A DNA stretch of 64,000 nt from Bacteroidia bacterium (GTDB lineage: Bacteria; Bacteroidota; Bacteroidia; UKL13-3). Below, in pieces: positions 1 to 64,000 of this stretch; within the stretch, counting starts at the first letter, position 1, and each line of letters opens with the position of its first letter. The notes below the pieces were generated by a model. The model was not told the origin of the DNA and did not search any database. It saw only the letters and a program-made list of their open reading frames with translations. A program made the position numbers and the translations under genes. Where the stretch lies: the NCBI GenBank assembly GCA_041665785.1, contig JBAYIE010000020.1, forward strand, positions 14,789-78,788, in the 5' to 3' direction.

Positions 1-109
1 CAAGTAATCCATAAATGCTACCCCGTGGAACCAGCAGCGACACTTCTTTCAATGCCGTATGTGCAGCATAATGCTTACTTACATTTCTAACTTCCAGGAT
101 CGGATTCAT
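1..109 (-). CDS. ABC transporter ATP-binding protein, N-terminal fragment (gene runs off the window start)
   Basis: Not in the ORF track because it is open at the window edge. Manual minus-strand translation from the ATG at 109..107 gives MNPILEVRNVSKHYAAHTALKEVSLLVPRGSIYGLL. This is the usual ABC ATPase N-terminus leading into the Walker A loop. Confidence 0.55.
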   Translation of the reverse strand, partial: MNPILEVRNVSKHYAAHTALKEVSLLVPRGSIYGLL

Positions 110-132
110 ACAGGCAGGATGCGCATTAAAAC

Positions 133-1203
133 TTAATGTGAACCTACCACTCTGAGGTGCGAGATATGTGCCCCTATTGCACTGATGAGTGTTGGATATT
201 CAATATAGGTGATATTGTACTTCTGACAAACCTCCTTGACCAACTTATTAATTTCGGGGTAATGAATATGGCTGATGCGTGGAAACAAATGATGTTCAAC
301 CTGAAAATTCAAACCGCCTACAAACCAGGAAATGATTTTGCTGCGGGTAGAAAAGTTAGCAGTTGTTGCCAGTTGATGCACAAACCAGTTCTCTTCAATC
401 TTTTGCGTTTCAGGATTGGGCATTGGAAACTCTGTATCCTCTACCACGTGTGCCAGCTGGAAAACAATACTCAGGGTAAGTCCACAAACGCCGGCTGCTA
501 TCAGGTAACCTACAATAGCATTTACCCATCCCAGCAATATTCCGGGAATCACAATTATAATAAGAATGTAAACAATTTTAGAAACCCAGAATACCCAATG
601 TTCACGCATACTCATTTTACTAAACTTTCTGTTGGCTACTTTTCCGCTGAAATACTTTTGAAAATCGTTGTAAGTAATCCATAACAAATACGTAATGGTA
701 TACAGTACAAAACTGTAAATATGCTGATACCGATGAAACCAATAGCGTTTCTGATTTGCATTGGTCCGAATAAACGGCCGGATATCAATATCATCGTCGT
801 GTCCTTCTATATTGGTATAGGCGTGATGCATCACATTGTGTTTAATCTTCCAGAAATAAACACTGCCACCCATCAGATTTAAAGAATAACTCATGGCTTC
901 ATTCACCCATTTTTTACTTGAGTAGCTGCCATGCGCTCCATCGTGCATAACATTGAATCCGATAGACGCAAAATTCAACCCGAGTATGGCACATAAGAGA
1001 ATATTAACCCAAACCGGTGCAATATTCCACAAAAGGAATAAATAGATGAGTACTGCAATTCCACAAAGAACAAGGGTTTTATGATACAGGTACCATGATC
1101 CTGTAGTTCTTTTTCCCTGACCTGAAAAATACTCTTCTACCCGTTTTTTGAGTTCGAGTGTAAAGGCGTTGTTGTTGTTGCTGAAAGAGATATGTCTACC
1201 CAT
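133..1203 (-). CDS. membrane fatty acid desaturase
   Basis: 356-aa ORF with the three desaturase histidine boxes (HDGAHG, HNVMHH, QVEHHLFP) and several hydrophobic helices. Confidence 0.9.
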   Translation of the reverse strand: MGRHISFSNNNNAFTLELKKRVEEYFSGQGKRTTGSWYLYHKTLVLCGIAVLIYLFLLWNIAPVWVNILLCAILGLNFASIGFNVMHDGAHGSYSSKKWVNEAMSYSLNLMGGSVYFWKIKHNVMHHAYTNIEGHDDDIDIRPFIRTNANQKRYWFHRYQHIYSFVLYTITYLLWITYNDFQKYFSGKVANRKFSKMSMREHWVFWVSKIVYILIIIVIPGILLGWVNAIVGYLIAAGVCGLTLSIVFQLAHVVEDTEFPMPNPETQKIEENWFVHQLATTANFSTRSKIISWFVGGLNFQVEHHLFPRISHIHYPEINKLVKEVCQKYNITYIEYPTLISAIGAHISHLRVVGSH

Positions 1204-1219
1204 GTTTTATTGAAAGACA

Positions 1220-1227
1220 CAAAGGTA
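1220..1227 (-). promoter_or_regulatory. Bacteroidota sigma-A -7 box (TACCTTTG on the minus strand)
   Basis: Matches the TAnnTTTG consensus, 16 nt upstream of the desaturase ATG. Confidence 0.35.
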
Positions 1228-1574
1228 CGCAGGAATTCCTGAATATTGCATAAAAGTTACTTGCACCATTTGGTAATTAACCTGATTACCATACCGTTGT
1301 AGTATGTCAGATTTTTTAAAGCTTTACTCCCTCTGACGAATGTTTTTCTCTTTTAAAACAGATACCGATGGGTTTGGGTATTGAGATGCTTATTGCTGTA
1401 TTTAACAGAGACACAGAATTTACCAAAGCCATTGCATCATGAAATTATTGAGCTTCAAGACGATAGGTTTGAAATTTTTAAAGATCTCTTAATCTGCTAG
1501 TTACATTGTGCAAAAAGTGAGTATAACTGCTCATGTGCCGGTTCTATCTTGCCATAAGATAAAACGAAAAAAGT

Positions 1575-4226
1575 ATGCTTACCAGACTGATTGTATTGAA
1601 CTCAAAAGTGTATGGCAAAGCCGAAATCCGGTTAAACGATTGCGACTCGCTGCAATTGGTAGGCCCGAACAATATCGGTAAAAGTACGCTCATTTATGCC
1701 CTCAATTTCCTCTTTATTATTGATGGAAATAAAATGACGTTCAGCGGCCAACGTAAAGGTGACAAAGAAACCATTCACCATTACTTTCCAAACCATAACC
1801 AGAGTTATATTGTATTTGAAATTTTCAAAAAATCATATTACTCCATCATTGTAAAACGCGATTCGGAAGGTAACCTGGAATACTACCGGTTTGAAAGCGA
1901 GTACAAAGAAGAGTTTTTCATTGATCCGGATAAAAAGCTGCTCAAGTTTGATGAGGTGCAGGCACGCATTGCCTCTGCCGGACTGGAGTTAACACCGTTT
2001 AAAGACAAGCGCGAAGTTTTCAATACCGTATACCAGCGCGGAAAGCGCAACAACGGTGTGGTTTGGCTGGAAGATACGGTGAAAAGCGACGGGTTAAGCA
2101 ATAATTTCTCGCGCATTTACCGTTACCTGATCAATACCAAACTGATCAACAACAAAAACCTGAAAGAGGCTTTGATTGTAGCCGATAACCGCGAAAATGA
2201 AACCCTGAATTTCTCGCAGAAAAACAAAAAAGATATTCAGGATCTGATGAAGGTAAACAGCGAGATCCGCAATATCCGGTCGGTTAAAAACGAATTCGAC
2301 GAGTTTCGTGAAGCGGTGAGTCAATATGGTGCCAAGGCGCGGATCATCAGTCAATTGTTCGACGGATTTACACGGAGTTATGCTGAATCTCTTCCTTCCT
2401 TGCAAACTCAACTGATTGAGCGCGATAAAAATATAGGCAAGTTAAAAACGGAAGTCAACGAGGAGTTGATTCCGGAAAAAGCAGAACTCGACCGGAAAAT
2501 TGGTGGTAAGGATGCCGAAATTCAAGCCAAAGCGCATGTTCTGAACGAAAAAGAAATTGAAATCAAAACCATCAATTCGTTTGAGCCGGAGAATATCTTA
2601 AAAGAACAATTGGCCAATCACGATCTGAAGCGTAAAGAAATTGAATCGCGCATTACGATGGTAGAAATGCAAAAATTGAGTACCCCTCAGATTGAGCATC
2701 GTCTGGCTACCCTGAAAGAACAGATTACGCGCTACGAAGGTCAGTTAAAGAATTACAACGACCTGCTCATCAATAAAATTTCAGGTACCATCGAAAACCG
2801 AAAACTGTTAAACTCCATCCTGAGCGAACAGGTATTGAGTTTACCCAGTGATCAGGTACTGAAGAAAATCAAGAAGATCAGCGAATCGCTGAATATTTTT
2901 GACGGAGAAATCGACATTTCAAAAAATCTGGAGATCCGCGATTTTAAATCGGTAGAAGAAATCAAGGAAGAATTAAACGGCACCAAACAGGAACGCGCCA
3001 ACCTAGAAGGTTTATTGAAGGTGGTAAGCGCATTTGAGGCAGCCCAGACTGAATTGGCCGGTATCAACAACCAGATCGAAACCATCCGCATGAAACTGGT
3101 TAAGATTAAATCGAAACCTGCTTTAACCAAAGCGCTCGATAAATTGAAAGCTGAAATAAATGAACTGAGCGCAAGCAAAGAAAAATATGAACACGAGCAG
3201 CGCATCATCAGCAAGAAAATAGCGCAGAAATCGAATGAATTGCAGGAAATCGTAGAGGATAAAAAGAAACGCGAAGACCGCATCAAACAAATCATGGATT
3301 TTAAACGTGAGCTGGATGAGCTGGGAATTGCACCCGAAGCATACGAAACCAGTGAAAGTCTTGATCAGTTGTACAACAAGATCATACTGAATCAGCGCGA
3401 TCGCGATTTGCTCAAAGTCAACAAAGACAAGCTGTTTGATAAACTGCGCGATAAGCTGCAAAGCACCTATGCCGATGAACAGGAGTTTATCGATTATGTA
3501 GAAGAAGAAGTGGCTCTGGTAGAAGAAAAAGAACGCAGCATCATGGCCTTGCTCGAGAGTATCTCTACCCAATTTGCAAATCCGGCATACGCCTTATTAA
3601 AACGTTACGAAGAGTTCAAGGAATTTGTTTACAATAAATTCAACCAGAAACTGGCACAGACACGCATTTCCGATATTGAATCGCTGACCATTGAGTTGAT
3701 GGACAACAAGCGTCTGGTGGAAGAAGTACGTAAGATCAGCCAGATTCAGACCATCAAAGGACAATTGATGTTTGAGTTTGATACTTCGGAAAATCTGAAG
3801 ATTCTGAATAACTATCTCGACTCGGGTAAGAAAATAGATTTCGACGATTTGTTTGATATCACCCTTCACCTGAGCAAAAAAGGAACCACCAAGCCTGTGG
3901 ATCTCAGCGAGCAAATCGAATCGGATGGTACCGATAAAATGATTCGTCTGGTTATTATTATGAGTATCATCAATCGTCTGGCCATCAACGATGATGAAAA
4001 CCGCATTGCACTCTTTATTGATGAGGTGGCTACGATCGACAAACAGAACCGGCCTGAATTGGTGCGCTTCTGCCGCGAACATCATTTCATTCCGATCTTT
4101 GCAGCTCCGGATGCCGTTCCGGGATTTGGAAAATACTATTTCATTTATCCGAGTCCGGGCAAAATCAATATCAACGAAAAGCTCAATGCGATTTACGGTG
4201 AGAAGAACGAAACAGCCAACGCTTAA
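1575..4226 (+). CDS. SMC/MukB-like ATPase with a long coiled coil (head, coiled coil, head)
   Basis: 883 aa. Walker A GPNNIGKST (nt 1662-1688). About 600 aa of E/K/L-rich helical sequence. Signature-like ESDGTDKM, then Walker B ALFIDE (nt 4008-4025). First gene of a tightly packed three-gene set. Confidence 0.75.
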   Translation: MLTRLIVLNSKVYGKAEIRLNDCDSLQLVGPNNIGKSTLIYALNFLFIIDGNKMTFSGQRKGDKETIHHYFPNHNQSYIVFEIFKKSYYSIIVKRDSEGNLEYYRFESEYKEEFFIDPDKKLLKFDEVQARIASAGLELTPFKDKREVFNTVYQRGKRNNGVVWLEDTVKSDGLSNNFSRIYRYLINTKLINNKNLKEALIVADNRENETLNFSQKNKKDIQDLMKVNSEIRNIRSVKNEFDEFREAVSQYGAKARIISQLFDGFTRSYAESLPSLQTQLIERDKNIGKLKTEVNEELIPEKAELDRKIGGKDAEIQAKAHVLNEKEIEIKTINSFEPENILKEQLANHDLKRKEIESRITMVEMQKLSTPQIEHRLATLKEQITRYEGQLKNYNDLLINKISGTIENRKLLNSILSEQVLSLPSDQVLKKIKKISESLNIFDGEIDISKNLEIRDFKSVEEIKEELNGTKQERANLEGLLKVVSAFEAAQTELAGINNQIETIRMKLVKIKSKPALTKALDKLKAEINELSASKEKYEHEQRIISKKIAQKSNELQEIVEDKKKREDRIKQIMDFKRELDELGIAPEAYETSESLDQLYNKIILNQRDRDLLKVNKDKLFDKLRDKLQSTYADEQEFIDYVEEEVALVEEKERSIMALLESISTQFANPAYALLKRYEEFKEFVYNKFNQKLAQTRISDIESLTIELMDNKRLVEEVRKISQIQTIKGQLMFEFDTSENLKILNNYLDSGKKIDFDDLFDITLHLSKKGTTKPVDLSEQIESDGTDKMIRLVIIMSIINRLAINDDENRIALFIDEVATIDKQNRPELVRFCREHHFIPIFAAPDAVPGFGKYYFIYPSPGKININEKLNAIYGEKNETANA

Positions 4227-4236
4227 ACCCTGACCC

Positions 4237-5439
4237 ATGAGAGCAGAACCAAAAAGTATATTGTTCTTCCTGTATAATTACTACGACATTATCAAGTCGT
4301 TGTTCGATATGCAGTCGCGGGAAGGGTTTGTGAAAAAGGAGAAAATGCAGGCCGCCTTCAAGGATTTTGATTCGAATATTCTGCAACAATTGCTCGAATA
4401 TAAAATCGTAAAGAAACTCGGCGACGATTTCGAAATCCGTGGTGTGTATTTCAATTTTCTCGAATTCATCATGAGTGAATTCAGGCCTTTGTTGCCCGAA
4501 ACCATTGAGAAATATGAGCACTCCATCTCTACCCTCTTCCGTAAGATAAAAGAAGGCATAGGTAAAGACCGGTTGATTCTGGGACAACGCATCAGCGACC
4601 TGTACAACGAAATCAAGGAATTTGCGGAAGCGGTTGAAAAAAATACCATTCGCTTACTAGCCGAAACACGCGAGTTGAAATCGAATGTAGATAAGATTGA
4701 TTACCGCGAAAAGGTGCGAAAAGCATCGTTTTGGATCGACTATTATATTACACCGCTCAATACCATTCTGGACATTAACCAGGAACGTTCAATCACCAAT
4801 AAGCTGTTCGATATTTCCAATTTTGTCAATATCCGTCGCCTCAATTTTGATGATGAACCTACCCGTCAGCAATTTGAAAAACTCTATGTGTTTCTGGTGC
4901 AATCCAACGACGAATTGTTGAAACAATCGAAAGTACTGACCAACGAATTGCTTCCACTGATCGATCGGATACGCACAGAATCGCTGATCCTGACCGGTTT
5001 TATCGAATTCCTGAAAACTCCGTACAAATCTCCATTACCAAAGGTGTTCAAGTTGTACCGCAATTATCCTTACAGCAACGATATGTATTTCAATGCCATG
5101 GAATATGTAGAACAATTTGCCAACGAAGAAACCATCATCATCGACGATACGCTGAATGAAGCAGAAATGTGGGTATTCAACAAAGAAAAATACCGTCACG
5201 AAATGATGGCTGCCCTTCCCATTCCGAATTATTTTGAATGGGCAGGCAAGCGACTCAAAGCAGAATACAAAAACCTGGAGACCGACAAGTTTTTTGCACT
5301 CAGCAGTTTGTTGTTTGAAGATGGCATTGATCTGGAAGTGGATCCCAAATCAGACCGGCAGGTAATCAAAACCTCTCAAATGAATTTACGCGTACCAAAA
5401 ATTAAAATAACTAAAGATGGACTTTCCAAGATATCATAA
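4237..5439 (+). CDS. hypothetical helical protein; possible kleisin-like (MukF/MksF/JetA-position) partner of the SMC-like ATPase
   Basis: 400-aa ORF starting 11 nt after the SMC-like stop. It overlaps the next gene by 23 nt. Function is inferred only from operon context and the helical, wHTH-like N-terminal composition. Confidence 0.6.
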   Translation: MRAEPKSILFFLYNYYDIIKSLFDMQSREGFVKKEKMQAAFKDFDSNILQQLLEYKIVKKLGDDFEIRGVYFNFLEFIMSEFRPLLPETIEKYEHSISTLFRKIKEGIGKDRLILGQRISDLYNEIKEFAEAVEKNTIRLLAETRELKSNVDKIDYREKVRKASFWIDYYITPLNTILDINQERSITNKLFDISNFVNIRRLNFDDEPTRQQFEKLYVFLVQSNDELLKQSKVLTNELLPLIDRIRTESLILTGFIEFLKTPYKSPLPKVFKLYRNYPYSNDMYFNAMEYVEQFANEETIIIDDTLNEAEMWVFNKEKYRHEMMAALPIPNYFEWAGKRLKAEYKNLETDKFFALSSLLFEDGIDLEVDPKSDRQVIKTSQMNLRVPKIKITKDGLSKIS

Positions 5440-5995
5440 AGACATTGTAGGTGATTTGCTGGATGGCAAATTCATTCTGGCCAGCGATGGCAAATTTGTT
5501 GAAATTAAAAACAACGAAGATTTTTATACCAAATTCTTCAAGGAAAGTTTTGGATTTGAGTTGGAAGTACGCAGCGATTATGCGTTTATCCTTTCCAACG
5601 AAACCAACGAACAACTCAGTCGCGACATATGCATTTTCTTTGGAATCCTGTGTTATGAGCTCGACAAAGACAGCAAGAATTTCATGGAAGAAATTCAATA
5701 TGCCGAATTTGAGCTGGAAAAAATTGATGAATACTTCGATAATTCAGCTTATGCGGAGTTGATTCAAAACAACAAACAATTGCGCGACAGCGAATCACGA
5801 AAACAGTTTATCGGTACACTCAACAGGCGTAATATTATTGACCGCATTTCGGATACCAAATTTTCATTTACGCAGGCATATAAAGTGTTTGTAGATTTTG
5901 CGATGGATTTTGCGCGCGGCCGGTTGAGTCAGCAGGCAGCCCATGCCCAGCAGGAAGCCGAGCATAACAATCCGTTTGTGGAAGAGGGAATGTAA
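5417..5995 (+). CDS. hypothetical small acidic protein; possible MukE/MksE/JetB-like (KITE) subunit
   Basis: 192 aa, ATG at 5417 overlapping the upstream stop (5437-5439). The segment KFFKESFGFELEVRSDYAFILSNE and the acidic C-terminus resemble MukE/JetB-type proteins from memory. Not verified by HMM. Confidence 0.55.
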   Translation: MDFPRYHKDIVGDLLDGKFILASDGKFVEIKNNEDFYTKFFKESFGFELEVRSDYAFILSNETNEQLSRDICIFFGILCYELDKDSKNFMEEIQYAEFELEKIDEYFDNSAYAELIQNNKQLRDSESRKQFIGTLNRRNIIDRISDTKFSFTQAYKVFVDFAMDFARGRLSQQAAHAQQEAEHNNPFVEEGM

Positions 5996-6100
5996 ACTTT
6001 AGGCTCTCGGATACTACGGTTCATCGTCCTGATTTTAACTTTCGTCCATTCAATTCTTCATTTCATCTCAGGCTTTTGTGGGGTGATATGAATTGTACTT

Positions 6101-6108
6101 TACTTTTG
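6101..6108 (+). promoter_or_regulatory. Bacteroidota -7 box TACTTTTG
   Basis: Matches TAnnTTTG, 21 nt upstream of the ATG at 6129. It lies inside the longer ORF-track start at 6093, which argues for the 6129 start. Confidence 0.4.
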
Positions 6109-6128
6109 CCGGCGTTAAATCGAAATTG

Positions 6129-8549
6129 ATGAATACCACATTAAGTAACAGCAAACAACTTGTAAAATTTACGGCAAAATTCATTGCGACTTGCATCAGG
6201 GCGCTGATTTTCTTTATAGCTTTTCCGGTATTTGCACAAGATGGAACACAAACCATTCGTGGAACCGTATTGGACCGTGATAGCCGGCAGCCCTTAATCG
6301 GTGCATCTGTAACCGTATTGAACGGTAAGATAGATGGTGGTACGCTAACTGATGAGCATGGCAATTTTAAGCTTACAGGCATTTCGCTGGGTCGCAAAAC
6401 CATAAAGGTTACCTATATCGGATATGAAGCCGTAACACAGCCGGATATTATAGTTACCGCAGCCAAAGAAATTGTTTTGAATCTGACTATGGTGGAATCG
6501 GTGACAAAAATGGATGAAGTAACAATTCGATATGATCGACGCAAAGATCCAACGGTCACCAACAATGAAATGACGGTTATTAGTTCACGTTCATTCAACC
6601 CGGACGACACCAAAAAATTCGCTGGTTCGATGGGAGATCCAAGCCGGATGGCTGCGAATTTTGCCGGGGTTGTTGCCGGCAACGACAGCCGCAACGATAT
6701 CGTAGTAAGGGGCAACTCCCCCAACTCCATGTTATGGCAATTGGAGGGTGTAAACATTCCGAACCCGAATCATTTTGGCAGCAGCTTTAATACAGGTGGT
6801 CCGGTAAGTATGCTCAATGCCAACAATATTGGCAAGAGCGACTTTTTTACCAGTGCATTCCCGGCGCAGTATGGCAACGCCAATGGGGGTGTTTTTGACC
6901 TTGTGATGCGAGAAGGCAACAATGAGAAACGGGAATATATCGGTCAAATCGGATTCAATGGATTTGAACTGGGTGCTGAAGGTCCTTTCAGTGCGAAGTC
7001 AAAAGCTTCTTTTATGTTCAATTACCGTTATTCAACCATCGGGTTGATGAATAAAGTCGGGATCAATGTAGGTACCGGTGCAGCCGTTCCTTTGTATCAG
7101 GATTTGAACTTTAAAGTAGTTCTTCCGGTAGGCAAAAAGGGTAAGATTGCTCTGTGGGGAATGGGTGGCATGAGTTCTATTGATTTATTGGCAAGAGACG
7201 TTGATACGACAGATATTAATTTTTATGGTTCCAAGAACATGAACTCACGACCGCGTTACCGAACAGCGGTTGGTGGTATCAGTTACGAAAGAAACTTGTC
7301 GAAACAGACCTGGGCTCGTGCTTCAGTGGCCATGAGTGAAGTGTATAGCGAATACAAAACAGATAGCATTGCTACTTTACTGCCGGTTGAAGTTGCCTAT
7401 CCGAAAGCCTTTGGCCAGTTCGCCGACCGCAAGCTTTCTGCTGTATTGAACCTGACCCATAAAATCAATGCGAAAAATGTTATACATGCCGGTTTTTCGC
7501 ACGATTTAACCCTGATTGATTACTTCAACAAAAGTGTATACAATATGGGGACCGTTGATTCTGTGGTGGTCGACCGCGAAGAACAAATCAACCTGACACA
7601 AACTTATTTACAGTGGAAACACAGGGTGAATGCGCTGCTTACCATCAATCTGGGGATCCATATGCAATACCTGGATCAAAACAAACAATTTGTAGCAGAA
7701 CCCCGACTGGGCGTTCGTTATGCCTTAAATCATCATTCCAACTTAAACCTTGGTTATGGTTTGCATCATCAGAGCCTACCGGTTTACAATTATTTCGTTC
7801 GCAATGATCAGGGAGCGGAAACAAACCGGGAATTAAAATTCATTCGCTCCAATCACCTGGTATTGGGTTATGAAAATATGCTCACACAGCATTTCAACTT
7901 TAAAATAGAAGGATATTATCAATACCTTGATCAGGTACCGGTAGAAATACAAGCAAGCTCATACTCCACCTTGAATGTAGGCGCCTCTTTTGACCCGAGC
8001 AATGCGGCCGATTTAGTAAGTACGGGAACGGGTTATAATTTAGGAACGGAAATCACACTTGAACGTTTTTATCACAAAGGTTTCTATTTGCTGATAACCG
8101 GATCGGTGTTTGAAAGTAAATACAAAGGCAGTGATGGCATCTGGAGAAATACTGCATTCAATACCAATTATGCGGCGAATGTGTTGGGTGGTAAAGAGTT
8201 CAAGCCCGGAAATAAAAGCAGCGTGTACTTTATAAATATCAAAACAACTACGGTTGGTGGCAGATACATTACTCCCATAGATCCTGTTGCTTCACAATTG
8301 AATCAACGTGCGGTATATGATTACAGCCGATCATACAGCAGCAAGCAGGCTCCCTATTTTCGCATTGACTTGAAGGTTGGTTACCGCAAAGACTATAAGA
8401 GAAGTTCTATGGAATTTGCCATTGATTTTCAAAACATCACCAACCACAAAAATATTTTTAGTCAGGGTTACGACAAATACCGTAATGCCATTGTATCCAA
8501 TTACCAGCAAGGATTTTTCCCGGTACCCATGTTTCGTTTCACATTCTGA
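6129..8549 (+). CDS. TonB-dependent receptor with a CarboxypepD_reg-like N-terminal domain
   Basis: Signal peptide (…FIAFPVFAQDG). CarboxypepD_reg-like IRGTVLDRDSRQPLIGASVTVLNG…TDEHGNFKL. Plug and beta-barrel length are right. C-terminal aromatic FRFTF. Confidence 0.85.
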   Translation: MNTTLSNSKQLVKFTAKFIATCIRALIFFIAFPVFAQDGTQTIRGTVLDRDSRQPLIGASVTVLNGKIDGGTLTDEHGNFKLTGISLGRKTIKVTYIGYEAVTQPDIIVTAAKEIVLNLTMVESVTKMDEVTIRYDRRKDPTVTNNEMTVISSRSFNPDDTKKFAGSMGDPSRMAANFAGVVAGNDSRNDIVVRGNSPNSMLWQLEGVNIPNPNHFGSSFNTGGPVSMLNANNIGKSDFFTSAFPAQYGNANGGVFDLVMREGNNEKREYIGQIGFNGFELGAEGPFSAKSKASFMFNYRYSTIGLMNKVGINVGTGAAVPLYQDLNFKVVLPVGKKGKIALWGMGGMSSIDLLARDVDTTDINFYGSKNMNSRPRYRTAVGGISYERNLSKQTWARASVAMSEVYSEYKTDSIATLLPVEVAYPKAFGQFADRKLSAVLNLTHKINAKNVIHAGFSHDLTLIDYFNKSVYNMGTVDSVVVDREEQINLTQTYLQWKHRVNALLTINLGIHMQYLDQNKQFVAEPRLGVRYALNHHSNLNLGYGLHHQSLPVYNYFVRNDQGAETNRELKFIRSNHLVLGYENMLTQHFNFKIEGYYQYLDQVPVEIQASSYSTLNVGASFDPSNAADLVSTGTGYNLGTEITLERFYHKGFYLLITGSVFESKYKGSDGIWRNTAFNTNYAANVLGGKEFKPGNKSSVYFINIKTTTVGGRYITPIDPVASQLNQRAVYDYSRSYSSKQAPYFRIDLKVGYRKDYKRSSMEFAIDFQNITNHKNIFSQGYDKYRNAIVSNYQQGFFPVPMFRFTF

Positions 8550-8587
8550 GATTGGATGAAATTATATAATCCGATAAATTGCTTCAT

Positions 8588-9640
8588 ATGAGAGCCAGCA
8601 ACGGACGCTTTATTCCCGGCATTTTAAATCCACGTGATCTGCTTATCCGTCACCTGATCATTCTGGCAATGTCTGTGTTTTTTGGTACGTTGAGTACACT
8701 CAGCAAAGGTGCAGAGTGGTTTTCTGCAGAATGGGCCGTAAGCACCAGTTTTAATTTCATTTATATCGCTTCGATCTGGAATGGGGATATGCTTTTAATA
8801 CGTTTGCTATTGCACCGTTTAAGCTGGGAAAATCAGGCCAGGAAACTCATCATCGGTCTGGCATTAATTTCCATCATTTGGCCGGTTGTAACACATTACC
8901 TTTTTAACCTGATTATTTTCCCTGTTTTACATGGTCACCCTTGTTCCCTGCACTCTAAAGAAAACATAAATTCACTGATCATTTCGGTTACCATTACCTT
9001 ATTGGTAAATACCATTTTTGCAGCTATCACTTTCTTTTATTCCTGGAGACGCTCGATGAATGAAAAAGAAGTACTTAAACGGGAAGGATTAACTGCTGAA
9101 TTTGAAACCCTCAAAAGCCAGATAAACCCACATTTTCTTTTCAACTCGTTAAATACATTGACCAGCCTGATAGAAGAAAACAAGGCAACGGCAACAGAAT
9201 TTGTACAGCAACTGGCTGGTGTTTACAGGTATGTACTTACGCAAAAAGACAAAGATCTGGTTACCCTGCGTGAAGAGTTGAACTTTGTCAATGCCTATAT
9301 CTATCTGAATCAGATTCGATTTGGCGAAAATCTGAAAATAGAAATACAGGTGGATCCAAAGCTTCTGGAGAAAAAACTGGTTACCCTTTCCTTGCAAATG
9401 CTCATCGAAAATGCAATTAAACACAATATCATTTCGACACAGCGTCCACTTACCATTCGAATAGAGACCAACGAAAATCAGGTAGTTGTGAGCAATAACC
9501 TGCAACGTAAAACGGTGATGCACGAAAGCAATGGAATAGGATTAAACAATATTGCACATCGCTATAGTTTGCTTTCCAAACTGGAAGTTGATATTTCGGA
9601 CGATGGATTCCAATTCACGGTTGCATTACCTTTAATTTAG
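8588..9640 (+). CDS. sensor histidine kinase, LytS/YehU family
   Basis: Multi-pass membrane N-terminus, the His_kinase motif NPHFLFNSLNTL, and a C-terminal ATPase region. Sits directly upstream of a LytTR regulator. ATG at 8588 (the ORF-track TTG is at 8579). Confidence 0.85.
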   Translation: MRASNGRFIPGILNPRDLLIRHLIILAMSVFFGTLSTLSKGAEWFSAEWAVSTSFNFIYIASIWNGDMLLIRLLLHRLSWENQARKLIIGLALISIIWPVVTHYLFNLIIFPVLHGHPCSLHSKENINSLIISVTITLLVNTIFAAITFFYSWRRSMNEKEVLKREGLTAEFETLKSQINPHFLFNSLNTLTSLIEENKATATEFVQQLAGVYRYVLTQKDKDLVTLREELNFVNAYIYLNQIRFGENLKIEIQVDPKLLEKKLVTLSLQMLIENAIKHNIISTQRPLTIRIETNENQVVVSNNLQRKTVMHESNGIGLNNIAHRYSLLSKLEVDISDDGFQFTVALPLI

Positions 9641-9647
9641 CAGAAGT

Positions 9648-10409
9648 ATGAGAATAGTGATTCTGGAAGACGAGGGTCCTGCACTGACACGGATTCAAAA
9701 TCTGGTTCGTGAAATTGTTCCCGACATTGATATTGCCGGTTCTGCAGACAGTATCGTTTCTGCTATTGACCTTTTCTCCAAAACGAAAGATATAGATCTG
9801 GCCCTGATGGATATTGAACTGGCCGATGGACAGAGTTTCGAAATATTCACACGCATAAAAATTCCCTGTCCGGTTATTTTCACAACAGCCTACGATGAGT
9901 ATGCGTTGAAAGCGTTTAAACTAAACAGCATTGATTATCTGTTAAAACCCATCGACAAGAAAGAAATGCAAAAAGCGTTTGATAAATTTAGATATTTACA
10001 TGGAAAGGGACAACCGCAACAAAGCCATATTGAGAGCCTTCTTGCGAATCTTAGCATAAAGCAACAAAACCATAAAACCCGGTTTTTGGTTAAGGCCGGT
10101 ACCAAGCTTTTGTCTATTTCAACTGATGAGATTGCCTATTTTCATGCCATCGACAAAGCGGTGTGGTTGCATACCAGAGACAACCGGAAATACCCCATGG
10201 ACCAATCGTTGGACGAAATAAACAAGAAACTAGATCCGTTGTGTTTTTTCCAATTGAACCGTCAATTTTTAACGCATTTCCAGTCCATTCAACAAATCCA
10301 TACTTACTTTAACGGCAAGCTTAAAGTAGAATTGAAACCTGAGATGACGGAAGAAGTTATTGTGAGTCGCGAGCGTGCACCGGAGTTCAAGCAGTGGCTT
10401 GATCGCTGA
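9648..10409 (+). CDS. LytTR-family response regulator
   Basis: Receiver domain (MRIVILEDE…MDIELADG) followed by a C-terminal LytTR-type DNA-binding region. Starts 8 nt after the kinase gene. Confidence 0.88.
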   Translation: MRIVILEDEGPALTRIQNLVREIVPDIDIAGSADSIVSAIDLFSKTKDIDLALMDIELADGQSFEIFTRIKIPCPVIFTTAYDEYALKAFKLNSIDYLLKPIDKKEMQKAFDKFRYLHGKGQPQQSHIESLLANLSIKQQNHKTRFLVKAGTKLLSISTDEIAYFHAIDKAVWLHTRDNRKYPMDQSLDEINKKLDPLCFFQLNRQFLTHFQSIQQIHTYFNGKLKVELKPEMTEEVIVSRERAPEFKQWLDR

Positions 10410-10510
10410 TTGTCCGGACTCTTTATCGCATCTGCTTCGCTGCAACAATCCTGCCATTTGAACTAATTTCAGGCAGTACATCTTCTTGCATTTTTAAAAC
10501 CCAAAGGTGC

Positions 10511-10518
10511 TATATTTG
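10511..10518 (+). promoter_or_regulatory. Bacteroidota -7 box TATATTTG
   Basis: Matches TAnnTTTG, 26 nt upstream of the pirin ATG. Confidence 0.35.
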
Positions 10519-10543
10519 TTATACCACATAAACCCCTTCTGCC

Positions 10544-11692
10544 ATGCGTGAATCCTTACCCAGAAGAAATTTTCTAACCCGGTTGTCGCTGGCTTTTGCT
10601 GCAGCCGTTACTGCACCGGTGAATGCCTTTTCCAATACCATCCGGGCAATCGATCCATTAAGTGCTGATCATATGAATCCCATCAAATCTATAAAACGGC
10701 TCGGTTTTCAATGGGAAACTGCCGATCCCTTTCTATTTTGTGTACACCACGAAGACCGGTTCCCTAAAGGCAATGCGGAATGCGGACCACCTTCGTCGAT
10801 GCTGCAGGGGCGTTCGATGGGTGATGATTTTATCATCAAAGATGGTTTCAGAATGTATCATGGAAAAAGAGTGCCGGGGTTTCCCGGACATCCGCACCGG
10901 GGTTTTGAGACCATTACGGTGGTTCGAAACGGACTGGTAGACCATGCCGACTCCATGGGTGCATCGGGTCGTTATGGAAACGGCGATGTGCAGTGGATGA
11001 CAGCAGGCAAAGGCGTGCAACACTCGGAGATGTTTCCTTTGTTGAAGATGGATGCCGAAAATCCACTGGAATTGTTTCAGATCTGGCTCAATCTTCCCGC
11101 CAAACAAAAAATGGTGAAGCCTCATTTCAAGATGCTATGGGCCGAAAGTATTCCGAATGCTGAATTCAAGGATTTAGCAAACAAAAAAACACGGATTGAA
11201 GTGATTGCAGGAAAGCTTGGCAAATTTCAGGCTTCTGCGCCTCCACCCGATTCATGGGCGGCTGATCCTGATCATGAAGTAGCCATATGGAATATAAAAA
11301 TGGAAGCCGGTGCAACCTGGAACCTTCCCGCAGCTTCGGCCGGGATTAATCGCACCCTCTTTTATTACGAGGGTGAAAAATTGCAAATAAACGGACAACC
11401 CATTCCCTCTTATCATGCAGTGGAATTGGCTTCAACGGTGGAAGTCATATTAACAGCCGGAAATACCGGTGCGAGCATTTTAATGTTGCAGGGTAAACCC
11501 ATTGGAGAACCTGTTGTGCAATACGGTCCATTTGTGATGAATACCAAAGAAGAGATCCATCAGGCCTTTGAAGATTATAACCGCGATCAATTTGGCGGTT
11601 GGCCATGGCCAAGGTACGATCAGGTGCATCCGCGCAGCAAATCCCGTTTTGCCCGGCATGCTGATGGGCGGGAGGAAATTAAGCAGGGGTAA
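10544..11692 (+). CDS. pirin-family protein with a twin-arginine (Tat) signal
   Basis: N-terminal RRNFLTRLSLAFAAAVTAPVNAF. Cupin metal motif HPHRGFETITVV, then …QWMTAGKGVQHSE. Confidence 0.85.
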   Translation: MRESLPRRNFLTRLSLAFAAAVTAPVNAFSNTIRAIDPLSADHMNPIKSIKRLGFQWETADPFLFCVHHEDRFPKGNAECGPPSSMLQGRSMGDDFIIKDGFRMYHGKRVPGFPGHPHRGFETITVVRNGLVDHADSMGASGRYGNGDVQWMTAGKGVQHSEMFPLLKMDAENPLELFQIWLNLPAKQKMVKPHFKMLWAESIPNAEFKDLANKKTRIEVIAGKLGKFQASAPPPDSWAADPDHEVAIWNIKMEAGATWNLPAASAGINRTLFYYEGEKLQINGQPIPSYHAVELASTVEVILTAGNTGASILMLQGKPIGEPVVQYGPFVMNTKEEIHQAFEDYNRDQFGGWPWPRYDQVHPRSKSRFARHADGREEIKQG

Positions 11693-11829
11693 AAATCAGC
11701 TAAACTACTGCTGTATGTCATAGTCTTCCATAACATGGGGTTATAACTTTATGCCTGGAATATTGCCTTTGTGTAGTCGCTGAATTGCGTTCAATCAGAA
11801 AATGCAGTATTCCTTAAAACACCTGAAAT

Positions 11830-12321
11830 ATGACATACTCAACCGATGAATGTTGTCCTCATTTTTCACCCGAAAAATGGGATAAGAAACACCATGATTG
11901 GAAGCACAAACCTTTCATCATGGAAAGTATTCCCACTCTCTTCCATATCCCTTTTCCACCGATGATTGGTAAGAAAGCCGAAAAAATGACCCGGTTGAAA
12001 GAAGCTGCGAAGGTGACTGAAGAACACAAAGAAGATGCTTTGTTCTTGTTTCGCGATCCCTCTGCTTTTCGCTCTGAATTGTATTTATCGACCACCGGAA
12101 CCGTACCTCATGCCAACAATGTGGCCATCAGCGGGAAATTTGTAAGCCGTGTTTTTGACGGAAATTACAATGCCATACCCAAATTTATGAAACAAATGGA
12201 TGCATGGCTGGTGACCGAGGGCTTGAAGGCAAAGGATTATTATGTGCATTATGCGTACTGTCCGAAATGTGCAAAGAAATTCGGGGCCAATTATATGATC
12301 TTGTTTGCACGCGTTGATTAA
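11830..12321 (+). CDS. conserved hypothetical Cys-containing protein
   Basis: 163-aa ORF with a clean ATG and Cys pairs at both ends (CCPHF … CPKC). I do not recognise a family with confidence. Confidence 0.6.
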   Translation: MTYSTDECCPHFSPEKWDKKHHDWKHKPFIMESIPTLFHIPFPPMIGKKAEKMTRLKEAAKVTEEHKEDALFLFRDPSAFRSELYLSTTGTVPHANNVAISGKFVSRVFDGNYNAIPKFMKQMDAWLVTEGLKAKDYYVHYAYCPKCAKKFGANYMILFARVD

Positions 12322-12402
12322 GAATTTGAGTTTATAGTTTTTGAGCAGTTGACCCAGGTTTCTTTCTGAACATCTTACGCAGCGACCTTCGTCTCTTTTT
12401 GT

Positions 12403-12410
12403 TACTTTTG
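12403..12410 (+). promoter_or_regulatory. Bacteroidota -7 box TACTTTTG
   Basis: Matches TAnnTTTG. It lies inside the ORF-track TTG start (12399), and ATG codons follow at 12417, 12420 and 12426. Confidence 0.4.
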
Positions 12411-12416
12411 CGTACT

Positions 12417-12845
12417 ATGATGTCGATGAAATGTAAGTATGCCATTAAAGCCCTGGTGAGGTTGGGTATGCATTTTGAAAAAGGCAACCTGTTTACGGCC
12501 GACATCGCCACTGCTGAAAATATTCCTAAAAAATTTCTCGAACAAATCCTGTTGGAATTGAAACATGCCGGTTTTGTTGGAAGTAAATCCGGTTATGGAG
12601 GTGGATATTACCTGAAAAAACAACCGAAAGATATTAATGTAGCCGACATTTACCGTTTGTTTGACGGGATGATTGCGCTGGTGCCGTGCGCTGCAGTTCA
12701 GTACTACGAAAAATGTGAAGATTGTACCACAGAAGCAACTTGCGTAATTCGCAGGGAATTCATAAAAATCAAAGAACAAACCCGTCAGGTGATGAAAAAA
12801 ACAACCTTACAATCATTTTTAACTCAATCTAAATCAAGGAGATAA
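12417..12845 (+). CDS. Rrf2-family transcriptional regulator
   Basis: MKCKYAIKALVRL… winged-helix N-terminus typical of Rrf2. Cys residues at C(96)/C(106)/C(109)-type spacing suggest a possible Fe-S ligand set. The start was moved to the first ATG after the -7 box. Confidence 0.85.
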   Translation: MMSMKCKYAIKALVRLGMHFEKGNLFTADIATAENIPKKFLEQILLELKHAGFVGSKSGYGGGYYLKKQPKDINVADIYRLFDGMIALVPCAAVQYYEKCEDCTTEATCVIRREFIKIKEQTRQVMKKTTLQSFLTQSKSRR

Positions 12846-12898
12846 AAAAATTTCGCTTTATACTCTACCAATTTGATAGAATTACTTATTTTTGACCC

Positions 12899-13669
12899 GT
12901 GAAAATCAAAAAAGGAATCCTGATTCTGTTGGCTGCAACAAGTTGCTTTGTGCAAACTACGAAAGCCATCGGACAAGCAACGGGTAAGCCGGTTACACAT
13001 CAACAATTGATGTGGTATGGTATATTTTCTTCTCTCTATATAAACGAACTGTGGTATGTGCAAGCGGAATTACAGGAAAGACATTTCATACATCCTGAAG
13101 CTCAGCATCAGGGTTTATTGCGGATTCATTTGCACCGCAGCTTAGGGAAGAGCGGTTGGGAAACCTCTGCAGGCCTGGCCTTCTTTCTGCACAACCCGAA
13201 TGATCCGGAAGCGCTTTCTCCCTTAACCACACCGGAGATCAGGCCGCATGTTGAATTTGCCTGTAAGCGAAGATCTCCCGGTATTACGCTTGACCATCGC
13301 TACCGGATGGAACTCCGGTATTATCACAATACAAACGATCAGCAATCCATATTGGAAGATGGCTATCATTTTGAAAATTTTCGATTTCGTTATCGCTTAC
13401 AAGCTACCATTCCAATCTGGAAATCTGCATCCACAACCTTGTTAAACCTTAAACTCAGTGATGAAATTCACCTTAATGCAGGTGAAAAAATAGTGAAAAA
13501 CACTTTTGATCAAAACCGAATATACCTCGGTTTAAATCTGCAGGCAACAGAACACCTGGCCATTGAAACAGGTTATATGCATTACCTGCAACAACGATCG
13601 AATGGCGCTTATTTTGAGCGTGATATCCTGCGTCTTATTGTATTTCATAAACTCTACCTGAAAAAATAA
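12899..13669 (+). CDS. DUF2490-like outer-membrane protein
   Basis: Signal peptide, alternating beta-strand pattern, and the QLMWYGIF…ELQERHF motif that I associate with DUF2490. GTG start. Confidence 0.6.
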   Translation: MKIKKGILILLAATSCFVQTTKAIGQATGKPVTHQQLMWYGIFSSLYINELWYVQAELQERHFIHPEAQHQGLLRIHLHRSLGKSGWETSAGLAFFLHNPNDPEALSPLTTPEIRPHVEFACKRRSPGITLDHRYRMELRYYHNTNDQQSILEDGYHFENFRFRYRLQATIPIWKSASTTLLNLKLSDEIHLNAGEKIVKNTFDQNRIYLGLNLQATEHLAIETGYMHYLQQRSNGAYFERDILRLIVFHKLYLKK

Positions 13670-13684
13670 ATAACTCTTTTAATA

Positions 13685-14590
13685 ATGGAAGCTGTAAGCA
13701 GTATTTCTTTTTCCAGACTGATGCGCTGGTATATTATCGTCATAGCACTGTTGATTTTGACCACAATCACCACTGTTTCTGGTGTCTATTTATTTGCCGG
13801 AAAACAAACATTCCAACACGTGGTATCCTTTTTTCAGTATTTTATTCAGGAAGAATTTTTCAACTACCTTCTGGTTGGAATTGTCGCTCAATTAATAGAT
13901 GGTTCGTTGGGAATGGCATATGGAGTTAGTTCAACTTCATTTCTGATCAGTACAGGTGTTTCCCCGGCAACGGCAAGTGCCAGTGTTCACATTGCTGAAG
14001 TTTTTACATCAGGGATCTCCGGCATTTCGCATTGGAAATTTGGAAATATAGACCGGAACATGTTTAAAAAACTGGTGATACCGGGTGCCATAGGAGCAGC
14101 TCTTGGTGCTTACTTTTTAACATCGTTTGATGGCGATCTGATTAAGCCTTATATCTCCGTTTATTTACTGATTATGGGTTTCATTATTCTGGCTAAAGCT
14201 GCACGCAAAACAGTGGCGTTTAAAAATTACAGGCACATGCGCAAACTGGCACTGTTGGGTGGCTTCATCGATGCTTCGGGTGGCGGAGGTTGGGGACCAG
14301 TAGTTACAACTACTCTGATTGGATCTGGAAAAAACCAAAAACGCACCATTGGTACTGTTAATGCGGTTGAATTCCTGGTAGCCTTAACGGCTTCAGGAAT
14401 ATTTACTTTGTTTATTGGGATCAATAGTTGGTTGGTCATAGCCGGTCTCATTGTGGGTGGTGCCATAGCAGCGCCTATTGGTGCTTATGTCTGTCACAAG
14501 ATTAATGTGCGGGCTGCTATGTCGGTAATTGGTTTGCTGATCATCTTTCTTAGTATTCGCACCATTTTAAAATCTGTCGGTATACTTTAG
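13685..14590 (+). CDS. TauE/SafE-family sulfite/anion exporter
   Basis: 301-aa polytopic membrane protein with the duplicated Gly-rich helices typical of TauE/SafE (…DGSLGMAYGVSS…, …DASGGGGWGPV…). Confidence 0.8.
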   Translation: MEAVSSISFSRLMRWYIIVIALLILTTITTVSGVYLFAGKQTFQHVVSFFQYFIQEEFFNYLLVGIVAQLIDGSLGMAYGVSSTSFLISTGVSPATASASVHIAEVFTSGISGISHWKFGNIDRNMFKKLVIPGAIGAALGAYFLTSFDGDLIKPYISVYLLIMGFIILAKAARKTVAFKNYRHMRKLALLGGFIDASGGGGWGPVVTTTLIGSGKNQKRTIGTVNAVEFLVALTASGIFTLFIGINSWLVIAGLIVGGAIAAPIGAYVCHKINVRAAMSVIGLLIIFLSIRTILKSVGIL

Positions 14591-14822
14591 TACCTTTTTT
14601 ATATTCAAACCAAGCTTGAATTCTAAACGCAGTGCACCAATTTGTAAATGGGTCGCTCTCCCACTTACTAAGTAGTAAAAAAATCAAATTGAATTATATT
14701 AGTTTGATTCAACAGCGAATCGATATTTTATTGTTGCTATAATTAATGACCCTCAACCGCTTAATTCATGAACACTTAAAGCATCAACACATATCACCTA
14801 AGTACATATTTATCCTTTTCCT

Positions 14823-14830
14823 TATCTTTG
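14823..14830 (+). promoter_or_regulatory. Bacteroidota -7 box TATCTTTG
   Basis: Matches TAnnTTTG, ending only 6 nt before the mtaB ATG (14837). It overlaps the ORF-track TTG start at 14828. Confidence 0.4.
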
Positions 14831-14836
14831 CGGCCC

Positions 14837-16156
14837 ATGCATAAAACAGCTGCATATTATACCCTGGGTTGTAAACTGAATTTTTCCGAAACTTCAACCA
14901 TTGGTCGTCAATTGACCGGTGCGGGTTTTCGTAAAGTTGAATTTCACGAAGGTGCAGATGTATATGTAATCAATACCTGTTCGGTGACGGATCATGCCGA
15001 CCGCAAATGCAAAAAGGTTGTCAAAGAAGCGTTGCGTCATAATCCCGGTGCATTTATTACCGTAATCGGCTGTTACGCACAATTGAAGCCGCATGAAATT
15101 GCAAAGATCGAAGGTGTTGATCTGGTTTTAGGTGCAGCAGAGAAATTCAATATTGACCAGTATTTAACCGATATCCGTAAAAAACCAGAAGCGTTGGTAG
15201 CTGAAGGTAAAATCAGGGAAGTGTTGGATTACCATGCCTCCTACTCCATTGGCGACCGCACCCGGGCTTTCATGAAGGTGCAGGACGGATGTGATTATTT
15301 CTGCTCGTTTTGTACGATTCCACTGGCTCGTGGAAAAAGCCGGAGCGACACCATCGCGAATGTAGTGCAACAAGCCTGTGAAGTGGTTGAATCGGGAATT
15401 AAAGAAATAGTGCTGACAGGGGTAAACACTGGAGATTTTGGAACCCAAAACGGGGAAACATTTTATGGCCTGTTGAAAGCATTGTTAGAAGTGCATGGAC
15501 TGGAACGCATCCGCATTTCATCGATAGAACCCAATTTATTAACCGATGAAATTATTGAACTGGCAGCAGCTTCGCCGGTTATTGTCCCGCATTTTCACAT
15601 CCCTTTGCAATCGGGTTCCAATGAAATATTGCAATGGATGCGCAGAAAATACGATCGGGAATTATATGCATCCCGCGTGGAGAAAATAAAATCATTGATT
15701 CCGCATTGTTGTATTGGTGTAGATGTAATTGTAGGATTTCCGGGTGAAACACAGGAACATTTCCTGGATACTTACAAATTTTTGAATGAATTGGACATTT
15801 CCTACCTGCATGTATTCACCTACAGCGAAAGGGTAAACACCACAGCCATAAAGATGCCGGGCAAGGTGAAACAGGGAGATCGTTTTGACCGCAACAAAAT
15901 GCTGAGTATACTCAGTGAGAAGAAAAGAAGGGCTTTTTATGAATCGCAACTGGGTAAATCATCTCTGGTATTGTGGGAAGCCGAAAACGATCATTCAACC
16001 ATGTATGGTTTTACCGAAAATTACATCCGTGTTAAAACAGCTTACGACCCGATGCTGGTAAACGAAATTACACCATTCGAACTCAAAGCGATTGATGCCG
16101 ATATGGTAGTTAGCGGTTCGTTGGTATTGAGCTCAGTTCCTGCCATACATGGGTAA
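14837..16156 (+). CDS. mtaB: tRNA (t6A37) methylthiotransferase MtaB (radical SAM)
   Basis: UPF0004 N-domain (YTLGCKLN…NTCSVT), radical-SAM CDYFCSFC, and a TRAM-like C-terminus. Confidence 0.88.
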   Translation: MHKTAAYYTLGCKLNFSETSTIGRQLTGAGFRKVEFHEGADVYVINTCSVTDHADRKCKKVVKEALRHNPGAFITVIGCYAQLKPHEIAKIEGVDLVLGAAEKFNIDQYLTDIRKKPEALVAEGKIREVLDYHASYSIGDRTRAFMKVQDGCDYFCSFCTIPLARGKSRSDTIANVVQQACEVVESGIKEIVLTGVNTGDFGTQNGETFYGLLKALLEVHGLERIRISSIEPNLLTDEIIELAAASPVIVPHFHIPLQSGSNEILQWMRRKYDRELYASRVEKIKSLIPHCCIGVDVIVGFPGETQEHFLDTYKFLNELDISYLHVFTYSERVNTTAIKMPGKVKQGDRFDRNKMLSILSEKKRRAFYESQLGKSSLVLWEAENDHSTMYGFTENYIRVKTAYDPMLVNEITPFELKAIDADMVVSGSLVLSSVPAIHG

Positions 16157-16255
16157 AACTTTATCGATACCTGCATACAACGAAAGCGGCAAAATGGGTG
16201 TCTTACGGGGATATCACCAATAAATCGACCGGTAAATAATATATTGCGCCCCGAA

Positions 16256-18574
16256 ATGACCAAACCTTCCCTTTCAAAATTTCCCCTTTTATTCAGCCTG
16301 TTGTTCCTTGCCTCGTTCGCCTGGTCACAAACCGGAGAAGTACGCGGTATAGTTTATGATAAAGAAAGCGGAGAACCCATCATCTTCACCCCGGTATTCA
16401 TACAGGAAACCATGGTGGGTAAGACTACCGATATCAACGGTTTCTTTTCCATTTCACGTATCAAACCGGGTAGTTATACCCTGAAATGTTATGCCATGGG
16501 ATACGATACGTCGTCTACACGCATAAACATTGGTGATGGAGGCATTCTGACGCAGAATATCTATCTGAAAAAACTCACCCATCAATTGAAAGAAGTGGAA
16601 ATTTCGGGTGAGCGTGAAAAGCGTAAAACCGATACCCGTGTATCCAATATTACTATTACTACGCGCGACATGAAGCAATTGCCGTCATTTGGCGGGGAAC
16701 CTGATCTGGCGCAATACCTGCAGATTTTACCCGGAGCCGTATTCAGCGGTGATCAGGGAGGTCAATTGTATATCCGGGGAGGAACACCTGTTCAAAACAA
16801 AGTTTTGCTGGATGGTATGACTATTTATAATCCGTTTCACTCCATCGGATTGTTTTCGGTATTTGATGCCGATATTATCCGTACGGCAGATGTATCGGCC
16901 GGTGGATTCAATGCACAGTATGGTGGCCGGATCGGATCCATTGTAGATGTTACCACGCGCGAAGGCAATAAACGTCATACGGCCGGGAAAATTTCGGTCA
17001 ACACGATGGCTTCCAAGTTTTTGCTGGAAGGACCCATCAGTAAGTTTGCAGATGGAAGCAGCTTTTCTTATATACTCTCTAATAAAACCTCTTATCTCAA
17101 CCGCACTTCAGAGACCTTGTATCCTTATGCAGATCCGGAACAAAAACGCAATGGATTACCATTCAGTTTTAACGACACCTATGGCAAACTCTCTCTGGTT
17201 GGATCCAATGGAAGTAAAATCAACGTTTATGGATTTAATTTTCTGGATGAGGTGAATTATCCTCAAACCAAATACAATTGGAATTCGTACGGATTGGGTA
17301 CCAACTTTTTTATCATACCGGAAGGATCAACCATTATTAACGGCGCCGGTTCGTATTCGAAATATGCCATTGAACAGGTGGAAAGAGATAATTTGCCCCG
17401 CAGAAGTGAAATATCAGGATTCAATATTGCGATCAACTTTACCAATTTTATAGGTAAAGATGATATCAAATACGGATTTGAAATCAATGGTTTTAGCACA
17501 GATTTTGCGTTTGTAAATTCATACGGACGTAAAATGTCTGAACAACAAAACACAACAGAATTGTGTGCCTTTGTGAAATACAAAAAAAATCTGGGTGGCC
17601 GGGTGATTATTGAAACCGGTTTACGCTCTCAATATTATGCATCATTGGGAAATCTCACGCTGGAACCACGCATAGGTGCCAAGTACAACATGACCGACAA
17701 AATCCGTATCAAGGGTGCATTCGGTTATTATTCTCAAAATCTCATGGCAGCCGTTTCCGATCAGGATGTGGTGAATTTGTTTTATGGATTTTTATCCAGT
17801 CCGGAAGGAAGTGTTGGCAGTGCTTTTGGCGACCAGTCGCTGGCTCAGCGTGTACAAACAGCGTATCATTATGTTGCCGGAATGGAATTTGATATCGGAC
17901 AACATGCCGAAATTAATGTGGAAGCGTATTACAAAGACTTTACACAACTTACCAATATCAACCGCGATAAACAATACGACGACGACGAGGTCCATAACGA
18001 TAAACCGGAAAGGTTACGTGTGGATTATGTGGTTGAAAGAGGTAATGCATACGGAGCTGATATCCGATTCAAATATGAATACCGGAGAATTTATTTCTGG
18101 TCGGTATACTCGCTCACCTATGTAACGCGAAACGATGGAATCCGCTCGTATTTTCCCAATTTCGACCGCAGACATAACCTCAATTTTGTAGCTACTTATG
18201 CGTTGGGAAAAGACAAAAGCTGGAATGTAAATGCCCGCTGGAACTTTGGCTCTGGATTTCCATTTACCCAGACTCAGGGTGTTTACGAACAAGTTAGTTT
18301 TATCAATGGTGTATCTACAGATTATACCAACCAAAATGGTCAGTTGGGCTATTACTATACCGAATTCAATACCGGCCGATTACCTTATTTCCACAGGCTC
18401 GACCTTTCAGTGTCCAAAAAAATTACTTTCAGCGAGACACGTCATGTGACGCTAACAGCTGCTGTTACCAACGCATACAACCGTCAGAATATTTTTTACT
18501 TTGACCGGGCCAATTACGAGCGTATCGATCAGCTGCCTATTATTCCCACATTGGGGATAAATTATTCCTTCTAA
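16256..18574 (+). CDS. TonB-dependent receptor-like outer-membrane protein with a CarboxypepD_reg N-domain
   Basis: Signal peptide (…LASFAWSQ), VRGIVYDKESGEPI…TDINGFFSI, a plug region, and C-terminal INYSF. ATG at 16256 (ORF-track TTG at 16244). Confidence 0.8.
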   Translation: MTKPSLSKFPLLFSLLFLASFAWSQTGEVRGIVYDKESGEPIIFTPVFIQETMVGKTTDINGFFSISRIKPGSYTLKCYAMGYDTSSTRINIGDGGILTQNIYLKKLTHQLKEVEISGEREKRKTDTRVSNITITTRDMKQLPSFGGEPDLAQYLQILPGAVFSGDQGGQLYIRGGTPVQNKVLLDGMTIYNPFHSIGLFSVFDADIIRTADVSAGGFNAQYGGRIGSIVDVTTREGNKRHTAGKISVNTMASKFLLEGPISKFADGSSFSYILSNKTSYLNRTSETLYPYADPEQKRNGLPFSFNDTYGKLSLVGSNGSKINVYGFNFLDEVNYPQTKYNWNSYGLGTNFFIIPEGSTIINGAGSYSKYAIEQVERDNLPRRSEISGFNIAINFTNFIGKDDIKYGFEINGFSTDFAFVNSYGRKMSEQQNTTELCAFVKYKKNLGGRVIIETGLRSQYYASLGNLTLEPRIGAKYNMTDKIRIKGAFGYYSQNLMAAVSDQDVVNLFYGFLSSPEGSVGSAFGDQSLAQRVQTAYHYVAGMEFDIGQHAEINVEAYYKDFTQLTNINRDKQYDDDEVHNDKPERLRVDYVVERGNAYGADIRFKYEYRRIYFWSVYSLTYVTRNDGIRSYFPNFDRRHNLNFVATYALGKDKSWNVNARWNFGSGFPFTQTQGVYEQVSFINGVSTDYTNQNGQLGYYYTEFNTGRLPYFHRLDLSVSKKITFSETRHVTLTAAVTNAYNRQNIFYFDRANYERIDQLPIIPTLGINYSF

Positions 18575-18625
18575 AAATGCCCTCCTCGGTAGCTTTGACG
18601 TTATTGATCCAAATCAATCAACGCC

Positions 18626-21600
18626 ATGATGAAATTGCGCATCCGGATATTTTTTGTTTTGATTTCGTGCCTGGGAGGAATGGAAGCTTATGCTCAAAAA
18701 ACCCTGGTCAACGAATCACCCCTGCGAATTTACAACCGTGCTCACGAATTGTTTCAGCACGAACAATACGGTGAAGCTCAAAAACATTTTCTGATTTATT
18801 CGGACAAGGCGGTTGATCGTGAAACACATATCAATGCACAGTATTATGCCGGTGTGTGTGCCATGGAATTGTTTAATCCCGATGCCATAAATTTACTGTT
18901 AAAAGTAAACCGGAATTATCCCGAACACAGCAAATCGAAACAGGCCTTATTTCAATTGGGTAAATATTTTTACCGGGTTAAAGACAATAAATCAGCTATA
19001 AAGTATTTTGAATATGTAAGCGCCGAAGACCTCACTCCTGCCGATGCCGAAGAATTCAATTTCCTCAAAGGGTACTGTTATTTTAAAACCGATAAGTTTG
19101 AACCTTCCAAAAAGAACTTCAGTGAGATCAAAGACAAGGCAGGTAAATATGCCGAAGCAGCGAATTACTATTATGGCTATGTGGTATATAAACAGGGCGA
19201 TTACGAAGATGCGCTGACCCATTTCAACAAAATCCTCAACAGCAAATCATTCGGGCCCCTGGCCAAAGTGTATGTTGCACAAATCTATTTTCTGCGCAAA
19301 CAATACCGGGAAGTAATTGGAGTAGGAGAAAGTGTTTCGGAAAAATCGGTATTGGATGATGCAGCCGGAATTATCGGGCAATCTTATTACCACCTCGGGC
19401 AATACGACAAGGCTGTTCCTTACCTCGAACGCTACAATGCCAATCCACCAGTATCCCGAACCAATGGAGATGTATACCGGTTGGCCTATGCGTATTTAAG
19501 AAGCGGACAACCCGACAAGGCGATTGATCTTTTCACTTCCATTACCAGCGAGAAAGATACCACTGCACAATACGCCAATTATTACCTTGCTGAAGCTTTT
19601 CTGGGAATGGGGAAGAAACAGGCGGCCAAATCGGCGTATCAGCTGGCACATAAACTCAATTTCAATCCGGAGGTTACAGAACAGTCGCTGTTTAATTATG
19701 CCCGCATTTGTGCCGAACTAGGAGTTCAACAGGAAGCACTCAAAGAATTCGTAACATTTATTAATACCTACCCCAATTCCAAATACAACGATGAGGCACG
19801 CTCAGAACTGAGCAATTTGCTGTTGAGTACGAAAAATTACAAGGAAGCCATACGTATTCTGGAAAGCATTCATGTGATGAATGAAAATAACAAAATGGCT
19901 TATCAGCGGGTTTGTTATTACAGAGCAGAAGAATTATACCTGAACAACGAATACGATAAGGCGAACGAACTATTTGTTAAATCGCAGCAATACCAATACG
20001 ACAAAAGACTGTATGCCTTAAGTTATTTCTGGCTGGCCGAGCTCCAGTATAAAAATTCGAACTTCGATAAAGCACTTGAGCTTTACCGGACTTTTGCCTC
20101 GTTTTCGCAAATACAGGAAACCCGTTTTTATCCGCTCTCCTCATACAACCGTGCCTATTGCCATCTGAAATTAAAGGACTTTTCGCAGTGTATCGATGAA
20201 ATGCGAAAATTCATAATCACCGAATATGCGCTGGCAAATCCCGAATTATATACTGATGGTATGATGCGCATAGCTGATTGTTATTTTGCATTGAATCAAT
20301 ACCCCAAAGCTATTGAATCTTATGACCTGATTATCTCCCGGAAATTACCAGGATCGGATTATGCGCTTTATCAAAAGGCCATGATTTTGGGAGTATTGAA
20401 TAAACCGGAGGAAAAAAATGCCGCTTTAAAAACCATTACTACCCAATTCAAACGTTCGACCTATATCGATGATGCCTATTTTGAAATGGCAAATGTGTAT
20501 TTGCAGACTGAGAAATATCAAGCTGCAGTGGATGGTTTCAATCAGATCATCAACGAATTTCCGAAGAGTGCATTTATCCGGAAATCGCATTTGAACAAAG
20601 GTCTGGCATATTACAACATGAGCAAAGACGAGGAAGCATTGGCTGCGTTCAAACGTTTGATAACTGATTTCTCTACATCGGAAGAAGCAAGGGAAGCGCT
20701 GACTGTTATAAAAAATATTTTCATCAACAAAGGAGAAAGCGATGCATACCTTGCCTTTATCAGCGTATTGCCCAATGTAACGGTTTCTCCATCCTATCAG
20801 GATTCAGTTACCTATGAGTCAGCATTTGTGTGGTACAAAAATGGAGACTGCACCAAGGCATCAAAAGCTTTTGGCAATTATATCCAGAAATTCGCCGGAG
20901 GATTTTTCATTCTAAAAGCAAATTATCAGAAAGCCGAGTGCGATTTTAAATTGAAGAATTACGACGAAGCCTTAACCGCGTATGAATTTGTAGCCGCTCA
21001 AAACCGGAACGATTATACCGAAAGAGCGGTAAGACAATCTGCCATCCTGCATTTTCTGAAGAAACAATACGAGAAGGCCTTTGACTATTATGCTTCGCTG
21101 GAGCGTATCGCTAGCAACCGGGATAACCTTGGAATTGCATTGCTTGGTCAGATGCGTTCGGCCGACAACCTGAACAGGCGCGATACAGCAGCTCAGGTGG
21201 CTTTCCGTTATCTGAATTCAACGATCGTCCAACGCGATGGATTGGTGGAAGCACAGTTGCATGCAGGAAGATTCTACATGACACATCAAGATCCGGATTC
21301 GGCTTTGGTTGCTTTTCAGTATGTGGTTAAGGAAACTAAAAACGCAATGGCTGCAGAAGCCAAGTACAACCTGGCATTGATCAAATACGGGAATAAGGAT
21401 TACAAAGCAGCAAGAAAATTAATTTTTGAAACGGCCGACAACTATTCTGCTTACGAGTATTGGGTAGCCATGGCTTATTTACTGCTTGCCGATACTTATA
21501 TCGCAGAGAAAGATTATTTCCAGGCCAAAGCTACCCTCGAAAGTTTGATCGAAAACTATGAAGGGGAAGACTTGCGCGTGGTTGCCCGTGAAAAGTTAAC

Positions 21601-21664
21601 CTACATCATAGCAGTAGAAGAAAAATTAAAAGACACCGGAAAGAAACCGGTGATCGAAGAATAA
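18626..21664 (+). CDS. large tetratricopeptide-repeat protein (secreted or periplasmic)
   Basis: 1012 aa with a signal peptide. Many A/Y/L-patterned 34-aa repeats (…YYLAEAFLGMGKKQAA…, …YFEMANVYLQTEKYQAA…). Confidence 0.8.
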   Translation: MMKLRIRIFFVLISCLGGMEAYAQKTLVNESPLRIYNRAHELFQHEQYGEAQKHFLIYSDKAVDRETHINAQYYAGVCAMELFNPDAINLLLKVNRNYPEHSKSKQALFQLGKYFYRVKDNKSAIKYFEYVSAEDLTPADAEEFNFLKGYCYFKTDKFEPSKKNFSEIKDKAGKYAEAANYYYGYVVYKQGDYEDALTHFNKILNSKSFGPLAKVYVAQIYFLRKQYREVIGVGESVSEKSVLDDAAGIIGQSYYHLGQYDKAVPYLERYNANPPVSRTNGDVYRLAYAYLRSGQPDKAIDLFTSITSEKDTTAQYANYYLAEAFLGMGKKQAAKSAYQLAHKLNFNPEVTEQSLFNYARICAELGVQQEALKEFVTFINTYPNSKYNDEARSELSNLLLSTKNYKEAIRILESIHVMNENNKMAYQRVCYYRAEELYLNNEYDKANELFVKSQQYQYDKRLYALSYFWLAELQYKNSNFDKALELYRTFASFSQIQETRFYPLSSYNRAYCHLKLKDFSQCIDEMRKFIITEYALANPELYTDGMMRIADCYFALNQYPKAIESYDLIISRKLPGSDYALYQKAMILGVLNKPEEKNAALKTITTQFKRSTYIDDAYFEMANVYLQTEKYQAAVDGFNQIINEFPKSAFIRKSHLNKGLAYYNMSKDEEALAAFKRLITDFSTSEEAREALTVIKNIFINKGESDAYLAFISVLPNVTVSPSYQDSVTYESAFVWYKNGDCTKASKAFGNYIQKFAGGFFILKANYQKAECDFKLKNYDEALTAYEFVAAQNRNDYTERAVRQSAILHFLKKQYEKAFDYYASLERIASNRDNLGIALLGQMRSADNLNRRDTAAQVAFRYLNSTIVQRDGLVEAQLHAGRFYMTHQDPDSALVAFQYVVKETKNAMAAEAKYNLALIKYGNKDYKAARKLIFETADNYSAYEYWVAMAYLLLADTYIAEKDYFQAKATLESLIENYEGEDLRVVAREKLTYIIAVEEKLKDTGKKPVIEE

Positions 21665-21680
21665 AATCAAAAAAGGTGAT

Positions 21681-23315
21681 ATGAAAAAACAGTTGAGCAT
21701 ACTTATCTTTCTGATGACTGCATTGCAACCTGGGCTCCATGCACAGGATACCATGCGCATTGATGTATTGAAGCCCTTTATTGCAACCCTGGGTGAAGCC
21801 ATAAAAATTCAAAGCAATCCAAATCCGGAAATACCGGTGGTAGTTAACGATACATTCGTATATCCAACCCCGGTGATTGAGCGTGTTGACATTCCTACTG
21901 CCTATACGATTAAACCTTTATCGCTTGGAACTTCGCTGCTGCCTAAATTGAAAAACAATTATGTACGTTTAGGGTATGGCAATTACAATACCCCTTTGAT
22001 CGAGCTCTATCTCAATACTACGCGTAACCGCAATTATCAGGCCGGAGCTTTTGTGAAACACCTTTCTTCCAGTCCTTCTGATGGACGAAAATTCAGTAAC
22101 AATACTGTTTCGACATTTGGTAAACGTTTCATCAATAAGTCGGTTTTAGAAGGAGACCTGATGTTTCACCAAAATGTGGTTAATCGCTATGGTTTTGCAT
22201 TTCCGGATGGTAGTTACAATGCTGCTGCAAATTCCCCGGGCAATACAGCCACTGAAAATGTGTATTCCCTTCTTCAGTTCCAAACCGCCTTCAGCAATGT
22301 ATTAAAGGATACCAGCAAGTTGGGATACGACCTGCGTGCAGTATACTATCGTTTCGGAACAAATTACGACCTGCACGAAGATGATTTTCGCCTGAGTGGA
22401 ACTTTTCAGCAAAGTGTGCAAGGCAATCCATTGCAGGTAATTACGGCTTTGCAAACCAATAGCATCGTGCATTCCGTTACATCCAATACTTACAGTCGAG
22501 TATTTGTAGATATTCATCCAACCTACCGATTGCTGATCGACAGGGCTTATCTGATGGTAGGTTTCAACTCCACCTTTTTTAATGATTCCAACGGAACCAA
22601 ATTCCTTTTCTTTCCACAAGCCGAACTGGGTTATAAACTCATTCCCAACTCCATCACTGCATACGCAGGATTTACCGGTGGACTGCAACGACATACCTTA
22701 CGCAGTCTGACTACTGAAAATCCATTTCTGCGCGGTTTTGTTCTGAACAATACAGTGAATCAATTTGAAATGTATATCGGATTAAAAGGAATCATCAGTC
22801 CGCAAACATCTTTTGTTATGGAGGCTTCACTTGCTACTATCCGTAACATGGTATTTTATGCAGCAGATTCCCTTTTGAACCAACAGGCTGTGGTATATGA
22901 TCCATCCAAGGCTGGATTATCGCGGATCAAGGCCGAACTGAATCACGAATTCGGAGAACAGTTTCGTTTTGGATTTGTGATGCAGTATTTTGGCTACGAT
23001 TTATCCATTACAGCCCCCTACTCGCGCCCTACTTTTACAACAGCATTAAATGTATTGTATGCGATTGGAAGTAAATTTAATCTGAGGACTGAATTCTTTA
23101 CCATGAATAAGCGAACCGGTTTGCAATTGCCTTCCAATATGGAATATGCGCTCAAAGGTCTGGTGGATATAAATGCAGGTCTTGATTACAGGTATAACCG
23201 AAACGTAAAAGTATTCCTGAATATCAACAACCTCACCAACAATGAGTACCAGCGCTGGCTTAATTTACCCGTATTGGGAATCAATGTGGTAGGTGGATTG
23301 GGTATAACGTTTTAA
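21681..23315 (+). CDS. outer-membrane beta-barrel protein (putative porin), hypothetical
   Basis: Signal peptide, alternating amphipathic strands, and a C-terminal beta-signal …GGLGITF. Confidence 0.65.
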   Translation: MKKQLSILIFLMTALQPGLHAQDTMRIDVLKPFIATLGEAIKIQSNPNPEIPVVVNDTFVYPTPVIERVDIPTAYTIKPLSLGTSLLPKLKNNYVRLGYGNYNTPLIELYLNTTRNRNYQAGAFVKHLSSSPSDGRKFSNNTVSTFGKRFINKSVLEGDLMFHQNVVNRYGFAFPDGSYNAAANSPGNTATENVYSLLQFQTAFSNVLKDTSKLGYDLRAVYYRFGTNYDLHEDDFRLSGTFQQSVQGNPLQVITALQTNSIVHSVTSNTYSRVFVDIHPTYRLLIDRAYLMVGFNSTFFNDSNGTKFLFFPQAELGYKLIPNSITAYAGFTGGLQRHTLRSLTTENPFLRGFVLNNTVNQFEMYIGLKGIISPQTSFVMEASLATIRNMVFYAADSLLNQQAVVYDPSKAGLSRIKAELNHEFGEQFRFGFVMQYFGYDLSITAPYSRPTFTTALNVLYAIGSKFNLRTEFFTMNKRTGLQLPSNMEYALKGLVDINAGLDYRYNRNVKVFLNINNLTNNEYQRWLNLPVLGINVVGGLGITF

Positions 23316-23331
23316 CTCGTTGTGAAACGAA

Positions 23332-24882
23332 TTAATGGATCGCAGTAACATTCACCCGTTCAATACCTTTCAGGTGCAGATCAATATGCTTTTCCCGTGC
23401 TTTAGCATCGTACTCGCTGATGATTTCCAGAATATCGTAATCGATAAAATTGCAGCCTTCGCCATCAATAATTAACTTACTGTATTCGGGTACTTCATCC
23501 AATACTTTGCGTAGTTTTACCTTATTCAGAAAGGTTACATTGCTGTTTAAAGCCAGCACGTAACTCTCAATTCCCTGATAGGTGGTTTTACTGATTTTAT
23601 ACTCCGCCTTAAAATTATTTTGCACAATAAAGTATACCGAAATCAATAATCCTATGCTGACTCCAATGAGCAGATCGGTAAGCAGGATAACAACAATGGT
23701 GATCATAAAGGGCAAAAACTGCTTCAATCCCAATTGCCACATATTGATGAAGAGTTTGGGTTTGCTCAAGTTATACCCGGTAAAAAAGAGAATGACCGAT
23801 AAGGAGGCAAATGGAATTTTGTTCAATACAAAGGGTACCAACATTACAGCCATCACCAGAAACAAACCATGTGTAAACGCTGAAAATTTGGTCTTTGCCC
23901 CAGCATCAATATTCGCTGCGCCACGCACCACCACAGCAGTCATCGGAATTGCCCCTACCATTCCGCAAGCCATATTTCCAATGCCCTGAGCTACCAATTC
24001 ACGGTTAACAGGTGTTATGCGGTTACGACGATCGAGTTTATCGATGGCTTCAATGCACAATAAGGTTTCGAGCGTAGCCAGCAAGCCAATGATCAATCCG
24101 GATTTCCAGATCTCAGCATTGGAAAACAACATGGACAAATCCGGAAATTCGATATTCAAAAAAATATTATCCGTAATATTAACCAGTTGATTGTCTTTCA
24201 GTGAAAATCCCGGAACCATTAATTCAAAACACAAATTAACCAGTACACCGACAAGCACAATAAACAAGGGTGCCGGAATGGCCTTTATCTGTTGGGCAAA
24301 AGGGCGTTGCAAGAGCCAGTACACAAACAGAGAGAATATAGTAACTACTACTGTTCCGCGCGATGTGGTATTTCGTAAATGATGTAATAATCCGTTTACA
24401 CTATGTTCAGAAAAGAGATTTAAAAAAGTGCTGGTCCAGAAATCGGGTTCATCGTATCCGATCATGAAAGGAATCTGTTTGGAAATCAACAGAATTCCGA
24501 TTGCTGCCAACATTCCTTTAATAACAGACGAAGGAAAATAATTGGCAATAGCTCCAAGTCGCAATATTCCCAGCAATAATTGAAAGAGTCCGGCTACCAC
24601 AACAGCCAGCAAAAACAAACGATAATCGCCTAGTGAAATAATTGTAGCTGCCACAACTCCCGTTAATCCCGCTGCAGGTCCGGATACAGCCAACTGCGAC
24701 CCGCTGATGAGCGAAACAACCAATCCTCCTATCATACCAGAGATCAGTCCGGCATACAAGGGAGCGCCCGATGCCAGTGCGATTCCCAGGCACAAGGGCA
24801 AGGCAACCAGGAATACGGATAACCCAGCTGGTAAATCATGTTTTAACCAAACGATGCGGTAATACTTTAAAGTACGCTTCAT
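23332..24882 (-). CDS. SulP-family anion transporter with a C-terminal STAS domain
   Basis: 516 aa. N-terminal DLPAGLSVFLVALPLCLGIALASGAP, typical of SulP, plus a cytoplasmic STAS-like tail. Confidence 0.88.
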   Translation of the reverse strand: MKRTLKYYRIVWLKHDLPAGLSVFLVALPLCLGIALASGAPLYAGLISGMIGGLVVSLISGSQLAVSGPAAGLTGVVAATIISLGDYRLFLLAVVVAGLFQLLLGILRLGAIANYFPSSVIKGMLAAIGILLISKQIPFMIGYDEPDFWTSTFLNLFSEHSVNGLLHHLRNTTSRGTVVVTIFSLFVYWLLQRPFAQQIKAIPAPLFIVLVGVLVNLCFELMVPGFSLKDNQLVNITDNIFLNIEFPDLSMLFSNAEIWKSGLIIGLLATLETLLCIEAIDKLDRRNRITPVNRELVAQGIGNMACGMVGAIPMTAVVVRGAANIDAGAKTKFSAFTHGLFLVMAVMLVPFVLNKIPFASLSVILFFTGYNLSKPKLFINMWQLGLKQFLPFMITIVVILLTDLLIGVSIGLLISVYFIVQNNFKAEYKISKTTYQGIESYVLALNSNVTFLNKVKLRKVLDEVPEYSKLIIDGEGCNFIDYDILEIISEYDAKAREKHIDLHLKGIERVNVTAIH

Positions 24883-24920
24883 GGATCACACCGTTTTTAA
24901 GCGTATCGAATTTAAATTCA

Positions 24921-26948
24921 TTATCGTTTTGCAGTATTGTTTAACATATCTGCAATGGCTTCTTCTCCCAGCGTGCGAATCAGGTCGTAAGGATGTGTAT
25001 CCGTTCCTGTACGTTTTTTCCTTTCCTCTTCACGTACTTTTTTTCGCTTGTCTTGTTCATCCGTTTCAGTCTTCCACTTTTCTTTATTCAATGTTTGATA
25101 CCGGCGTGCATCAATCGTTTTATAATCATGGATATCTTGTAAAAGATATGCGTATTCAACATTGCTTTTTAACCGTCCTTCGGCTTGCTGAATCAGTTCC
25201 GGCAATTTCAACCCTTCAAAGGAAATCACATCGTAATGGGTGTTGTTGATCTGATCGCTTTTCAATGCAAATGGACTGGCATCTTCTCCAAATTTTGCAT
25301 CGTCGTATATTCCAGGTAACTGAATATCGGGAGTAACTCCCAGATGCTGGGTTGTGGATCCGTTAATGCGATAAAATTTTGCAATGGTTAAATTTACCTG
25401 ACCGAATTTCTTATCCCACGCATTTTTCTTGTACTGGTTTAAATCAACTTGCTCCTGAACTGTCCCTTTTCCATAAGTACGTTCGCCAATTACAAGGCCC
25501 CGTTTATAATCCTGAATGGCAGCCGAGAAAATTTCGGATGCTGAGGCGCTCTGGCGGTTTACTAATACTACCAAAGGACCATTGTAAAATACCTGTTCGT
25601 CATAATCCACTTCTGAACGCACATTTTCAGCCTGATCTTTCACCTGAACAACGGGACCTTTGGGTATAAACAATCCTGTAAGATCAACTGCTTCTTTCAA
25701 TGATCCTCCTCCATTGTAGCGCAGATCGATAATAAGACCGGAGATTTTCTCTTTTTTCAATTCAGTGATCAGGCGCTTAACGTCACGTGTGGTGCTTTTA
25801 AAATTAGGGTCTCCGCGTTGAGCTGCCGCAAAATCGATATAAAAAGTTGGAAGCGTGATTACACCTATTTTGTATTTCTTTCCTTTACGGGTTATGGTAC
25901 GAATACTGCTTTTAGCCGATTGATCCTCCAATACAATTTTATCGCGAACAATTTCTATAACGGTTGTTTTATTGGGCTCATTGGCCGGAATTATTTCGAG
26001 CCTTACAAGTGTCCCTTTTTTACCGCGAATGATAGCAACCACATCATCGATACGCCAATCAATTACATTGACCATTTCGCTGTCTTTACCCTGTGCTACC
26101 CCAATGATGCGGTCGCCGGCATGTATTTTTTTGCTTTTGTCTGCCGGACCACCTTTTACAATTTCGTGCACCTTGGTATATTCGTTTTCAGTGCGCAAAG
26201 TTGCCCCTATTCCTTCCAGTGAGAGTGTCATGGCCTGTTTAAAATCTTCGGCAGATCGCGGCGAGAAATAATTGGTATGCGGATCGGCCAGTTCCAGGAT
26301 GGAATTCATAAACAACTGAAATACATCTTCGCTTTTGGTTTTGGCAGAGAACTTACGAAGGTTTTCATATCGCTTACGAATGGTTTCAGCATAGAATGTA
26401 AAAGGTTTATCGGTTAATGCAATCCCCAGACATTCGTATTTCACTTTATTTCTCCAGAGCTGATCCATTTCCCGGTAATCAACACACCAGCTGCTTTTCT
26501 CACGATCGATTTCAAACGAATCCTGCTGGTTAAAATCAAATGAATCCTTTAACAGGGTTAAAGCAAAATCGATACGATCGTTCAACCTTTCGCGATATAC
26601 ATTGAAAATGTCGAATGCCATATCCGGACCTCCTTCAAACACTGCTTCGTCAAGCGTGTTGCGGTATTTCTCAAATGATGCAATATCGCTTTGCAGGAAA
26701 TAAACCCGAGACGGATCCAGGTGTTTCAGATAATTATCGAGTGCTTGTGACGAAAATTCATCGTTGATCCGGGGTTTGGCATAATGATAGGTAGCCACCA
26801 GCTGGAGGGTTGTTTGAAAAACGGTTTGATGTTGGGGTTCGGGTTTTAAACCGGTTTTCGAATAGGCTGTTGAATCACCTGCACAGGCTGTTTGAGAGAA
26901 AAGCAAAAAAACGGGAACCAGCAGTAAAAAGAGTTTTCTAAATAGCAT
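24921..26948 (-). CDS. carboxy-terminal processing (tail-specific) peptidase, family S41
   Basis: 675 aa with a signal peptide and a PDZ-like region. The S41 catalytic context is NRQSASASEIF … GERTYGKGTVQ. Confidence 0.88.
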   Translation of the reverse strand: MLFRKLFLLLVPVFLLFSQTACAGDSTAYSKTGLKPEPQHQTVFQTTLQLVATYHYAKPRINDEFSSQALDNYLKHLDPSRVYFLQSDIASFEKYRNTLDEAVFEGGPDMAFDIFNVYRERLNDRIDFALTLLKDSFDFNQQDSFEIDREKSSWCVDYREMDQLWRNKVKYECLGIALTDKPFTFYAETIRKRYENLRKFSAKTKSEDVFQLFMNSILELADPHTNYFSPRSAEDFKQAMTLSLEGIGATLRTENEYTKVHEIVKGGPADKSKKIHAGDRIIGVAQGKDSEMVNVIDWRIDDVVAIIRGKKGTLVRLEIIPANEPNKTTVIEIVRDKIVLEDQSAKSSIRTITRKGKKYKIGVITLPTFYIDFAAAQRGDPNFKSTTRDVKRLITELKKEKISGLIIDLRYNGGGSLKEAVDLTGLFIPKGPVVQVKDQAENVRSEVDYDEQVFYNGPLVVLVNRQSASASEIFSAAIQDYKRGLVIGERTYGKGTVQEQVDLNQYKKNAWDKKFGQVNLTIAKFYRINGSTTQHLGVTPDIQLPGIYDDAKFGEDASPFALKSDQINNTHYDVISFEGLKLPELIQQAEGRLKSNVEYAYLLQDIHDYKTIDARRYQTLNKEKWKTETDEQDKRKKVREEERKKRTGTDTHPYDLIRTLGEEAIADMLNNTAKR

Positions 26949-28813
26949 TAGCGCGCAATAATAAATTTACGGGTCGCAATATACGTACCCCCTGTTTGAT
27001 AAGAATAAAAATAAATACCGTTGTCGAGACCGGTTAGATCCAGCTCCAGCTTGTTTAATCCGTAATGAGGATGCAAGGAATATTCCTTTAATTTCCGTCC
27101 ATTCAAGTCCATTATACTCATAACACTTGACTCAGCAGCATTCATTACAAAATACGGTAAAGTGACTTGCGAAGCTGCCGGATTGGGATAAGCTCCAAAC
27201 AGATAATCTTTCTCTGTTACCTGATTTTCATCAATGCCCACACCAGTCTGAAAATAAACAGTATAATACCCTTCCGGAGCAGTGATTGGCTTTACCGCCG
27301 TTTTTCCGTTGTTGGTTGTAGCCGTTAAATAATATTCGATTTTATCATCCAGTGTCAGGCTGGCATCTGCAATATCTCCAACAAAGAATCCGGCGCTATC
27401 GCTTAAGTTAAGCGTACTCCAGGATGCTGCACCCCGCTTACGCCATTTGCACGTTGCCTGAGCAATGCCACTGTTGTTACTGATTTTGGCAAGTATGTGG
27501 TATGAATTGCGCAACGATTGCTGACCATCGATGCTGGGATGCCAGAACAGTACTGGGTTTTCAGCCGGAATCTGGATGGTTATGCAATGGATCTCTCCAC
27601 CATATGGACTTAGCGCCCTTGAGTCAATTTCGCGTATTTTATATCCCGGCATCAGGTACTTAAACAATTGAGTGGCCGAATCGGTTTGCGCCTTGTTACC
27701 GTTTTGTGCATTGGAATAGCTGGGATAAATAAATGTTTTATTCACCGTAATTCCATTTACAAAGGTACGGGCATCGTTGTTGATCTGATTGCAGGTAGTA
27801 TCTTTGTATTTTCCGTTGTCGCCTGTTGGGTGTGGAATGCGAAATATCCGGAAGGGTCGGTTGTAGGTAGATTTTAAAGTGGTTAATCGTTGGTGATTGT
27901 CTTCAATGATTTGCCGGTCCTGTGCTCTGACTATCTTAGGATATTGCGAAACAAAAATGGTTTGCTCATCCGTCATTTTTAAATAGAGATCGATATGACC
28001 GGTACCTCCATCGCATTCCAGTGTCTGTGTTTCGATGATTACCGGAGAGTTAAACAAATAACGCATACTGTCGGTGGTGATTTGTGGTGTCCACACCGGG
28101 TTATGTACACCTCCGGCTGTATTTACATCGGTAACTACCGAACTGTAATACAACATACCGAATCCATCACTGATCAGGTTTCCACCTTCTGAGTTGAGGG
28201 TGGTTTCGAAATTGGGAATATTCATTTCTCCGGCCAGGTATTTGGGAAATGTATTGTCCTCTTCACGTCCGGGATAATACTTTAAATCGATAAAGGCCAC
28301 ACTATCCTTGTCGCCGTAGTACACGCCATTGGGACCAAAATCGCGGATCCACCAACCGTTTCCGGGCTTTACATAGAAACGATAATTGTACAGAGGCTTA
28401 CCCCGGTTTTGCATAAATGCTTTTACCCGAATAGTATCGGTTGCTTTGTTGACCCGAATCCAGACAGGACATTCTTCCTGAATATAATCGCACAGTTGAG
28501 CGGAGATTAATCCCCAATCATAGGTCGTATCCACATTACCGGTAGGAGATCCAAAATCATCGTATCCATCTGCCCAGGAAATGGCTACGGCCTGCGATTC
28601 TTCAAACTCACCCGGATAGCGAAGGTTAACGGGAAGAACGATCCCTCCGGCTTTTCCAAAAACCTGTCGGGTTGCCTGTTGTTTCAGCAAAAGTTTTTCC
28701 GTTTCGGTCCGGAATGCCGGTAATTTCTGACTTTGTGCCTTTAACACGAATGGCCCTGAAAACAATAGACAAATTGTTAAAGTCAAGGTGAAGTTGTAAC
28801 GGTTTAATTGCAT
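26948..28813 (-). CDS. agmatine deiminase / Porphyromonas-type peptidyl-arginine deiminase family protein with a T9SS C-terminal sorting domain
   Basis: Signal peptide. Guanidino-modifying catalytic Cys context GGEIHCITIQIP. C-terminal YPNPAASQVTL…GIYFYSYQ…RKFIIAR (T9SS CTD). Confidence 0.8.
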   Translation of the reverse strand: MQLNRYNFTLTLTICLLFSGPFVLKAQSQKLPAFRTETEKLLLKQQATRQVFGKAGGIVLPVNLRYPGEFEESQAVAISWADGYDDFGSPTGNVDTTYDWGLISAQLCDYIQEECPVWIRVNKATDTIRVKAFMQNRGKPLYNYRFYVKPGNGWWIRDFGPNGVYYGDKDSVAFIDLKYYPGREEDNTFPKYLAGEMNIPNFETTLNSEGGNLISDGFGMLYYSSVVTDVNTAGGVHNPVWTPQITTDSMRYLFNSPVIIETQTLECDGGTGHIDLYLKMTDEQTIFVSQYPKIVRAQDRQIIEDNHQRLTTLKSTYNRPFRIFRIPHPTGDNGKYKDTTCNQINNDARTFVNGITVNKTFIYPSYSNAQNGNKAQTDSATQLFKYLMPGYKIREIDSRALSPYGGEIHCITIQIPAENPVLFWHPSIDGQQSLRNSYHILAKISNNSGIAQATCKWRKRGAASWSTLNLSDSAGFFVGDIADASLTLDDKIEYYLTATTNNGKTAVKPITAPEGYYTVYFQTGVGIDENQVTEKDYLFGAYPNPAASQVTLPYFVMNAAESSVMSIMDLNGRKLKEYSLHPHYGLNKLELDLTGLDNGIYFYSYQTGGTYIATRKFIIAR

Positions 28814-28821
28814 AATGGAAT

Positions 28822-29778
28822 TTATTTTTTCAATCCGATTTCTCTTAGTCTTTCATCTAAATATTCGCCTGCAGTAATGGACTCATAAGCCAATGGATGC
28901 GTTGCATCAATGCAATCGGGCAGGCAAGCCAGCGACATCTCTGAACGCGGATGCAGAAAGAATGGAATGGAATAGCGTGGCGATGCCCACTTTTCTTTCG
29001 GTGGATTTACGACACGGTGTGTGGTTGATTTCAATTTATTGTTGGTGAGACGTTGCAGCATATCACCCACATTTACTACCAGCTGATCGGGCAATGCTGT
29101 AATTGGTATCCACTTATTATTCTTATTCAATACTTCAAGACCTTCAGCCGATGCTCCCATCAACAAAGTAATGAGGTTGATATCTTCATGTTCTGCTGCA
29201 CGTACAGCAGAAGAAGGTTCTTCTATTATCGGCGGATAATGAATAGCGCGCAGAATGCTGTTGCCGTGATGAATTTTTGCGTCGAAATAAAATTCATCCA
29301 AACCCAGATACAGCGCTATTGCACGCAGCATATATTTTCCGGTTTCTTCCAAAGCCCGGTATGCCTGCATACTCAATGCATTGAATTCAGGTAATTCGCT
29401 GACTTTTACATTATCGGGATATTGCGTTTTGATGGGATCGTTATCGTCTACTTCGTTACCTATTTGCCAGAATTCTTTGAGATCACCAACCGTGCGTCCT
29501 TTGGCATGTTCCTTTCCAATCGAGGTGTAGCCCCGTTGTCCGGCCAACCCATCAATTTCATATTTTTGCTTGATTACGGCAGGCATTGCAAACAGTTGTT
29601 GAATCTGTTCGTATAATTTTGATGTTAAACGGTCATCCAGCAAATGCCCCTTCACGGCAACAAATCCAATTTCATGATACGCTTTGCCTAATTTCTGAAC
29701 AAATTGAAGTTTCAGATCCTGATCTCCTGATATAAAATCAGTAAGGTCAATGGAAGGAATACCTGCGTTGTGTGGCAT
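28822..29778 (-). CDS. 2-oxoglutarate/Fe(II)-dependent oxygenase (isopenicillin N synthase family)
   Basis: HxD…H facial triad context (AEHEDINLITLL … TTHRVVNP). Confidence 0.85.
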   Translation of the reverse strand: MPHNAGIPSIDLTDFISGDQDLKLQFVQKLGKAYHEIGFVAVKGHLLDDRLTSKLYEQIQQLFAMPAVIKQKYEIDGLAGQRGYTSIGKEHAKGRTVGDLKEFWQIGNEVDDNDPIKTQYPDNVKVSELPEFNALSMQAYRALEETGKYMLRAIALYLGLDEFYFDAKIHHGNSILRAIHYPPIIEEPSSAVRAAEHEDINLITLLMGASAEGLEVLNKNNKWIPITALPDQLVVNVGDMLQRLTNNKLKSTTHRVVNPPKEKWASPRYSIPFFLHPRSEMSLACLPDCIDATHPLAYESITAGEYLDERLREIGLKK

Positions 29779-29788
29779 GGTGGTAAGT

Positions 29789-32700
29789 TTAGTTATTTAT
29801 TGGCGGTGGCTGTTTTTTACGAAACAACTCTGCAAAATTGTCGAATTCTTTCCGGTAATATAAGCCAATTCCTTGAGTGGTAATATTTTTATAATAGGTG
29901 GGGTCGGTTGTGGTGGTTGTGGTTTTTTGATAAGCCCGCAAGCGTAAGCTTCCGTCCCGGCGCAGATTATACTGGGTCATGAAATTGTTGTTGTAGGTAA
30001 CCACATCATAACTGGCCTGAACTTCCAGCCGGTCGTTAAGCAACTTTTTCGATGCCGATAAAATATACTGGGTTTTCTGCTGTGTGCTCATTTGAACATC
30101 CAGGTTAAAATCAAGACCAGGGATAATTTTTTCAACGCCTTTGTTGACCTGCTTGGTTACTAAATCACTCAGGGTATTGCTCACCCCGGCTGTCAGATTT
30201 CCACCTGCACCGGTAGTATTATTGATCGGAACAAAATTATTGAAAACGAGTAAACTCACTACTTGCTGATTCATCATGTCGGGATTGTTGCGCAACAAGG
30301 CCAATGTATTGTACAAGGCTACATTTTCGGCACCGAGATTGGAAGAAAGATCCGGAAAATTCAGATCGAAACGGATATCCGGAGATAACATATTCCCTTT
30401 CAAAACCAGTAAACATTCAACCGGAACCCGTTGCGCTTTCGCCAGATTGTATTGTTCGGTAGTTAAGCCGGGCAACAAATTGGCAATGGATGTTTTACGT
30501 GCCCGGTATACCCCATTGATATCGAGGATGGCATGCAATGGATTCCCGGCCCATAAAATGGTACTTCCCGACTGGATGATAAATTTCCGGGAATACACGC
30601 CCACAGCAGTAAAATGATAATCTCCCTCAACGATGGTAACTCCGCCGTATATATTGAATTGCCCTTGCCGGGTGAGTTCCATTTTCAAAGTTCCCCTTCC
30701 CGATCCGCGGATTTTATCTTCATTCACAGCATCCATGATGATTTGAATTTCGGCACTGGGAGTTACTTCCAGCATAATATTCATAGAGAATCCATAGAGC
30801 TTGGTTTGGGCCAGCAAATTCGACGATTTCACGGCTGTATCTGAATTAATAAAATTCAACATCGCATTGTCGGATTGTCCACCCGACATGAGCGGAATAT
30901 TGAATTGAGTTCCTTGTTCTGTTCTCAGATTGGCATCCATAACCAGGTTATTCAACGTTCCGTATAATTTCAAACTACCTGAGGCATATCCTGTACCATA
31001 ATACATATTGTTATCTCTGGCTGTGGTATTGAGAATCTTAAAACGTTTCAGGTTTTCGAGGCGGATATCGAGTTCAAATTCACTGAACGATCGGTGTTTG
31101 ATTTCGCCCAATAGTTGTGCTGAACGTCCATTTTCATCAAACAGATTAGTTGAATTGATGATGATCCTGTTATTATCGAGACTCAGCGATGTGGCGAATG
31201 TATAAGTAGTTTTGAGGTACTCTATCCGCGCTTTAACCTGATTGAAATAAATATTTCCAGACAGAGCCAGGTTGTTCACTCTGCCTGTCAGTTTGCAACG
31301 TGCGCTTGTAGTTCCTTCAAAAATAAAAACCTGACCTTTTAAAAATGCCTGAAACGCATTCAGGGGAGATTCGTCGAAAGCAATATTCAGGTTTGCTGTA
31401 TATGGCCAGGTGTTGGTTTCAATATACCCGCCAAATTCGAGGTTCTTTAATTTGCCTGAAACCGATTTGGCATAAACCACAAAGCGATTTTGCTTTTGGT
31501 TGAAATTGCTGTTCACATAAAAATCTCCAATCAGATCGTCATCCAGTTTTAGAGCCTTCACGTCTAAATAGGCATCAATCAGGCTAACACCAGCATTCCC
31601 CTTCAGCACCAATTCTCCATTGGCAACTCCTCCGTATTTCACATCCGATTTTCGGTAAAATGCATTGATTATAGATAAGTCGATATTGGAAAGTCCGGCT
31701 TTGAGATTGTGCATTCCCTGGTAATCGTAAAACCCATTCAATTCAATATGTTGTTCACGGTTTGTGAAACGCACCCGGTCGAAATCAATTTGCGTTCTTC
31801 CGAATACCATCCTGCTTTGACTGCTGATGCTGAACGGATAACCGCGAAACTCGAGCAATGAAGAATCGAATAACAATTCAATATCCTGTTCACGGAAAAA
31901 GGCATGCGCCTTTGAATTAGAACGGATATGATTGGCCGTATCGTTTACATTAAATGTAAAGTCTGCCGCATTTATTTTTGCATTGGTCAGCAATTCCCAG
32001 CGACTCAATACAAGGGTATCGTTTTCGAGCAAAGACTCTGCTCCCAATCGGAAACTCCCTGTACGTGATCCGGTATTAAGCGATGAGGAAAGGTTCTTCA
32101 TCGTATATTTTTTGTACCGCAGTGTGCCGGCCTGAAGGTTCATTTGAATCCGCTGATCGGAACTCCGGTAATTCCCTTCGAGTTCAAACTGTTCCATTTC
32201 CAATTCGGGAAAAAGCAGGGAACTAAGATTTTCTGAATTGTTTACCCGGAGTTGAAAATCAAATTGCTGCGCATAATGCACCGGTTTAAGCACAGGTTTG
32301 TAATACGCAGGAAACAATTGCACCAGTACACCACGTAAACTTGTTCCCAGTTCCGACAAAGTTATCTGGCCCGAAAGTTTTGCCGTTAATTCATCCGCCT
32401 GTAAATTCAGGATGCGTTGGTTTCCGTTGATGCTGGATTGCAGGATGGCATGATCAATCCGAAAATCCTTGCCATTTTTCACATAACTGATATTGTTAAC
32501 TGAAATATATCCTTCGTTATGGTCGATATCGCGAATGGCAAAATTCATGTCGATATCCGCAGATAATACGGTATTGGCCGTGTCGAGATGCAGGTTTCTC
32601 AAAAAAGCATAATCGATGCGTGACTGAAACTGATAAACAGGAATTTTTTTGTTGAGGTCGATTACTCCGCCAAAGTTCAGGCGAAGGTTGGTATCGTTAA

Positions 32701-34168
32701 CCACCACATCTCCATTGAACATTTTATGCTTAAGATCTCCCGAAATGTTGATGGAATGATACTTGTATCGGTTTACCTCCAATTCGTGTACATCCGCCCT
32801 GAACCATGTTTCGAGGTGTTCGAGGTCAAAACCTTTTCCCCTAACGTTTAAATTCAAAGACGTTTTACCAACATAAGCATTGCTTCCGGTTAATGTACCC
32901 ATATCAAATCCAATGAGTTTCAGATTGCCCGAGTAAGAAGATTCATTAATCGAATCTCTGAGCTTCATATTCAGATCCGACTCTACTTTACCCAGCCTGG
33001 TTTCAAAAGCACCATAGGCCACAAAATCTTTAACGAAGCCTGTAAAGTCTCCTTCAAATTTCATTTTACCCAGTTCATTTAATGCACCCGGCATGGTATA
33101 CCCCAATAAATAACTTAAATCACCCGCATCCGTATTGGCATTTTTTAAACGCGCATCAATAAATGCATTGTCCAGATCAGGCATCCCGGTTATGGAAACA
33201 CGACCTTCCAATTTACTACCTGCACCAAATTTTAAGTGCAGTTTGTTCAATTTAAAATCGGCTACACTGCCTCTAAAATCAGTACTAACGGTGGCTATGC
33301 GATTAAAATCCTTCATCACCGGAGCGAAATAAATAATGTCGCGCATATCAATATGAGCGTCTTTGAGGTGACCTACCATTTGCACGCTATCTATAAAATC
33401 AGCCATGGTTTCGTAACTGGTATATTCCATGCTGAAATAATTGGTGATATGACTTTGCGGAGTAATAAGCTCCAGATCATCAAAGAACATACCCTTGTTG
33501 TAAAGAACGGTATGCGCTTTCAGCTTATTGAGTACAAAGCCACTGCGTTCCCTGCAGGATATTTTCTCCATATTGAAATTCAATGAATCCTGTACAATAT
33601 GGAAATCACTGGCCAATAAATCGATATTAAAGAAGTGCTGATTAAAAGGATCGAACCCTTCTGTTTCGGGCTTCTCGGTATGATCGGTTAAACTAAAACG
33701 GGTACGTGTGCAATGCACTTCACGCATGAGCAAATGAAAAGGCGGACCAACACTTGTGCTTGTATCGCGGTTTACAAAATCAAGCAATACCTGAATATTG
33801 AAATATTTATCGGGATAGGTGATTAACTTACACAAACCCTGATCCACCTGTACATTGCGCAATTCAAAAAAGCTCGAATCCAGATTCACCTCACCCAGAT
33901 TAAAACTTACCTTGCCGGCATAAAAAAGGGTATCGTTGCGTTGGTCGCCAAAATAAACCTGTTCAAGAGTAATGGTACCAAAGGGTTCGTAGCCTATATG
34001 CCCGATTGAAATGTTTGTTTTAAATTGCGCACTGAGATAAGTCGTTAATTTTGATCCCATCCAGTTTTGAACGGAACGGTTATAAAGTGCAGCATAAATC
34101 AGGCTCAACAGTAGAACCAGGATTCCCAAAAGCGAGAAAAGTACATATTTGACAGCTTTTTTGCTCAA
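29789..34168 (-). CDS. tamB: translocation and assembly module protein TamB (DUF490)
   Basis: 1459 aa with one N-terminal membrane anchor and long beta-rich repeats. It sits divergent to tsaD, as is common in Bacteroidota. TTG start. Confidence 0.85.
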   Translation of the reverse strand: MSKKAVKYVLFSLLGILVLLLSLIYAALYNRSVQNWMGSKLTTYLSAQFKTNISIGHIGYEPFGTITLEQVYFGDQRNDTLFYAGKVSFNLGEVNLDSSFFELRNVQVDQGLCKLITYPDKYFNIQVLLDFVNRDTSTSVGPPFHLLMREVHCTRTRFSLTDHTEKPETEGFDPFNQHFFNIDLLASDFHIVQDSLNFNMEKISCRERSGFVLNKLKAHTVLYNKGMFFDDLELITPQSHITNYFSMEYTSYETMADFIDSVQMVGHLKDAHIDMRDIIYFAPVMKDFNRIATVSTDFRGSVADFKLNKLHLKFGAGSKLEGRVSITGMPDLDNAFIDARLKNANTDAGDLSYLLGYTMPGALNELGKMKFEGDFTGFVKDFVAYGAFETRLGKVESDLNMKLRDSINESSYSGNLKLIGFDMGTLTGSNAYVGKTSLNLNVRGKGFDLEHLETWFRADVHELEVNRYKYHSINISGDLKHKMFNGDVVVNDTNLRLNFGGVIDLNKKIPVYQFQSRIDYAFLRNLHLDTANTVLSADIDMNFAIRDIDHNEGYISVNNISYVKNGKDFRIDHAILQSSINGNQRILNLQADELTAKLSGQITLSELGTSLRGVLVQLFPAYYKPVLKPVHYAQQFDFQLRVNNSENLSSLLFPELEMEQFELEGNYRSSDQRIQMNLQAGTLRYKKYTMKNLSSSLNTGSRTGSFRLGAESLLENDTLVLSRWELLTNAKINAADFTFNVNDTANHIRSNSKAHAFFREQDIELLFDSSLLEFRGYPFSISSQSRMVFGRTQIDFDRVRFTNREQHIELNGFYDYQGMHNLKAGLSNIDLSIINAFYRKSDVKYGGVANGELVLKGNAGVSLIDAYLDVKALKLDDDLIGDFYVNSNFNQKQNRFVVYAKSVSGKLKNLEFGGYIETNTWPYTANLNIAFDESPLNAFQAFLKGQVFIFEGTTSARCKLTGRVNNLALSGNIYFNQVKARIEYLKTTYTFATSLSLDNNRIIINSTNLFDENGRSAQLLGEIKHRSFSEFELDIRLENLKRFKILNTTARDNNMYYGTGYASGSLKLYGTLNNLVMDANLRTEQGTQFNIPLMSGGQSDNAMLNFINSDTAVKSSNLLAQTKLYGFSMNIMLEVTPSAEIQIIMDAVNEDKIRGSGRGTLKMELTRQGQFNIYGGVTIVEGDYHFTAVGVYSRKFIIQSGSTILWAGNPLHAILDINGVYRARKTSIANLLPGLTTEQYNLAKAQRVPVECLLVLKGNMLSPDIRFDLNFPDLSSNLGAENVALYNTLALLRNNPDMMNQQVVSLLVFNNFVPINNTTGAGGNLTAGVSNTLSDLVTKQVNKGVEKIIPGLDFNLDVQMSTQQKTQYILSASKKLLNDRLEVQASYDVVTYNNNFMTQYNLRRDGSLRLRAYQKTTTTTTDPTYYKNITTQGIGLYYRKEFDNFAELFRKKQPPPINN

Positions 34169-34179
34169 ACCGGAAAACT

Positions 34180-34187
34180 CAAAAATA
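34180..34187 (-). promoter_or_regulatory. Bacteroidota -7 box (TATTTTTG on the minus strand)
   Basis: Matches TAnnTTTG, 11 nt upstream of the tamB start codon. Confidence 0.35.
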
Positions 34188-34224
34188 CAACAGAACCGTT
34201 AACATAACAATATAGACAATAACG

Positions 34225-35232
34225 ATGACATCCGTGATAATATTGGCCATTGAGTCGTCGTGCGACGATACTGCAGTTGCTGTTTTACAGGACGGACGCA
34301 TCCTTTGCAACAAAATTGCTTCTCAAAAGGTGCACGAATTATACGGCGGCGTGGTTCCGGAACTTGCTTCCAGGGCTCATCAGCAGCATATAGTTCCATT
34401 AACTCAACTGGCTCTTAAAGAAGCCGGAATTGCATTGGACCAACTCAGTGCCATTGCATTTACAGCCGGTCCGGGATTGCTGGGCTCGCTGATGGTGGGA
34501 ACCTCCTTTGCCAAAGGATTGGCTCTGGCGCTTGATATTCCGTTGATTGCCATTCATCATATGGAAGCTCATGTACTGGCCCATTTCATTGAAGAACCGC
34601 ATCCGGCCTTTCCGTTTTTGTGTTTAACGGTATCGGGCGGACATACACATTTAACACGAATGGATGGACCATTTTCAAGCACCATGTTGGGTAAAACCAT
34701 CGACGATGCCGCAGGTGAGGCATTCGACAAAGCGGCAAAAATGTTGGGATTGCCTTATCCTGGCGGTCCCCTGATTGATCAGCATGCACGTTCCGGAAAT
34801 CCATTGGCCTTTAAGTTTGCTTCACCACAAATTCCGGAACTGAATTATAGTTTCAGCGGAATAAAAACTTCCATTCTTTACTTTCTGCAAGCTGAAACAC
34901 GCAAGAACCCGGATTTTATCACACAAAACCTGAACGATCTGTGCGCCTCCGTTCAATATACCATCATCCGGCACCTGATGAAAAAACTGGAAAAAGCAGT
35001 ACAACAAACCGGAATTCGTGAAGTGGCCCTGGCAGGGGGCGTTTCGGCCAATTCAGCATTGCGCAGTGCCCTTATTGAAGCCGGAAAAAACGGCAACTGG
35101 AATACGTATATCCCGGCGTTTGAATACTGTACCGACAATGCTGCGATGATTGCCATTGCCGCTTATTATAAATTTAAAGAGGGCATTTTCAGTCATCAGC
35201 AGATTGCTCCGTTTGCCAATGCCAATTATTGA
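34225..35232 (+). CDS. tsaD: tRNA N6-adenosine threonylcarbamoyltransferase TsaD
   Basis: ILAIESSCDDTAVAV…, HHMEAH metal motif, …LTVSGGHT…. Confidence 0.93.
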   Translation: MTSVIILAIESSCDDTAVAVLQDGRILCNKIASQKVHELYGGVVPELASRAHQQHIVPLTQLALKEAGIALDQLSAIAFTAGPGLLGSLMVGTSFAKGLALALDIPLIAIHHMEAHVLAHFIEEPHPAFPFLCLTVSGGHTHLTRMDGPFSSTMLGKTIDDAAGEAFDKAAKMLGLPYPGGPLIDQHARSGNPLAFKFASPQIPELNYSFSGIKTSILYFLQAETRKNPDFITQNLNDLCASVQYTIIRHLMKKLEKAVQQTGIREVALAGGVSANSALRSALIEAGKNGNWNTYIPAFEYCTDNAAMIAIAAYYKFKEGIFSHQQIAPFANANY

Positions 35233-35364
35233 TAACGGGTTAACCCCGCTTTTTCCCCAATTTGACCTAAGAATTATTGAGCTGTTCTGGTCTCGTCACC
35301 CACATTTTGGCAATTCTTGCAAAAAAAATATCTTTAACCGTATAGCATAAACAGCTACTTATAC

Positions 35365-35372
35365 TATATTTG
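35365..35372 (+). promoter_or_regulatory. Bacteroidota -7 box TATATTTG
   Basis: Matches TAnnTTTG, 11 nt upstream of the ATG at 35383. Confidence 0.4.
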
Positions 35373-35382
35373 AGTAGCTCTT

Positions 35383-36033
35383 ATGAAATGGCCGACAATA
35401 TTGGCTTTGTTGTTTTGCCTGTTCTCTTTCAAAGTTGAACCGCAAAATTACCTGAATGTTTACCTCCCATTCTATCAGGTGAGTTACAGCAACGCAAATG
35501 ATTACAATTCCCCTGTTTTTACAACACCATACTCTGCCGAACTAAGCGGTATTCGCGATATTGGTATTTACTGGCACCTGAATGCCGATGCCTTGACTCA
35601 ACTCATGTTGCCTGAACTGAACCATTCAAAAAAGCGATTTAGCGGAGATGTCATTCACGGCCGATTAGGATTGGTATTTCCCCAATTGTTTTCACAGAGT
35701 AATCATGGATTGGCTTTTGATGTCTTTTTACGTACAAACGAATATTTCGGAACCGGATTGAGTTATTTCCAGGTGATTGAACCGGAATCAAATCGCTGGA
35801 TTTTTAAGCCACAGGTTGCCCTTGGAAACCTGACCCGTGCCAAAAAGGACGATATTCCCAACCACGATGGTATGTATGTTTCGGCCGAAATGGATATCAC
35901 AGTTAAGATGGGTAAAACTACCGGTATCAGCTTTAAACCCTATTCCTATTTGCATCTCTCCAATGGGTATGTGGGAACACAAGTTGGCTTAAGAATTGGA
36001 CTTGGTTTTTATCATTTTGATGAAACACCCTGA
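35383..36033 (+). CDS. small outer-membrane beta-barrel protein, acyloxyacyl hydrolase / PagL-like
   Basis: 216 aa with a signal peptide. The C-terminal LHLSNGY resembles the HxSNG catalytic motif of lipid A deacylase-type barrels (from memory). Confidence 0.55.
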   Translation: MKWPTILALLFCLFSFKVEPQNYLNVYLPFYQVSYSNANDYNSPVFTTPYSAELSGIRDIGIYWHLNADALTQLMLPELNHSKKRFSGDVIHGRLGLVFPQLFSQSNHGLAFDVFLRTNEYFGTGLSYFQVIEPESNRWIFKPQVALGNLTRAKKDDIPNHDGMYVSAEMDITVKMGKTTGISFKPYSYLHLSNGYVGTQVGLRIGLGFYHFDETP

Positions 36034-36124
36034 TCAGGAACTAAGATATACGCGTTATTCCAAAACCAATTAACCACCGGTTTAAATTCAATTGCTTATT
36101 GAATGTTGTTGTATACCTTGCAGC

Positions 36125-36754
36125 ATGCATACGCGATTGCCTATCCTGGCTGTTGTAATCGTTTGGCTTTCAACGGCGCACTCACAGAATGTGCACCATA
36201 TTTATGCCCCATTTTTTAATGTTGCGTCTTCAATTCGTTCGGATAGAACCTTAACGGCAATTCCGTTTTCATACGATATCAATCACATACGCGATGATGA
36301 TTGGTATTGGCAAGCAAATGCGGATATTCTTATACAGGCTTTGCTTAATTTATTTACCAATAGACCTGGTGACCTGGTTGGTCCAATTTTACAGGGCCGG
36401 GTTGGTTACGCCTTCCTGCAACAAAACCCGGACAACAAAGCAGGCCTGGCTCTGGAGCTAGGGATACGCGATAACCTCTATCCGGGAATGGGATTAACCT
36501 GGTTTTGCATGTACCAAAAACATGGGAGCATTTTTATTGCTATGCCACAGGTTACATTAGGAACATTCTCTTCTGATATCGTAGATCTTGAAAGTGATTT
36601 TTATATTTCCTCGGAGGTGGATCTGACCTTAAAATTGACAAAGAAATATGGCGTTGCTATGAAACCTTATGTTTATAAAAGTTTTGGAAGTATGGAACAG
36701 CTTGTGATCGGGTTTCGGATCGGAATTTCTATTTTTAACAGCACGGATACCTAG
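36125..36754 (+). CDS. paralogue of the preceding barrel protein, lacking the HxSN motif
   Basis: Colinear similarity to the upstream gene: YAPFFNVASS vs YLPFYQVSYS, IRDDDWYWQANADILIQ vs IRDIGIYWHLNADALTQ, QGRVGYAF vs HGRLGLVF. The equivalent C-terminal site reads YKSFGS. Confidence 0.6.
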   Translation: MHTRLPILAVVIVWLSTAHSQNVHHIYAPFFNVASSIRSDRTLTAIPFSYDINHIRDDDWYWQANADILIQALLNLFTNRPGDLVGPILQGRVGYAFLQQNPDNKAGLALELGIRDNLYPGMGLTWFCMYQKHGSIFIAMPQVTLGTFSSDIVDLESDFYISSEVDLTLKLTKKYGVAMKPYVYKSFGSMEQLVIGFRIGISIFNSTDT

Positions 36755-36771
36755 GATTAAAGCGCTTTCGC

Positions 36772-37221
36772 TTAAACCGGTATTCCTACTTTACGAAACA
36801 AAAAATGCAGCAACCAGGCCGGCCCGATCAGTAAAAACTGCAGGTCCTTTAAGAATGAAGGTTTTTTCCCCTCTATTTTATGTCCGATGAACTGTCCGAT
36901 CCAGGCCAGTACAAAAACAGTTAGCGCCATTTGCCACAACGGAATATCGAAACTGATGATCCATATTTTTGCTCCGGTTAAGCAGAGTAAATAGACCATC
37001 AACATGCCCAGGGCGATGGTGCGTGAGAGCATGAAATAATAAATCAAAACAGCTATCATCACCATGGAAGCCAGCGAGAAATCAGCCACCGGTCGCACTT
37101 CCAGCAGCAGGCAAACCAGGCTGAAGAAAATCAGCGGAATGCAAACCCAGTGAATGGCTTTGTTGACGGGGTTCTGATGGCTTTCGGCATACTCATCGAA
37201 CCAATTCTGCATGGTTTTCAT
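36772..37221 (-). CDS. DUF962 (Mpo1-like) membrane protein
   Basis: YAESHQNPVNKAIHWVCIPLIFFS plus four hydrophobic helices. Confidence 0.75.
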   Translation of the reverse strand: MKTMQNWFDEYAESHQNPVNKAIHWVCIPLIFFSLVCLLLEVRPVADFSLASMVMIAVLIYYFMLSRTIALGMLMVYLLCLTGAKIWIISFDIPLWQMALTVFVLAWIGQFIGHKIEGKKPSFLKDLQFLLIGPAWLLHFLFRKVGIPV

Positions 37222-37290
37222 ATGCGGTAAATTTATAACCCGAAGATAATAGTCTAATTCACTTATTTTCGCACTTTATTCAGCGCAACC

Positions 37291-38751
37291 ATGAGTTCCA
37301 TTTACGATAGATACGAAGCCGTGATCGGGTTAGAGGTTCACGCACAGATGCTGACCAAAAGCAAGGCCTTTTGCAGCGATGCCAACATATACGGCGCCCA
37401 ACCCAATACACAGGTAAGTCCGATTTCGCTCGGACATCCGGGTACGCTTCCAGTGCACAACAAAGAAGCCGTGAAGTATGCCGTTAAGCTGGGTTTGGCC
37501 TGCGGTGCACAAATTGCCCCGATTAATTATTATGCCCGCAAGAATTATTTCTATGCCGACTTACCCAAAGGCTATCAGATTTCGCAGCATACCACTCCCA
37601 TTTGCGAAAACGGACATATTGAAATCAAGCTGAAAGACGGAAGCGTTAAACAAATCGGTTTGATCCGCATACATATGGAAGAAGATACCGGCAAGAGCAT
37701 GCACGACCAGGATGTGTACGATACCCTGGTTGACTATAACCGTGCCGGCACTCCCCTGATTGAAATCGTGAGCCATCCCGATATCCGTACCGGCGAAGAA
37801 GCATATCAATTCCTGACTGAGGTTCGCAAACTGGTACGCTACCTCGAGATCTGCGACGGCAATATGGAAGAAGGATCGATGCGCTGCGATGCCAATGTTT
37901 CAGTACGTCCGGTTGGTCGCGAAGAATTCGGTGTGAAAGTGGAAGTAAAAAACATGAACTCCATCCGCAACGTGCAACGTGCCATTGAATTTGAGATCAA
38001 ACGGCAGATTGAAGCCATCGAGGCCGGAGAAAAAATTTACCAGGAGACCCGCACCTTTGAAGCCACCAAAGGCGTAACCATCGTAATGCGTACAAAGGAA
38101 GGCGCCAGCGATTACCGGTATTTCCCGGAACCGGACCTACCGCCTTTGCATATCACCGATGCCTTTATTGAATCGGTAAAAGCCCAGATGCCGGCCTTGC
38201 CCAAAGTGCTTTTTGAAAAATATACCAAAACACATGGCCTCAGCGAATACGATGCGCAGGTACTTACCGAGAGCAAAGACATTGCTGCTTATTTTGAACA
38301 GATCTTAACCCATACCGGCAATATAAAAGCAGCTGCCAATTGGGTGATGACCCAGGTAAAAGGATACCTGAATGAGCAGGCGATCGATATCACCGAATTT
38401 CCGTTGCAACCGGCACGTATTGCCGAAATAATCAACCTGATTGATAGCGGAAAAATCAGCAATTCGGCCGCCTCGCAAAAATTGTTTCCGGCTTTGTTGA
38501 ACGAGCAGCACAAATCGGCATTGGAAATCGCTGAGCACCTGAATCTGGTGCAGCAAAGCGACTCGGGCGAATTGCGCAAACTGGTTGAACAGGCCATTGC
38601 CTTATTCCCTGATAAAGTTATAGAATACAAAGCCGGAAAAGTATCGCTGATCGGATTGTTTATGGGTGAGGTGATGAAACTGAGCAAGGGCAAAGCCGAC
38701 CCCAAAGTGGCCAGTCAACTGGTAAAAGAAGTATTAGACCAACACGCATAA
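37291..38751 (+). CDS. gatB: Asp-tRNA(Asn)/Glu-tRNA(Gln) amidotransferase subunit B
   Basis: YEAVIGLEVHAQ…, …IHMEEDTGK…, MEEGSMRCDANVS, and a C-terminal YqeY-like tail. Confidence 0.95.
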   Translation: MSSIYDRYEAVIGLEVHAQMLTKSKAFCSDANIYGAQPNTQVSPISLGHPGTLPVHNKEAVKYAVKLGLACGAQIAPINYYARKNYFYADLPKGYQISQHTTPICENGHIEIKLKDGSVKQIGLIRIHMEEDTGKSMHDQDVYDTLVDYNRAGTPLIEIVSHPDIRTGEEAYQFLTEVRKLVRYLEICDGNMEEGSMRCDANVSVRPVGREEFGVKVEVKNMNSIRNVQRAIEFEIKRQIEAIEAGEKIYQETRTFEATKGVTIVMRTKEGASDYRYFPEPDLPPLHITDAFIESVKAQMPALPKVLFEKYTKTHGLSEYDAQVLTESKDIAAYFEQILTHTGNIKAAANWVMTQVKGYLNEQAIDITEFPLQPARIAEIINLIDSGKISNSAASQKLFPALLNEQHKSALEIAEHLNLVQQSDSGELRKLVEQAIALFPDKVIEYKAGKVSLIGLFMGEVMKLSKGKADPKVASQLVKEVLDQHA

Positions 38752-38752
38752 T

Positions 38753-39865
38753 ATGAGAAATTTCTTTTTAGCATTTATTGCCTTATTCCTTTATGGTGCG
38801 TGCAGTAAAGAAACAGAACGCAGTGGTTTTGTGGTACGCGGGACCCTTAAAAACGCCACCGAAAAACGCATCACGCTGAACGAGCTTACTCCCAAAGGAT
38901 TGATCCTGCTCGATACAGCCACACTGGGAGCCGACGGTAGTTTTGAACTCACCGGAAAAGTAACCGAGAAAACTTTTTGCGTGATCAATATGGCATCGGG
39001 CAGTGTGGTGCTGGTAATTGATACCGCTTCGGAAATTGCAGTTTCGCTCGACGCAAAAACACCCGATGTGTATGGCATCAACGGATCGGACGAAAGTGAA
39101 GAGCTGCGCCAGCTATTGCAAATCAACTCGACCTATATACGCCAGGTCAAGCAAATTGAAGACCGCTATGCATCGTATGGCAACGATGTGCCTCCTCCAT
39201 CGGTGCAGGATCAGATTCGTAAGGATTACGATTCGGTGATGCTGGCCCGCAAAGCGGAGTTGCAACAATATGTATTGCAACATACCCAATCCATTGTAGC
39301 GTATTTTGCCACCAATTTTCTGATGCCCGAAAGCGATTTTGCTTTTATGGAAACGGTAGATAAAACCTTATACAACCGGTTCAATCAATCGCGCTATGCG
39401 CGTGAGCACCATGCACGGGTAGAGAAACTGCGCCGTACGGCCGAAGGCCAGGCCGCTCCCGATATTGTATTGCCCGATCCTTACGGCAAAACCATTGCCC
39501 TCTCGGCCCTGCGCGGCAAATATATCCTGGTCGATTTCTGGGCCTCGTGGTGCCGCCCCTGCCGCGAAGAAAGTCCCAACCTGGTAAAACTCTATAACCG
39601 TTTTAAAACCTACGGCTTCGATATTTTAAGCGTGTCGCTCGACGATAACCGCGAGGCATGGACCAAAGCCATCAACGACGACGGGTTGCTTTGGAACCAC
39701 GTATCGGATCTCAAAAAATGGAACTCATCTGTTGTAGAACAATACAGCATAGAAGGCATACCCTTTACCCTGCTGCTCAATAAAGACGGACTGATTATTG
39801 GCAAAAACCTGCGGGGTGAAGCTTTGAGCAAACGTGTGGAAGAAGCGATACGGCAAGGGTTGTAA
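38753..39865 (+). CDS. TlpA-family thiol:disulfide oxidoreductase lipoprotein
   Basis: Lipobox LYGAC and the thioredoxin-fold motif DFWASWCRPC. Confidence 0.88.
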   Translation: MRNFFLAFIALFLYGACSKETERSGFVVRGTLKNATEKRITLNELTPKGLILLDTATLGADGSFELTGKVTEKTFCVINMASGSVVLVIDTASEIAVSLDAKTPDVYGINGSDESEELRQLLQINSTYIRQVKQIEDRYASYGNDVPPPSVQDQIRKDYDSVMLARKAELQQYVLQHTQSIVAYFATNFLMPESDFAFMETVDKTLYNRFNQSRYAREHHARVEKLRRTAEGQAAPDIVLPDPYGKTIALSALRGKYILVDFWASWCRPCREESPNLVKLYNRFKTYGFDILSVSLDDNREAWTKAINDDGLLWNHVSDLKKWNSSVVEQYSIEGIPFTLLLNKDGLIIGKNLRGEALSKRVEEAIRQGL

Positions 39866-39875
39866 CTGCATGAAT

Positions 39876-39910
39876 AAAAAAACGCCACTCTCTTGGGTGG
39901 CGTTTTTGTT
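39876..39910 (+). terminator. Rho-independent terminator (A-tract, stem-loop, T-tract; potentially bidirectional)
   Basis: aaaaaaaCGCCAC-tctcttgg-GTGGCGttttt. The GC stem is 39883-39888 / 39897-39902, followed by a T run, 10 nt after the tlpA-like stop. Confidence 0.8.
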
Positions 39911-40006
39911 TAAATCATTCTGCAAACTGGGCTGAAATTTTTCGGCTCAGCAAAACCAGGAGAATCAAAAATTTACGTTTCATAGGTTGGTTGATTAAAA
40001 GGTGAT

Positions 40007-41284
40007 TCACTTGATTATATCCGGGAATTTATAACAATTCAGGTATTTACCATCCTGCACATAGAAGCAGCGTTTGGCTTCGTTGATGGCGACACCTTCT
40101 CCAACTGTAGAAGTATCATCAACTATTTTTTGAATAAAAATAATTCTTCCATCGTAGATATCTAAGATCATAATATTTCTATGTAAAGTCAAGAATAGGT
40201 AGTGCTTATATAAATTAACATCGTTAAACCCAAAAAACAACCATGCTTTTTCAGGAATCTCGAAGTCTTGCCTCCATACTAAATCCCCATTAGTATTGCT
40301 TAATGCTATTATTGGACTATTGTTAGCACAAATCACAATTACTTTCTCTTGATATGAAAATATATTAACGCCATAATCATTCAATTTTTTCTTCCAAATA
40401 ATATCACCAGTTTCAATATCAAAAGTTACCAAATAGAAAAAACCATCCGTTCCTGTAGCAAATTGATAAAGCTTTCCATTTATAATTTTTGAGTCTCTTT
40501 GATCAAATTGATCAAATTCGCTTGAATAATCTTTATTCCAAATGATTCTTTTCTCAGTCAAATTATAACAAGCTAATTGAACAAGTCGATTTTGAAATGA
40601 AGTGTAGCTTACCAATGTAATGTATGCTAATTGATTTCCATTAATTCCTTCATAGAATGAAATCGATGACTCAGAAATTTTATCATGTAATTTAAGCGTG
40701 TCGAAATGTTGATAACAAAGCTCCCAATAGGGAGATTCTGGTACCGTACGAAAAAGGTGAAATGAATAGCGCCCCTTTTCACCTTGAAATCCATGATATA
40801 CATGTTTATCATTTGAACTATATAATGCTGTACTACCATACATAGTATCATAAAAATGCTTCCAATTGGTCATTCCTGTTATTAAATCAAAGGAATATGT
40901 TGCATTCCAATTACTCAGAATCAATGAGTTATCAATTACTTCACGTGATCGGTTACTAAATCCTGATTCATTTCGAAGATAATCATCCCATTTCCAAATT
41001 ATATTACCAGTATTTCCATCAAATAACTCAAAACACTCTCTATTTGGACTTGCACTAGTTCCCCAAAAACTCACAACAATGTTGCCTTCTGCATTAATTA
41101 TCGGAGATGCAATTTGTGCCGTTTGAGAATCAGGAGAAATCGGTTTGCGCCATATCAATTTACAAGTTGAATCAATTTCTTTAGGTTGATTGATCATGTT
41201 TGTTCTCAATTTTTCCTTTTTGCAGGCAAAGCATATTGATCCTAGCATTACATACACCAAAATCAAAAATTTTACTTGTGACAT
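40007..41284 (-). CDS. lipoprotein with PQQ/BamB-like beta-propeller repeats
   Basis: Lipobox-like LGSICFAC. Recurrent G-x-hhW-+ blades: GNIIWKWDD, GMTNWKHF, KRIIWNKDY, GDIIWKKKL, GDLVWRQDF. Starts 2 nt after the upstream stop. AT-rich. Confidence 0.7.
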   Translation of the reverse strand: MSQVKFLILVYVMLGSICFACKKEKLRTNMINQPKEIDSTCKLIWRKPISPDSQTAQIASPIINAEGNIVVSFWGTSASPNRECFELFDGNTGNIIWKWDDYLRNESGFSNRSREVIDNSLILSNWNATYSFDLITGMTNWKHFYDTMYGSTALYSSNDKHVYHGFQGEKGRYSFHLFRTVPESPYWELCYQHFDTLKLHDKISESSISFYEGINGNQLAYITLVSYTSFQNRLVQLACYNLTEKRIIWNKDYSSEFDQFDQRDSKIINGKLYQFATGTDGFFYLVTFDIETGDIIWKKKLNDYGVNIFSYQEKVIVICANNSPIIALSNTNGDLVWRQDFEIPEKAWLFFGFNDVNLYKHYLFLTLHRNIMILDIYDGRIIFIQKIVDDTSTVGEGVAINEAKRCFYVQDGKYLNCYKFPDIIK

Positions 41285-41286
41285 AA

Positions 41287-42117
41287 TTAACGCTTTTCAG
41301 TTCTGAAAAATTTATGATAATCGCCATTGTAGAGCTTGAATAAAAGATTCTTTGTAGCTGAACTATTTATCATTTGAGAATGATTTTGTTCTTTTAAATG
41401 TACAACAAATCTTGGTTTATTAAAATCGTGCAAAGGAATTTCAGCTCCAGCCGATTCAGATAATATCAATCCATCGTTTGGGTAATCGGCATATTTTCTA
41501 ACAGCTATCTTACTGGACAGTTCAATTCTCTTGCAATAGTAAGGTTCAAGTCCTAAATACCCAATATAAGAAGTAGTTTTTGGCAATGCTTTAAATTTTT
41601 CATCCACTTTTATCATATTTGGTTTAGACTCATACTGCCAAACTGTTTTACCATTATTTGAACTACAAAAATTAATTACTTCGCTTAATAAAAAGTACTC
41701 AGTACTTGTGTTAACTTTCGATCCGGTAATCATTATTTTATAGTAATCATTAGAATTCTTCATCCATAATAAAGCTCCATGATATGCATTCATACTCATC
41801 TCGTAACCTTTAACCTTATTCAAAGTTTTTGCCATATCTTGAAGTAGATCTACACCCGTTGCCATAAACTCAAGAAAGCTACTCCAGGCAACTATTGACT
41901 TTTGCGATTCCTTTGATAACTTCTCACGCTCCTGCTGATTTCTCATATACAAATACGAGATATAAGAGCTAACCTTTCTTTCTAATACATCATCATTGTC
42001 ATAATTAAAGGCTAATTTTTGATTACTAATATCATCTTCACCCATATTTTGAACACTTGACATAAATTTCCAAAACACTGGTTCAGTTTCTACTCCATAT
42101 ACTTGAACGAAAGGCAC
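41287..42117 (-). CDS. C-terminal portion of a split alpha/beta-hydrolase lipase (putative Asp/His segment)
   Basis: 276-aa ORF with a GTG start, in the same frame as 42169..43110 and separated from it by a single TAA plus 17 sense codons. Contains YPNDGLILSES and EQNHSQMINS. Confidence 0.6.
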   Translation of the reverse strand: MPFVQVYGVETEPVFWKFMSSVQNMGEDDISNQKLAFNYDNDDVLERKVSSYISYLYMRNQQEREKLSKESQKSIVAWSSFLEFMATGVDLLQDMAKTLNKVKGYEMSMNAYHGALLWMKNSNDYYKIMITGSKVNTSTEYFLLSEVINFCSSNNGKTVWQYESKPNMIKVDEKFKALPKTTSYIGYLGLEPYYCKRIELSSKIAVRKYADYPNDGLILSESAGAEIPLHDFNKPRFVVHLKEQNHSQMINSSATKNLLFKLYNGDYHKFFRTEKR

Positions 42118-42168
42118 TTTTAAAATATGCTCGGATAATCCCTCAATATGTTGACCATTTTCATTTGT

Positions 42169-43110
42169 TTAACCCTCCAAAAAAGAAGACCCAACTGCAT
42201 AGTCTTTCGTAGTTCTTTTTTGAAATTTGTCTAGAACAATTGGAACGACAAAACCTGACAATCCAGAACAAGAGGAATTTAATATTGAATTAATTGCGTC
42301 ATCTTTTATCACGAGTCTTGTAATAAAACTTTCATTAATTTTATCAATTAACGCTGGCTTTGACAGGCTTATACATGCATCTTTCAAGAATGGCTCAAGC
42401 TTATTTCCCATTTCTTTACGAGTGTTATTAATGACTTTTGCACCTGTATGAGGAGTACCAAATGTTACTAAACCATGTGCATAATATTCATAAGCATTAG
42501 GTTCCTTTTCCATTTTTCTTAACCATTCTCTTGCTACAATTCCACCTTGACTATGAGCAATAATAAAATCAAATTCTGTATGCTTATCCTGTATACCACG
42601 TGCATTATTTGCATAATTTTGAGCAGCAACAGTTATACCGAAGTCTTCAGAATATGATTGAGTACTACCATAAGTTCCGAAATTTTGTGAGTTAACTTTA
42701 TATGCAGGGAAGTTAACTTCACTATTCCCATATTGGGAGGCCATTGCTGGTAAATTCCACGTTGAAGTATTTCCACCTAAACCGTGAATCCAATAAATGT
42801 TCTTATCACCGTCCATTTTACCGTATCTTTTCTCTGAAGTATCTATCGGTAACTTCTCATAAAATTCTGGAGAAGCAATACCAACTGAATCCACCTTAGT
42901 AAAAGACATTATACCCAAGCCTTCTCTATAACAAGGATCATTATTGCTAAAGTTATTTAATAAAAACTTTCTATAAGATATTTCCATCATAACTGAATCT
43001 TGGCGGAAGAAAAAAACAGTGTCTATTGACTCTTCTTGAGCGAATGCGACTTGATTCTTTAACAAAGTAGAGAGAATTATCAAAGATGTTAATTTTATAA
43101 GTGTTTTCAT
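42169..43110 (-). CDS. secreted alpha/beta-hydrolase lipase, N-terminal portion (Ser nucleophile)
   Basis: Signal peptide MKTLIKLTSLIILSTLLKNQVAFAQ, oxyanion-type WIHGLGGN, nucleophile elbow IIAHSQGGIV. Confidence 0.75.
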   Translation of the reverse strand: MKTLIKLTSLIILSTLLKNQVAFAQEESIDTVFFFRQDSVMMEISYRKFLLNNFSNNDPCYREGLGIMSFTKVDSVGIASPEFYEKLPIDTSEKRYGKMDGDKNIYWIHGLGGNTSTWNLPAMASQYGNSEVNFPAYKVNSQNFGTYGSTQSYSEDFGITVAAQNYANNARGIQDKHTEFDFIIAHSQGGIVAREWLRKMEKEPNAYEYYAHGLVTFGTPHTGAKVINNTRKEMGNKLEPFLKDACISLSKPALIDKINESFITRLVIKDDAINSILNSSCSGLSGFVVPIVLDKFQKRTTKDYAVGSSFLEG

Positions 43111-43121
43111 AGGTGTATGTT

Positions 43122-44147
43122 TTAATTTTTAATAAAATGAGTGGTCAATACAGATTGCGAAGTAGTAACGCGCAGTACATAATGCCCGGCCACTTCGCCT
43201 GAAATATCCACTGTAAAATTTGCTGAGGCAGGAATAGGTAAAGTGATGAGTTGATTAGTCAGTACATGGATTACTGCTACTCCAGAAACCTGACTTTGAG
43301 ATGCTAAATTCACCTTAACTGAAAAATGTCCGTCGTTTGGATTCGGTGAAATGCTTATTGACTCAGATTGAGTCATAGCTTTTTCGATAAGTTTACCAGG
43401 ATCCTGAATAACATAATCATATAAATGAGAAAGCGTTACTTCTGTAATGCATGGTCCGTTGTACGATCTGATTACCCTTTCGTGTTTATTAACCGTCAGT
43501 AAAAAGCCTTGTCCTTCAAAGGGTGTATACCCCAATGTTCGGGTGTTTTTATAACCATCTCCATCGGTCCATGCGTTGGTAATGGTGAATACCGATTTAT
43601 CGAAAACAGTTGACATGTCTTCGTGAGAAATACGAAAAGACTCTTCATTTAATCTTTCAATCGTGATTCCATCTACAAAAGATAATTGCGGAAGTGAATC
43701 CGGCAGAGAAGGAAATTCTTTTAATCCCGGATGATACCCTTCGTTGCTGATACTCATTTTTTCAGCTTCTGCTTCAGCGCGTTGCTCTTCTGAAAAAGGT
43801 TCAGATGAAACAATGCTTCCATCTTTTCCATACATGATACTTTGCGTACCATCGTAAGCAAATTTCCGGGCCAGATTCATCCAGGGTGCTTCGTCGCTGA
43901 TACTGTCGAGGGTTACTTCCAATAAAGAGTTGTACTGCGGATCAATTACGCGGTGCACCGTTTTGTCGGTGAACGTTAACCGGTACTTGAATTTTTCCAT
44001 TTCGTTGATACTGTCAAGCATATTGTCTTCGACAACGCCATAACGGTACTCCGTTTCCTTGTGCGACTCTTCATACAATACAGATTGTGCTTGTGCTAAC
44101 AGGGGGCTCATTAAGACGCCCATTAGCAGATGTTTTAAAATTTTCAT
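43122..44147 (-). CDS. secreted hypothetical protein with a T9SS C-terminal sorting domain
   Basis: Start set at MKILKHLLMGVLMSPLLAQAQS (ORF track extends to 44264). C-terminal ISPNPNDGHFSVKV…YVLRVTT…HFIKN. Confidence 0.75.
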   Translation of the reverse strand: MKILKHLLMGVLMSPLLAQAQSVLYEESHKETEYRYGVVEDNMLDSINEMEKFKYRLTFTDKTVHRVIDPQYNSLLEVTLDSISDEAPWMNLARKFAYDGTQSIMYGKDGSIVSSEPFSEEQRAEAEAEKMSISNEGYHPGLKEFPSLPDSLPQLSFVDGITIERLNEESFRISHEDMSTVFDKSVFTITNAWTDGDGYKNTRTLGYTPFEGQGFLLTVNKHERVIRSYNGPCITEVTLSHLYDYVIQDPGKLIEKAMTQSESISISPNPNDGHFSVKVNLASQSQVSGVAVIHVLTNQLITLPIPASANFTVDISGEVAGHYVLRVTTSQSVLTTHFIKN

Positions 44148-44253
44148 AGGTGTTGAATTAATTGAGAAACAAATTTTAAGAAATTTTTGACAAGGCATTA
44201 TTTGATTCCCGAATGTTCTTATTAAATTCGTTGTACTAATAAATGCACCGCCT

Positions 44254-44604
44254 ATGGAAAGCAAGGTTATTGGAAACTACTTGAAGGCTATACGCCTTAA
44301 AAAAGGGTACTCCGAGGAGTACGTGAGCTTTAAGCTCAACATCAGTCAAAGCACCATCAGCAATTTCGAGAACGGAAAAATCAAAATGGACATACGCCGT
44401 TTGGTTCAGTTCTGCGAGGTTCTGGATATTCATATCCAGGAGCTGGTGAATTTTTTTCTGGCACAAAGCGAGGAGCACAAGACTTCGCCTTTGGTGATTA
44501 CTTCGCATCATGTTGAAACGCCTCAAATGCTGGTTCAGCGTTTGGAGAAAATTGAGCAGCAGATTGCCAAGCAAAACCAATTGTTGCTGCGTTTGCTGGA
44601 ATAG
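44254..44604 (+). CDS. XRE-family helix-turn-helix transcriptional regulator
   Basis: IGNYLKAIRLKKGYSEEYVSFKLNISQSTISNFENGK, the canonical HTH_3 pattern. Confidence 0.85.
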   Translation: MESKVIGNYLKAIRLKKGYSEEYVSFKLNISQSTISNFENGKIKMDIRRLVQFCEVLDIHIQELVNFFLAQSEEHKTSPLVITSHHVETPQMLVQRLEKIEQQIAKQNQLLLRLLE

Positions 44605-44610
44605 GCAGAG

Positions 44611-44637
44611 GCACACGGACAGAAAGTCCGCGTGAAC
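44611..44637 (+). repeat. REP-like hairpin repeat copy
   Basis: gCACACGGACagaaaGTCCGCGTGaac, immediately 3' of the XRE gene. Confidence 0.8.
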
Positions 44638-44691
44638 TGGTACCGGTTTTCATGCAGGAATACTAACTTGCATTAAACTTTTCAACGCATC

Positions 44692-45597
44692 ATGAAAACC
44701 TTTAGCCTTGTATTGGCTTTGTGGGCCATTACCTTTCATACCGGGGCGCAAACCCCGGCTGACTATTTTTTGCCTTTGTGTAACGGCAATTACAACCAAT
44801 TGCATACCGATGGCAACGGTACTTTTATGGCCCGGCATACCTATTACCGCGTAATGTGGGACGAAACGGTGAGCAGCGATACCTATTATTTTCTCAAAGG
44901 GTATTCAATTGAAGATTCGAATCAAACCGATACCCAAACCTTTCAATGCATCTGGTTGCAGCGTACCGCACAGGGAGAAATCATGATGGCTGCTGTAGAC
45001 TATACCAATTCGGGTTTGCTCGACTCGGCAACAATTCTGATTCCGCCCATACCCTATCTGAGTACTGAAATGCTCACACCGGGTTATGTGCGCGACTATA
45101 CTATTGCAGGTAATATAAACGGACGCGATTCGGTGATCAGCAATACCGAAACGGTTGGTACGTATCAAAATTGTTTAAAAATACGTACTACCCGGTTTCA
45201 GAATATTGCTCCGGTGTTGATTGAGGATTTTTATTATGCTGCCGGTGTCGGGTATGTAAAAATTGAACGACTTTTCCCGGCTGCCGAAACCCATGTTGCC
45301 TCGTGGTTCAATAACCGCTCGGTGAATTGTTATACGGGTATCGACGAAAAGGTACCTTCAGCTGAATTCAACCTTTACCCTAATCCCGCCCATGCATCGG
45401 TAAACGTGCAATGCCCGTATCCACCGCAAGCCGGAACAATGCTTGAATTGTGTGATGCATTGGGAAAACAACACATGCGCTATGCATTAATTAATAAACA
45501 AGAAAACCTTCCCTTGCATTTGCCTGAAGGAATTTATTTCTATTCGATTTATAATGAGAGTGGGATTTTAAAACAAGGAAGAGTTTTAATACAATAA
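44692..45597 (+). CDS. secreted hypothetical protein with a T9SS C-terminal sorting domain
   Basis: Signal peptide. C-terminal NLYPNPAHASVNV…GIYFYSIYNESGILKQGRVLIQ. Confidence 0.8.
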   Translation: MKTFSLVLALWAITFHTGAQTPADYFLPLCNGNYNQLHTDGNGTFMARHTYYRVMWDETVSSDTYYFLKGYSIEDSNQTDTQTFQCIWLQRTAQGEIMMAAVDYTNSGLLDSATILIPPIPYLSTEMLTPGYVRDYTIAGNINGRDSVISNTETVGTYQNCLKIRTTRFQNIAPVLIEDFYYAAGVGYVKIERLFPAAETHVASWFNNRSVNCYTGIDEKVPSAEFNLYPNPAHASVNVQCPYPPQAGTMLELCDALGKQHMRYALINKQENLPLHLPEGIYFYSIYNESGILKQGRVLIQ

Positions 45598-45638
45598 ATC
45601 CTGGTTTTATTAAGCGTGAGCTTCATAGCAAGGTAAAC

Positions 45639-45667
45639 CCACACGGACTGCAAGTCCGCGTGAACGG
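45639..45667 (+). repeat. REP-like hairpin repeat copy (consensus)
   Basis: CCACACGGACTGCAAGTCCGCGTGAACGG. Confidence 0.85.
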
Positions 45668-45741
45668 ATTATAAAACGGGGAAGAATCTTAGTACAATAA
45701 ATCTTGCATTTATTCGGCATGAGCTTTATCGCAAAAGAAAA

Positions 45742-45796
45742 CCACACGGACTGCAAGTCCGCGTGAACGGCGTGAACGGCTTGAACGGCGCGAACG
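45742..45796 (+). repeat. REP-like hairpin repeat copy followed by tandem 9-mers
   Basis: CCACACGGACTGCAAGTCCGCGTGAACGG, then CGTGAACGG / CTTGAACGG / CGCGAACG. It abuts the PaiB-like stop codon at 45797. Confidence 0.85.
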
Positions 45797-46465
45797 TTAC
45801 GAATCAAATCTTGAAGCATCCCACTCTACTCCCGCTGGAAACAACTCTGCTTGCCGTTTTTTCATCTCCTGTGCAATCAGGGCACTGTCGCCACCTTGTG
45901 CTTCGAGTTTGGAGATGATATTCAGAAAACTCTTTTCGTCTCTGTTCTGGCTGAGCTTAAATACATTTTCTATTTTCTCTGCTTTAATTTCAAAACCTAC
46001 AATGGCCGGAAGCATATGATTTAAAAATGAATCCGGCAGATTGTCGAAAAAGGTAAGCGATTGCGTATTGCCTCCTTCGAATTTCAAAGTCATTTTTCGC
46101 ATAAAGGCAACCAGCTCGTCATCGGACATAAAGTTTACCTGACCGCCAATATGCACGCTCATATAATTCCAGGTAGAACCAATTTGCGGGTTGCTATACC
46201 AGGAGGCGCTTACATAGCAATCGGGTCCGGTAAACACCAGCAGGGCATTTGAGTTTTCGATAAAAGCCTTGTGGTGATCTGTATTTCGCATGATATGTCC
46301 CTGCATGAAGAGTTCACCATTTCTTTCTTCAAATAAAACCGGAATCTGAGTAGCCACCTGCTCACCCGCTAAGGTACTGCCTGTTAAAAGGGCAAATGGA
46401 TTTTGTTCGATGAATGCTAATAAAGTTTGCTTGTCTTTTTCTTTGAAATACGAAAAATGGTACAT
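45797..46465 (-). CDS. FMN-binding negative transcriptional regulator (PaiB family)
   Basis: MYHFSYFKEKDKQTLLAFIEQNPFALL… and overall length are typical of PaiB-like proteins. Confidence 0.75.
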   Translation of the reverse strand: MYHFSYFKEKDKQTLLAFIEQNPFALLTGSTLAGEQVATQIPVLFEERNGELFMQGHIMRNTDHHKAFIENSNALLVFTGPDCYVSASWYSNPQIGSTWNYMSVHIGGQVNFMSDDELVAFMRKMTLKFEGGNTQSLTFFDNLPDSFLNHMLPAIVGFEIKAEKIENVFKLSQNRDEKSFLNIISKLEAQGGDSALIAQEMKKRQAELFPAGVEWDASRFDS

Positions 46466-46500
46466 GTGATATATTTAGTTGATTGTTGTTAATGAACGCT

Positions 46501-46553
46501 GCCTGAATTTAAATTCAAGATAAGTTGTTTTGCTTGAATTATGCCGTTCACGC
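46501..46553. repeat. 53-nt repeat containing the perfect 14-bp palindrome TGAATTTAAATTCA (copy 1)
   Basis: Differs from 47425..47477 at 2 of 53 positions. Palindrome at 46504-46517. Lies 35 nt upstream of the PaiB-like start. Confidence 0.85.
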
Positions 46554-46573
46554 GGTCTTGCAGTCCGTGTGCG
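46544..46573 (-). repeat. REP-like hairpin repeat copy (reverse orientation)
   Basis: ccgttcacgcggtcttgcagtccgtgtgcg is the reverse complement of the consensus, with one stem mismatch. Confidence 0.8.
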
Positions 46574-46668
46574 CATATATTGCATGGCAACCTAATCATC
46601 AATTACGAATTACAATGTCATTTATTGTGTTAGCTGATGCACGAATGTGTTGTTTGCGTATACGAAAA

Positions 46669-46750
46669 CCACACGAACGACATCCTATTGCCGGGATAGG
46701 TTATCCTCGCATGGGAAAGGCACACGGACTGAAAGTCCGCGTGAACGGGG
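46669..46750 (+). repeat. composite repeat: hairpin-less half-site, ~40-nt spacer, REP-like hairpin
   Basis: CCACACGAACG…gcatgggaaaggCACACGGACTGAAAGTCCGCGTGAACGGGG. Homologous to 48327..48408 and 48997..49093. Confidence 0.8.
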
Positions 46751-46788
46751 TATCAAAAAACTTGTGCTTGCTTGCTCCTCAAATGGAT

Positions 46789-47415
46789 CTATTTTTTGGA
46801 GATCAATTCCCATTTCACGCCGTCTTTTGTGATAATACTCAGTACACCAAATTGAGAATTGAACAAAATTAATTTATCGGATGTACCTTGAAAACTGGTA
46901 ATAAAAATTTCTTTGATTTTATAATACGTTTTATTAGAAATTTCTATAGAATCGTAACTGTATTGAACGCCATATATCCATGGTAAACTTGTTTCATAAA
47001 TACTTGGTGTAAATTGAATTGTAAATCCACCTGGGTCATTATGAGATGAAATAAATGCTTTGACAATTAATTTACTAGTACTTGTACTGCTTATAAACTC
47101 AAATCCATAAGTTTCCAACTCTGCATGACCTCCGGGGCACTCCATATTTAAAGGAAATGTGGTAGAACTGAAATATTGAATGACACCAGTTCCAATAAAA
47201 ACATGGGTATCGCTGGTATGAGTATTTAAAAAGGTAAGAGTGTCGTGTCCGGTATAAGGTATATAAGCTTTATCTGCATCGGAGATGATATCTACATAAT
47301 ACTCATTGGGTGGGCAGGGTTCCCTTTCGTACAAACAGGAACTGAAAATGCATAACAGTAAAATCAGGCTTGTTGAATTTAGAAATGACGGAATAAAAAA
47401 ACAGTTTGCTTTCAT
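46789..47415 (-). CDS. hypothetical lipoprotein (paralogue of 49100..49756)
   Basis: Lipobox …IFSSC. Colinear similarity to the 218-aa ORF (…IPYTGHDTLTF… vs …IPFNAKDTLIY…; C-terminal LFNSQFGVLSI vs LYNAKYGALRI). Confidence 0.7.
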   Translation of the reverse strand: MKANCFFIPSFLNSTSLILLLCIFSSCLYEREPCPPNEYYVDIISDADKAYIPYTGHDTLTFLNTHTSDTHVFIGTGVIQYFSSTTFPLNMECPGGHAELETYGFEFISSTSTSKLIVKAFISSHNDPGGFTIQFTPSIYETSLPWIYGVQYSYDSIEISNKTYYKIKEIFITSFQGTSDKLILFNSQFGVLSIITKDGVKWELISKK

Positions 47416-47424
47416 CTTTTATCA

Positions 47425-47477
47425 GCCTGAATTTAAATTCAAGATAAGGTGTTTTGTTTGAATTATGCCGTTCACGC
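47425..47477. repeat. 53-nt repeat containing the palindrome TGAATTTAAATTCA (copy 2)
   Basis: Palindrome at 47428-47441. Starts 9 nt upstream of the lipoprotein gene start (47415). Confidence 0.85.
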
Positions 47478-47522
47478 TAGTAGATTGTCCTGCAAACGGG
47501 AAAAGATTCCAACGCAAACAAA

Positions 47523-47552
47523 GGCACACGGACTAAAAGTCCGCGTGAACGA
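47523..47552 (+). repeat. REP-like hairpin repeat copy
   Basis: ggCACACGGACTAAAAGTCCGCGTGAACga, just 3' of the PIN toxin gene. Confidence 0.8.
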
Positions 47553-47558
47553 TGCCAA

Positions 47559-47987
47559 CTAATGTTCATCGCTCTCCAGCATTCCTTTCGCTTCTTCAGG
47601 GCTTAAAACAGAGAGTTTGCCGGTCTTAAAATCAGCACGGTTGCGGGTAACAATAGCCTCGATTTTTTTGTTGCTACGGGCAGAGGAATATTGCAAAGCG
47701 TCTTCGAAATCTTTAAAATCAGTTGCTAATGCCTGCCTTACGATATCACCGGAAATGTCAATCGTTTCTGTCATAGCTTCCAGTTCATTTAAAATATGCA
47801 AAGTATGCTTATGCGAGGTCAGCTTTTTAATGATATAATACGTGTTGTTGTACGAAACCGCGGAAACATACAATTTCACCTTCCCTTTTTCGGCAAAGGT
47901 AAACAAGCGTGCCGCCCAGGTAGAGAAAGGCCGGCGATCGGTTAAAAAATCGATTACCACATTGGTATCCAGCAAAAAATGCCTCAT
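47559..47987 (-). CDS. type II toxin, PIN-domain (VapC-like)
   Basis: MRHFLLDTNVVIDFL… with acidic residues spaced as in PIN domains. 4-nt overlap with the upstream small gene. Confidence 0.85.
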   Translation of the reverse strand: MRHFLLDTNVVIDFLTDRRPFSTWAARLFTFAEKGKVKLYVSAVSYNNTYYIIKKLTSHKHTLHILNELEAMTETIDISGDIVRQALATDFKDFEDALQYSSARSNKKIEAIVTRNRADFKTGKLSVLSPEEAKGMLESDEH

Positions 47988-48232
47988 GCTCCGTATTTCT
48001 TCGCCAAACTTTTTTCCAGTTCGCGCTTGTAATCAAATCGGCGGGGGGCTTTTACAGAACCCATCAATTGCTTTACCCGGGGTGATAATTCAGCAGGATC
48101 CTTTTCTTTATGTACCAGGGCGCGCAGGTAGGTTTCAATAATTTCGGACAGACTGCGTCCTGTTTTACCTGCAAAGACCTTCGCCCGGTCAATAATATCT
48201 TTGTCTACAGTGAGGGTTAACTTGGTTGCCAT
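47984..48232 (-). CDS. type II antitoxin (small, DUF6364-like) paired with the PIN toxin
   Basis: 82 aa, MATKLTLTVDKDIIDRAKVFAGKTGRSLSEIIETYLRAL. Translationally coupled to the PIN gene. Confidence 0.75.
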   Translation of the reverse strand: MATKLTLTVDKDIIDRAKVFAGKTGRSLSEIIETYLRALVHKEKDPAELSPRVKQLMGSVKAPRRFDYKRELEKSLAKKYGA

Positions 48233-48326
48233 TACACGTATGAATATGCATACAAAGATACGTGTAAGAATTAAATTTTCAAAACGAATCTAACGTACTT
48301 TGTAATCTGCTAATCCTGAATTAAAA

Positions 48327-48408
48327 CCACACGAACGGAATCCTCCTATCTGGAAAGGCTAACCATGCATGGGAGTGGCACACGGACTGAAAGTCAGCGT
48401 GAACGGGG
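48327..48408 (+). repeat. composite repeat: hairpin-less half-site, spacer, REP-like hairpin
   Basis: CCACACGAACGG…gcatgggagtggCACACGGACTGAAAGTCAGCGTGAACGGGG. Ends 1 nt before the stop of the 48410 gene. Confidence 0.8.
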
Positions 48409-48409
48409 T

Positions 48410-48670
48410 TTATAACAGCCTATGGAAAAACCAATTGATAAACCAATAGATTGACAGCACACCTGGCACTGCAAATATTTGCGCTATCTCCATTCTTAAA
48501 TCCAGTAGTGCACCATACTTTTTTTGGCGTCCCCTACTCATAATAGCATTAAGCAATAAAAAGTTGAAAGAAAGCGTGGCGACATCGTGTCCATAAAACT
48601 TCCATGAAATAAACATGGTGATGGCAAAAGCAATGATAAAGGCGGTGCCAATTTTTCCCTGGGTGTTCAT
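48410..48670 (-). CDS. small hypothetical membrane protein
   Basis: About 86 aa from MNTQGKIGTAFIIAFAITMFI…, with 2-3 hydrophobic helices. No family recognised. Confidence 0.45.
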   Translation of the reverse strand: MNTQGKIGTAFIIAFAITMFISWKFYGHDVATLSFNFLLLNAIMSRGRQKKYGALLDLRMEIAQIFAVPGVLSIYWFINWFFHRLL

Positions 48671-48996
48671 CGTATTTATTTTAAATCGAAGCACACTTTT
48701 ATACTGAAGTTGTTTTGTGTGCTACTCAAACTTAATGAACATAAATTACTATTCGTGTTTTGTTTGCATTAATTATTGATGATACTTCGCAAGAAAAAAC
48801 GAACTGATTAGAAGCTTAGTCTTCATAAAAGTTGCCGATAACGTTTGTCAATGTGCAACTCAAACTTAATATACTAAAGTTAGTATGAAGCCTTTGTTTG
48901 AATCAATGACAGATGATTTTTAGCAAGAAAATTCGAACTGAAAACGACCGCACAGATGGGATCCTGCAATACGAAAGAACTCCGCTCATTTAAGAA

Positions 48997-49093
48997 GCAC
49001 ACGGACTGCAAGTCCGCGTGAACGGAATACTACGACCGGGACAGGCTTTCAACGCATGCGTGCAACACACAGACTGAAAGTCTGCGTGAACGG
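48997..49093 (+). repeat. complete dimeric composite repeat (hairpin, 40-nt spacer, hairpin)
   Basis: gCACACGGACTGCAAGTCCGCGTGAACGG (48997-49025) and CACACAGACTGAAAGTCTGCGTGAACGG (49066-49093). The second copy carries a compensatory G:C to A:T stem change. Confidence 0.85.
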
Positions 49094-49099
49094 CTCCAA

Positions 49100-49756
49100 T
49101 TATTGCTTTAGCCAAACCTGATCAGGTGCCCATTGAATACGTAGTGCACCGTATTTGGCATTATAAAGCACAGTTCTTGATGAATCAGGGTAGCCTTTTA
49201 GATTATATCCTTTGTACGAAACACCATTAATAACTACACTATCCAAATAGCGCTTTTCATCGCTTATCCACATCAAGCCTAAGCCACTGATTATTTTGGA
49301 ATAATTTATCTCAACATTAAAAGTTGAAGAAGGCGGATTCTTCGGATAATAGGTTAAAACAGGAATAGAAAGGGTTAATGTTAAGGTTTTGAATTGGGCA
49401 TTTGAGCTCTGATAGTAATAGTTGATGTATTCGTAATAAAAATCTTTTCCAGGACAATCGGGATAAATGCCTTCCTGATCATGCTTCCAGGTATAATTGC
49501 CGTTACTCCCTTTCCCAACTAATACAGCAGTATCTTTTTGATTGCTTACATATATTAACGTATCTTTTGCATTGAATGGAATCAAGGCCAATTCAGCTTC
49601 CGGAATATTGTAATACAGATCCGGATAAACTGTACATTCAAGACCATTTCCAAAATTGCAGGATGAAAACAACCATGTTATCAAAAACAATATTATGATC
49701 CGGTTTGAACCGAAGCATTGTTTGCAAGGTTTCGAGTTTGTTGTAAACCTTTTCAT
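49100..49756 (-). CDS. hypothetical lipoprotein (paralogue of 46789..47415)
   Basis: Lipobox …LFSSC. See the paralogue for the shared motifs. Confidence 0.7.
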   Translation of the reverse strand: MKRFTTNSKPCKQCFGSNRIIILFLITWLFSSCNFGNGLECTVYPDLYYNIPEAELALIPFNAKDTLIYVSNQKDTAVLVGKGSNGNYTWKHDQEGIYPDCPGKDFYYEYINYYYQSSNAQFKTLTLTLSIPVLTYYPKNPPSSTFNVEINYSKIISGLGLMWISDEKRYLDSVVINGVSYKGYNLKGYPDSSRTVLYNAKYGALRIQWAPDQVWLKQ

Positions 49757-49762
49757 CTTATT

Positions 49763-49785
49763 CCGTTCACGTGGTCAGCCTGTCC
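49763..49785 (-). repeat. degenerate REP-like repeat copy (reverse orientation)
   Basis: ccgttcacgtggtcagcctgtcc, between the M36 gene stop and the lipoprotein gene start. Confidence 0.5.
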
Positions 49786-49824
49786 TTAGTGCTTGATGCC
49801 GTCGGCGAGAACACATAAACGAAT

Positions 49825-52407
49825 TTACTCCACCACCACCTTGGTCTGATAACTCAAGGCGCCGTTGCTGATGCGCAGGATATACATTCCCTTTTCGATT
49901 TGGGTTAATGCCAGTTCAATGCGTGCGTCGAGGTCGATTGTATGTGCTTGCGACAAGACCCGTTTACCGGCTATGTCGAACAACTCTATGTTTACATTTC
50001 CAGCCATATCGGGCAGGGCAATGTTTAACCGGTCTTTGGCCGGATTGGGATATACATGAATTTGCTGCCAGGCGGTAGCCTCATTTAAACCACTGTTGAG
50101 GTCGGGAGGTAAATTATACCCTTCGCTTCCATCGGTGGCGCTGAGGGATGATGCCTGATTGGCAGAATATCCTAACCCACGACGGGCGAATCCTTTCCAC
50201 AACAAGGCTTTGTTGGCTCCTCCGTTGCGAATGCTATCGGCCAGGATGATGGCATTTCGGGAATCCACAAAGCCGGGATTGCAGGGCTGGTATTTCAACC
50301 CGTCTACTACCAATTGCAGCATTTTGTTGTTACCTCCGATATCGGTTTGATACAGGTCGGGATTGAATCCGTATTTGTCGACCATATCCCAATACAAATC
50401 GTACAGCATGGTACACCAAACTGAACCTACACCATGCGGTACAGACACCGATTTGATATAATTGTAAGTCATCGGATTGATGCTCATGTTTTTTGAATAG
50501 CGGAAAGGACGAATACCCAACCCGAGACTATCCTGTCCGCTGAGCCAGGTACCGATACCGCGGGCACGGGTAGAATCGCTTGCTTTGGAAGTAAGGCACA
50601 GGCCAAAGAAATCGCTCCAGCCCTCGCCGGCCTGCTCGGTGTTGCCCAGACAACTCGAGTTTGCAGGACCACCGGTAAGGCGATTGGAAATGCCGTGACC
50701 GTATTCATGCGTTATTACGGCATTGTCTAAATCCGAATCAAACAAGGCATATGCATCGCTGTCGCCCAACAAGGTTACATAAATACTGTCGGCCAGAAGA
50801 TTGCTTCTTAAATTATCACCCAGAGTTTTAGAAATCATAACGGCGGGTATGGTTAATCCGGCACCCGAACCCGACATGGATGAAGGTGGAAAGCTGTTGT
50901 TGTTTACTACAATTACAGCTATGGCTCCGGCTTCCTGGGCTTTGGTAACTTTGGTTAAATAATTACAACTGCTACCGCGATACAACAAGGCAATTTTTCC
51001 GGTAAGGTCGTTGGTAATGGTATTGCAGGCCGTATTACCCGAAGATCCATCGATGGCCAGCATCAATTGTCCGGAAATATCGGTCAGAATGGGCGGTCCA
51101 AACAAAGCCTGAGGGGCATTAAAAGTTCCTGCATTGGAAGAATTGTGTATGATCAGGTTGGAATCGCCGGCTTCTCCATTGGTCCACATATACATTTGCA
51201 TGCGGGGAATTTTTCCATCTACCGGAGAAGCAAAATTAGCATTGTTGGTACCGCTGCCGTCCATGGCATCGGCACGCACCGGATCCAATGCCGTACCGCC
51301 TTTGCCGTAATTGTTGGACTGGAAGTTTCCGGCTACTTCATCGAAACCGTAGTTGTAAAAAATATCGTGAATGAGGTTATTCCAGTAAAACACATTGGTA
51401 ATAGACGCATTGGTATTTTGCTGTTTTGTACCCCGCACATTGTACGGAAAATCAAAGGTGAGGTTTACACCTCCATTCGGACTGTATCCGGGAATGTTTT
51501 TATTGGACGTGTCTTCGCTGGCAAATACATTATTACCGCGGGTAATGGTAAAATCAGGTCCGGCCACTCCATCGGTATCGTGCCAGCCAAAGGGCGAACC
51601 GTTGGTGGTAGCCGATCCGCTTTTGATGGTATGCTCCCCGTACTGTGGATTTTCAATAGGCAAAGGCAAAACATAGTACTGGCCTTCTCCGGTTTTTCCG
51701 TAGGTGCCACCCGAAGTTTCGTCGCTTGCCTGCAGAAAATGATTCTCGTGTGCATGATTGTTAACACCTTCATGGATCACCGCCGGATCGCAATGCACGG
51801 TCCAGTTGTTGCGTTCCAGAATTTCGCCGGTTAATGCATCAACCCGCGCATTCCACCAGTCGCCGGTTTCGTTGTCAAACAATTCCACATTCCAAACCAA
51901 TTTCAACCCGCTTTCCTGTCCGAGGTAATAGGCTTTGATATTTACGGGCTCGGGCGAGATCCGGGTATCTTCGATGGTAAGCACGCCTTGTGCCGATACT
52001 CCGGCCTTGGCCACCACGGTTGGTATGGCTTTATCAATTTGTTGTGCAAAATTTTGCAAGGCCTGAACGGGTTGCACCACCGGTTGGGTGGCATTTATTT
52101 TTTGATCGGCATTGGCATAAAACCGGTTGTGCCAGGTAATCACATTGCCGTTGCGATCGAGGTGAATGGCTGAATTGGCATCAAAGATCTCACGTCCCTG
52201 CACCACCTGGCGTGTATAAATATGTGTTATTCCGGTAGTTTTTTCGGTGTATTGACTGGTGATGACACAGCTTTTTACATCATCGGCAGTGAGTCCGAAT
52301 GAGGCTGCTTTTTGCAGATAAAGGGTCCGCACAGCGTCGTTGGAATACTGGGCAAAGCCGGTGGAAGTGGAAAACAAGGCGAGGAAAACGATGATGAGTC
52401 TTTTCAT
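49825..52407 (-). CDS. M36 (fungalysin-type) zinc metallopeptidase with a PA-like insert and a T9SS C-terminal sorting domain
   Basis: Signal peptide, zinc motif VITHEYGHGISNRL, C-terminal VYPNPAKDRLNI…GMYILRISNG…KVVVE. Confidence 0.88.
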   Translation of the reverse strand: MKRLIIVFLALFSTSTGFAQYSNDAVRTLYLQKAASFGLTADDVKSCVITSQYTEKTTGITHIYTRQVVQGREIFDANSAIHLDRNGNVITWHNRFYANADQKINATQPVVQPVQALQNFAQQIDKAIPTVVAKAGVSAQGVLTIEDTRISPEPVNIKAYYLGQESGLKLVWNVELFDNETGDWWNARVDALTGEILERNNWTVHCDPAVIHEGVNNHAHENHFLQASDETSGGTYGKTGEGQYYVLPLPIENPQYGEHTIKSGSATTNGSPFGWHDTDGVAGPDFTITRGNNVFASEDTSNKNIPGYSPNGGVNLTFDFPYNVRGTKQQNTNASITNVFYWNNLIHDIFYNYGFDEVAGNFQSNNYGKGGTALDPVRADAMDGSGTNNANFASPVDGKIPRMQMYMWTNGEAGDSNLIIHNSSNAGTFNAPQALFGPPILTDISGQLMLAIDGSSGNTACNTITNDLTGKIALLYRGSSCNYLTKVTKAQEAGAIAVIVVNNNSFPPSSMSGSGAGLTIPAVMISKTLGDNLRSNLLADSIYVTLLGDSDAYALFDSDLDNAVITHEYGHGISNRLTGGPANSSCLGNTEQAGEGWSDFFGLCLTSKASDSTRARGIGTWLSGQDSLGLGIRPFRYSKNMSINPMTYNYIKSVSVPHGVGSVWCTMLYDLYWDMVDKYGFNPDLYQTDIGGNNKMLQLVVDGLKYQPCNPGFVDSRNAIILADSIRNGGANKALLWKGFARRGLGYSANQASSLSATDGSEGYNLPPDLNSGLNEATAWQQIHVYPNPAKDRLNIALPDMAGNVNIELFDIAGKRVLSQAHTIDLDARIELALTQIEKGMYILRISNGALSYQTKVVVE

Positions 52408-52426
52408 GTTGGATTGGTCAGTAACT

Positions 52427-52434
52427 CAAAGATA
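52427..52434 (-). promoter_or_regulatory. Bacteroidota -7 box (TATCTTTG on the minus strand)
   Basis: Matches TAnnTTTG, 19 nt upstream of the M36 ATG. Confidence 0.4.
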
Positions 52435-52532
52435 ACCAAACAAATCGACGAAATCAAATACATAGAACGGGTGACAGAATGCTGACGATTCTGGCAGTAT
52501 TCATAGAATGGAAGATCTTTTTTGTGGGCGCC

Positions 52533-52659
52533 GCCCATGAAGTATGCGCGGAATATATTCTTCTAATAAAAAAGAATCTCACACGCTTAACTTCATGGGC
52601 CGGGCTTTTCGCTGCAAGTCCTCGCTGCGCTGTGGGCTTTCCGCTGCAATCCCTGGCGC
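52533..52659 (+). repeat. composite repeat, left arm (68-nt hairpin plus GCTGCAATCCCT-type segment)
   Basis: Hairpin arms GCCCATGAAGT (52533-52543) / ACTTCATGGGC (52590-52600), then CGGGCTTTTCGCTGC…CCGCTGCAATCCCTGGCGC. Confidence 0.75.
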
Positions 52660-52841
52660 AGGCATTCTGCTCATTTGTTAATGCATTCAAAACTTTAGCT
52701 CTCCTCTATGGAATTAAGTTTTAATTAAATAAGAGCATCGGAAATAACCATGAATAATAAATACAGGAGCAACCGCAAAACTGAATTAAACGCTCATTTT
52801 TTAATAAATGGGAATGATTATAAGTATATACTAATAATATA

Positions 52842-52849
52842 TACCTTTG
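52842..52849 (+). promoter_or_regulatory. Bacteroidota -7 box TACCTTTG
   Basis: Matches TAnnTTTG, 6 nt before the ATG at 52856. It overlaps the ORF-track TTG start at 52847. Confidence 0.4.
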
Positions 52850-52855
52850 TGTATT

Positions 52856-53086
52856 ATGAAAGTACTATCATTAAAATTGGACGACAAAATTTTTGATGAA
52901 ACGGAAGAGATGACTTCGAAGCTGCATCGGACCCGAAATCGTTATATCAACGAAGCAGTTAGTATTTACAACCGTTTTAATAAAAGAAGGCTTTTAAAAA
53001 ATCAACTGGCCAATGAATCAGTATTAACCAGTCGGGATTCGATGGATATGCTACGAGAATTCGAAAAAATAGCGGATGAAGATTAA
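52856..53086 (+). CDS. ribbon-helix-helix (CopG-like) antitoxin
   Basis: MKVLSLKLDDKIFDETEEMTSKLHRTRNRYINEAV. Overlaps the MazF-like gene by 11 nt. Confidence 0.75.
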   Translation: MKVLSLKLDDKIFDETEEMTSKLHRTRNRYINEAVSIYNRFNKRRLLKNQLANESVLTSRDSMDMLREFEKIADED

Positions 53087-53411
53087 GCAGTTCGATATTT
53101 GGTTGGCAGATCTGAATCCAAGCCGAGGAACGGAACCCGGAAAGACAAGACCTGTGGTGATTGTTCAGACAGACCTGTTGAACGATATACACTTATCGAC
53201 ATTGATTTGTCCGGTTACCACGAATGTAAATCCTGAAATTAAACTATTACGTGTTCATTTGAAAAAGAATCAGCTCGATAAACCAAGCGATATCTTGGTG
53301 GATCAGGTTCGGGCCATAGATAATAAACGGCTGATAAATCGTTTGGGAAAACTAAATAGCGATCAACAAAACAAGCTAAAAGAAAACCTGAGGATTGTTT
53401 TTGATCTTTAA
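53076..53411 (+). CDS. type II toxin, PemK/MazF family endoribonuclease
   Basis: FDIWLADLNPSRGTEPGKTRPVVIVQTDLLN, the classic MazF/PemK N-terminal pattern. Confidence 0.88.
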   Translation: MKIKQFDIWLADLNPSRGTEPGKTRPVVIVQTDLLNDIHLSTLICPVTTNVNPEIKLLRVHLKKNQLDKPSDILVDQVRAIDNKRLINRLGKLNSDQQNKLKENLRIVFDL

Positions 53412-53460
53412 ATTTTGCCATAGAAATCCGAATCTGACCGAAGAAATTCTGGCTTAGGCT

Positions 53461-53612
53461 GCACGAGGGATTGAGCGGCCTGTTTGAGCTCTTTTATAAA
53501 GTAGGCGATAGCCATACTTTATGAAAAGCGAGTAGCGAAAGCCCGACCCCTGTAGTATGCGCTGCAGGTGTTTTATAATTTGATAAGCATTTCACGCGCT
53601 TAACTACAGGGG
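53461..53612 (-). repeat. composite repeat, right arm (inverted relative to 52533..52659)
   Basis: GCACGAGGGATTGAGCGG … GCGAGTAGCGAAAGCCCG, then a hairpin with arms CCCCTGTAGT (53547-53556) / ACTACAGGGG (53603-53612). Confidence 0.75.
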
Positions 53613-53630
53613 ACGTGCCCAAAAAAAGAA

Positions 53631-54131
53631 TCAGCTTAAATTTATTAAAACCTGTCCTTTTTCGACGGCGGTTTTTTCTTCGATGCATACTTTTTGCACC
53701 ACTGCATCGGCATGCGACTTGATGATGTTTTCCATTTTCATGGCTTCGAGTACCAGCAAGGGATCGCCCTTTTTTACGGAATCGCCGGCAGCAACCATGA
53801 TCCGCAGCACCATACCGGGCATGGGCGCTTTGATATCGTTTTGTTTGGTTTCGGTCAGCTTATCGAGGTTAAGCGCTTTGAGCAATAAATCGTATTGATC
53901 TTTTACTTCGAGTGTTTGCTTGATGCCATTCACCATAAGTTCTATGGTTTTGTCTGCTTCGTTGCGGGAAATCAATTCCAGGGTAACCGACCGATGTCCG
54001 ATCAGCGCATGGTATTTGTTTGCGGAAAGACGAATCAGATCAGACTCCATGGCTTGCCCATCAACCCAAAACCGCTCTCCTTTGAATTCAACCGTATATG
54101 TTTTTTCTGCTGTTGTTTTTACCTGTAACAT
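53631..54131 (-). CDS. biotin carboxyl carrier protein (biotin/lipoyl attachment domain)
   Basis: C-terminal biotinylation motif LEAMKMEN. Start set at MLQVKTT (54131); the longer ORF would overlap the divergent aminopeptidase gene. Confidence 0.8.
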   Translation of the reverse strand: MLQVKTTAEKTYTVEFKGERFWVDGQAMESDLIRLSANKYHALIGHRSVTLELISRNEADKTIELMVNGIKQTLEVKDQYDLLLKALNLDKLTETKQNDIKAPMPGMVLRIMVAAGDSVKKGDPLLVLEAMKMENIIKSHADAVVQKVCIEEKTAVEKGQVLINLS

Positions 54132-54178
54132 CTTTTCAAATCCATTTAAAATACCTTTCTTGTGCTCAAATTCACTCC

Positions 54179-56770
54179 ATGCAAAAATCCCTTCTTCCGA
54201 TTCTTTTACTTGTGCTGTTGGGCGCCTGCAAAGTAAATAAAAATAATTCCTCGGCAAATGATGGCAAAACGCGCCACATAAAAGAAGTGTTGGTGCGCAC
54301 TGCGCGAACGGTTAAACCCATGGAATACCAGCCGAGTGAAACCAAAATACACGAGCTTCAGCATACCTGGCTGAACTTGTCGTTTGATTATAAAAAGCAA
54401 TATGTTATGGGCAAAGCGTTGTTAACACTGCAGCCCCATTTTTATGCTACCGACAGTGTGCAACTGGATGCAAAAAAAATGTTGCTGCACCGCGTGGCGA
54501 TGGTCAGCGGACGCGATACCACCAACCTCCAATACCGTTACGACGAAGAAGTCATACATATTTACCTGGGTAAAAAATATACCGCCGGAGAACGTTTTTA
54601 TATTTATGTGGATTATACTGCCCGCCCTAACGAAACCACCCGTAAAGGAAGCGCTGCCATTACCGATGCCAAAGGATTGTACTTTATCAATCCAACGGGA
54701 GAAGACGGCAACAAACCGCGTCAGATCTGGACACAAGGAGAAACCCAATCGAACTCATGCTGGTTTCCTACATTGGATGTACCCAATCAGAAAATGACGC
54801 AGGATCTTTTTCTGCGGGTGGATCAAAAAGACATCACGTTATCGAATGGCGAATTGGTTTTATCCAAAGACCATGCAGATGGTACGCGTACGGATCATTG
54901 GAAGCAAACATTGCCGCATGCACCCTATCTGACCATGATTGTAGTGGGTGAATTTGCCGTAGTGAAAGATTATTGGCGCGATAATATGGAGGTGAATTAT
55001 TATGTGGAACCTGCTTATAAACCCTATGCCAAATTGATATTCGGTAATACGCCTGAAATGCTTGAATTGTTTAGTCGAAAACTGGGGGTGGATTATCCGT
55101 GGGAGAAATTTTCGCAAATTGTAGTACGCGATTTCGTGAGCGGTGCAATGGAAAATACATCGGCAGTGATCCATTTCGAACCCTTGCAACACGATGCGCG
55201 TGCTCATCTCGATAATACCTATGAAGATGTGGTTTCGCACGAATTGTTTCACCATTGGTTTGGCGATCTGGTAACATGTGAGTCGTGGTCGAATATTCCG
55301 CTGAACGAATCGTTTGCCACCTACGGTGAATATATCTGGAACGAACACAAATACGGCCGGTTACATGCCGACCATTTGCTGGAAGAAAAACTGAATGCCT
55401 ATCTGAGCAATGGCAATAACAGCGACCGTACCCCGATCCGCTATAAATACAAAAACCGTGAAGATATGTTTGATGCGGTGAGTTATCAGAAGGGCGGACG
55501 CATGCTGCATATGTTGCGTTATGCGGTGGGCGACTCAGCTTTTTACCGCTCTCTGCAAGTATACCTTACTGCGCATAAATTTGGTACAGCCGAAATTCAT
55601 GATCTGCGCCTGGCCTTTGAACAGGTTACCGGACAAGACCTCAACTGGTTTTTTAATCAATGGTTTATGCAGGCCGGACACCCAAAAGTAGTCTTCAATT
55701 ACAAGAAGTCTACAGATGGAAAAAAGGTACAACTAACGGTGCAACAACATCAGGATAAAGACAAATACGGGATCTACCGTTTGCCTCTGGATGTGGACAT
55801 ATACAGTGGCGGAAAGGTGAAGCGGGAATCGATTGTAGTTTCTAACATAGCAGATAGCTTCACGTTTGAATCGGAACATTCTATCGATTTATTGAATCCG
55901 GATGCGGAGCGTGTGTTGGTTGCTGAAATTACCGACAATAAAAGCAAATCAGAATTAGCTTTTCAATTTTTACATGCACCGCGTTATGCCGATAAATGGT
56001 ATGCGTTAAAAAACTATACCGGTGATACTACAATAGCTCCCGACTCTAATCTGTTGGTGATGGCTGATTATGCGTTGCAACATTCCTATTATGGTATTCG
56101 GGCAATGGGGCTCATCATTTTAGCCGGAGCAACACCACAACAATTCAAAACGTACGAATTCCGTTTGCGACAAATAGGCAAATTTGATTCTATAGCCAGT
56201 ATTCGCCGCGATGTGATCGAATTACTACAAAACCAGGATCCACAGGCCTTTGCCGCATTATTCGAAGACCGGATCAACGATTCGTCGTATCAGGTTTCGG
56301 CAGCCGCATTGGTAGCGCTCAACAAAGCAAATCCGAAAAAAGCGATGCATATAGCCTCATCGCTCGAAAAAGAAACCAACGGTGAATTGTTATCAGCGGT
56401 TTCTACCATTTATGCGCAAAGTGGTGACTCTACAAAATATCCATTCTTTATTCCGGCTATCAAAAAAGGCGGGCCATACCGCTTTTCGCTGTTACAGGAT
56501 TTCTGGGAATATACCATGATGCAAATGCCGGCAACACAACTGCGTTGTCTGGATGAACTCAGGAAGTTCAACGAAACAGCCGACACGTATGAACGCTATA
56601 TCAACAAACAACTTGCCTTGCAAATGAAGTCGCAACACGATGGTTTGCAAACTGAGCTCAACCTTATGCTCAAAAAACAGAAAAAGGATTCGGAACAGGC
56701 CAGGCGCATACAATTGGCGCTGGAGGATATAGATCGGGTGAATGAAAAGTTGGAGGAGTTTATTAGGTAG
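54179..56770 (+). CDS. M1-family aminopeptidase N lipoprotein
   Basis: Lipobox LLGAC, GAMEN exopeptidase motif, HELFHHWFGD…NESFA zinc site, HEAT-like C-terminal region. Confidence 0.9.
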   Translation: MQKSLLPILLLVLLGACKVNKNNSSANDGKTRHIKEVLVRTARTVKPMEYQPSETKIHELQHTWLNLSFDYKKQYVMGKALLTLQPHFYATDSVQLDAKKMLLHRVAMVSGRDTTNLQYRYDEEVIHIYLGKKYTAGERFYIYVDYTARPNETTRKGSAAITDAKGLYFINPTGEDGNKPRQIWTQGETQSNSCWFPTLDVPNQKMTQDLFLRVDQKDITLSNGELVLSKDHADGTRTDHWKQTLPHAPYLTMIVVGEFAVVKDYWRDNMEVNYYVEPAYKPYAKLIFGNTPEMLELFSRKLGVDYPWEKFSQIVVRDFVSGAMENTSAVIHFEPLQHDARAHLDNTYEDVVSHELFHHWFGDLVTCESWSNIPLNESFATYGEYIWNEHKYGRLHADHLLEEKLNAYLSNGNNSDRTPIRYKYKNREDMFDAVSYQKGGRMLHMLRYAVGDSAFYRSLQVYLTAHKFGTAEIHDLRLAFEQVTGQDLNWFFNQWFMQAGHPKVVFNYKKSTDGKKVQLTVQQHQDKDKYGIYRLPLDVDIYSGGKVKRESIVVSNIADSFTFESEHSIDLLNPDAERVLVAEITDNKSKSELAFQFLHAPRYADKWYALKNYTGDTTIAPDSNLLVMADYALQHSYYGIRAMGLIILAGATPQQFKTYEFRLRQIGKFDSIASIRRDVIELLQNQDPQAFAALFEDRINDSSYQVSAAALVALNKANPKKAMHIASSLEKETNGELLSAVSTIYAQSGDSTKYPFFIPAIKKGGPYRFSLLQDFWEYTMMQMPATQLRCLDELRKFNETADTYERYINKQLALQMKSQHDGLQTELNLMLKKQKKDSEQARRIQLALEDIDRVNEKLEEFIR

Positions 56771-56786
56771 TTTTATCAAACAGAAG

Positions 56787-56849
56787 TACAAAACACGAAT
56801 TACGAAGTACAAATTACGAAGTACGAAGTACGAATTACAAAGTTCGAAG
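56787..56849 (+). repeat. heptamer microsatellite (TACGAAG / TACGAAT / TACAAAT units)
   Basis: Nine consecutive 7-nt units read directly: tacaaaa cacgaat tacgaag tacaaat tacgaag tacgaag tacgaat tacaaag ttcgaag. Confidence 0.85.
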
Positions 56850-57228
56850 TAGCTGACCAAAGAGCCTTTGCCCGATAAGCAAGATGTCGCTACCATGGAA
56901 ACATAATTATTTCATCCACCGTAGCTTTAGCGGAGGTGGACATAATTACAAATTACGAAGTACGAAGTACGAAGTAGCTGACCAGAGAGCCTTTGCCCGA
57001 TAAGCAAGATGTCGCTACCATGGAAACATAATTATTTCATCCACCGTAGCTTTAGCGGAGGTGGACATAATTACGAATTACGAATTACGAAGTACGAAGT
57101 AGCTGACCAGAGAGCCTTTGCCCGATAAGCAAGATGTCGCTACCATGGAAACATAATTATTTCATCCACCGCAGCTTTAGCGGAGGTGGACATAATTACG
57201 AAGTACGTAGTAGCTGACCAGAGAGCTT
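56846..57228 (+). repeat. 125-bp tandem repeat, three full copies plus a partial fourth
   Basis: Core GAAGTAGCTGACCAGAGAGCCTTTGCCCGATAAGCAAGATGTCGCTACCATGGAAACATAATTATTTCATCCACCGTAGCTTTAGCGGAGGTGGACATAATTA starts at 56846, 56971 and 57096. A truncated copy lies at 57207-57228. Confidence 0.9.
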
Positions 57229-57240
57229 TTACTCAATAAT

Positions 57241-57317
57241 GAATAACAATTAACGAATAACAATTAACTAATAACCATTAACGAATAACGAATAACTAAT
57301 AACCATTAACCAATAAC
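57241..57317 (+). repeat. heptamer microsatellite (NAWTAAC x 11)
   Basis: gaataac aattaac gaataac aattaac taataac cattaac gaataac gaataac taataac cattaac caataac. Confidence 0.85.
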
Positions 57318-57327
57318 TTCCCCCAAT

Positions 57328-58443
57328 TTGCTTTACATTTGGTGCGAAAAACAAATTCATTCCTTGAATTTTCTCAACACCAGAAAATACTCCGCTAAAG
57401 CACAGATTTTCATTTGTGTTTCCCTCACTATATTGATTTCAGTTTTGTGTTTTGTGAGCGCATCATTACTTGGATATAGAGTTGTGGCTTTGCTTTTGCT
57501 ATTCTCGGTTTCAATTCTGGCGGTATTGTTTGAAATAATTCCGGTTTTGATTTCGGCTTTGCTTAGTGCCCTGATCTGGAATTATTTCTTTATTCCTCCC
57601 CTCTTCACATTTCATATTCACAGTACAGAGGATATGCTGATGTTCCTTTCTTATTTTTTTATCGCCCTGGTAAACGCTGTTCTGACCTTTAAAATCAGAA
57701 AAGAAGAAAAGAAAAACAGAGATAAAGAGGAGAAAGAAAATTCAATCAGACTTTACAATACCCTGCTCAATTCCCTTTCACACGAATTGCGAACTCCTTT
57801 GTCGACCATAGTAGGTGCAATGGATACATTAAAAGAAAACCAGGCTCAACTGTCAAAAACAAACAAGGACGAATTATTGAATCAGATTGATGAAGCCAGT
57901 ATGCAATTAAACCGACAGGTCGAAAACCTGTTAAACATGAGTCGGTTAGAAAGTGGAATGCTCCGGCTCAACCTGGATTGGTGCGACACCAATGAATTGA
58001 TCTATACCGTGATCCAACCTTTTGCTACGAATCAAAGTCATCGCATTTTATTTGTACCCGATGAACAATTGCCCTTGTTTAAATACGATAGAGGATTAAT
58101 GGAACAGGTTCTTCAAAATTTATTATTGAATGCGATCAAGCATACACCTTCCGGAACTCAAATTAAGATTTCGGCCACGCTGGAAGCAGATTGTTGTACC
58201 ATTCGCATAGCGGATAACGGAACAGGTATTCCGGAAGAGGAAATGAAACATGTGTTTGAAAAATTTCACCGGATACCACAATCCAAAACAGGTGGTATTG
58301 GTCTGGGTTTATCGATAGTGAAAGGATTTGTGGAGGCTCACCAGGGAAGAATCCGGCTTGAAAAAAATGAGGAAAAAGGTGTTACCTTTTCCATTTCAAT
58401 TCCTGCAGAAGTATCTTACCTCAATCTTTTGAAACATGAGTAA
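57328..58443 (+). CDS. sensor histidine kinase of the KdpD C-terminal type (DUF4118 membrane domain, HisKA, HATPase_c); lacks the KdpD N-terminal sensor/Usp half
   Basis: Membrane domain with …IWNYFFIPPLFTFHI…, H-box LSHELRTPLSTI, ATPase N/G boxes (LLLNAIKHTP, DNGTGIP, GGIGLGLSIV). The start is uncertain: TTG at 57328 or TTG at 57364, and no in-frame ATG until about aa 103. Confidence 0.8.
   Translation: MLYIWCEKQIHSLNFLNTRKYSAKAQIFICVSLTILISVLCFVSASLLGYRVVALLLLFSVSILAVLFEIIPVLISALLSALIWNYFFIPPLFTFHIHSTEDMLMFLSYFFIALVNAVLTFKIRKEEKKNRDKEEKENSIRLYNTLLNSLSHELRTPLSTIVGAMDTLKENQAQLSKTNKDELLNQIDEASMQLNRQVENLLNMSRLESGMLRLNLDWCDTNELIYTVIQPFATNQSHRILFVPDEQLPLFKYDRGLMEQVLQNLLLNAIKHTPSGTQIKISATLEADCCTIRIADNGTGIPEEEMKHVFEKFHRIPQSKTGGIGLGLSIVKGFVEAHQGRIRLEKNEEKGVTFSISIPAEVSYLNLLKHE
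57334..57341 (+). promoter_or_regulatory. Bacteroidota -7 box TACATTTG
   Basis: Matches TAnnTTTG. It lies inside the ORF-track TTG start (57328) and 23 nt before an in-frame TTG at 57364. Confidence 0.35.
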
Positions 58444-59113
58444 ACCAGAGATTCTGATCATCGACGATGAACCGCAAATTCGGAAATTGCTTGAAATCAC
58501 CCTGGAAAGTCAGGAATATAAAGTATGGCAGGCTGAAAACGGAAAAGAAGGGCTTTTAATGGCGGCTCATCATCCACCAGACCTTATTATATTAGACCTT
58601 GGATTACCGGATAAGAGCGGTCATGAAGTATTGAAGGAATTGCGAACCTGGTATAATAAATCCATCTTAATACTTTCGGTAATCAATAATGAAACCGATA
58701 TTGTAAGTGCACTCGATCATGGTGCATCAGATTACCTGACCAAACCATTTCGCAGTGCTGAACTTTTAGCACGCATTCGTTCGGCATTACGCAGGAATTT
58801 GCCGATAAACAATGATACAAAACTGATTTGTAATGATCTGGAAATTGATCTTACAGGACGGGTTATTAAAAAAAACGGAGTCTTTATTAAACTCACAACG
58901 ACCGAATTCAACGTACTGGCTTTACTGGCGAAAAATGAAGGTCGCGTTTTAACTCATACGTATATGCTCAAAGAAATCTGGGGTGTCGGATATCAGACTG
59001 AAACCCAGTACCTGCGCGTTTTTATTGGCACTTTACGCAAGAAAATTGAAGACGACCCTAATAATCCCACTCATATTATTACTGAAAGCGGTGTGGGGTA
59101 TCGTTTTGCCTGA
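58436..59113 (+). CDS. kdpE: OmpR-family response regulator, KdpE-like
   Basis: Closely colinear with E. coli KdpE as I recall it (ILIIDDEPQIRK…PDLIILDLGLPD…DYLTKPF…LLARIRSALRR), plus a winged-helix C-terminus. 8-nt overlap with the kinase gene. Confidence 0.8.
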   Translation: MSKPEILIIDDEPQIRKLLEITLESQEYKVWQAENGKEGLLMAAHHPPDLIILDLGLPDKSGHEVLKELRTWYNKSILILSVINNETDIVSALDHGASDYLTKPFRSAELLARIRSALRRNLPINNDTKLICNDLEIDLTGRVIKKNGVFIKLTTTEFNVLALLAKNEGRVLTHTYMLKEIWGVGYQTETQYLRVFIGTLRKKIEDDPNNPTHIITESGVGYRFA

Positions 59114-59305
59114 GGCGGTAAAATCAGGCGCTTCAGGTCTTCCTGACTGGAAGTGATCATTTCCCATTTTAATATGTAGAAGAAAGTAAAGTGGAGGAAA
59201 AAGAACAGATCTTCTTTATGAAATCTTTATTTCCAAACCCACACCTTTTATATTTCACCAATATCCTGCATAGCACCTTTGTAAAGACAAAATTACAAGC
59301 AGGAA

Positions 59306-61267
59306 ATGAAATCCAATTCATCGGGAAATAAAGTGACTGCAGCAACTCTGCTGGTCGCTTTGGGAATTATATATGGCGATATCGGAACCAGTCCGCTTTA
59401 TGTTTTAAAAGCAATTGTTGGAGATCGTCCTATAACCGAAACACTGGTGTACGGAGGAATATCCTGTGTATTCTGGACCCTGACTTTTCTAACCACTTTC
59501 AAATACATTTATCTCACCCTGAAAGCCGACAATCATGGTGAAGGGGGAATTTTTTCGTTGTATGCGCTGGTAAGGCGTTATGGTAAATTCATGGTAATCC
59601 CCACCATTCTGGGAGCAACTACCTTATTGGCCGATGGAATCATTACACCCCCTATTTCGGTAGCTTCTGCGGTTGAGGGACTGACTTTCATAAATGGGCT
59701 GGAACATATGCCCACAGTACCCCTTGTTGTAGTTATCCTTTCCGTCTTGTTTTTCTTTCAACGCTATGGAACCTATAAAGTTGGATCAACATTTGGACCG
59801 GCCATGCTGGTTTGGTTTACTATGCTATCCATTTTGGGACTTATACAAATTGCTCAACATCCTGCCATTCTCCAGGCACTCAATCCGATTTATGCGTATA
59901 GATTCCTGATCGAAAATCCGCATGGATTCTGGTTACTCGGAGCAGTTTTCCTTGCAACCACCGGTGCTGAAGCGTTGTATTCAGATTTGGGTCATTGTGG
60001 TAAAAAAAATATCCGGATTACCTGGGTCGGGGTTAAAACCGCACTGATGATTAACTACATGGGACAGGCAGCATGGCTGATGAATCAGGGAAAGAATACT
60101 TTTCTGGATGGTCGTAATCCATTCTTCGAAATTATGCCGCATTGGTTTCTGATTCCGGGCATTCTCATTGCTACAATGGCGGCAATCATTGCTTCGCAAG
60201 CCATGATCAGTGGTAGTTATACTCTCATCAGCGAAGCAATAAATCTCAATTTCTGGCCAAGGGTTAAAGTAAAACAACCTACTGAGATGAAAGGTCAGAT
60301 TTACATCCCATCGGTTAATACCATTCTATGGATCGGCTGTATTCTAATGATCCTTTATTTTCAAAACTCAACACATATGGAAGCTGCGTATGGCTTCAGC
60401 ATAACAGTCACCATGATGATGACTACCTATCTGCTGGCGCATTTTCTTTGGTATAAATTGAAATGGAACAAGGTGTTTATTATTTTCCTGCTGTTTCTGT
60501 TCGCTTCGGTTGAAATTTCATTTTTTGTGGCCAATGTTGCCAAAATCAAAGAGCGGTGGATGTTTTTGTTTTTCGAGTTATTCATCTTCCTGATCATGTA
60601 CGTGTGGTACTATGCCCGTAAAATCAACAACCGGTATACACAGTTTAATGATCTGGGTAAACATGTACAACAGATACAAGAACTTAGCATTGATCCATCC
60701 ATTCCGGTATTCTCAACCCATCTCATTTATCTGACCAAAGCAAATTCGCGTCATCAGATCGAAGAGAAAATCATCAAATCGATCTTCGCCAAGAAACCCA
60801 AACGTGCTAATGTTTATTGGTTTGTACATATCCATCGTACGCTGGAACCTTATACCCTCACCTACGATGTTACAGAACTGGTGGATGACAAAATAATTAA
60901 GGTAAATATTCATGTTGGTTTCCGGATTCAACCGAGAACAGAGCTTTTTTTCAAGAAAATTGTACAGGATCTGGTCAACAACAAAGAACTGCACCTGCAT
61001 ACACGACCTGATGGCAGTACCAAATACAACGCCGAACCCGATTTTAAATTTGTGGTCATCGAAAAATTCCTGTCGGTTGAAAATGAATTTACCCTCAGGG
61101 AAGGCTTGTTGTTAAACGCTTATTTCTATCTTAAAATGTTAGGTCTGAGCGACGAAAAAGCATTTGGTCTCGACAAAAGTGATGTTGTTGTTGAACAAAT
61201 TCCCCTGATTTATCAACCTGCACAATCCATTGAATTAACACGCAACCCATCATCCAATCAGTTATGA
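59306..61267 (+). CDS. kup: KUP/HAK/KT-family potassium transporter Kup
   Basis: Signature GIIYGDIGTSPLYV, 12 TM helices, and a cytoplasmic C-terminal domain. Confidence 0.92.
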   Translation: MKSNSSGNKVTAATLLVALGIIYGDIGTSPLYVLKAIVGDRPITETLVYGGISCVFWTLTFLTTFKYIYLTLKADNHGEGGIFSLYALVRRYGKFMVIPTILGATTLLADGIITPPISVASAVEGLTFINGLEHMPTVPLVVVILSVLFFFQRYGTYKVGSTFGPAMLVWFTMLSILGLIQIAQHPAILQALNPIYAYRFLIENPHGFWLLGAVFLATTGAEALYSDLGHCGKKNIRITWVGVKTALMINYMGQAAWLMNQGKNTFLDGRNPFFEIMPHWFLIPGILIATMAAIIASQAMISGSYTLISEAINLNFWPRVKVKQPTEMKGQIYIPSVNTILWIGCILMILYFQNSTHMEAAYGFSITVTMMMTTYLLAHFLWYKLKWNKVFIIFLLFLFASVEISFFVANVAKIKERWMFLFFELFIFLIMYVWYYARKINNRYTQFNDLGKHVQQIQELSIDPSIPVFSTHLIYLTKANSRHQIEEKIIKSIFAKKPKRANVYWFVHIHRTLEPYTLTYDVTELVDDKIIKVNIHVGFRIQPRTELFFKKIVQDLVNNKELHLHTRPDGSTKYNAEPDFKFVVIEKFLSVENEFTLREGLLLNAYFYLKMLGLSDEKAFGLDKSDVVVEQIPLIYQPAQSIELTRNPSSNQL

Positions 61268-62646
61268 GAAGTTTCATTTATACCTTATTGTTATTTGTTT
61301 GCATTTCTGCCACAGCACAGGAATCAGATTTGGTACATACCGGCGATATTCAAAAGAGTAAGACACCCTTTGCTGATCTGGATATGACCTGGCAAAACGG
61401 AAGCGACCGAAGGGAACGTGATATCTGGAAAGATCTGAGGTATTTTAAGCCTTCAATGTTTCTGGATGTGAACTATACTTATTCGTTACATAATCCCATC
61501 GATAATACCGTTGTGGGTTCAACCGCGTTAACACGCAACAACGAAGTTCAACTTTCAGCTTTGCACCTGGGTGGCGATTTTGAATATGAGGGAGCGCGGG
61601 CCAGAGTTATGACTCAGTTTGGAACACGTTCGCAGGTTGTACCCCGCAACGACTTCAGCCCATACCGCGGTCAGTATCAGCTGGCAAATGTATACCGCTA
61701 TTTGAGCGAAGCTTATGCAGGTTATCATTTCAATGTTGGGTATGGAATCAATGTGGATGCCGGCCTCTTTATGTCGTATATCGGATTAAATTCCTTTTAT
61801 CAGGCCGAGAATTGGGAGTATCAGGCATCTTTCACTTCCGATAATACACCCTGGTTTTTTAATGGAATCAGAATACAATTTCATCCAACACGTCATCTGA
61901 AAATTGAACCGTGGATTATCAACGGTTGGCAAAGCTATGGCAAATTCAATTCCATGCCGGGAGTGGGTGGTAATATTACCTGGGTGCCATCCGACAACCT
62001 GAAACTGCTTACCAATAATTATTATGGAACCGATGCTGCCGGTTTATCTGCACGCAAGCGATTTCATTCCGATAACAGTGTTCTGGTGCGTTATTACAAC
62101 AACCCGCAATCGCATAATGTATCCCGCATGGCATTTTCACTTACCGGTGATATTGGTTTTGAAAAAGGCGCCGGTGTAAATGGTTTTTCGAATGGCGATA
62201 GCCTTCAGGGACCGGCACAATATTTTGCTAGCGTGATGTTTTACAACCGCATTTGGTTTGCTCAAAACAAATGGGCCTGGACAATTGGAGGGGGTCTGAT
62301 GACCAATCCCGGGAGGTATCTGGTGCTGTATCCAACCGGACAGGCAAGTCCATTACCCAATCCCACAAACCCAACACAAACCGAAGGTGCTTATCCCTTC
62401 AGTGCAAAAGCAGGAGATCTTTTCAAAGGTTGGGACTGTTCGACCAATCTGGATTTTATGCCCAATCAAAGTCTCACGATCAGGCTCGAATGGGTTTATC
62501 GGAATGCCAGTGTGCCTTATTTTGCAGGCCGGGGCGGTGTAACTTCCCGAACCGGATATGCAACTACTCCCTTAGATCCAACATGGCGACCCGACCTCGT
62601 TAAATCTGAAACCAGGATCATTCTGGCGATGTTGTTCAGGATCTAA
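61264..62646 (+). CDS. outer-membrane beta-barrel porin-like protein
   Basis: Signal peptide …CISATAQE and an alternating-strand pattern over 460 aa. ATGA overlap with kup implies translational coupling. Confidence 0.65.
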   Translation: MRSFIYTLLLFVCISATAQESDLVHTGDIQKSKTPFADLDMTWQNGSDRRERDIWKDLRYFKPSMFLDVNYTYSLHNPIDNTVVGSTALTRNNEVQLSALHLGGDFEYEGARARVMTQFGTRSQVVPRNDFSPYRGQYQLANVYRYLSEAYAGYHFNVGYGINVDAGLFMSYIGLNSFYQAENWEYQASFTSDNTPWFFNGIRIQFHPTRHLKIEPWIINGWQSYGKFNSMPGVGGNITWVPSDNLKLLTNNYYGTDAAGLSARKRFHSDNSVLVRYYNNPQSHNVSRMAFSLTGDIGFEKGAGVNGFSNGDSLQGPAQYFASVMFYNRIWFAQNKWAWTIGGGLMTNPGRYLVLYPTGQASPLPNPTNPTQTEGAYPFSAKAGDLFKGWDCSTNLDFMPNQSLTIRLEWVYRNASVPYFAGRGGVTSRTGYATTPLDPTWRPDLVKSETRIILAMLFRI

Positions 62647-62672
62647 GGCAATAGAAGAGAATGGGTTGAATT

Positions 62673-62719
62673 ACATAATTATTTCATCCACCGTAGCCTT
62701 GGCGGAGGTGGACATAATT
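62673..62719 (+). repeat. single copy of the hairpin core of the 125-bp tandem repeat
   Basis: ACATAATTATTTCATCCACCGTAGCCTTGGCGGAGGTGGACATAATT. Identical to the 56.9-57.2 kb copies except T>C and A>G at two adjacent-to-loop positions. Confidence 0.85.
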
Positions 62720-62726
62720 TTCGTAC

Positions 62727-62854
62727 AGACGCGATTTATCGCGTCTCATATTCAGACGCGATTTATCTCGTCTCATATTCTTGCTCCAATAATTGCATCC
62801 GATTATTAAATGCGATAAATCGCATTCATTAATTAGACGCGATAAATCGCGTCT
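62727..62854. repeat. four copies of an 18-20-bp palindrome (AGACGCGATWWATCGCGTCT type)
   Basis: 62727-62746 AGACGCGATTTATCGCGTCT. 62754-62773 AGACGCGATTTATCTCGTCT. 62809-62826 AATGCGATAAATCGCATT. 62835-62854 AGACGCGATAAATCGCGTCT. Confidence 0.85.
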
Positions 62855-62871
62855 CTACGTATCTTCGTGTC

Positions 62872-64000
62872 ATGGAAATGCTGATTATTCTGGGTTTGAT
62901 TTTATTAAACGGGGTATTTGCCATGTCGGAGATTGCAATGGTTTCTTCTCGCAAATCAAGGCTCGAAACGGCTTTTAAACGAGGCGATCTGGCAGCAGGA
63001 AAAGCACTTGACCTTTCGCGCAATCCGGGAAAATTTCTTTCTACGGTTCAAATTGGCATTACTCTCATAGGTATCCTAACAGGTATTTATAGCGGAGAAA
63101 AAATAGAAGATGATTTAACCGCTTATTTAAACCAATTCGCATTACTTGCTGCATACAGCGAAACGCTTGCTATCACCATCATTGTAATTACCTTGACTTT
63201 CTTTTCGCTGGTTTTGGGAGAGTTGGTTCCTAAACGAATCGGATTAACTATGCCGGAGAAAATTTCAAAACTCCTGGCATTTCCGATGTACTGGATTTCT
63301 ATTTTAACCGCACCTTTTACCTGGTTGCTAACATTTACATCCGATCTTTTAATCAGACTATTTCGCATTCAACCTTCGCACGATGGAAAAATTACCGAAG
63401 AAGAAATAAAAGCCATCATTCAGGAAGGTACTGAAGGAGGTGCTATTCAGGAAATAGAACAGGATATTGTAGAACGTGTATTCAGCATGGGCGATCGGTT
63501 GGTATCCTCGCTAATGACCCACCGCAACGATACCGTCATGTTAAAAACGGATTTCAGCCGTGAAGAAGTGCAGCAAACCGTTAATCGTGAAATGCATTCT
63601 ATATATCCGGTAACCGACCCGGAAATGAACGTGGTTGGAATGATTGCCTTGAAAGATCTGTTTCGACATTTGCAAGATCCTCAATTCATGCTAACTGATC
63701 ATATCCGAAAACCTCAATACATCGCCGAAAATATGTCGGCCTACGAGGCACTTAAACTCTTCAAATCCGGTAAAACGCATCAGGCTATTGTGATGGATGA
63801 ATTTGGTCAGATGCAGGGTTTGGTTACCATGAATGACTTGTTGGAAGCTCTGGTGGGTGATGTATCTGAATTTTACGAGTCTGAATTTGTATTTACCCAA
63901 AGGGCGGATGGCAGCTGGCTCATCGATGGGCAATATCCATTGACTGAATTCCTGCTCAAATTTGATCTGGCCGACCTGAGCAATGATTATCCGTTCAACA
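62872..64000 (+). CDS. CNNM/CorC-type hemolysin-family protein (DUF21 membrane domain plus CBS pair), 3' end beyond the window
   Basis: Not in the ORF track because it is open at the window end. Manual translation from the ATG at 62872 gives MEMLIILGLILLNGVFAMSEIAMVSSRKSRLE…STVQIGITLIGI (DUF21). The downstream CBS-type sequence is …IYPVTDPEMNVVGMIALKDL… and …HQAIVMDEFGQMQGLVTMNDLLEALVGD. Confidence 0.85.
   Translation, partial: MEMLIILGLILLNGVFAMSEIAMVSSRKSRLETAFKRGDLAAGKALDLSRNPGKFLSTVQIGITLIGILTGIYSGEKIEDDLTAYLNQFALLAAYSETLAITIIVITLTFFSLVLGELVPKRIGLTMPEKISKLLAFPMYWISILTAPFTWLLTFTSDLLIRLFRIQPSHDGKITEEEIKAIIQEGTEGGAIQEIEQDIVERVFSMGDRLVSSLMTHRNDTVMLKTDFSREEVQQTVNREMHSIYPVTDPEMNVVGMIALKDLFRHLQDPQFMLTDHIRKPQYIAENMSAYEALKLFKSGKTHQAIVMDEFGQMQGLVTMNDLLEALVGDVSEFYESEFVFTQRADGSWLIDGQYPLTEFLLKFDLADLSNDYPFN

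What the first reader, a model, noticed from the sequence alone, without database searches (positions are those of the whole stretch)
1575..5995. Compact SMC-like / kleisin-sized / MukE-like three-gene operon with permuted order and no nuclease partner
**Seen in the sequence**
- Three co-directional genes are packed with an 11-nt gap and a 23-nt overlap.
- Gene 1 (883 aa) has Walker A GPNNIGKST (nt 1662-1688), about 600 aa of E/K/L-rich coiled-coil-like sequence, a signature-like ESDGTDKM and Walker B ALFIDE (nt 4008-4025). This is the SMC/MukB/Rad50 head, coiled-coil, head layout.
- It has no CxxC zinc hook. The mid-protein break (around ...SGTIENRKLLNSILSEQVLSLPSDQV...) is too short for a canonical SMC hinge.
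- Gene 3 (192 aa, acidic tail) contains KFFKESFGFELEVRSDYAFILS.

**Inference**
- From memory, that gene 3 segment resembles MukE/MksE/JetB (KITE) proteins.
- Gene 2 (400 aa, helical) sits where a MukF/MksF/JetA kleisin would be expected.

**Departures from described systems (established knowledge)**
- MukBEF/MksBEF operons run F-E-B and Wadjet runs jetABCD. Here the ATPase comes first.
- The ATPase is much shorter than MukB (about 1480 aa in E. coli) and shorter than the >1000 aa typical of MksB/JetC.
- No JetD/MksG Toprim gene is adjacent. The flanking genes are a desaturase and a TonB receptor.
- Bacteroidota normally use Smc-ScpAB for chromosome condensation.

This therefore looks like an accessory, minimal SMC complex of unknown role. 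It could act in plasmid restriction without a dedicated nuclease, in DNA organisation, or as a Lamassu-like sensor.
Basis: partly seen in the sequence, partly recalled or inferred. Interest (0 to 1): 0.8.

Follow-up and report, generated by a model that had tools for sequence, protein, structure and literature searches.

The report
Nuclease-less compact Wadjet-type SMC operon
These three genes encode a miniature DNA-looping (SMC-type) complex from a previously undescribed Bacteroidota branch of the Wadjet anti-plasmid family; this genome has lost the family's DNA-cutting subunit but keeps the other three genes under very strong selection.

Summary
Three tightly packed co-directional genes lie at 1575-5995, with the stated motifs.

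**What the genes are**
- g1 (883 aa) folds like MukB and JetC.
- g2 (400 aa) has the kleisin domain layout, and its four best PDB fold matches are JetA or MukF chains.
- g3 (192 aa) is a full-length Pfam MksE (KITE) match, E = 2.6e-22.

**Main new result: the trio is a derivative of a four-gene cassette.**
- More than 80 species-level loci across Bacteroidota carry g1, a 264-aa Toprim protein (weak but recurrent JetD matches), g2 and g3, in that order.
- In the window the nuclease gene is absent. Only 10 nt separate g1 and g2, and no D-like ORF occurs anywhere in the 64 kb.
- In the window's own freshwater clade only four sampled loci keep D. Their D proteins group together in the D tree, which implies repeated D loss.
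- One near-identical pair of loci differs only by a clean deletion of D.

**Selection and mobility**
- D-less trios show dN/dS of about 0.01-0.05, against 0.04-0.15 in D-bearing cassettes.
- D-less trios sit among housekeeping genes, and their tree follows the local gene order.
- A D-bearing sister clade has moved between bacterial classes.

**Most likely function:** a loop-extruding SMC complex repurposed for host DNA organisation or non-cutting control of foreign DNA, as proposed for MksBEF. This is a new variant of a known kind. The function is inferred, not shown.

The parts
1575..4226 (+). g1: MukB/JetC-class SMC-like ATPase, 883 aa, with short coiled-coil arms. N-terminal head about residues 1-210, arms about 215-396 and 460-695, small apex about 397-459, C-terminal head about 700-883.
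   Evidence: ORF. AlphaFold2 model. Foldseek against PDB gives MukB (7nyw_B) at 5.4e-14, then Rad50 at 1e-10, then JetC chains (9qxx, 8q72_A, 8dk2) at 1e-8 to 1e-7. hhalign aligns residues 800-856 with E. coli MukB 1390-1447 at 32% identity, E = 9e-4. Pfam gives only sub-threshold AAA_29 and AAA_21 hits.
1662..1688 (+). Walker A / P-loop, GPNNIGKST (g1 residues 30-38).
   Evidence: Read from the sequence. N32, G35 and K36 are invariant in 18 diverse family members, and the motif is conserved across 103.
2763..2951 (+). Apex or mini-hinge region of g1 (residues about 397-459). Two short helices replace a canonical SMC hinge. The conserved FDGxI motif lies at residues 442-446.
   Evidence: Secondary structure and low pLDDT in the AlphaFold2 model. 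G444 is invariant, I446 is nearly invariant, and F442/D443 are conserved in at least 95% of 103 members.
3918..3941 (+). Signature-like motif ESDGTDKM (g1 residues 782-789).
   Evidence: S783, G785 and T786 are invariant across the family.
4008..4025 (+). Walker B, ALFIDE (g1 residues 812-817). The MukB-like 'FAAP' segment follows downstream.
   Evidence: D816 and E817 are invariant. This segment aligns to the MukB C-terminal head.
4227..4236 (+). The 10-nt g1-g2 junction. In canonical relatives a roughly 800-bp gene for a JetD-like Toprim protein (D) sits at this position. It is deleted here.
   Evidence: D lies between g1 and g2 in L010, L024 and L042 (window clade) and in all sister-clade loci, and in 65 of 76 further loci. 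L010 and L012 differ by a clean deletion. A D profile finds nothing in the whole window; best E = 0.35.
4237..5439 (+). g2: kleisin of the MukF/JetA type, 400 aa. N-terminal winged helix about residues 5-67, helical bundle about 87-260, disordered linker 264-313, C-terminal winged helix about 316-393.
   Evidence: AlphaFold2 model, pLDDT 69. The top four Foldseek PDB hits are 8q72_E (JetABCD), 9gm7_C and 9gm9_D (MukBEF) and 3rpu_B (MukE-MukF), with E from 3e-3 to 4e-2. No Pfam, PADLOC or NCBIfam hit. Always encoded between g1 (or D) and g3.
5417..5995 (+). g3: KITE subunit of the MksE/JetB family, 192 aa. It overlaps g2 by 23 nt.
   Evidence: Pfam PF21980 MksE, E = 2.6e-22, covering profile positions 2-162 of 163. 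All 24 diverse homologues hit MksE, and 3 also hit DUF4194/JetB.
1204..1574 (+). Upstream intergenic region, presumed to hold the operon promoter (not demonstrated).
   Evidence: This is the only sizeable non-coding stretch next to the operon. The sigma-70-type promoter and terminator scans gave counts within about one standard deviation of the shuffled expectation.

Best explanation
**Identity.** The operon encodes a three-subunit SMC complex of the MukBEF/MksBEF/Wadjet class.
- g1 is the ATPase with short coiled-coil arms, presumably a homodimer.
- g2 is the kleisin that bridges the ATPase heads.
- g3 is the KITE subunit, presumably bound to the kleisin linker.

**Origin.** It is a nuclease-less derivative of a compact four-gene cassette specific to Bacteroidota. 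The cassette order is JetC-like, JetD-like Toprim, JetA-like, JetB-like. In this genome the Toprim gene has been cleanly deleted from the g1-g2 junction.

**Mechanism (inferred).**
- The complex still binds and hydrolyses ATP, because its catalytic motifs are intact.
- It entraps DNA and extrudes loops, as MukBEF and JetABC do.
- Without the nuclease it cannot cut what it captures.

**Role (inferred).** It appears to have been repurposed, as proposed for Pseudomonas MksBEF. My rough estimates are:
- about 0.45 for organising or segregating host DNA;
- about 0.3 for compacting or excluding small circular DNA without cleavage, or working with an unlinked nuclease.

**Shown versus inferred.**
- Shown: subunit identities at Pfam or fold level, the four-gene ancestry, repeated D loss, and strong purifying selection.
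- Inferred: complex assembly, loop extrusion, and the cellular role.
For: **Subunit identities**
- g3 is Pfam MksE.
- g1's best fold matches are MukB, then Rad50, then JetC. Its Walker B to 'AAP' segment is MukB-like.
- g2 has a kleisin layout and its top four fold hits are JetA or MukF chains.
- ATPase motifs are invariant across 103 family members.

**Four-gene ancestry**
- A D gene lies between g1 and g2 in the sister clade and in L010, L024 and L042.
- 65 of 76 further loci, spread across Bacteroidota, are full C-D-A-B cassettes.
- D hits Pfam JetD_C in 7 of 9 members, best E = 5e-6, and PADLOC JetD1 at 2.4e-5.
- D has invariant CxVEN and DYD motifs.

**Loss rather than gain of D**
- D proteins of the window clade (L010, L024, L042 and L131) group together in the D tree, and that grouping mirrors the cassette tree.
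- D identities scale with g1-g3 identities.
- L010 and L012 are 92-93% identical in DNA and differ by a precise deletion of D.

**Still functional**
- dN/dS is 0.01-0.05 for all three genes in D-less pairs, against 0.04-0.15 for g1, g2 and D in D-bearing cassettes.

**Resident, not mobile**
- The cassette tree matches the flanking-synteny groups.
- Neighbours are housekeeping genes: dapB, lepB, aroC, topA and aroA.
- No copy was found on plasmids, phages or viral contigs.

**Precedent**
Against: - No sequence-level link joins g1 or g2 to solved Wadjet or MukBEF proteins. Profile searches against PDB sequences found nothing, and hhalign against E. coli MukF and MukE was null.
- g2's fold matches have marginal E-values (3e-3 to 4e-2) and low TM-scores.
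- The heads of the g1 model have low confidence.
- All JetD matches for D fall below the curated thresholds.
- Nothing tested here shows a chromosomal role.
- I could not check whether this lineage has Smc-ScpAB, or a Toprim gene elsewhere in the genome.
- On raw event counts, three or four D gains would be more parsimonious than about fourteen losses.
Confidence: 0.75

Rival explanations
1. The trio is still a dedicated defence system against plasmids or other mobile DNA. It acts either without cleavage (compaction, silencing or exclusion of small circles, as proposed for Smc5/6) or with a nuclease encoded elsewhere in the genome.
For: Its nearest relatives are four-gene cassettes with a JetD-like Toprim. 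A sister clade of these has moved between bacterial classes as a self-contained 5-kb unit. Some copies sit beside an HNH restriction-type nuclease. Four sampled members of the window's own clade still carry D.
Against: No D-like ORF occurs in the 64-kb window. The two complete D-less genomes were not among the D hits, though that test relied on exact peptide patterns and is weak. No partner gene is conserved across the synteny groups. Constraint is stronger than in D-bearing cassettes. Inheritance is vertical and in place, among housekeeping genes. That pattern is atypical for defence genes.
Confidence: 0.3
2. g1 is an ATPase of another SMC-like class (Lamassu LmuB, Rad50/SbcC, RecN, or OLD/AAA_21/PARIS AriA), and its two partners are unrelated to kleisin and KITE proteins.
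For: Weak hits exist: PADLOC AriA at 3.7e-7 and Pfam AAA_21 at 1.6e-3 over the P-loop region. A relative of g1 hits LmuB at 1.9e-5. Rad50 ranks fifth and sixth in the Foldseek list.
Against: g3 is a full-length MksE. g2's top fold hits are JetA and MukF chains. MukB ranks above Rad50 by fold. The C-terminal head segment matches MukB. g1 has no zinc hook, and no Mre11/SbcD, LmuA or LmuC neighbour was seen.
Confidence: 0.04
3. The trio is an inactive remnant of a degraded defence cassette.
For: The nuclease gene is gone.
Against: All three ORFs are intact in about 50 species. dN/dS is 0.01-0.05 at dS 0.4-2.2. Catalytic motifs are invariant.
Confidence: 0.02

Closest known systems
Wadjet (JetABCD / MksBEFG / EptABCD), types I-III
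   Same: In the family's canonical form the four roles are the same: a MukB-like SMC ATPase, a MukF-like kleisin, a KITE protein and a Toprim nuclease. The fold-level matches are to JetC and JetA. g3-family members hit MksE, and some also hit JetB/DUF4194. D hits JetD_C and PADLOC JetD1.
   Different: - Gene order is C-D-A-B, not A-B-C-D.
- Three subunits are clearly smaller: g1 is 883 aa against 1119 aa for PA14 JetC (length); the nuclease is about 264 aa against a 382-position PADLOC JetD1 profile; g2 is 400 aa against a 466-residue JetABCD chain, 8q72_E.
- Pfam and PADLOC JetA, JetB and JetC models do not recognise g1-g3 above threshold.
- The family was found only in Bacteroidota and Ignavibacteriales-labelled genomes.
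- In the window the nuclease is absent.
MksBEF of Pseudomonas aeruginosa (a Wadjet relative without MksG)
   Same: It is a three-subunit MukBEF-like complex without a nuclease. [quoted passage not shown]
   Different: The loss event is independent and lies in a very distant branch. The order is ATPase-first rather than mksF-E-B. The ATPase is shorter. A chromosomal role is not shown here.
MukBEF of Enterobacteria
   Same: MukB is the best fold match for g1 (E = 5e-14). MukF chains are among g2's top hits. The Walker B to 'AAP' segment is shared.
   Different: E. coli MukB is 1486 aa, against 883 aa for g1. hhalign finds no detectable similarity to E. coli MukF or MukE. The gene order differs (mukF-E-B).

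Membership tests
Wadjet (JetABCD) | SMC-like ATPase of the MukB/JetC class | tested here: met
   Foldseek gives MukB at 5e-14 and JetC chains at 1e-8 to 1e-7. The C-terminal head aligns to MukB at E = 9e-4. Walker A, signature and Walker B motifs are conserved. This holds at fold and motif level only.
Wadjet (JetABCD) | MukF/JetA-type kleisin (N-terminal winged helix, helical bundle, linker, C-terminal winged helix) | tested here: met
   The AlphaFold2 domain layout matches. The top four PDB fold hits are JetA or MukF chains; the 9gm7_C match has probability 0.99, and E-values run from 3e-3 to 4e-2. Met at fold level only, with marginal scores.
Wadjet (JetABCD) | KITE subunit (JetB/MksE) | tested here: met
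   Pfam MksE at 2.6e-22, full length. 24 of 24 relatives match, and 3 also hit DUF4194/JetB.
Wadjet (JetABCD) | JetD Toprim nuclease encoded in the operon | tested here: not met
   Absent from the window: the g1-g2 gap is 10 nt and no D-like ORF occurs in 64 kb. A weakly JetD-like gene is present in relatives.
Wadjet (JetABCD) | Operon order jetA-jetB-jetC-jetD | tested here: not met
   The order is C-A-B in the window and C-D-A-B in relatives.
Wadjet (JetABCD) | Recognised by the family's sequence models for JetA, JetB and JetC (Pfam, PADLOC) | tested here: not met
   g2 and g3 have no PADLOC hit, and g1 hits JetC1 only at E = 0.018. None of 52 g2-family members has a consistent Pfam hit. One close g1 homologue (P0358) carries a precomputed PF12128 hit.
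Wadjet (JetABCD) | Restriction of small circular DNA | not testable with these tools
   Requires transformation or plasmid-stability assays.
MksBEF (nuclease-less) | ATPase, kleisin and KITE genes with no MksG/JetD gene | tested here: met
MksBEF (nuclease-less) | Role in chromosome organisation or segregation | not testable with these tools
   Only indirect support: dN/dS of about 0.02, vertical inheritance in place, and housekeeping neighbours.
MukBEF | Sequence homology to MukF and MukE, and a MukB of about 1480 aa | tested here: not met
   hhalign against E. coli MukF and MukE is null. g1 is 883 aa, against 1486 aa for E. coli MukB.
Smc-ScpAB | SMC_N and SMC hinge domains, with ScpA and ScpB partners | tested here: not met
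   No Pfam SMC_N, SMC_hinge, ScpA or ScpB hit at E <= 1. The apex is only about 60 residues.
Lamassu (LmuABC) | LmuB SMC-like protein with an LmuA effector and an LmuC partner | tested here: not met
   The window's g1 hits LmuB at E = 0.69. The partners are a kleisin and a KITE protein. No effector gene is conserved nearby.
Rad50/SbcCD | CxxC zinc hook and an adjacent Mre11/SbcD nuclease | tested here: not met
   g1 has no CxxC. No such neighbour was seen in the annotated or conserved flanks.

The most novel reading that the evidence does not exclude
The Bacteroidota C-D-A-B cassettes would be a fourth, miniaturised type of Wadjet, with half-length arms and a Toprim-only JetD. The window's freshwater lineage would show that system being domesticated: the nuclease lost again and again, while the SMC core is fixed under housekeeping-level constraint as a chromosome-organising condensin. 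This core might be one of the 'unidentified SMC complexes' invoked for Bacteroidota. It would be a living intermediate for the proposed defence-to-condensin origin of MukBEF and MksBEF.
Probability: 0.35. Interest if true: 0.8.

Novelty: new variant of a known kind. Interest (0 to 1): 0.65.

Why it matters
**Origin of MukBEF and MksBEF.** Reviews speculate that these chromosomal complexes descend from Wadjet-like defence systems through loss of the nuclease (PMC10586767). Here that transition appears to have happened many times within one clade. Near-identical loci with and without D (L010 and L012) give matched natural controls, so the hypothesis becomes directly testable.

**How arm length relates to function.** The family is a very compact SMC machine, with arms of roughly half the usual length, a tiny apex and a 264-aa nuclease. 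This could show how arm length relates to loop extrusion and to the size-sensing of circular DNA.

**Bacteroidota chromosome biology.** It is a candidate SMC complex for Bacteroidota, in which one Hi-C study found no known condensin (PMC10197239).

**Annotation gap.** The PADLOC models used here miss the system, so defence inventories of Bacteroidota built on them probably undercount it.

Tried and rejected
- **PDB sequence searches.** phmmer and profile searches with g1, g2, g3 and D, using narrow and then diverse alignments, returned only coiled-coil noise. No JetA, JetB or Muk chain appeared, and JetC appeared only at E = 0.36 on coiled coil.
- **hhalign against E. coli.** Family profiles against MukF and MukE were null. 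Only the MukB C-terminal head aligned.
- **NCBIfam.** Nothing useful.
- **Single distant g2 relatives.** P0455 and P0372 found no genome loci.
- **Mobile-element test.** tblastn of g2 from the window and from L062 found nothing on plasmids or phages, and the viral contig scan found nothing.
- **Promoter and terminator scans.** Counts were within about one standard deviation of the shuffled expectation, so they are uninformative.
- **Apparent large g1-g2 gaps.** In L036 and L047 these are runs of N or assembly breaks, not extra genes.
- **Decay hypothesis.** Rejected on dN/dS.
- **Lamassu, Rad50 and OLD-type readings.** Rejected on the identity of the partner genes.
- **Not possible here.** I could not test whether the lineage has Smc-ScpAB, because the genome scans were exhausted and only 10-kb flanks are readable. 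The Petrushenko 2011 MksBEF paper was not held.

Full report
**1. Observation**

The three ORFs are as described:
- g1: 1575-4226, 883 aa
- g2: 4237-5439, 400 aa
- g3: 5417-5995, 192 aa

All are on the + strand. The g2/g3 overlap is 23 nt. The motif coordinates check out against the translation: Walker A GPNNIGKST at 1662-1688, ESDGTDKM at 3918-3941 and Walker B ALFIDE at 4008-4025. g1 has no CxxC motif. The flanking genes are a fatty-acid desaturase and a TonB-dependent receptor. The rest of the window looks like an ordinary Bacteroidota chromosome, with TamB, type IX secretion cargo proteins and a Kup transporter.

**2. What the three proteins are**

- **g3** is a full-length match to Pfam PF21980 (MksE), E = 2.6e-22. 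All 24 diverse relatives match MksE, and three also match DUF4194/JetB.
- **g2** matches nothing in Pfam, PADLOC or NCBIfam. None of 52 members of its family has a consistent Pfam hit.
  - Its AlphaFold2 model (pLDDT 69) has an N-terminal winged helix, a long helical bundle, a 50-residue disordered linker and a C-terminal winged helix. That is the MukF/JetA kleisin layout.
  - Among 350,542 PDB chains, its four best Foldseek hits are 8q72_E (JetABCD), 9gm7_C and 9gm9_D (MukBEF) and 3rpu_B (MukE-MukF).
  - The E-values are marginal (3e-3 to 4e-2) and the TM-scores low, as expected for a flexible multi-domain protein.
- **g1** has only sub-threshold P-loop hits (AAA_29, AAA_21, AriA).
  - Its model has confident antiparallel coiled coils (about 215-396 and 460-695) around a roughly 60-residue apex, but poorly modelled heads.
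  - Its best Foldseek hits are MukB (5e-14), Rad50 (1e-10) and JetC chains (1e-8 to 1e-7), followed by condensin and Smc5/6.
  - hhalign aligns g1 residues 800-856 (Walker B to 'FAAP') with E. coli MukB 1390-1447 at 32% identity, E = 9e-4.
  - Walker A (N32, G35, K36), the signature-like S783/G785/T786 and Walker B D816/E817 are invariant across the family.
- **Sequence-level links are missing.** Profile searches against PDB sequences never retrieved JetA, JetB, MukE or MukF. hhalign against E. coli MukF and MukE was null. The links for g1 and g2 therefore rest on fold only.

**3. The trio travels as a unit**

A genome scan with g2 found 53 species-level loci. All are from uncultured, mostly freshwater Bacteroidia. 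Two come from complete genomes, OZ257140.1 and 'Bacteroidetes bacterium UKL13-3' CP012155.1. The g1-g2-g3 order is kept wherever the contig allows. The window's own flanking genes are shared only with L001. More distant metagenomic members show the same trio among aroA, dihydroorotase and ispH-type genes. The g2 family is small: 112 clusters among 1.84 billion representative proteins, and full-length members are all about 390-420 aa.

**4. A fourth gene in relatives**

- One 90%-identity cluster of g2 homologues is 43% identical to the window's g2. It contains proteins from Chryseobacterium, Aequorivita, Daejeonia and Chitinophagales.
- Its genomic loci also include Algoriphagus, Aquiflexum and Flavobacterium. 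They share 82-91% DNA identity over essentially the cassette alone (L062 positions 6555-11702), with unrelated flanks. Identity this high between different bacterial classes indicates horizontal transfer.
- In these loci a 264-aa ORF, here called D, sits between g1 and g2.
- D hits Pfam JetD_C in 7 of 9 members (best E = 5e-6) and also DUF7281. It hits PADLOC JetD1 over the Toprim part at 2.4e-5 and 9e-4. All of these are below the curated cut-offs.
- D has invariant CxVEN, HKYGR, VFxDYDxxGLxE and NRFLEQ motifs. The glutamate and the DxD fit a Toprim active site; that reading is my inference.
- A genome scan with the D alignment found 85 loci. They span Flavobacteriales, Cytophagales, Chitinophagales, Saprospiraceae, Sphingobacteriales and Bacteroidales.
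- Of the 76 newly fetched loci, 65 carry the full C-D-A-B cassette. The rest are cut by contig ends or frameshifts.
- The canonical form of the family is therefore a compact, Wadjet-like four-gene system in a permuted order.
- I found no description of such a type in the held literature. A 2023 review lists Wadjet types I-III only (PMC10586767).

**5. The window carries a nuclease-less state, reached repeatedly**

- In the window's clade, D is present only in L010, L024 and L042, and in L131 from the D scan.
- The window has only 10 nt at that junction. A D profile finds nothing in all six reading frames of the 64 kb.
- On the g2+g3 tree, the D-bearing tips are scattered among D-less tips.
- In the D tree, the window-clade D proteins group together with the same branching order as the cassette tree. 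D identities scale with g1-g3 identities.
- L024 shares its downstream neighbours with many D-less loci.
- L010 (with D) and L012 (without D) are 92-93% identical in DNA on both sides of a clean deletion of D.
- Together these points favour vertical inheritance of D with many independent losses: about 14 under a loss-only reading of the neighbour-joining tree. The alternative is three or four precise re-insertions, which raw event counts alone would favour.

**6. The D-less trio is functional and behaves like a resident gene set**

- In D-less pairs with unsaturated dS (about 0.4-2.2), dN/dS is 0.010-0.045 for all three genes.
- In D-bearing, horizontally mobile cassettes, dN/dS for g1, g2 and D is 0.04-0.16, typically 0.08-0.09 at dS 0.4-1.2.
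- Clades of the cassette tree coincide with flanking-synteny groups.
- In the largest group the neighbours are dapB and lepB upstream, and aroC, a secreted peptidase, topA and a transglutaminase-like gene downstream.
- No copy occurs in the plasmid, phage or viral-contig collections.

**7. Mechanism**

By homology with MukBEF and JetABC, I infer the following steps.
- g1 dimerises through its small apex.
- g2 bridges the head and neck of g1 and dimerises through its N-terminal winged helix.
- g3 dimers sit on the g2 linker.
- ATP turnover drives DNA entrapment and loop extrusion.
- In the four-gene form, D would cleave captured circular DNA, as JetD does.
- In the window there is no D, so the complex cannot cleave.

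The stronger constraint and the vertical, housekeeping-like genomic behaviour favour a repurposed role in host DNA organisation, as proposed for P. aeruginosa MksBEF. A non-nucleolytic role against mobile DNA, or an unlinked nuclease, remains plausible. None of this was tested directly.

**8. Verdict**

The feature is a new variant of a known kind: a Wadjet/MksBEF-class SMC complex. Identity and derivation are well supported (about 0.75-0.85). The cellular role is open.

Noticed in passing
L039:9384-10004 (between the g1 and g2 homologues): In one species of the window's clade, a 206-aa RDD-family membrane protein gene occupies the g1-g2 junction, the exact position where D sits in other loci.
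   Followed up: partly
L062:5700-6545; also L058 and L061 upstream of the cassette: A 281-aa HNH_2 endonuclease gene lies directly upstream of the four-gene cassette in three loci and is co-transferred with it. It hits PADLOC HNH at 1.5e-89 and a type II restriction-like model.
   Followed up: partly
L063 versus L064 and L073 (Algoriphagus, Aquiflexum): The cassettes are mosaics. g1 has dS of about 0.64-0.68 while g2 and g3 have dS of about 0.05-0.09 in the same pair of loci. This implies recombination inside the cassette.
   Followed up: no
L018:14860-17247 and 14 other loci of the same synteny group: DNA topoisomerase I (topA) lies three genes downstream of the trio, on the same strand, after aroC and a secreted M43 peptidase. 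Whether this linkage means anything is unknown.
   Followed up: no
L067 / L144 (CP058707.1): The D gene of this MAG chromosome is broken by frameshifts, and no intact g3 ORF was called there. This could be pseudogenisation or indel errors from long-read sequencing.
   Followed up: no
L002, L012, L042, L045, L060, L138 (record titles): Contigs carrying this Bacteroidota-type cassette are labelled Gemmatimonadaceae, Vulcanococcus, Bifidobacteriaceae, Oceanicaulis or Roseobacteraceae. These labels are probably mis-binning or mislabelling of MAGs rather than true hosts.
   Followed up: no
window 8579-10409: Downstream of the TonB-dependent receptor are two adjacent co-directional ORFs of 353 and 253 aa. 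From their sequences they look like a LytS-type histidine kinase and a LytTR response regulator. I did not run them against Pfam.
   Followed up: no
window 5930-5995 (g3 C-terminus): The acidic, Q/E-rich tail of g3 (...QQAAHAQQEAEHNNPFVEEGM) is confined to the window's immediate subclade, where g3 is 188-192 aa. In most relatives g3 is about 170-182 aa.
   Followed up: no
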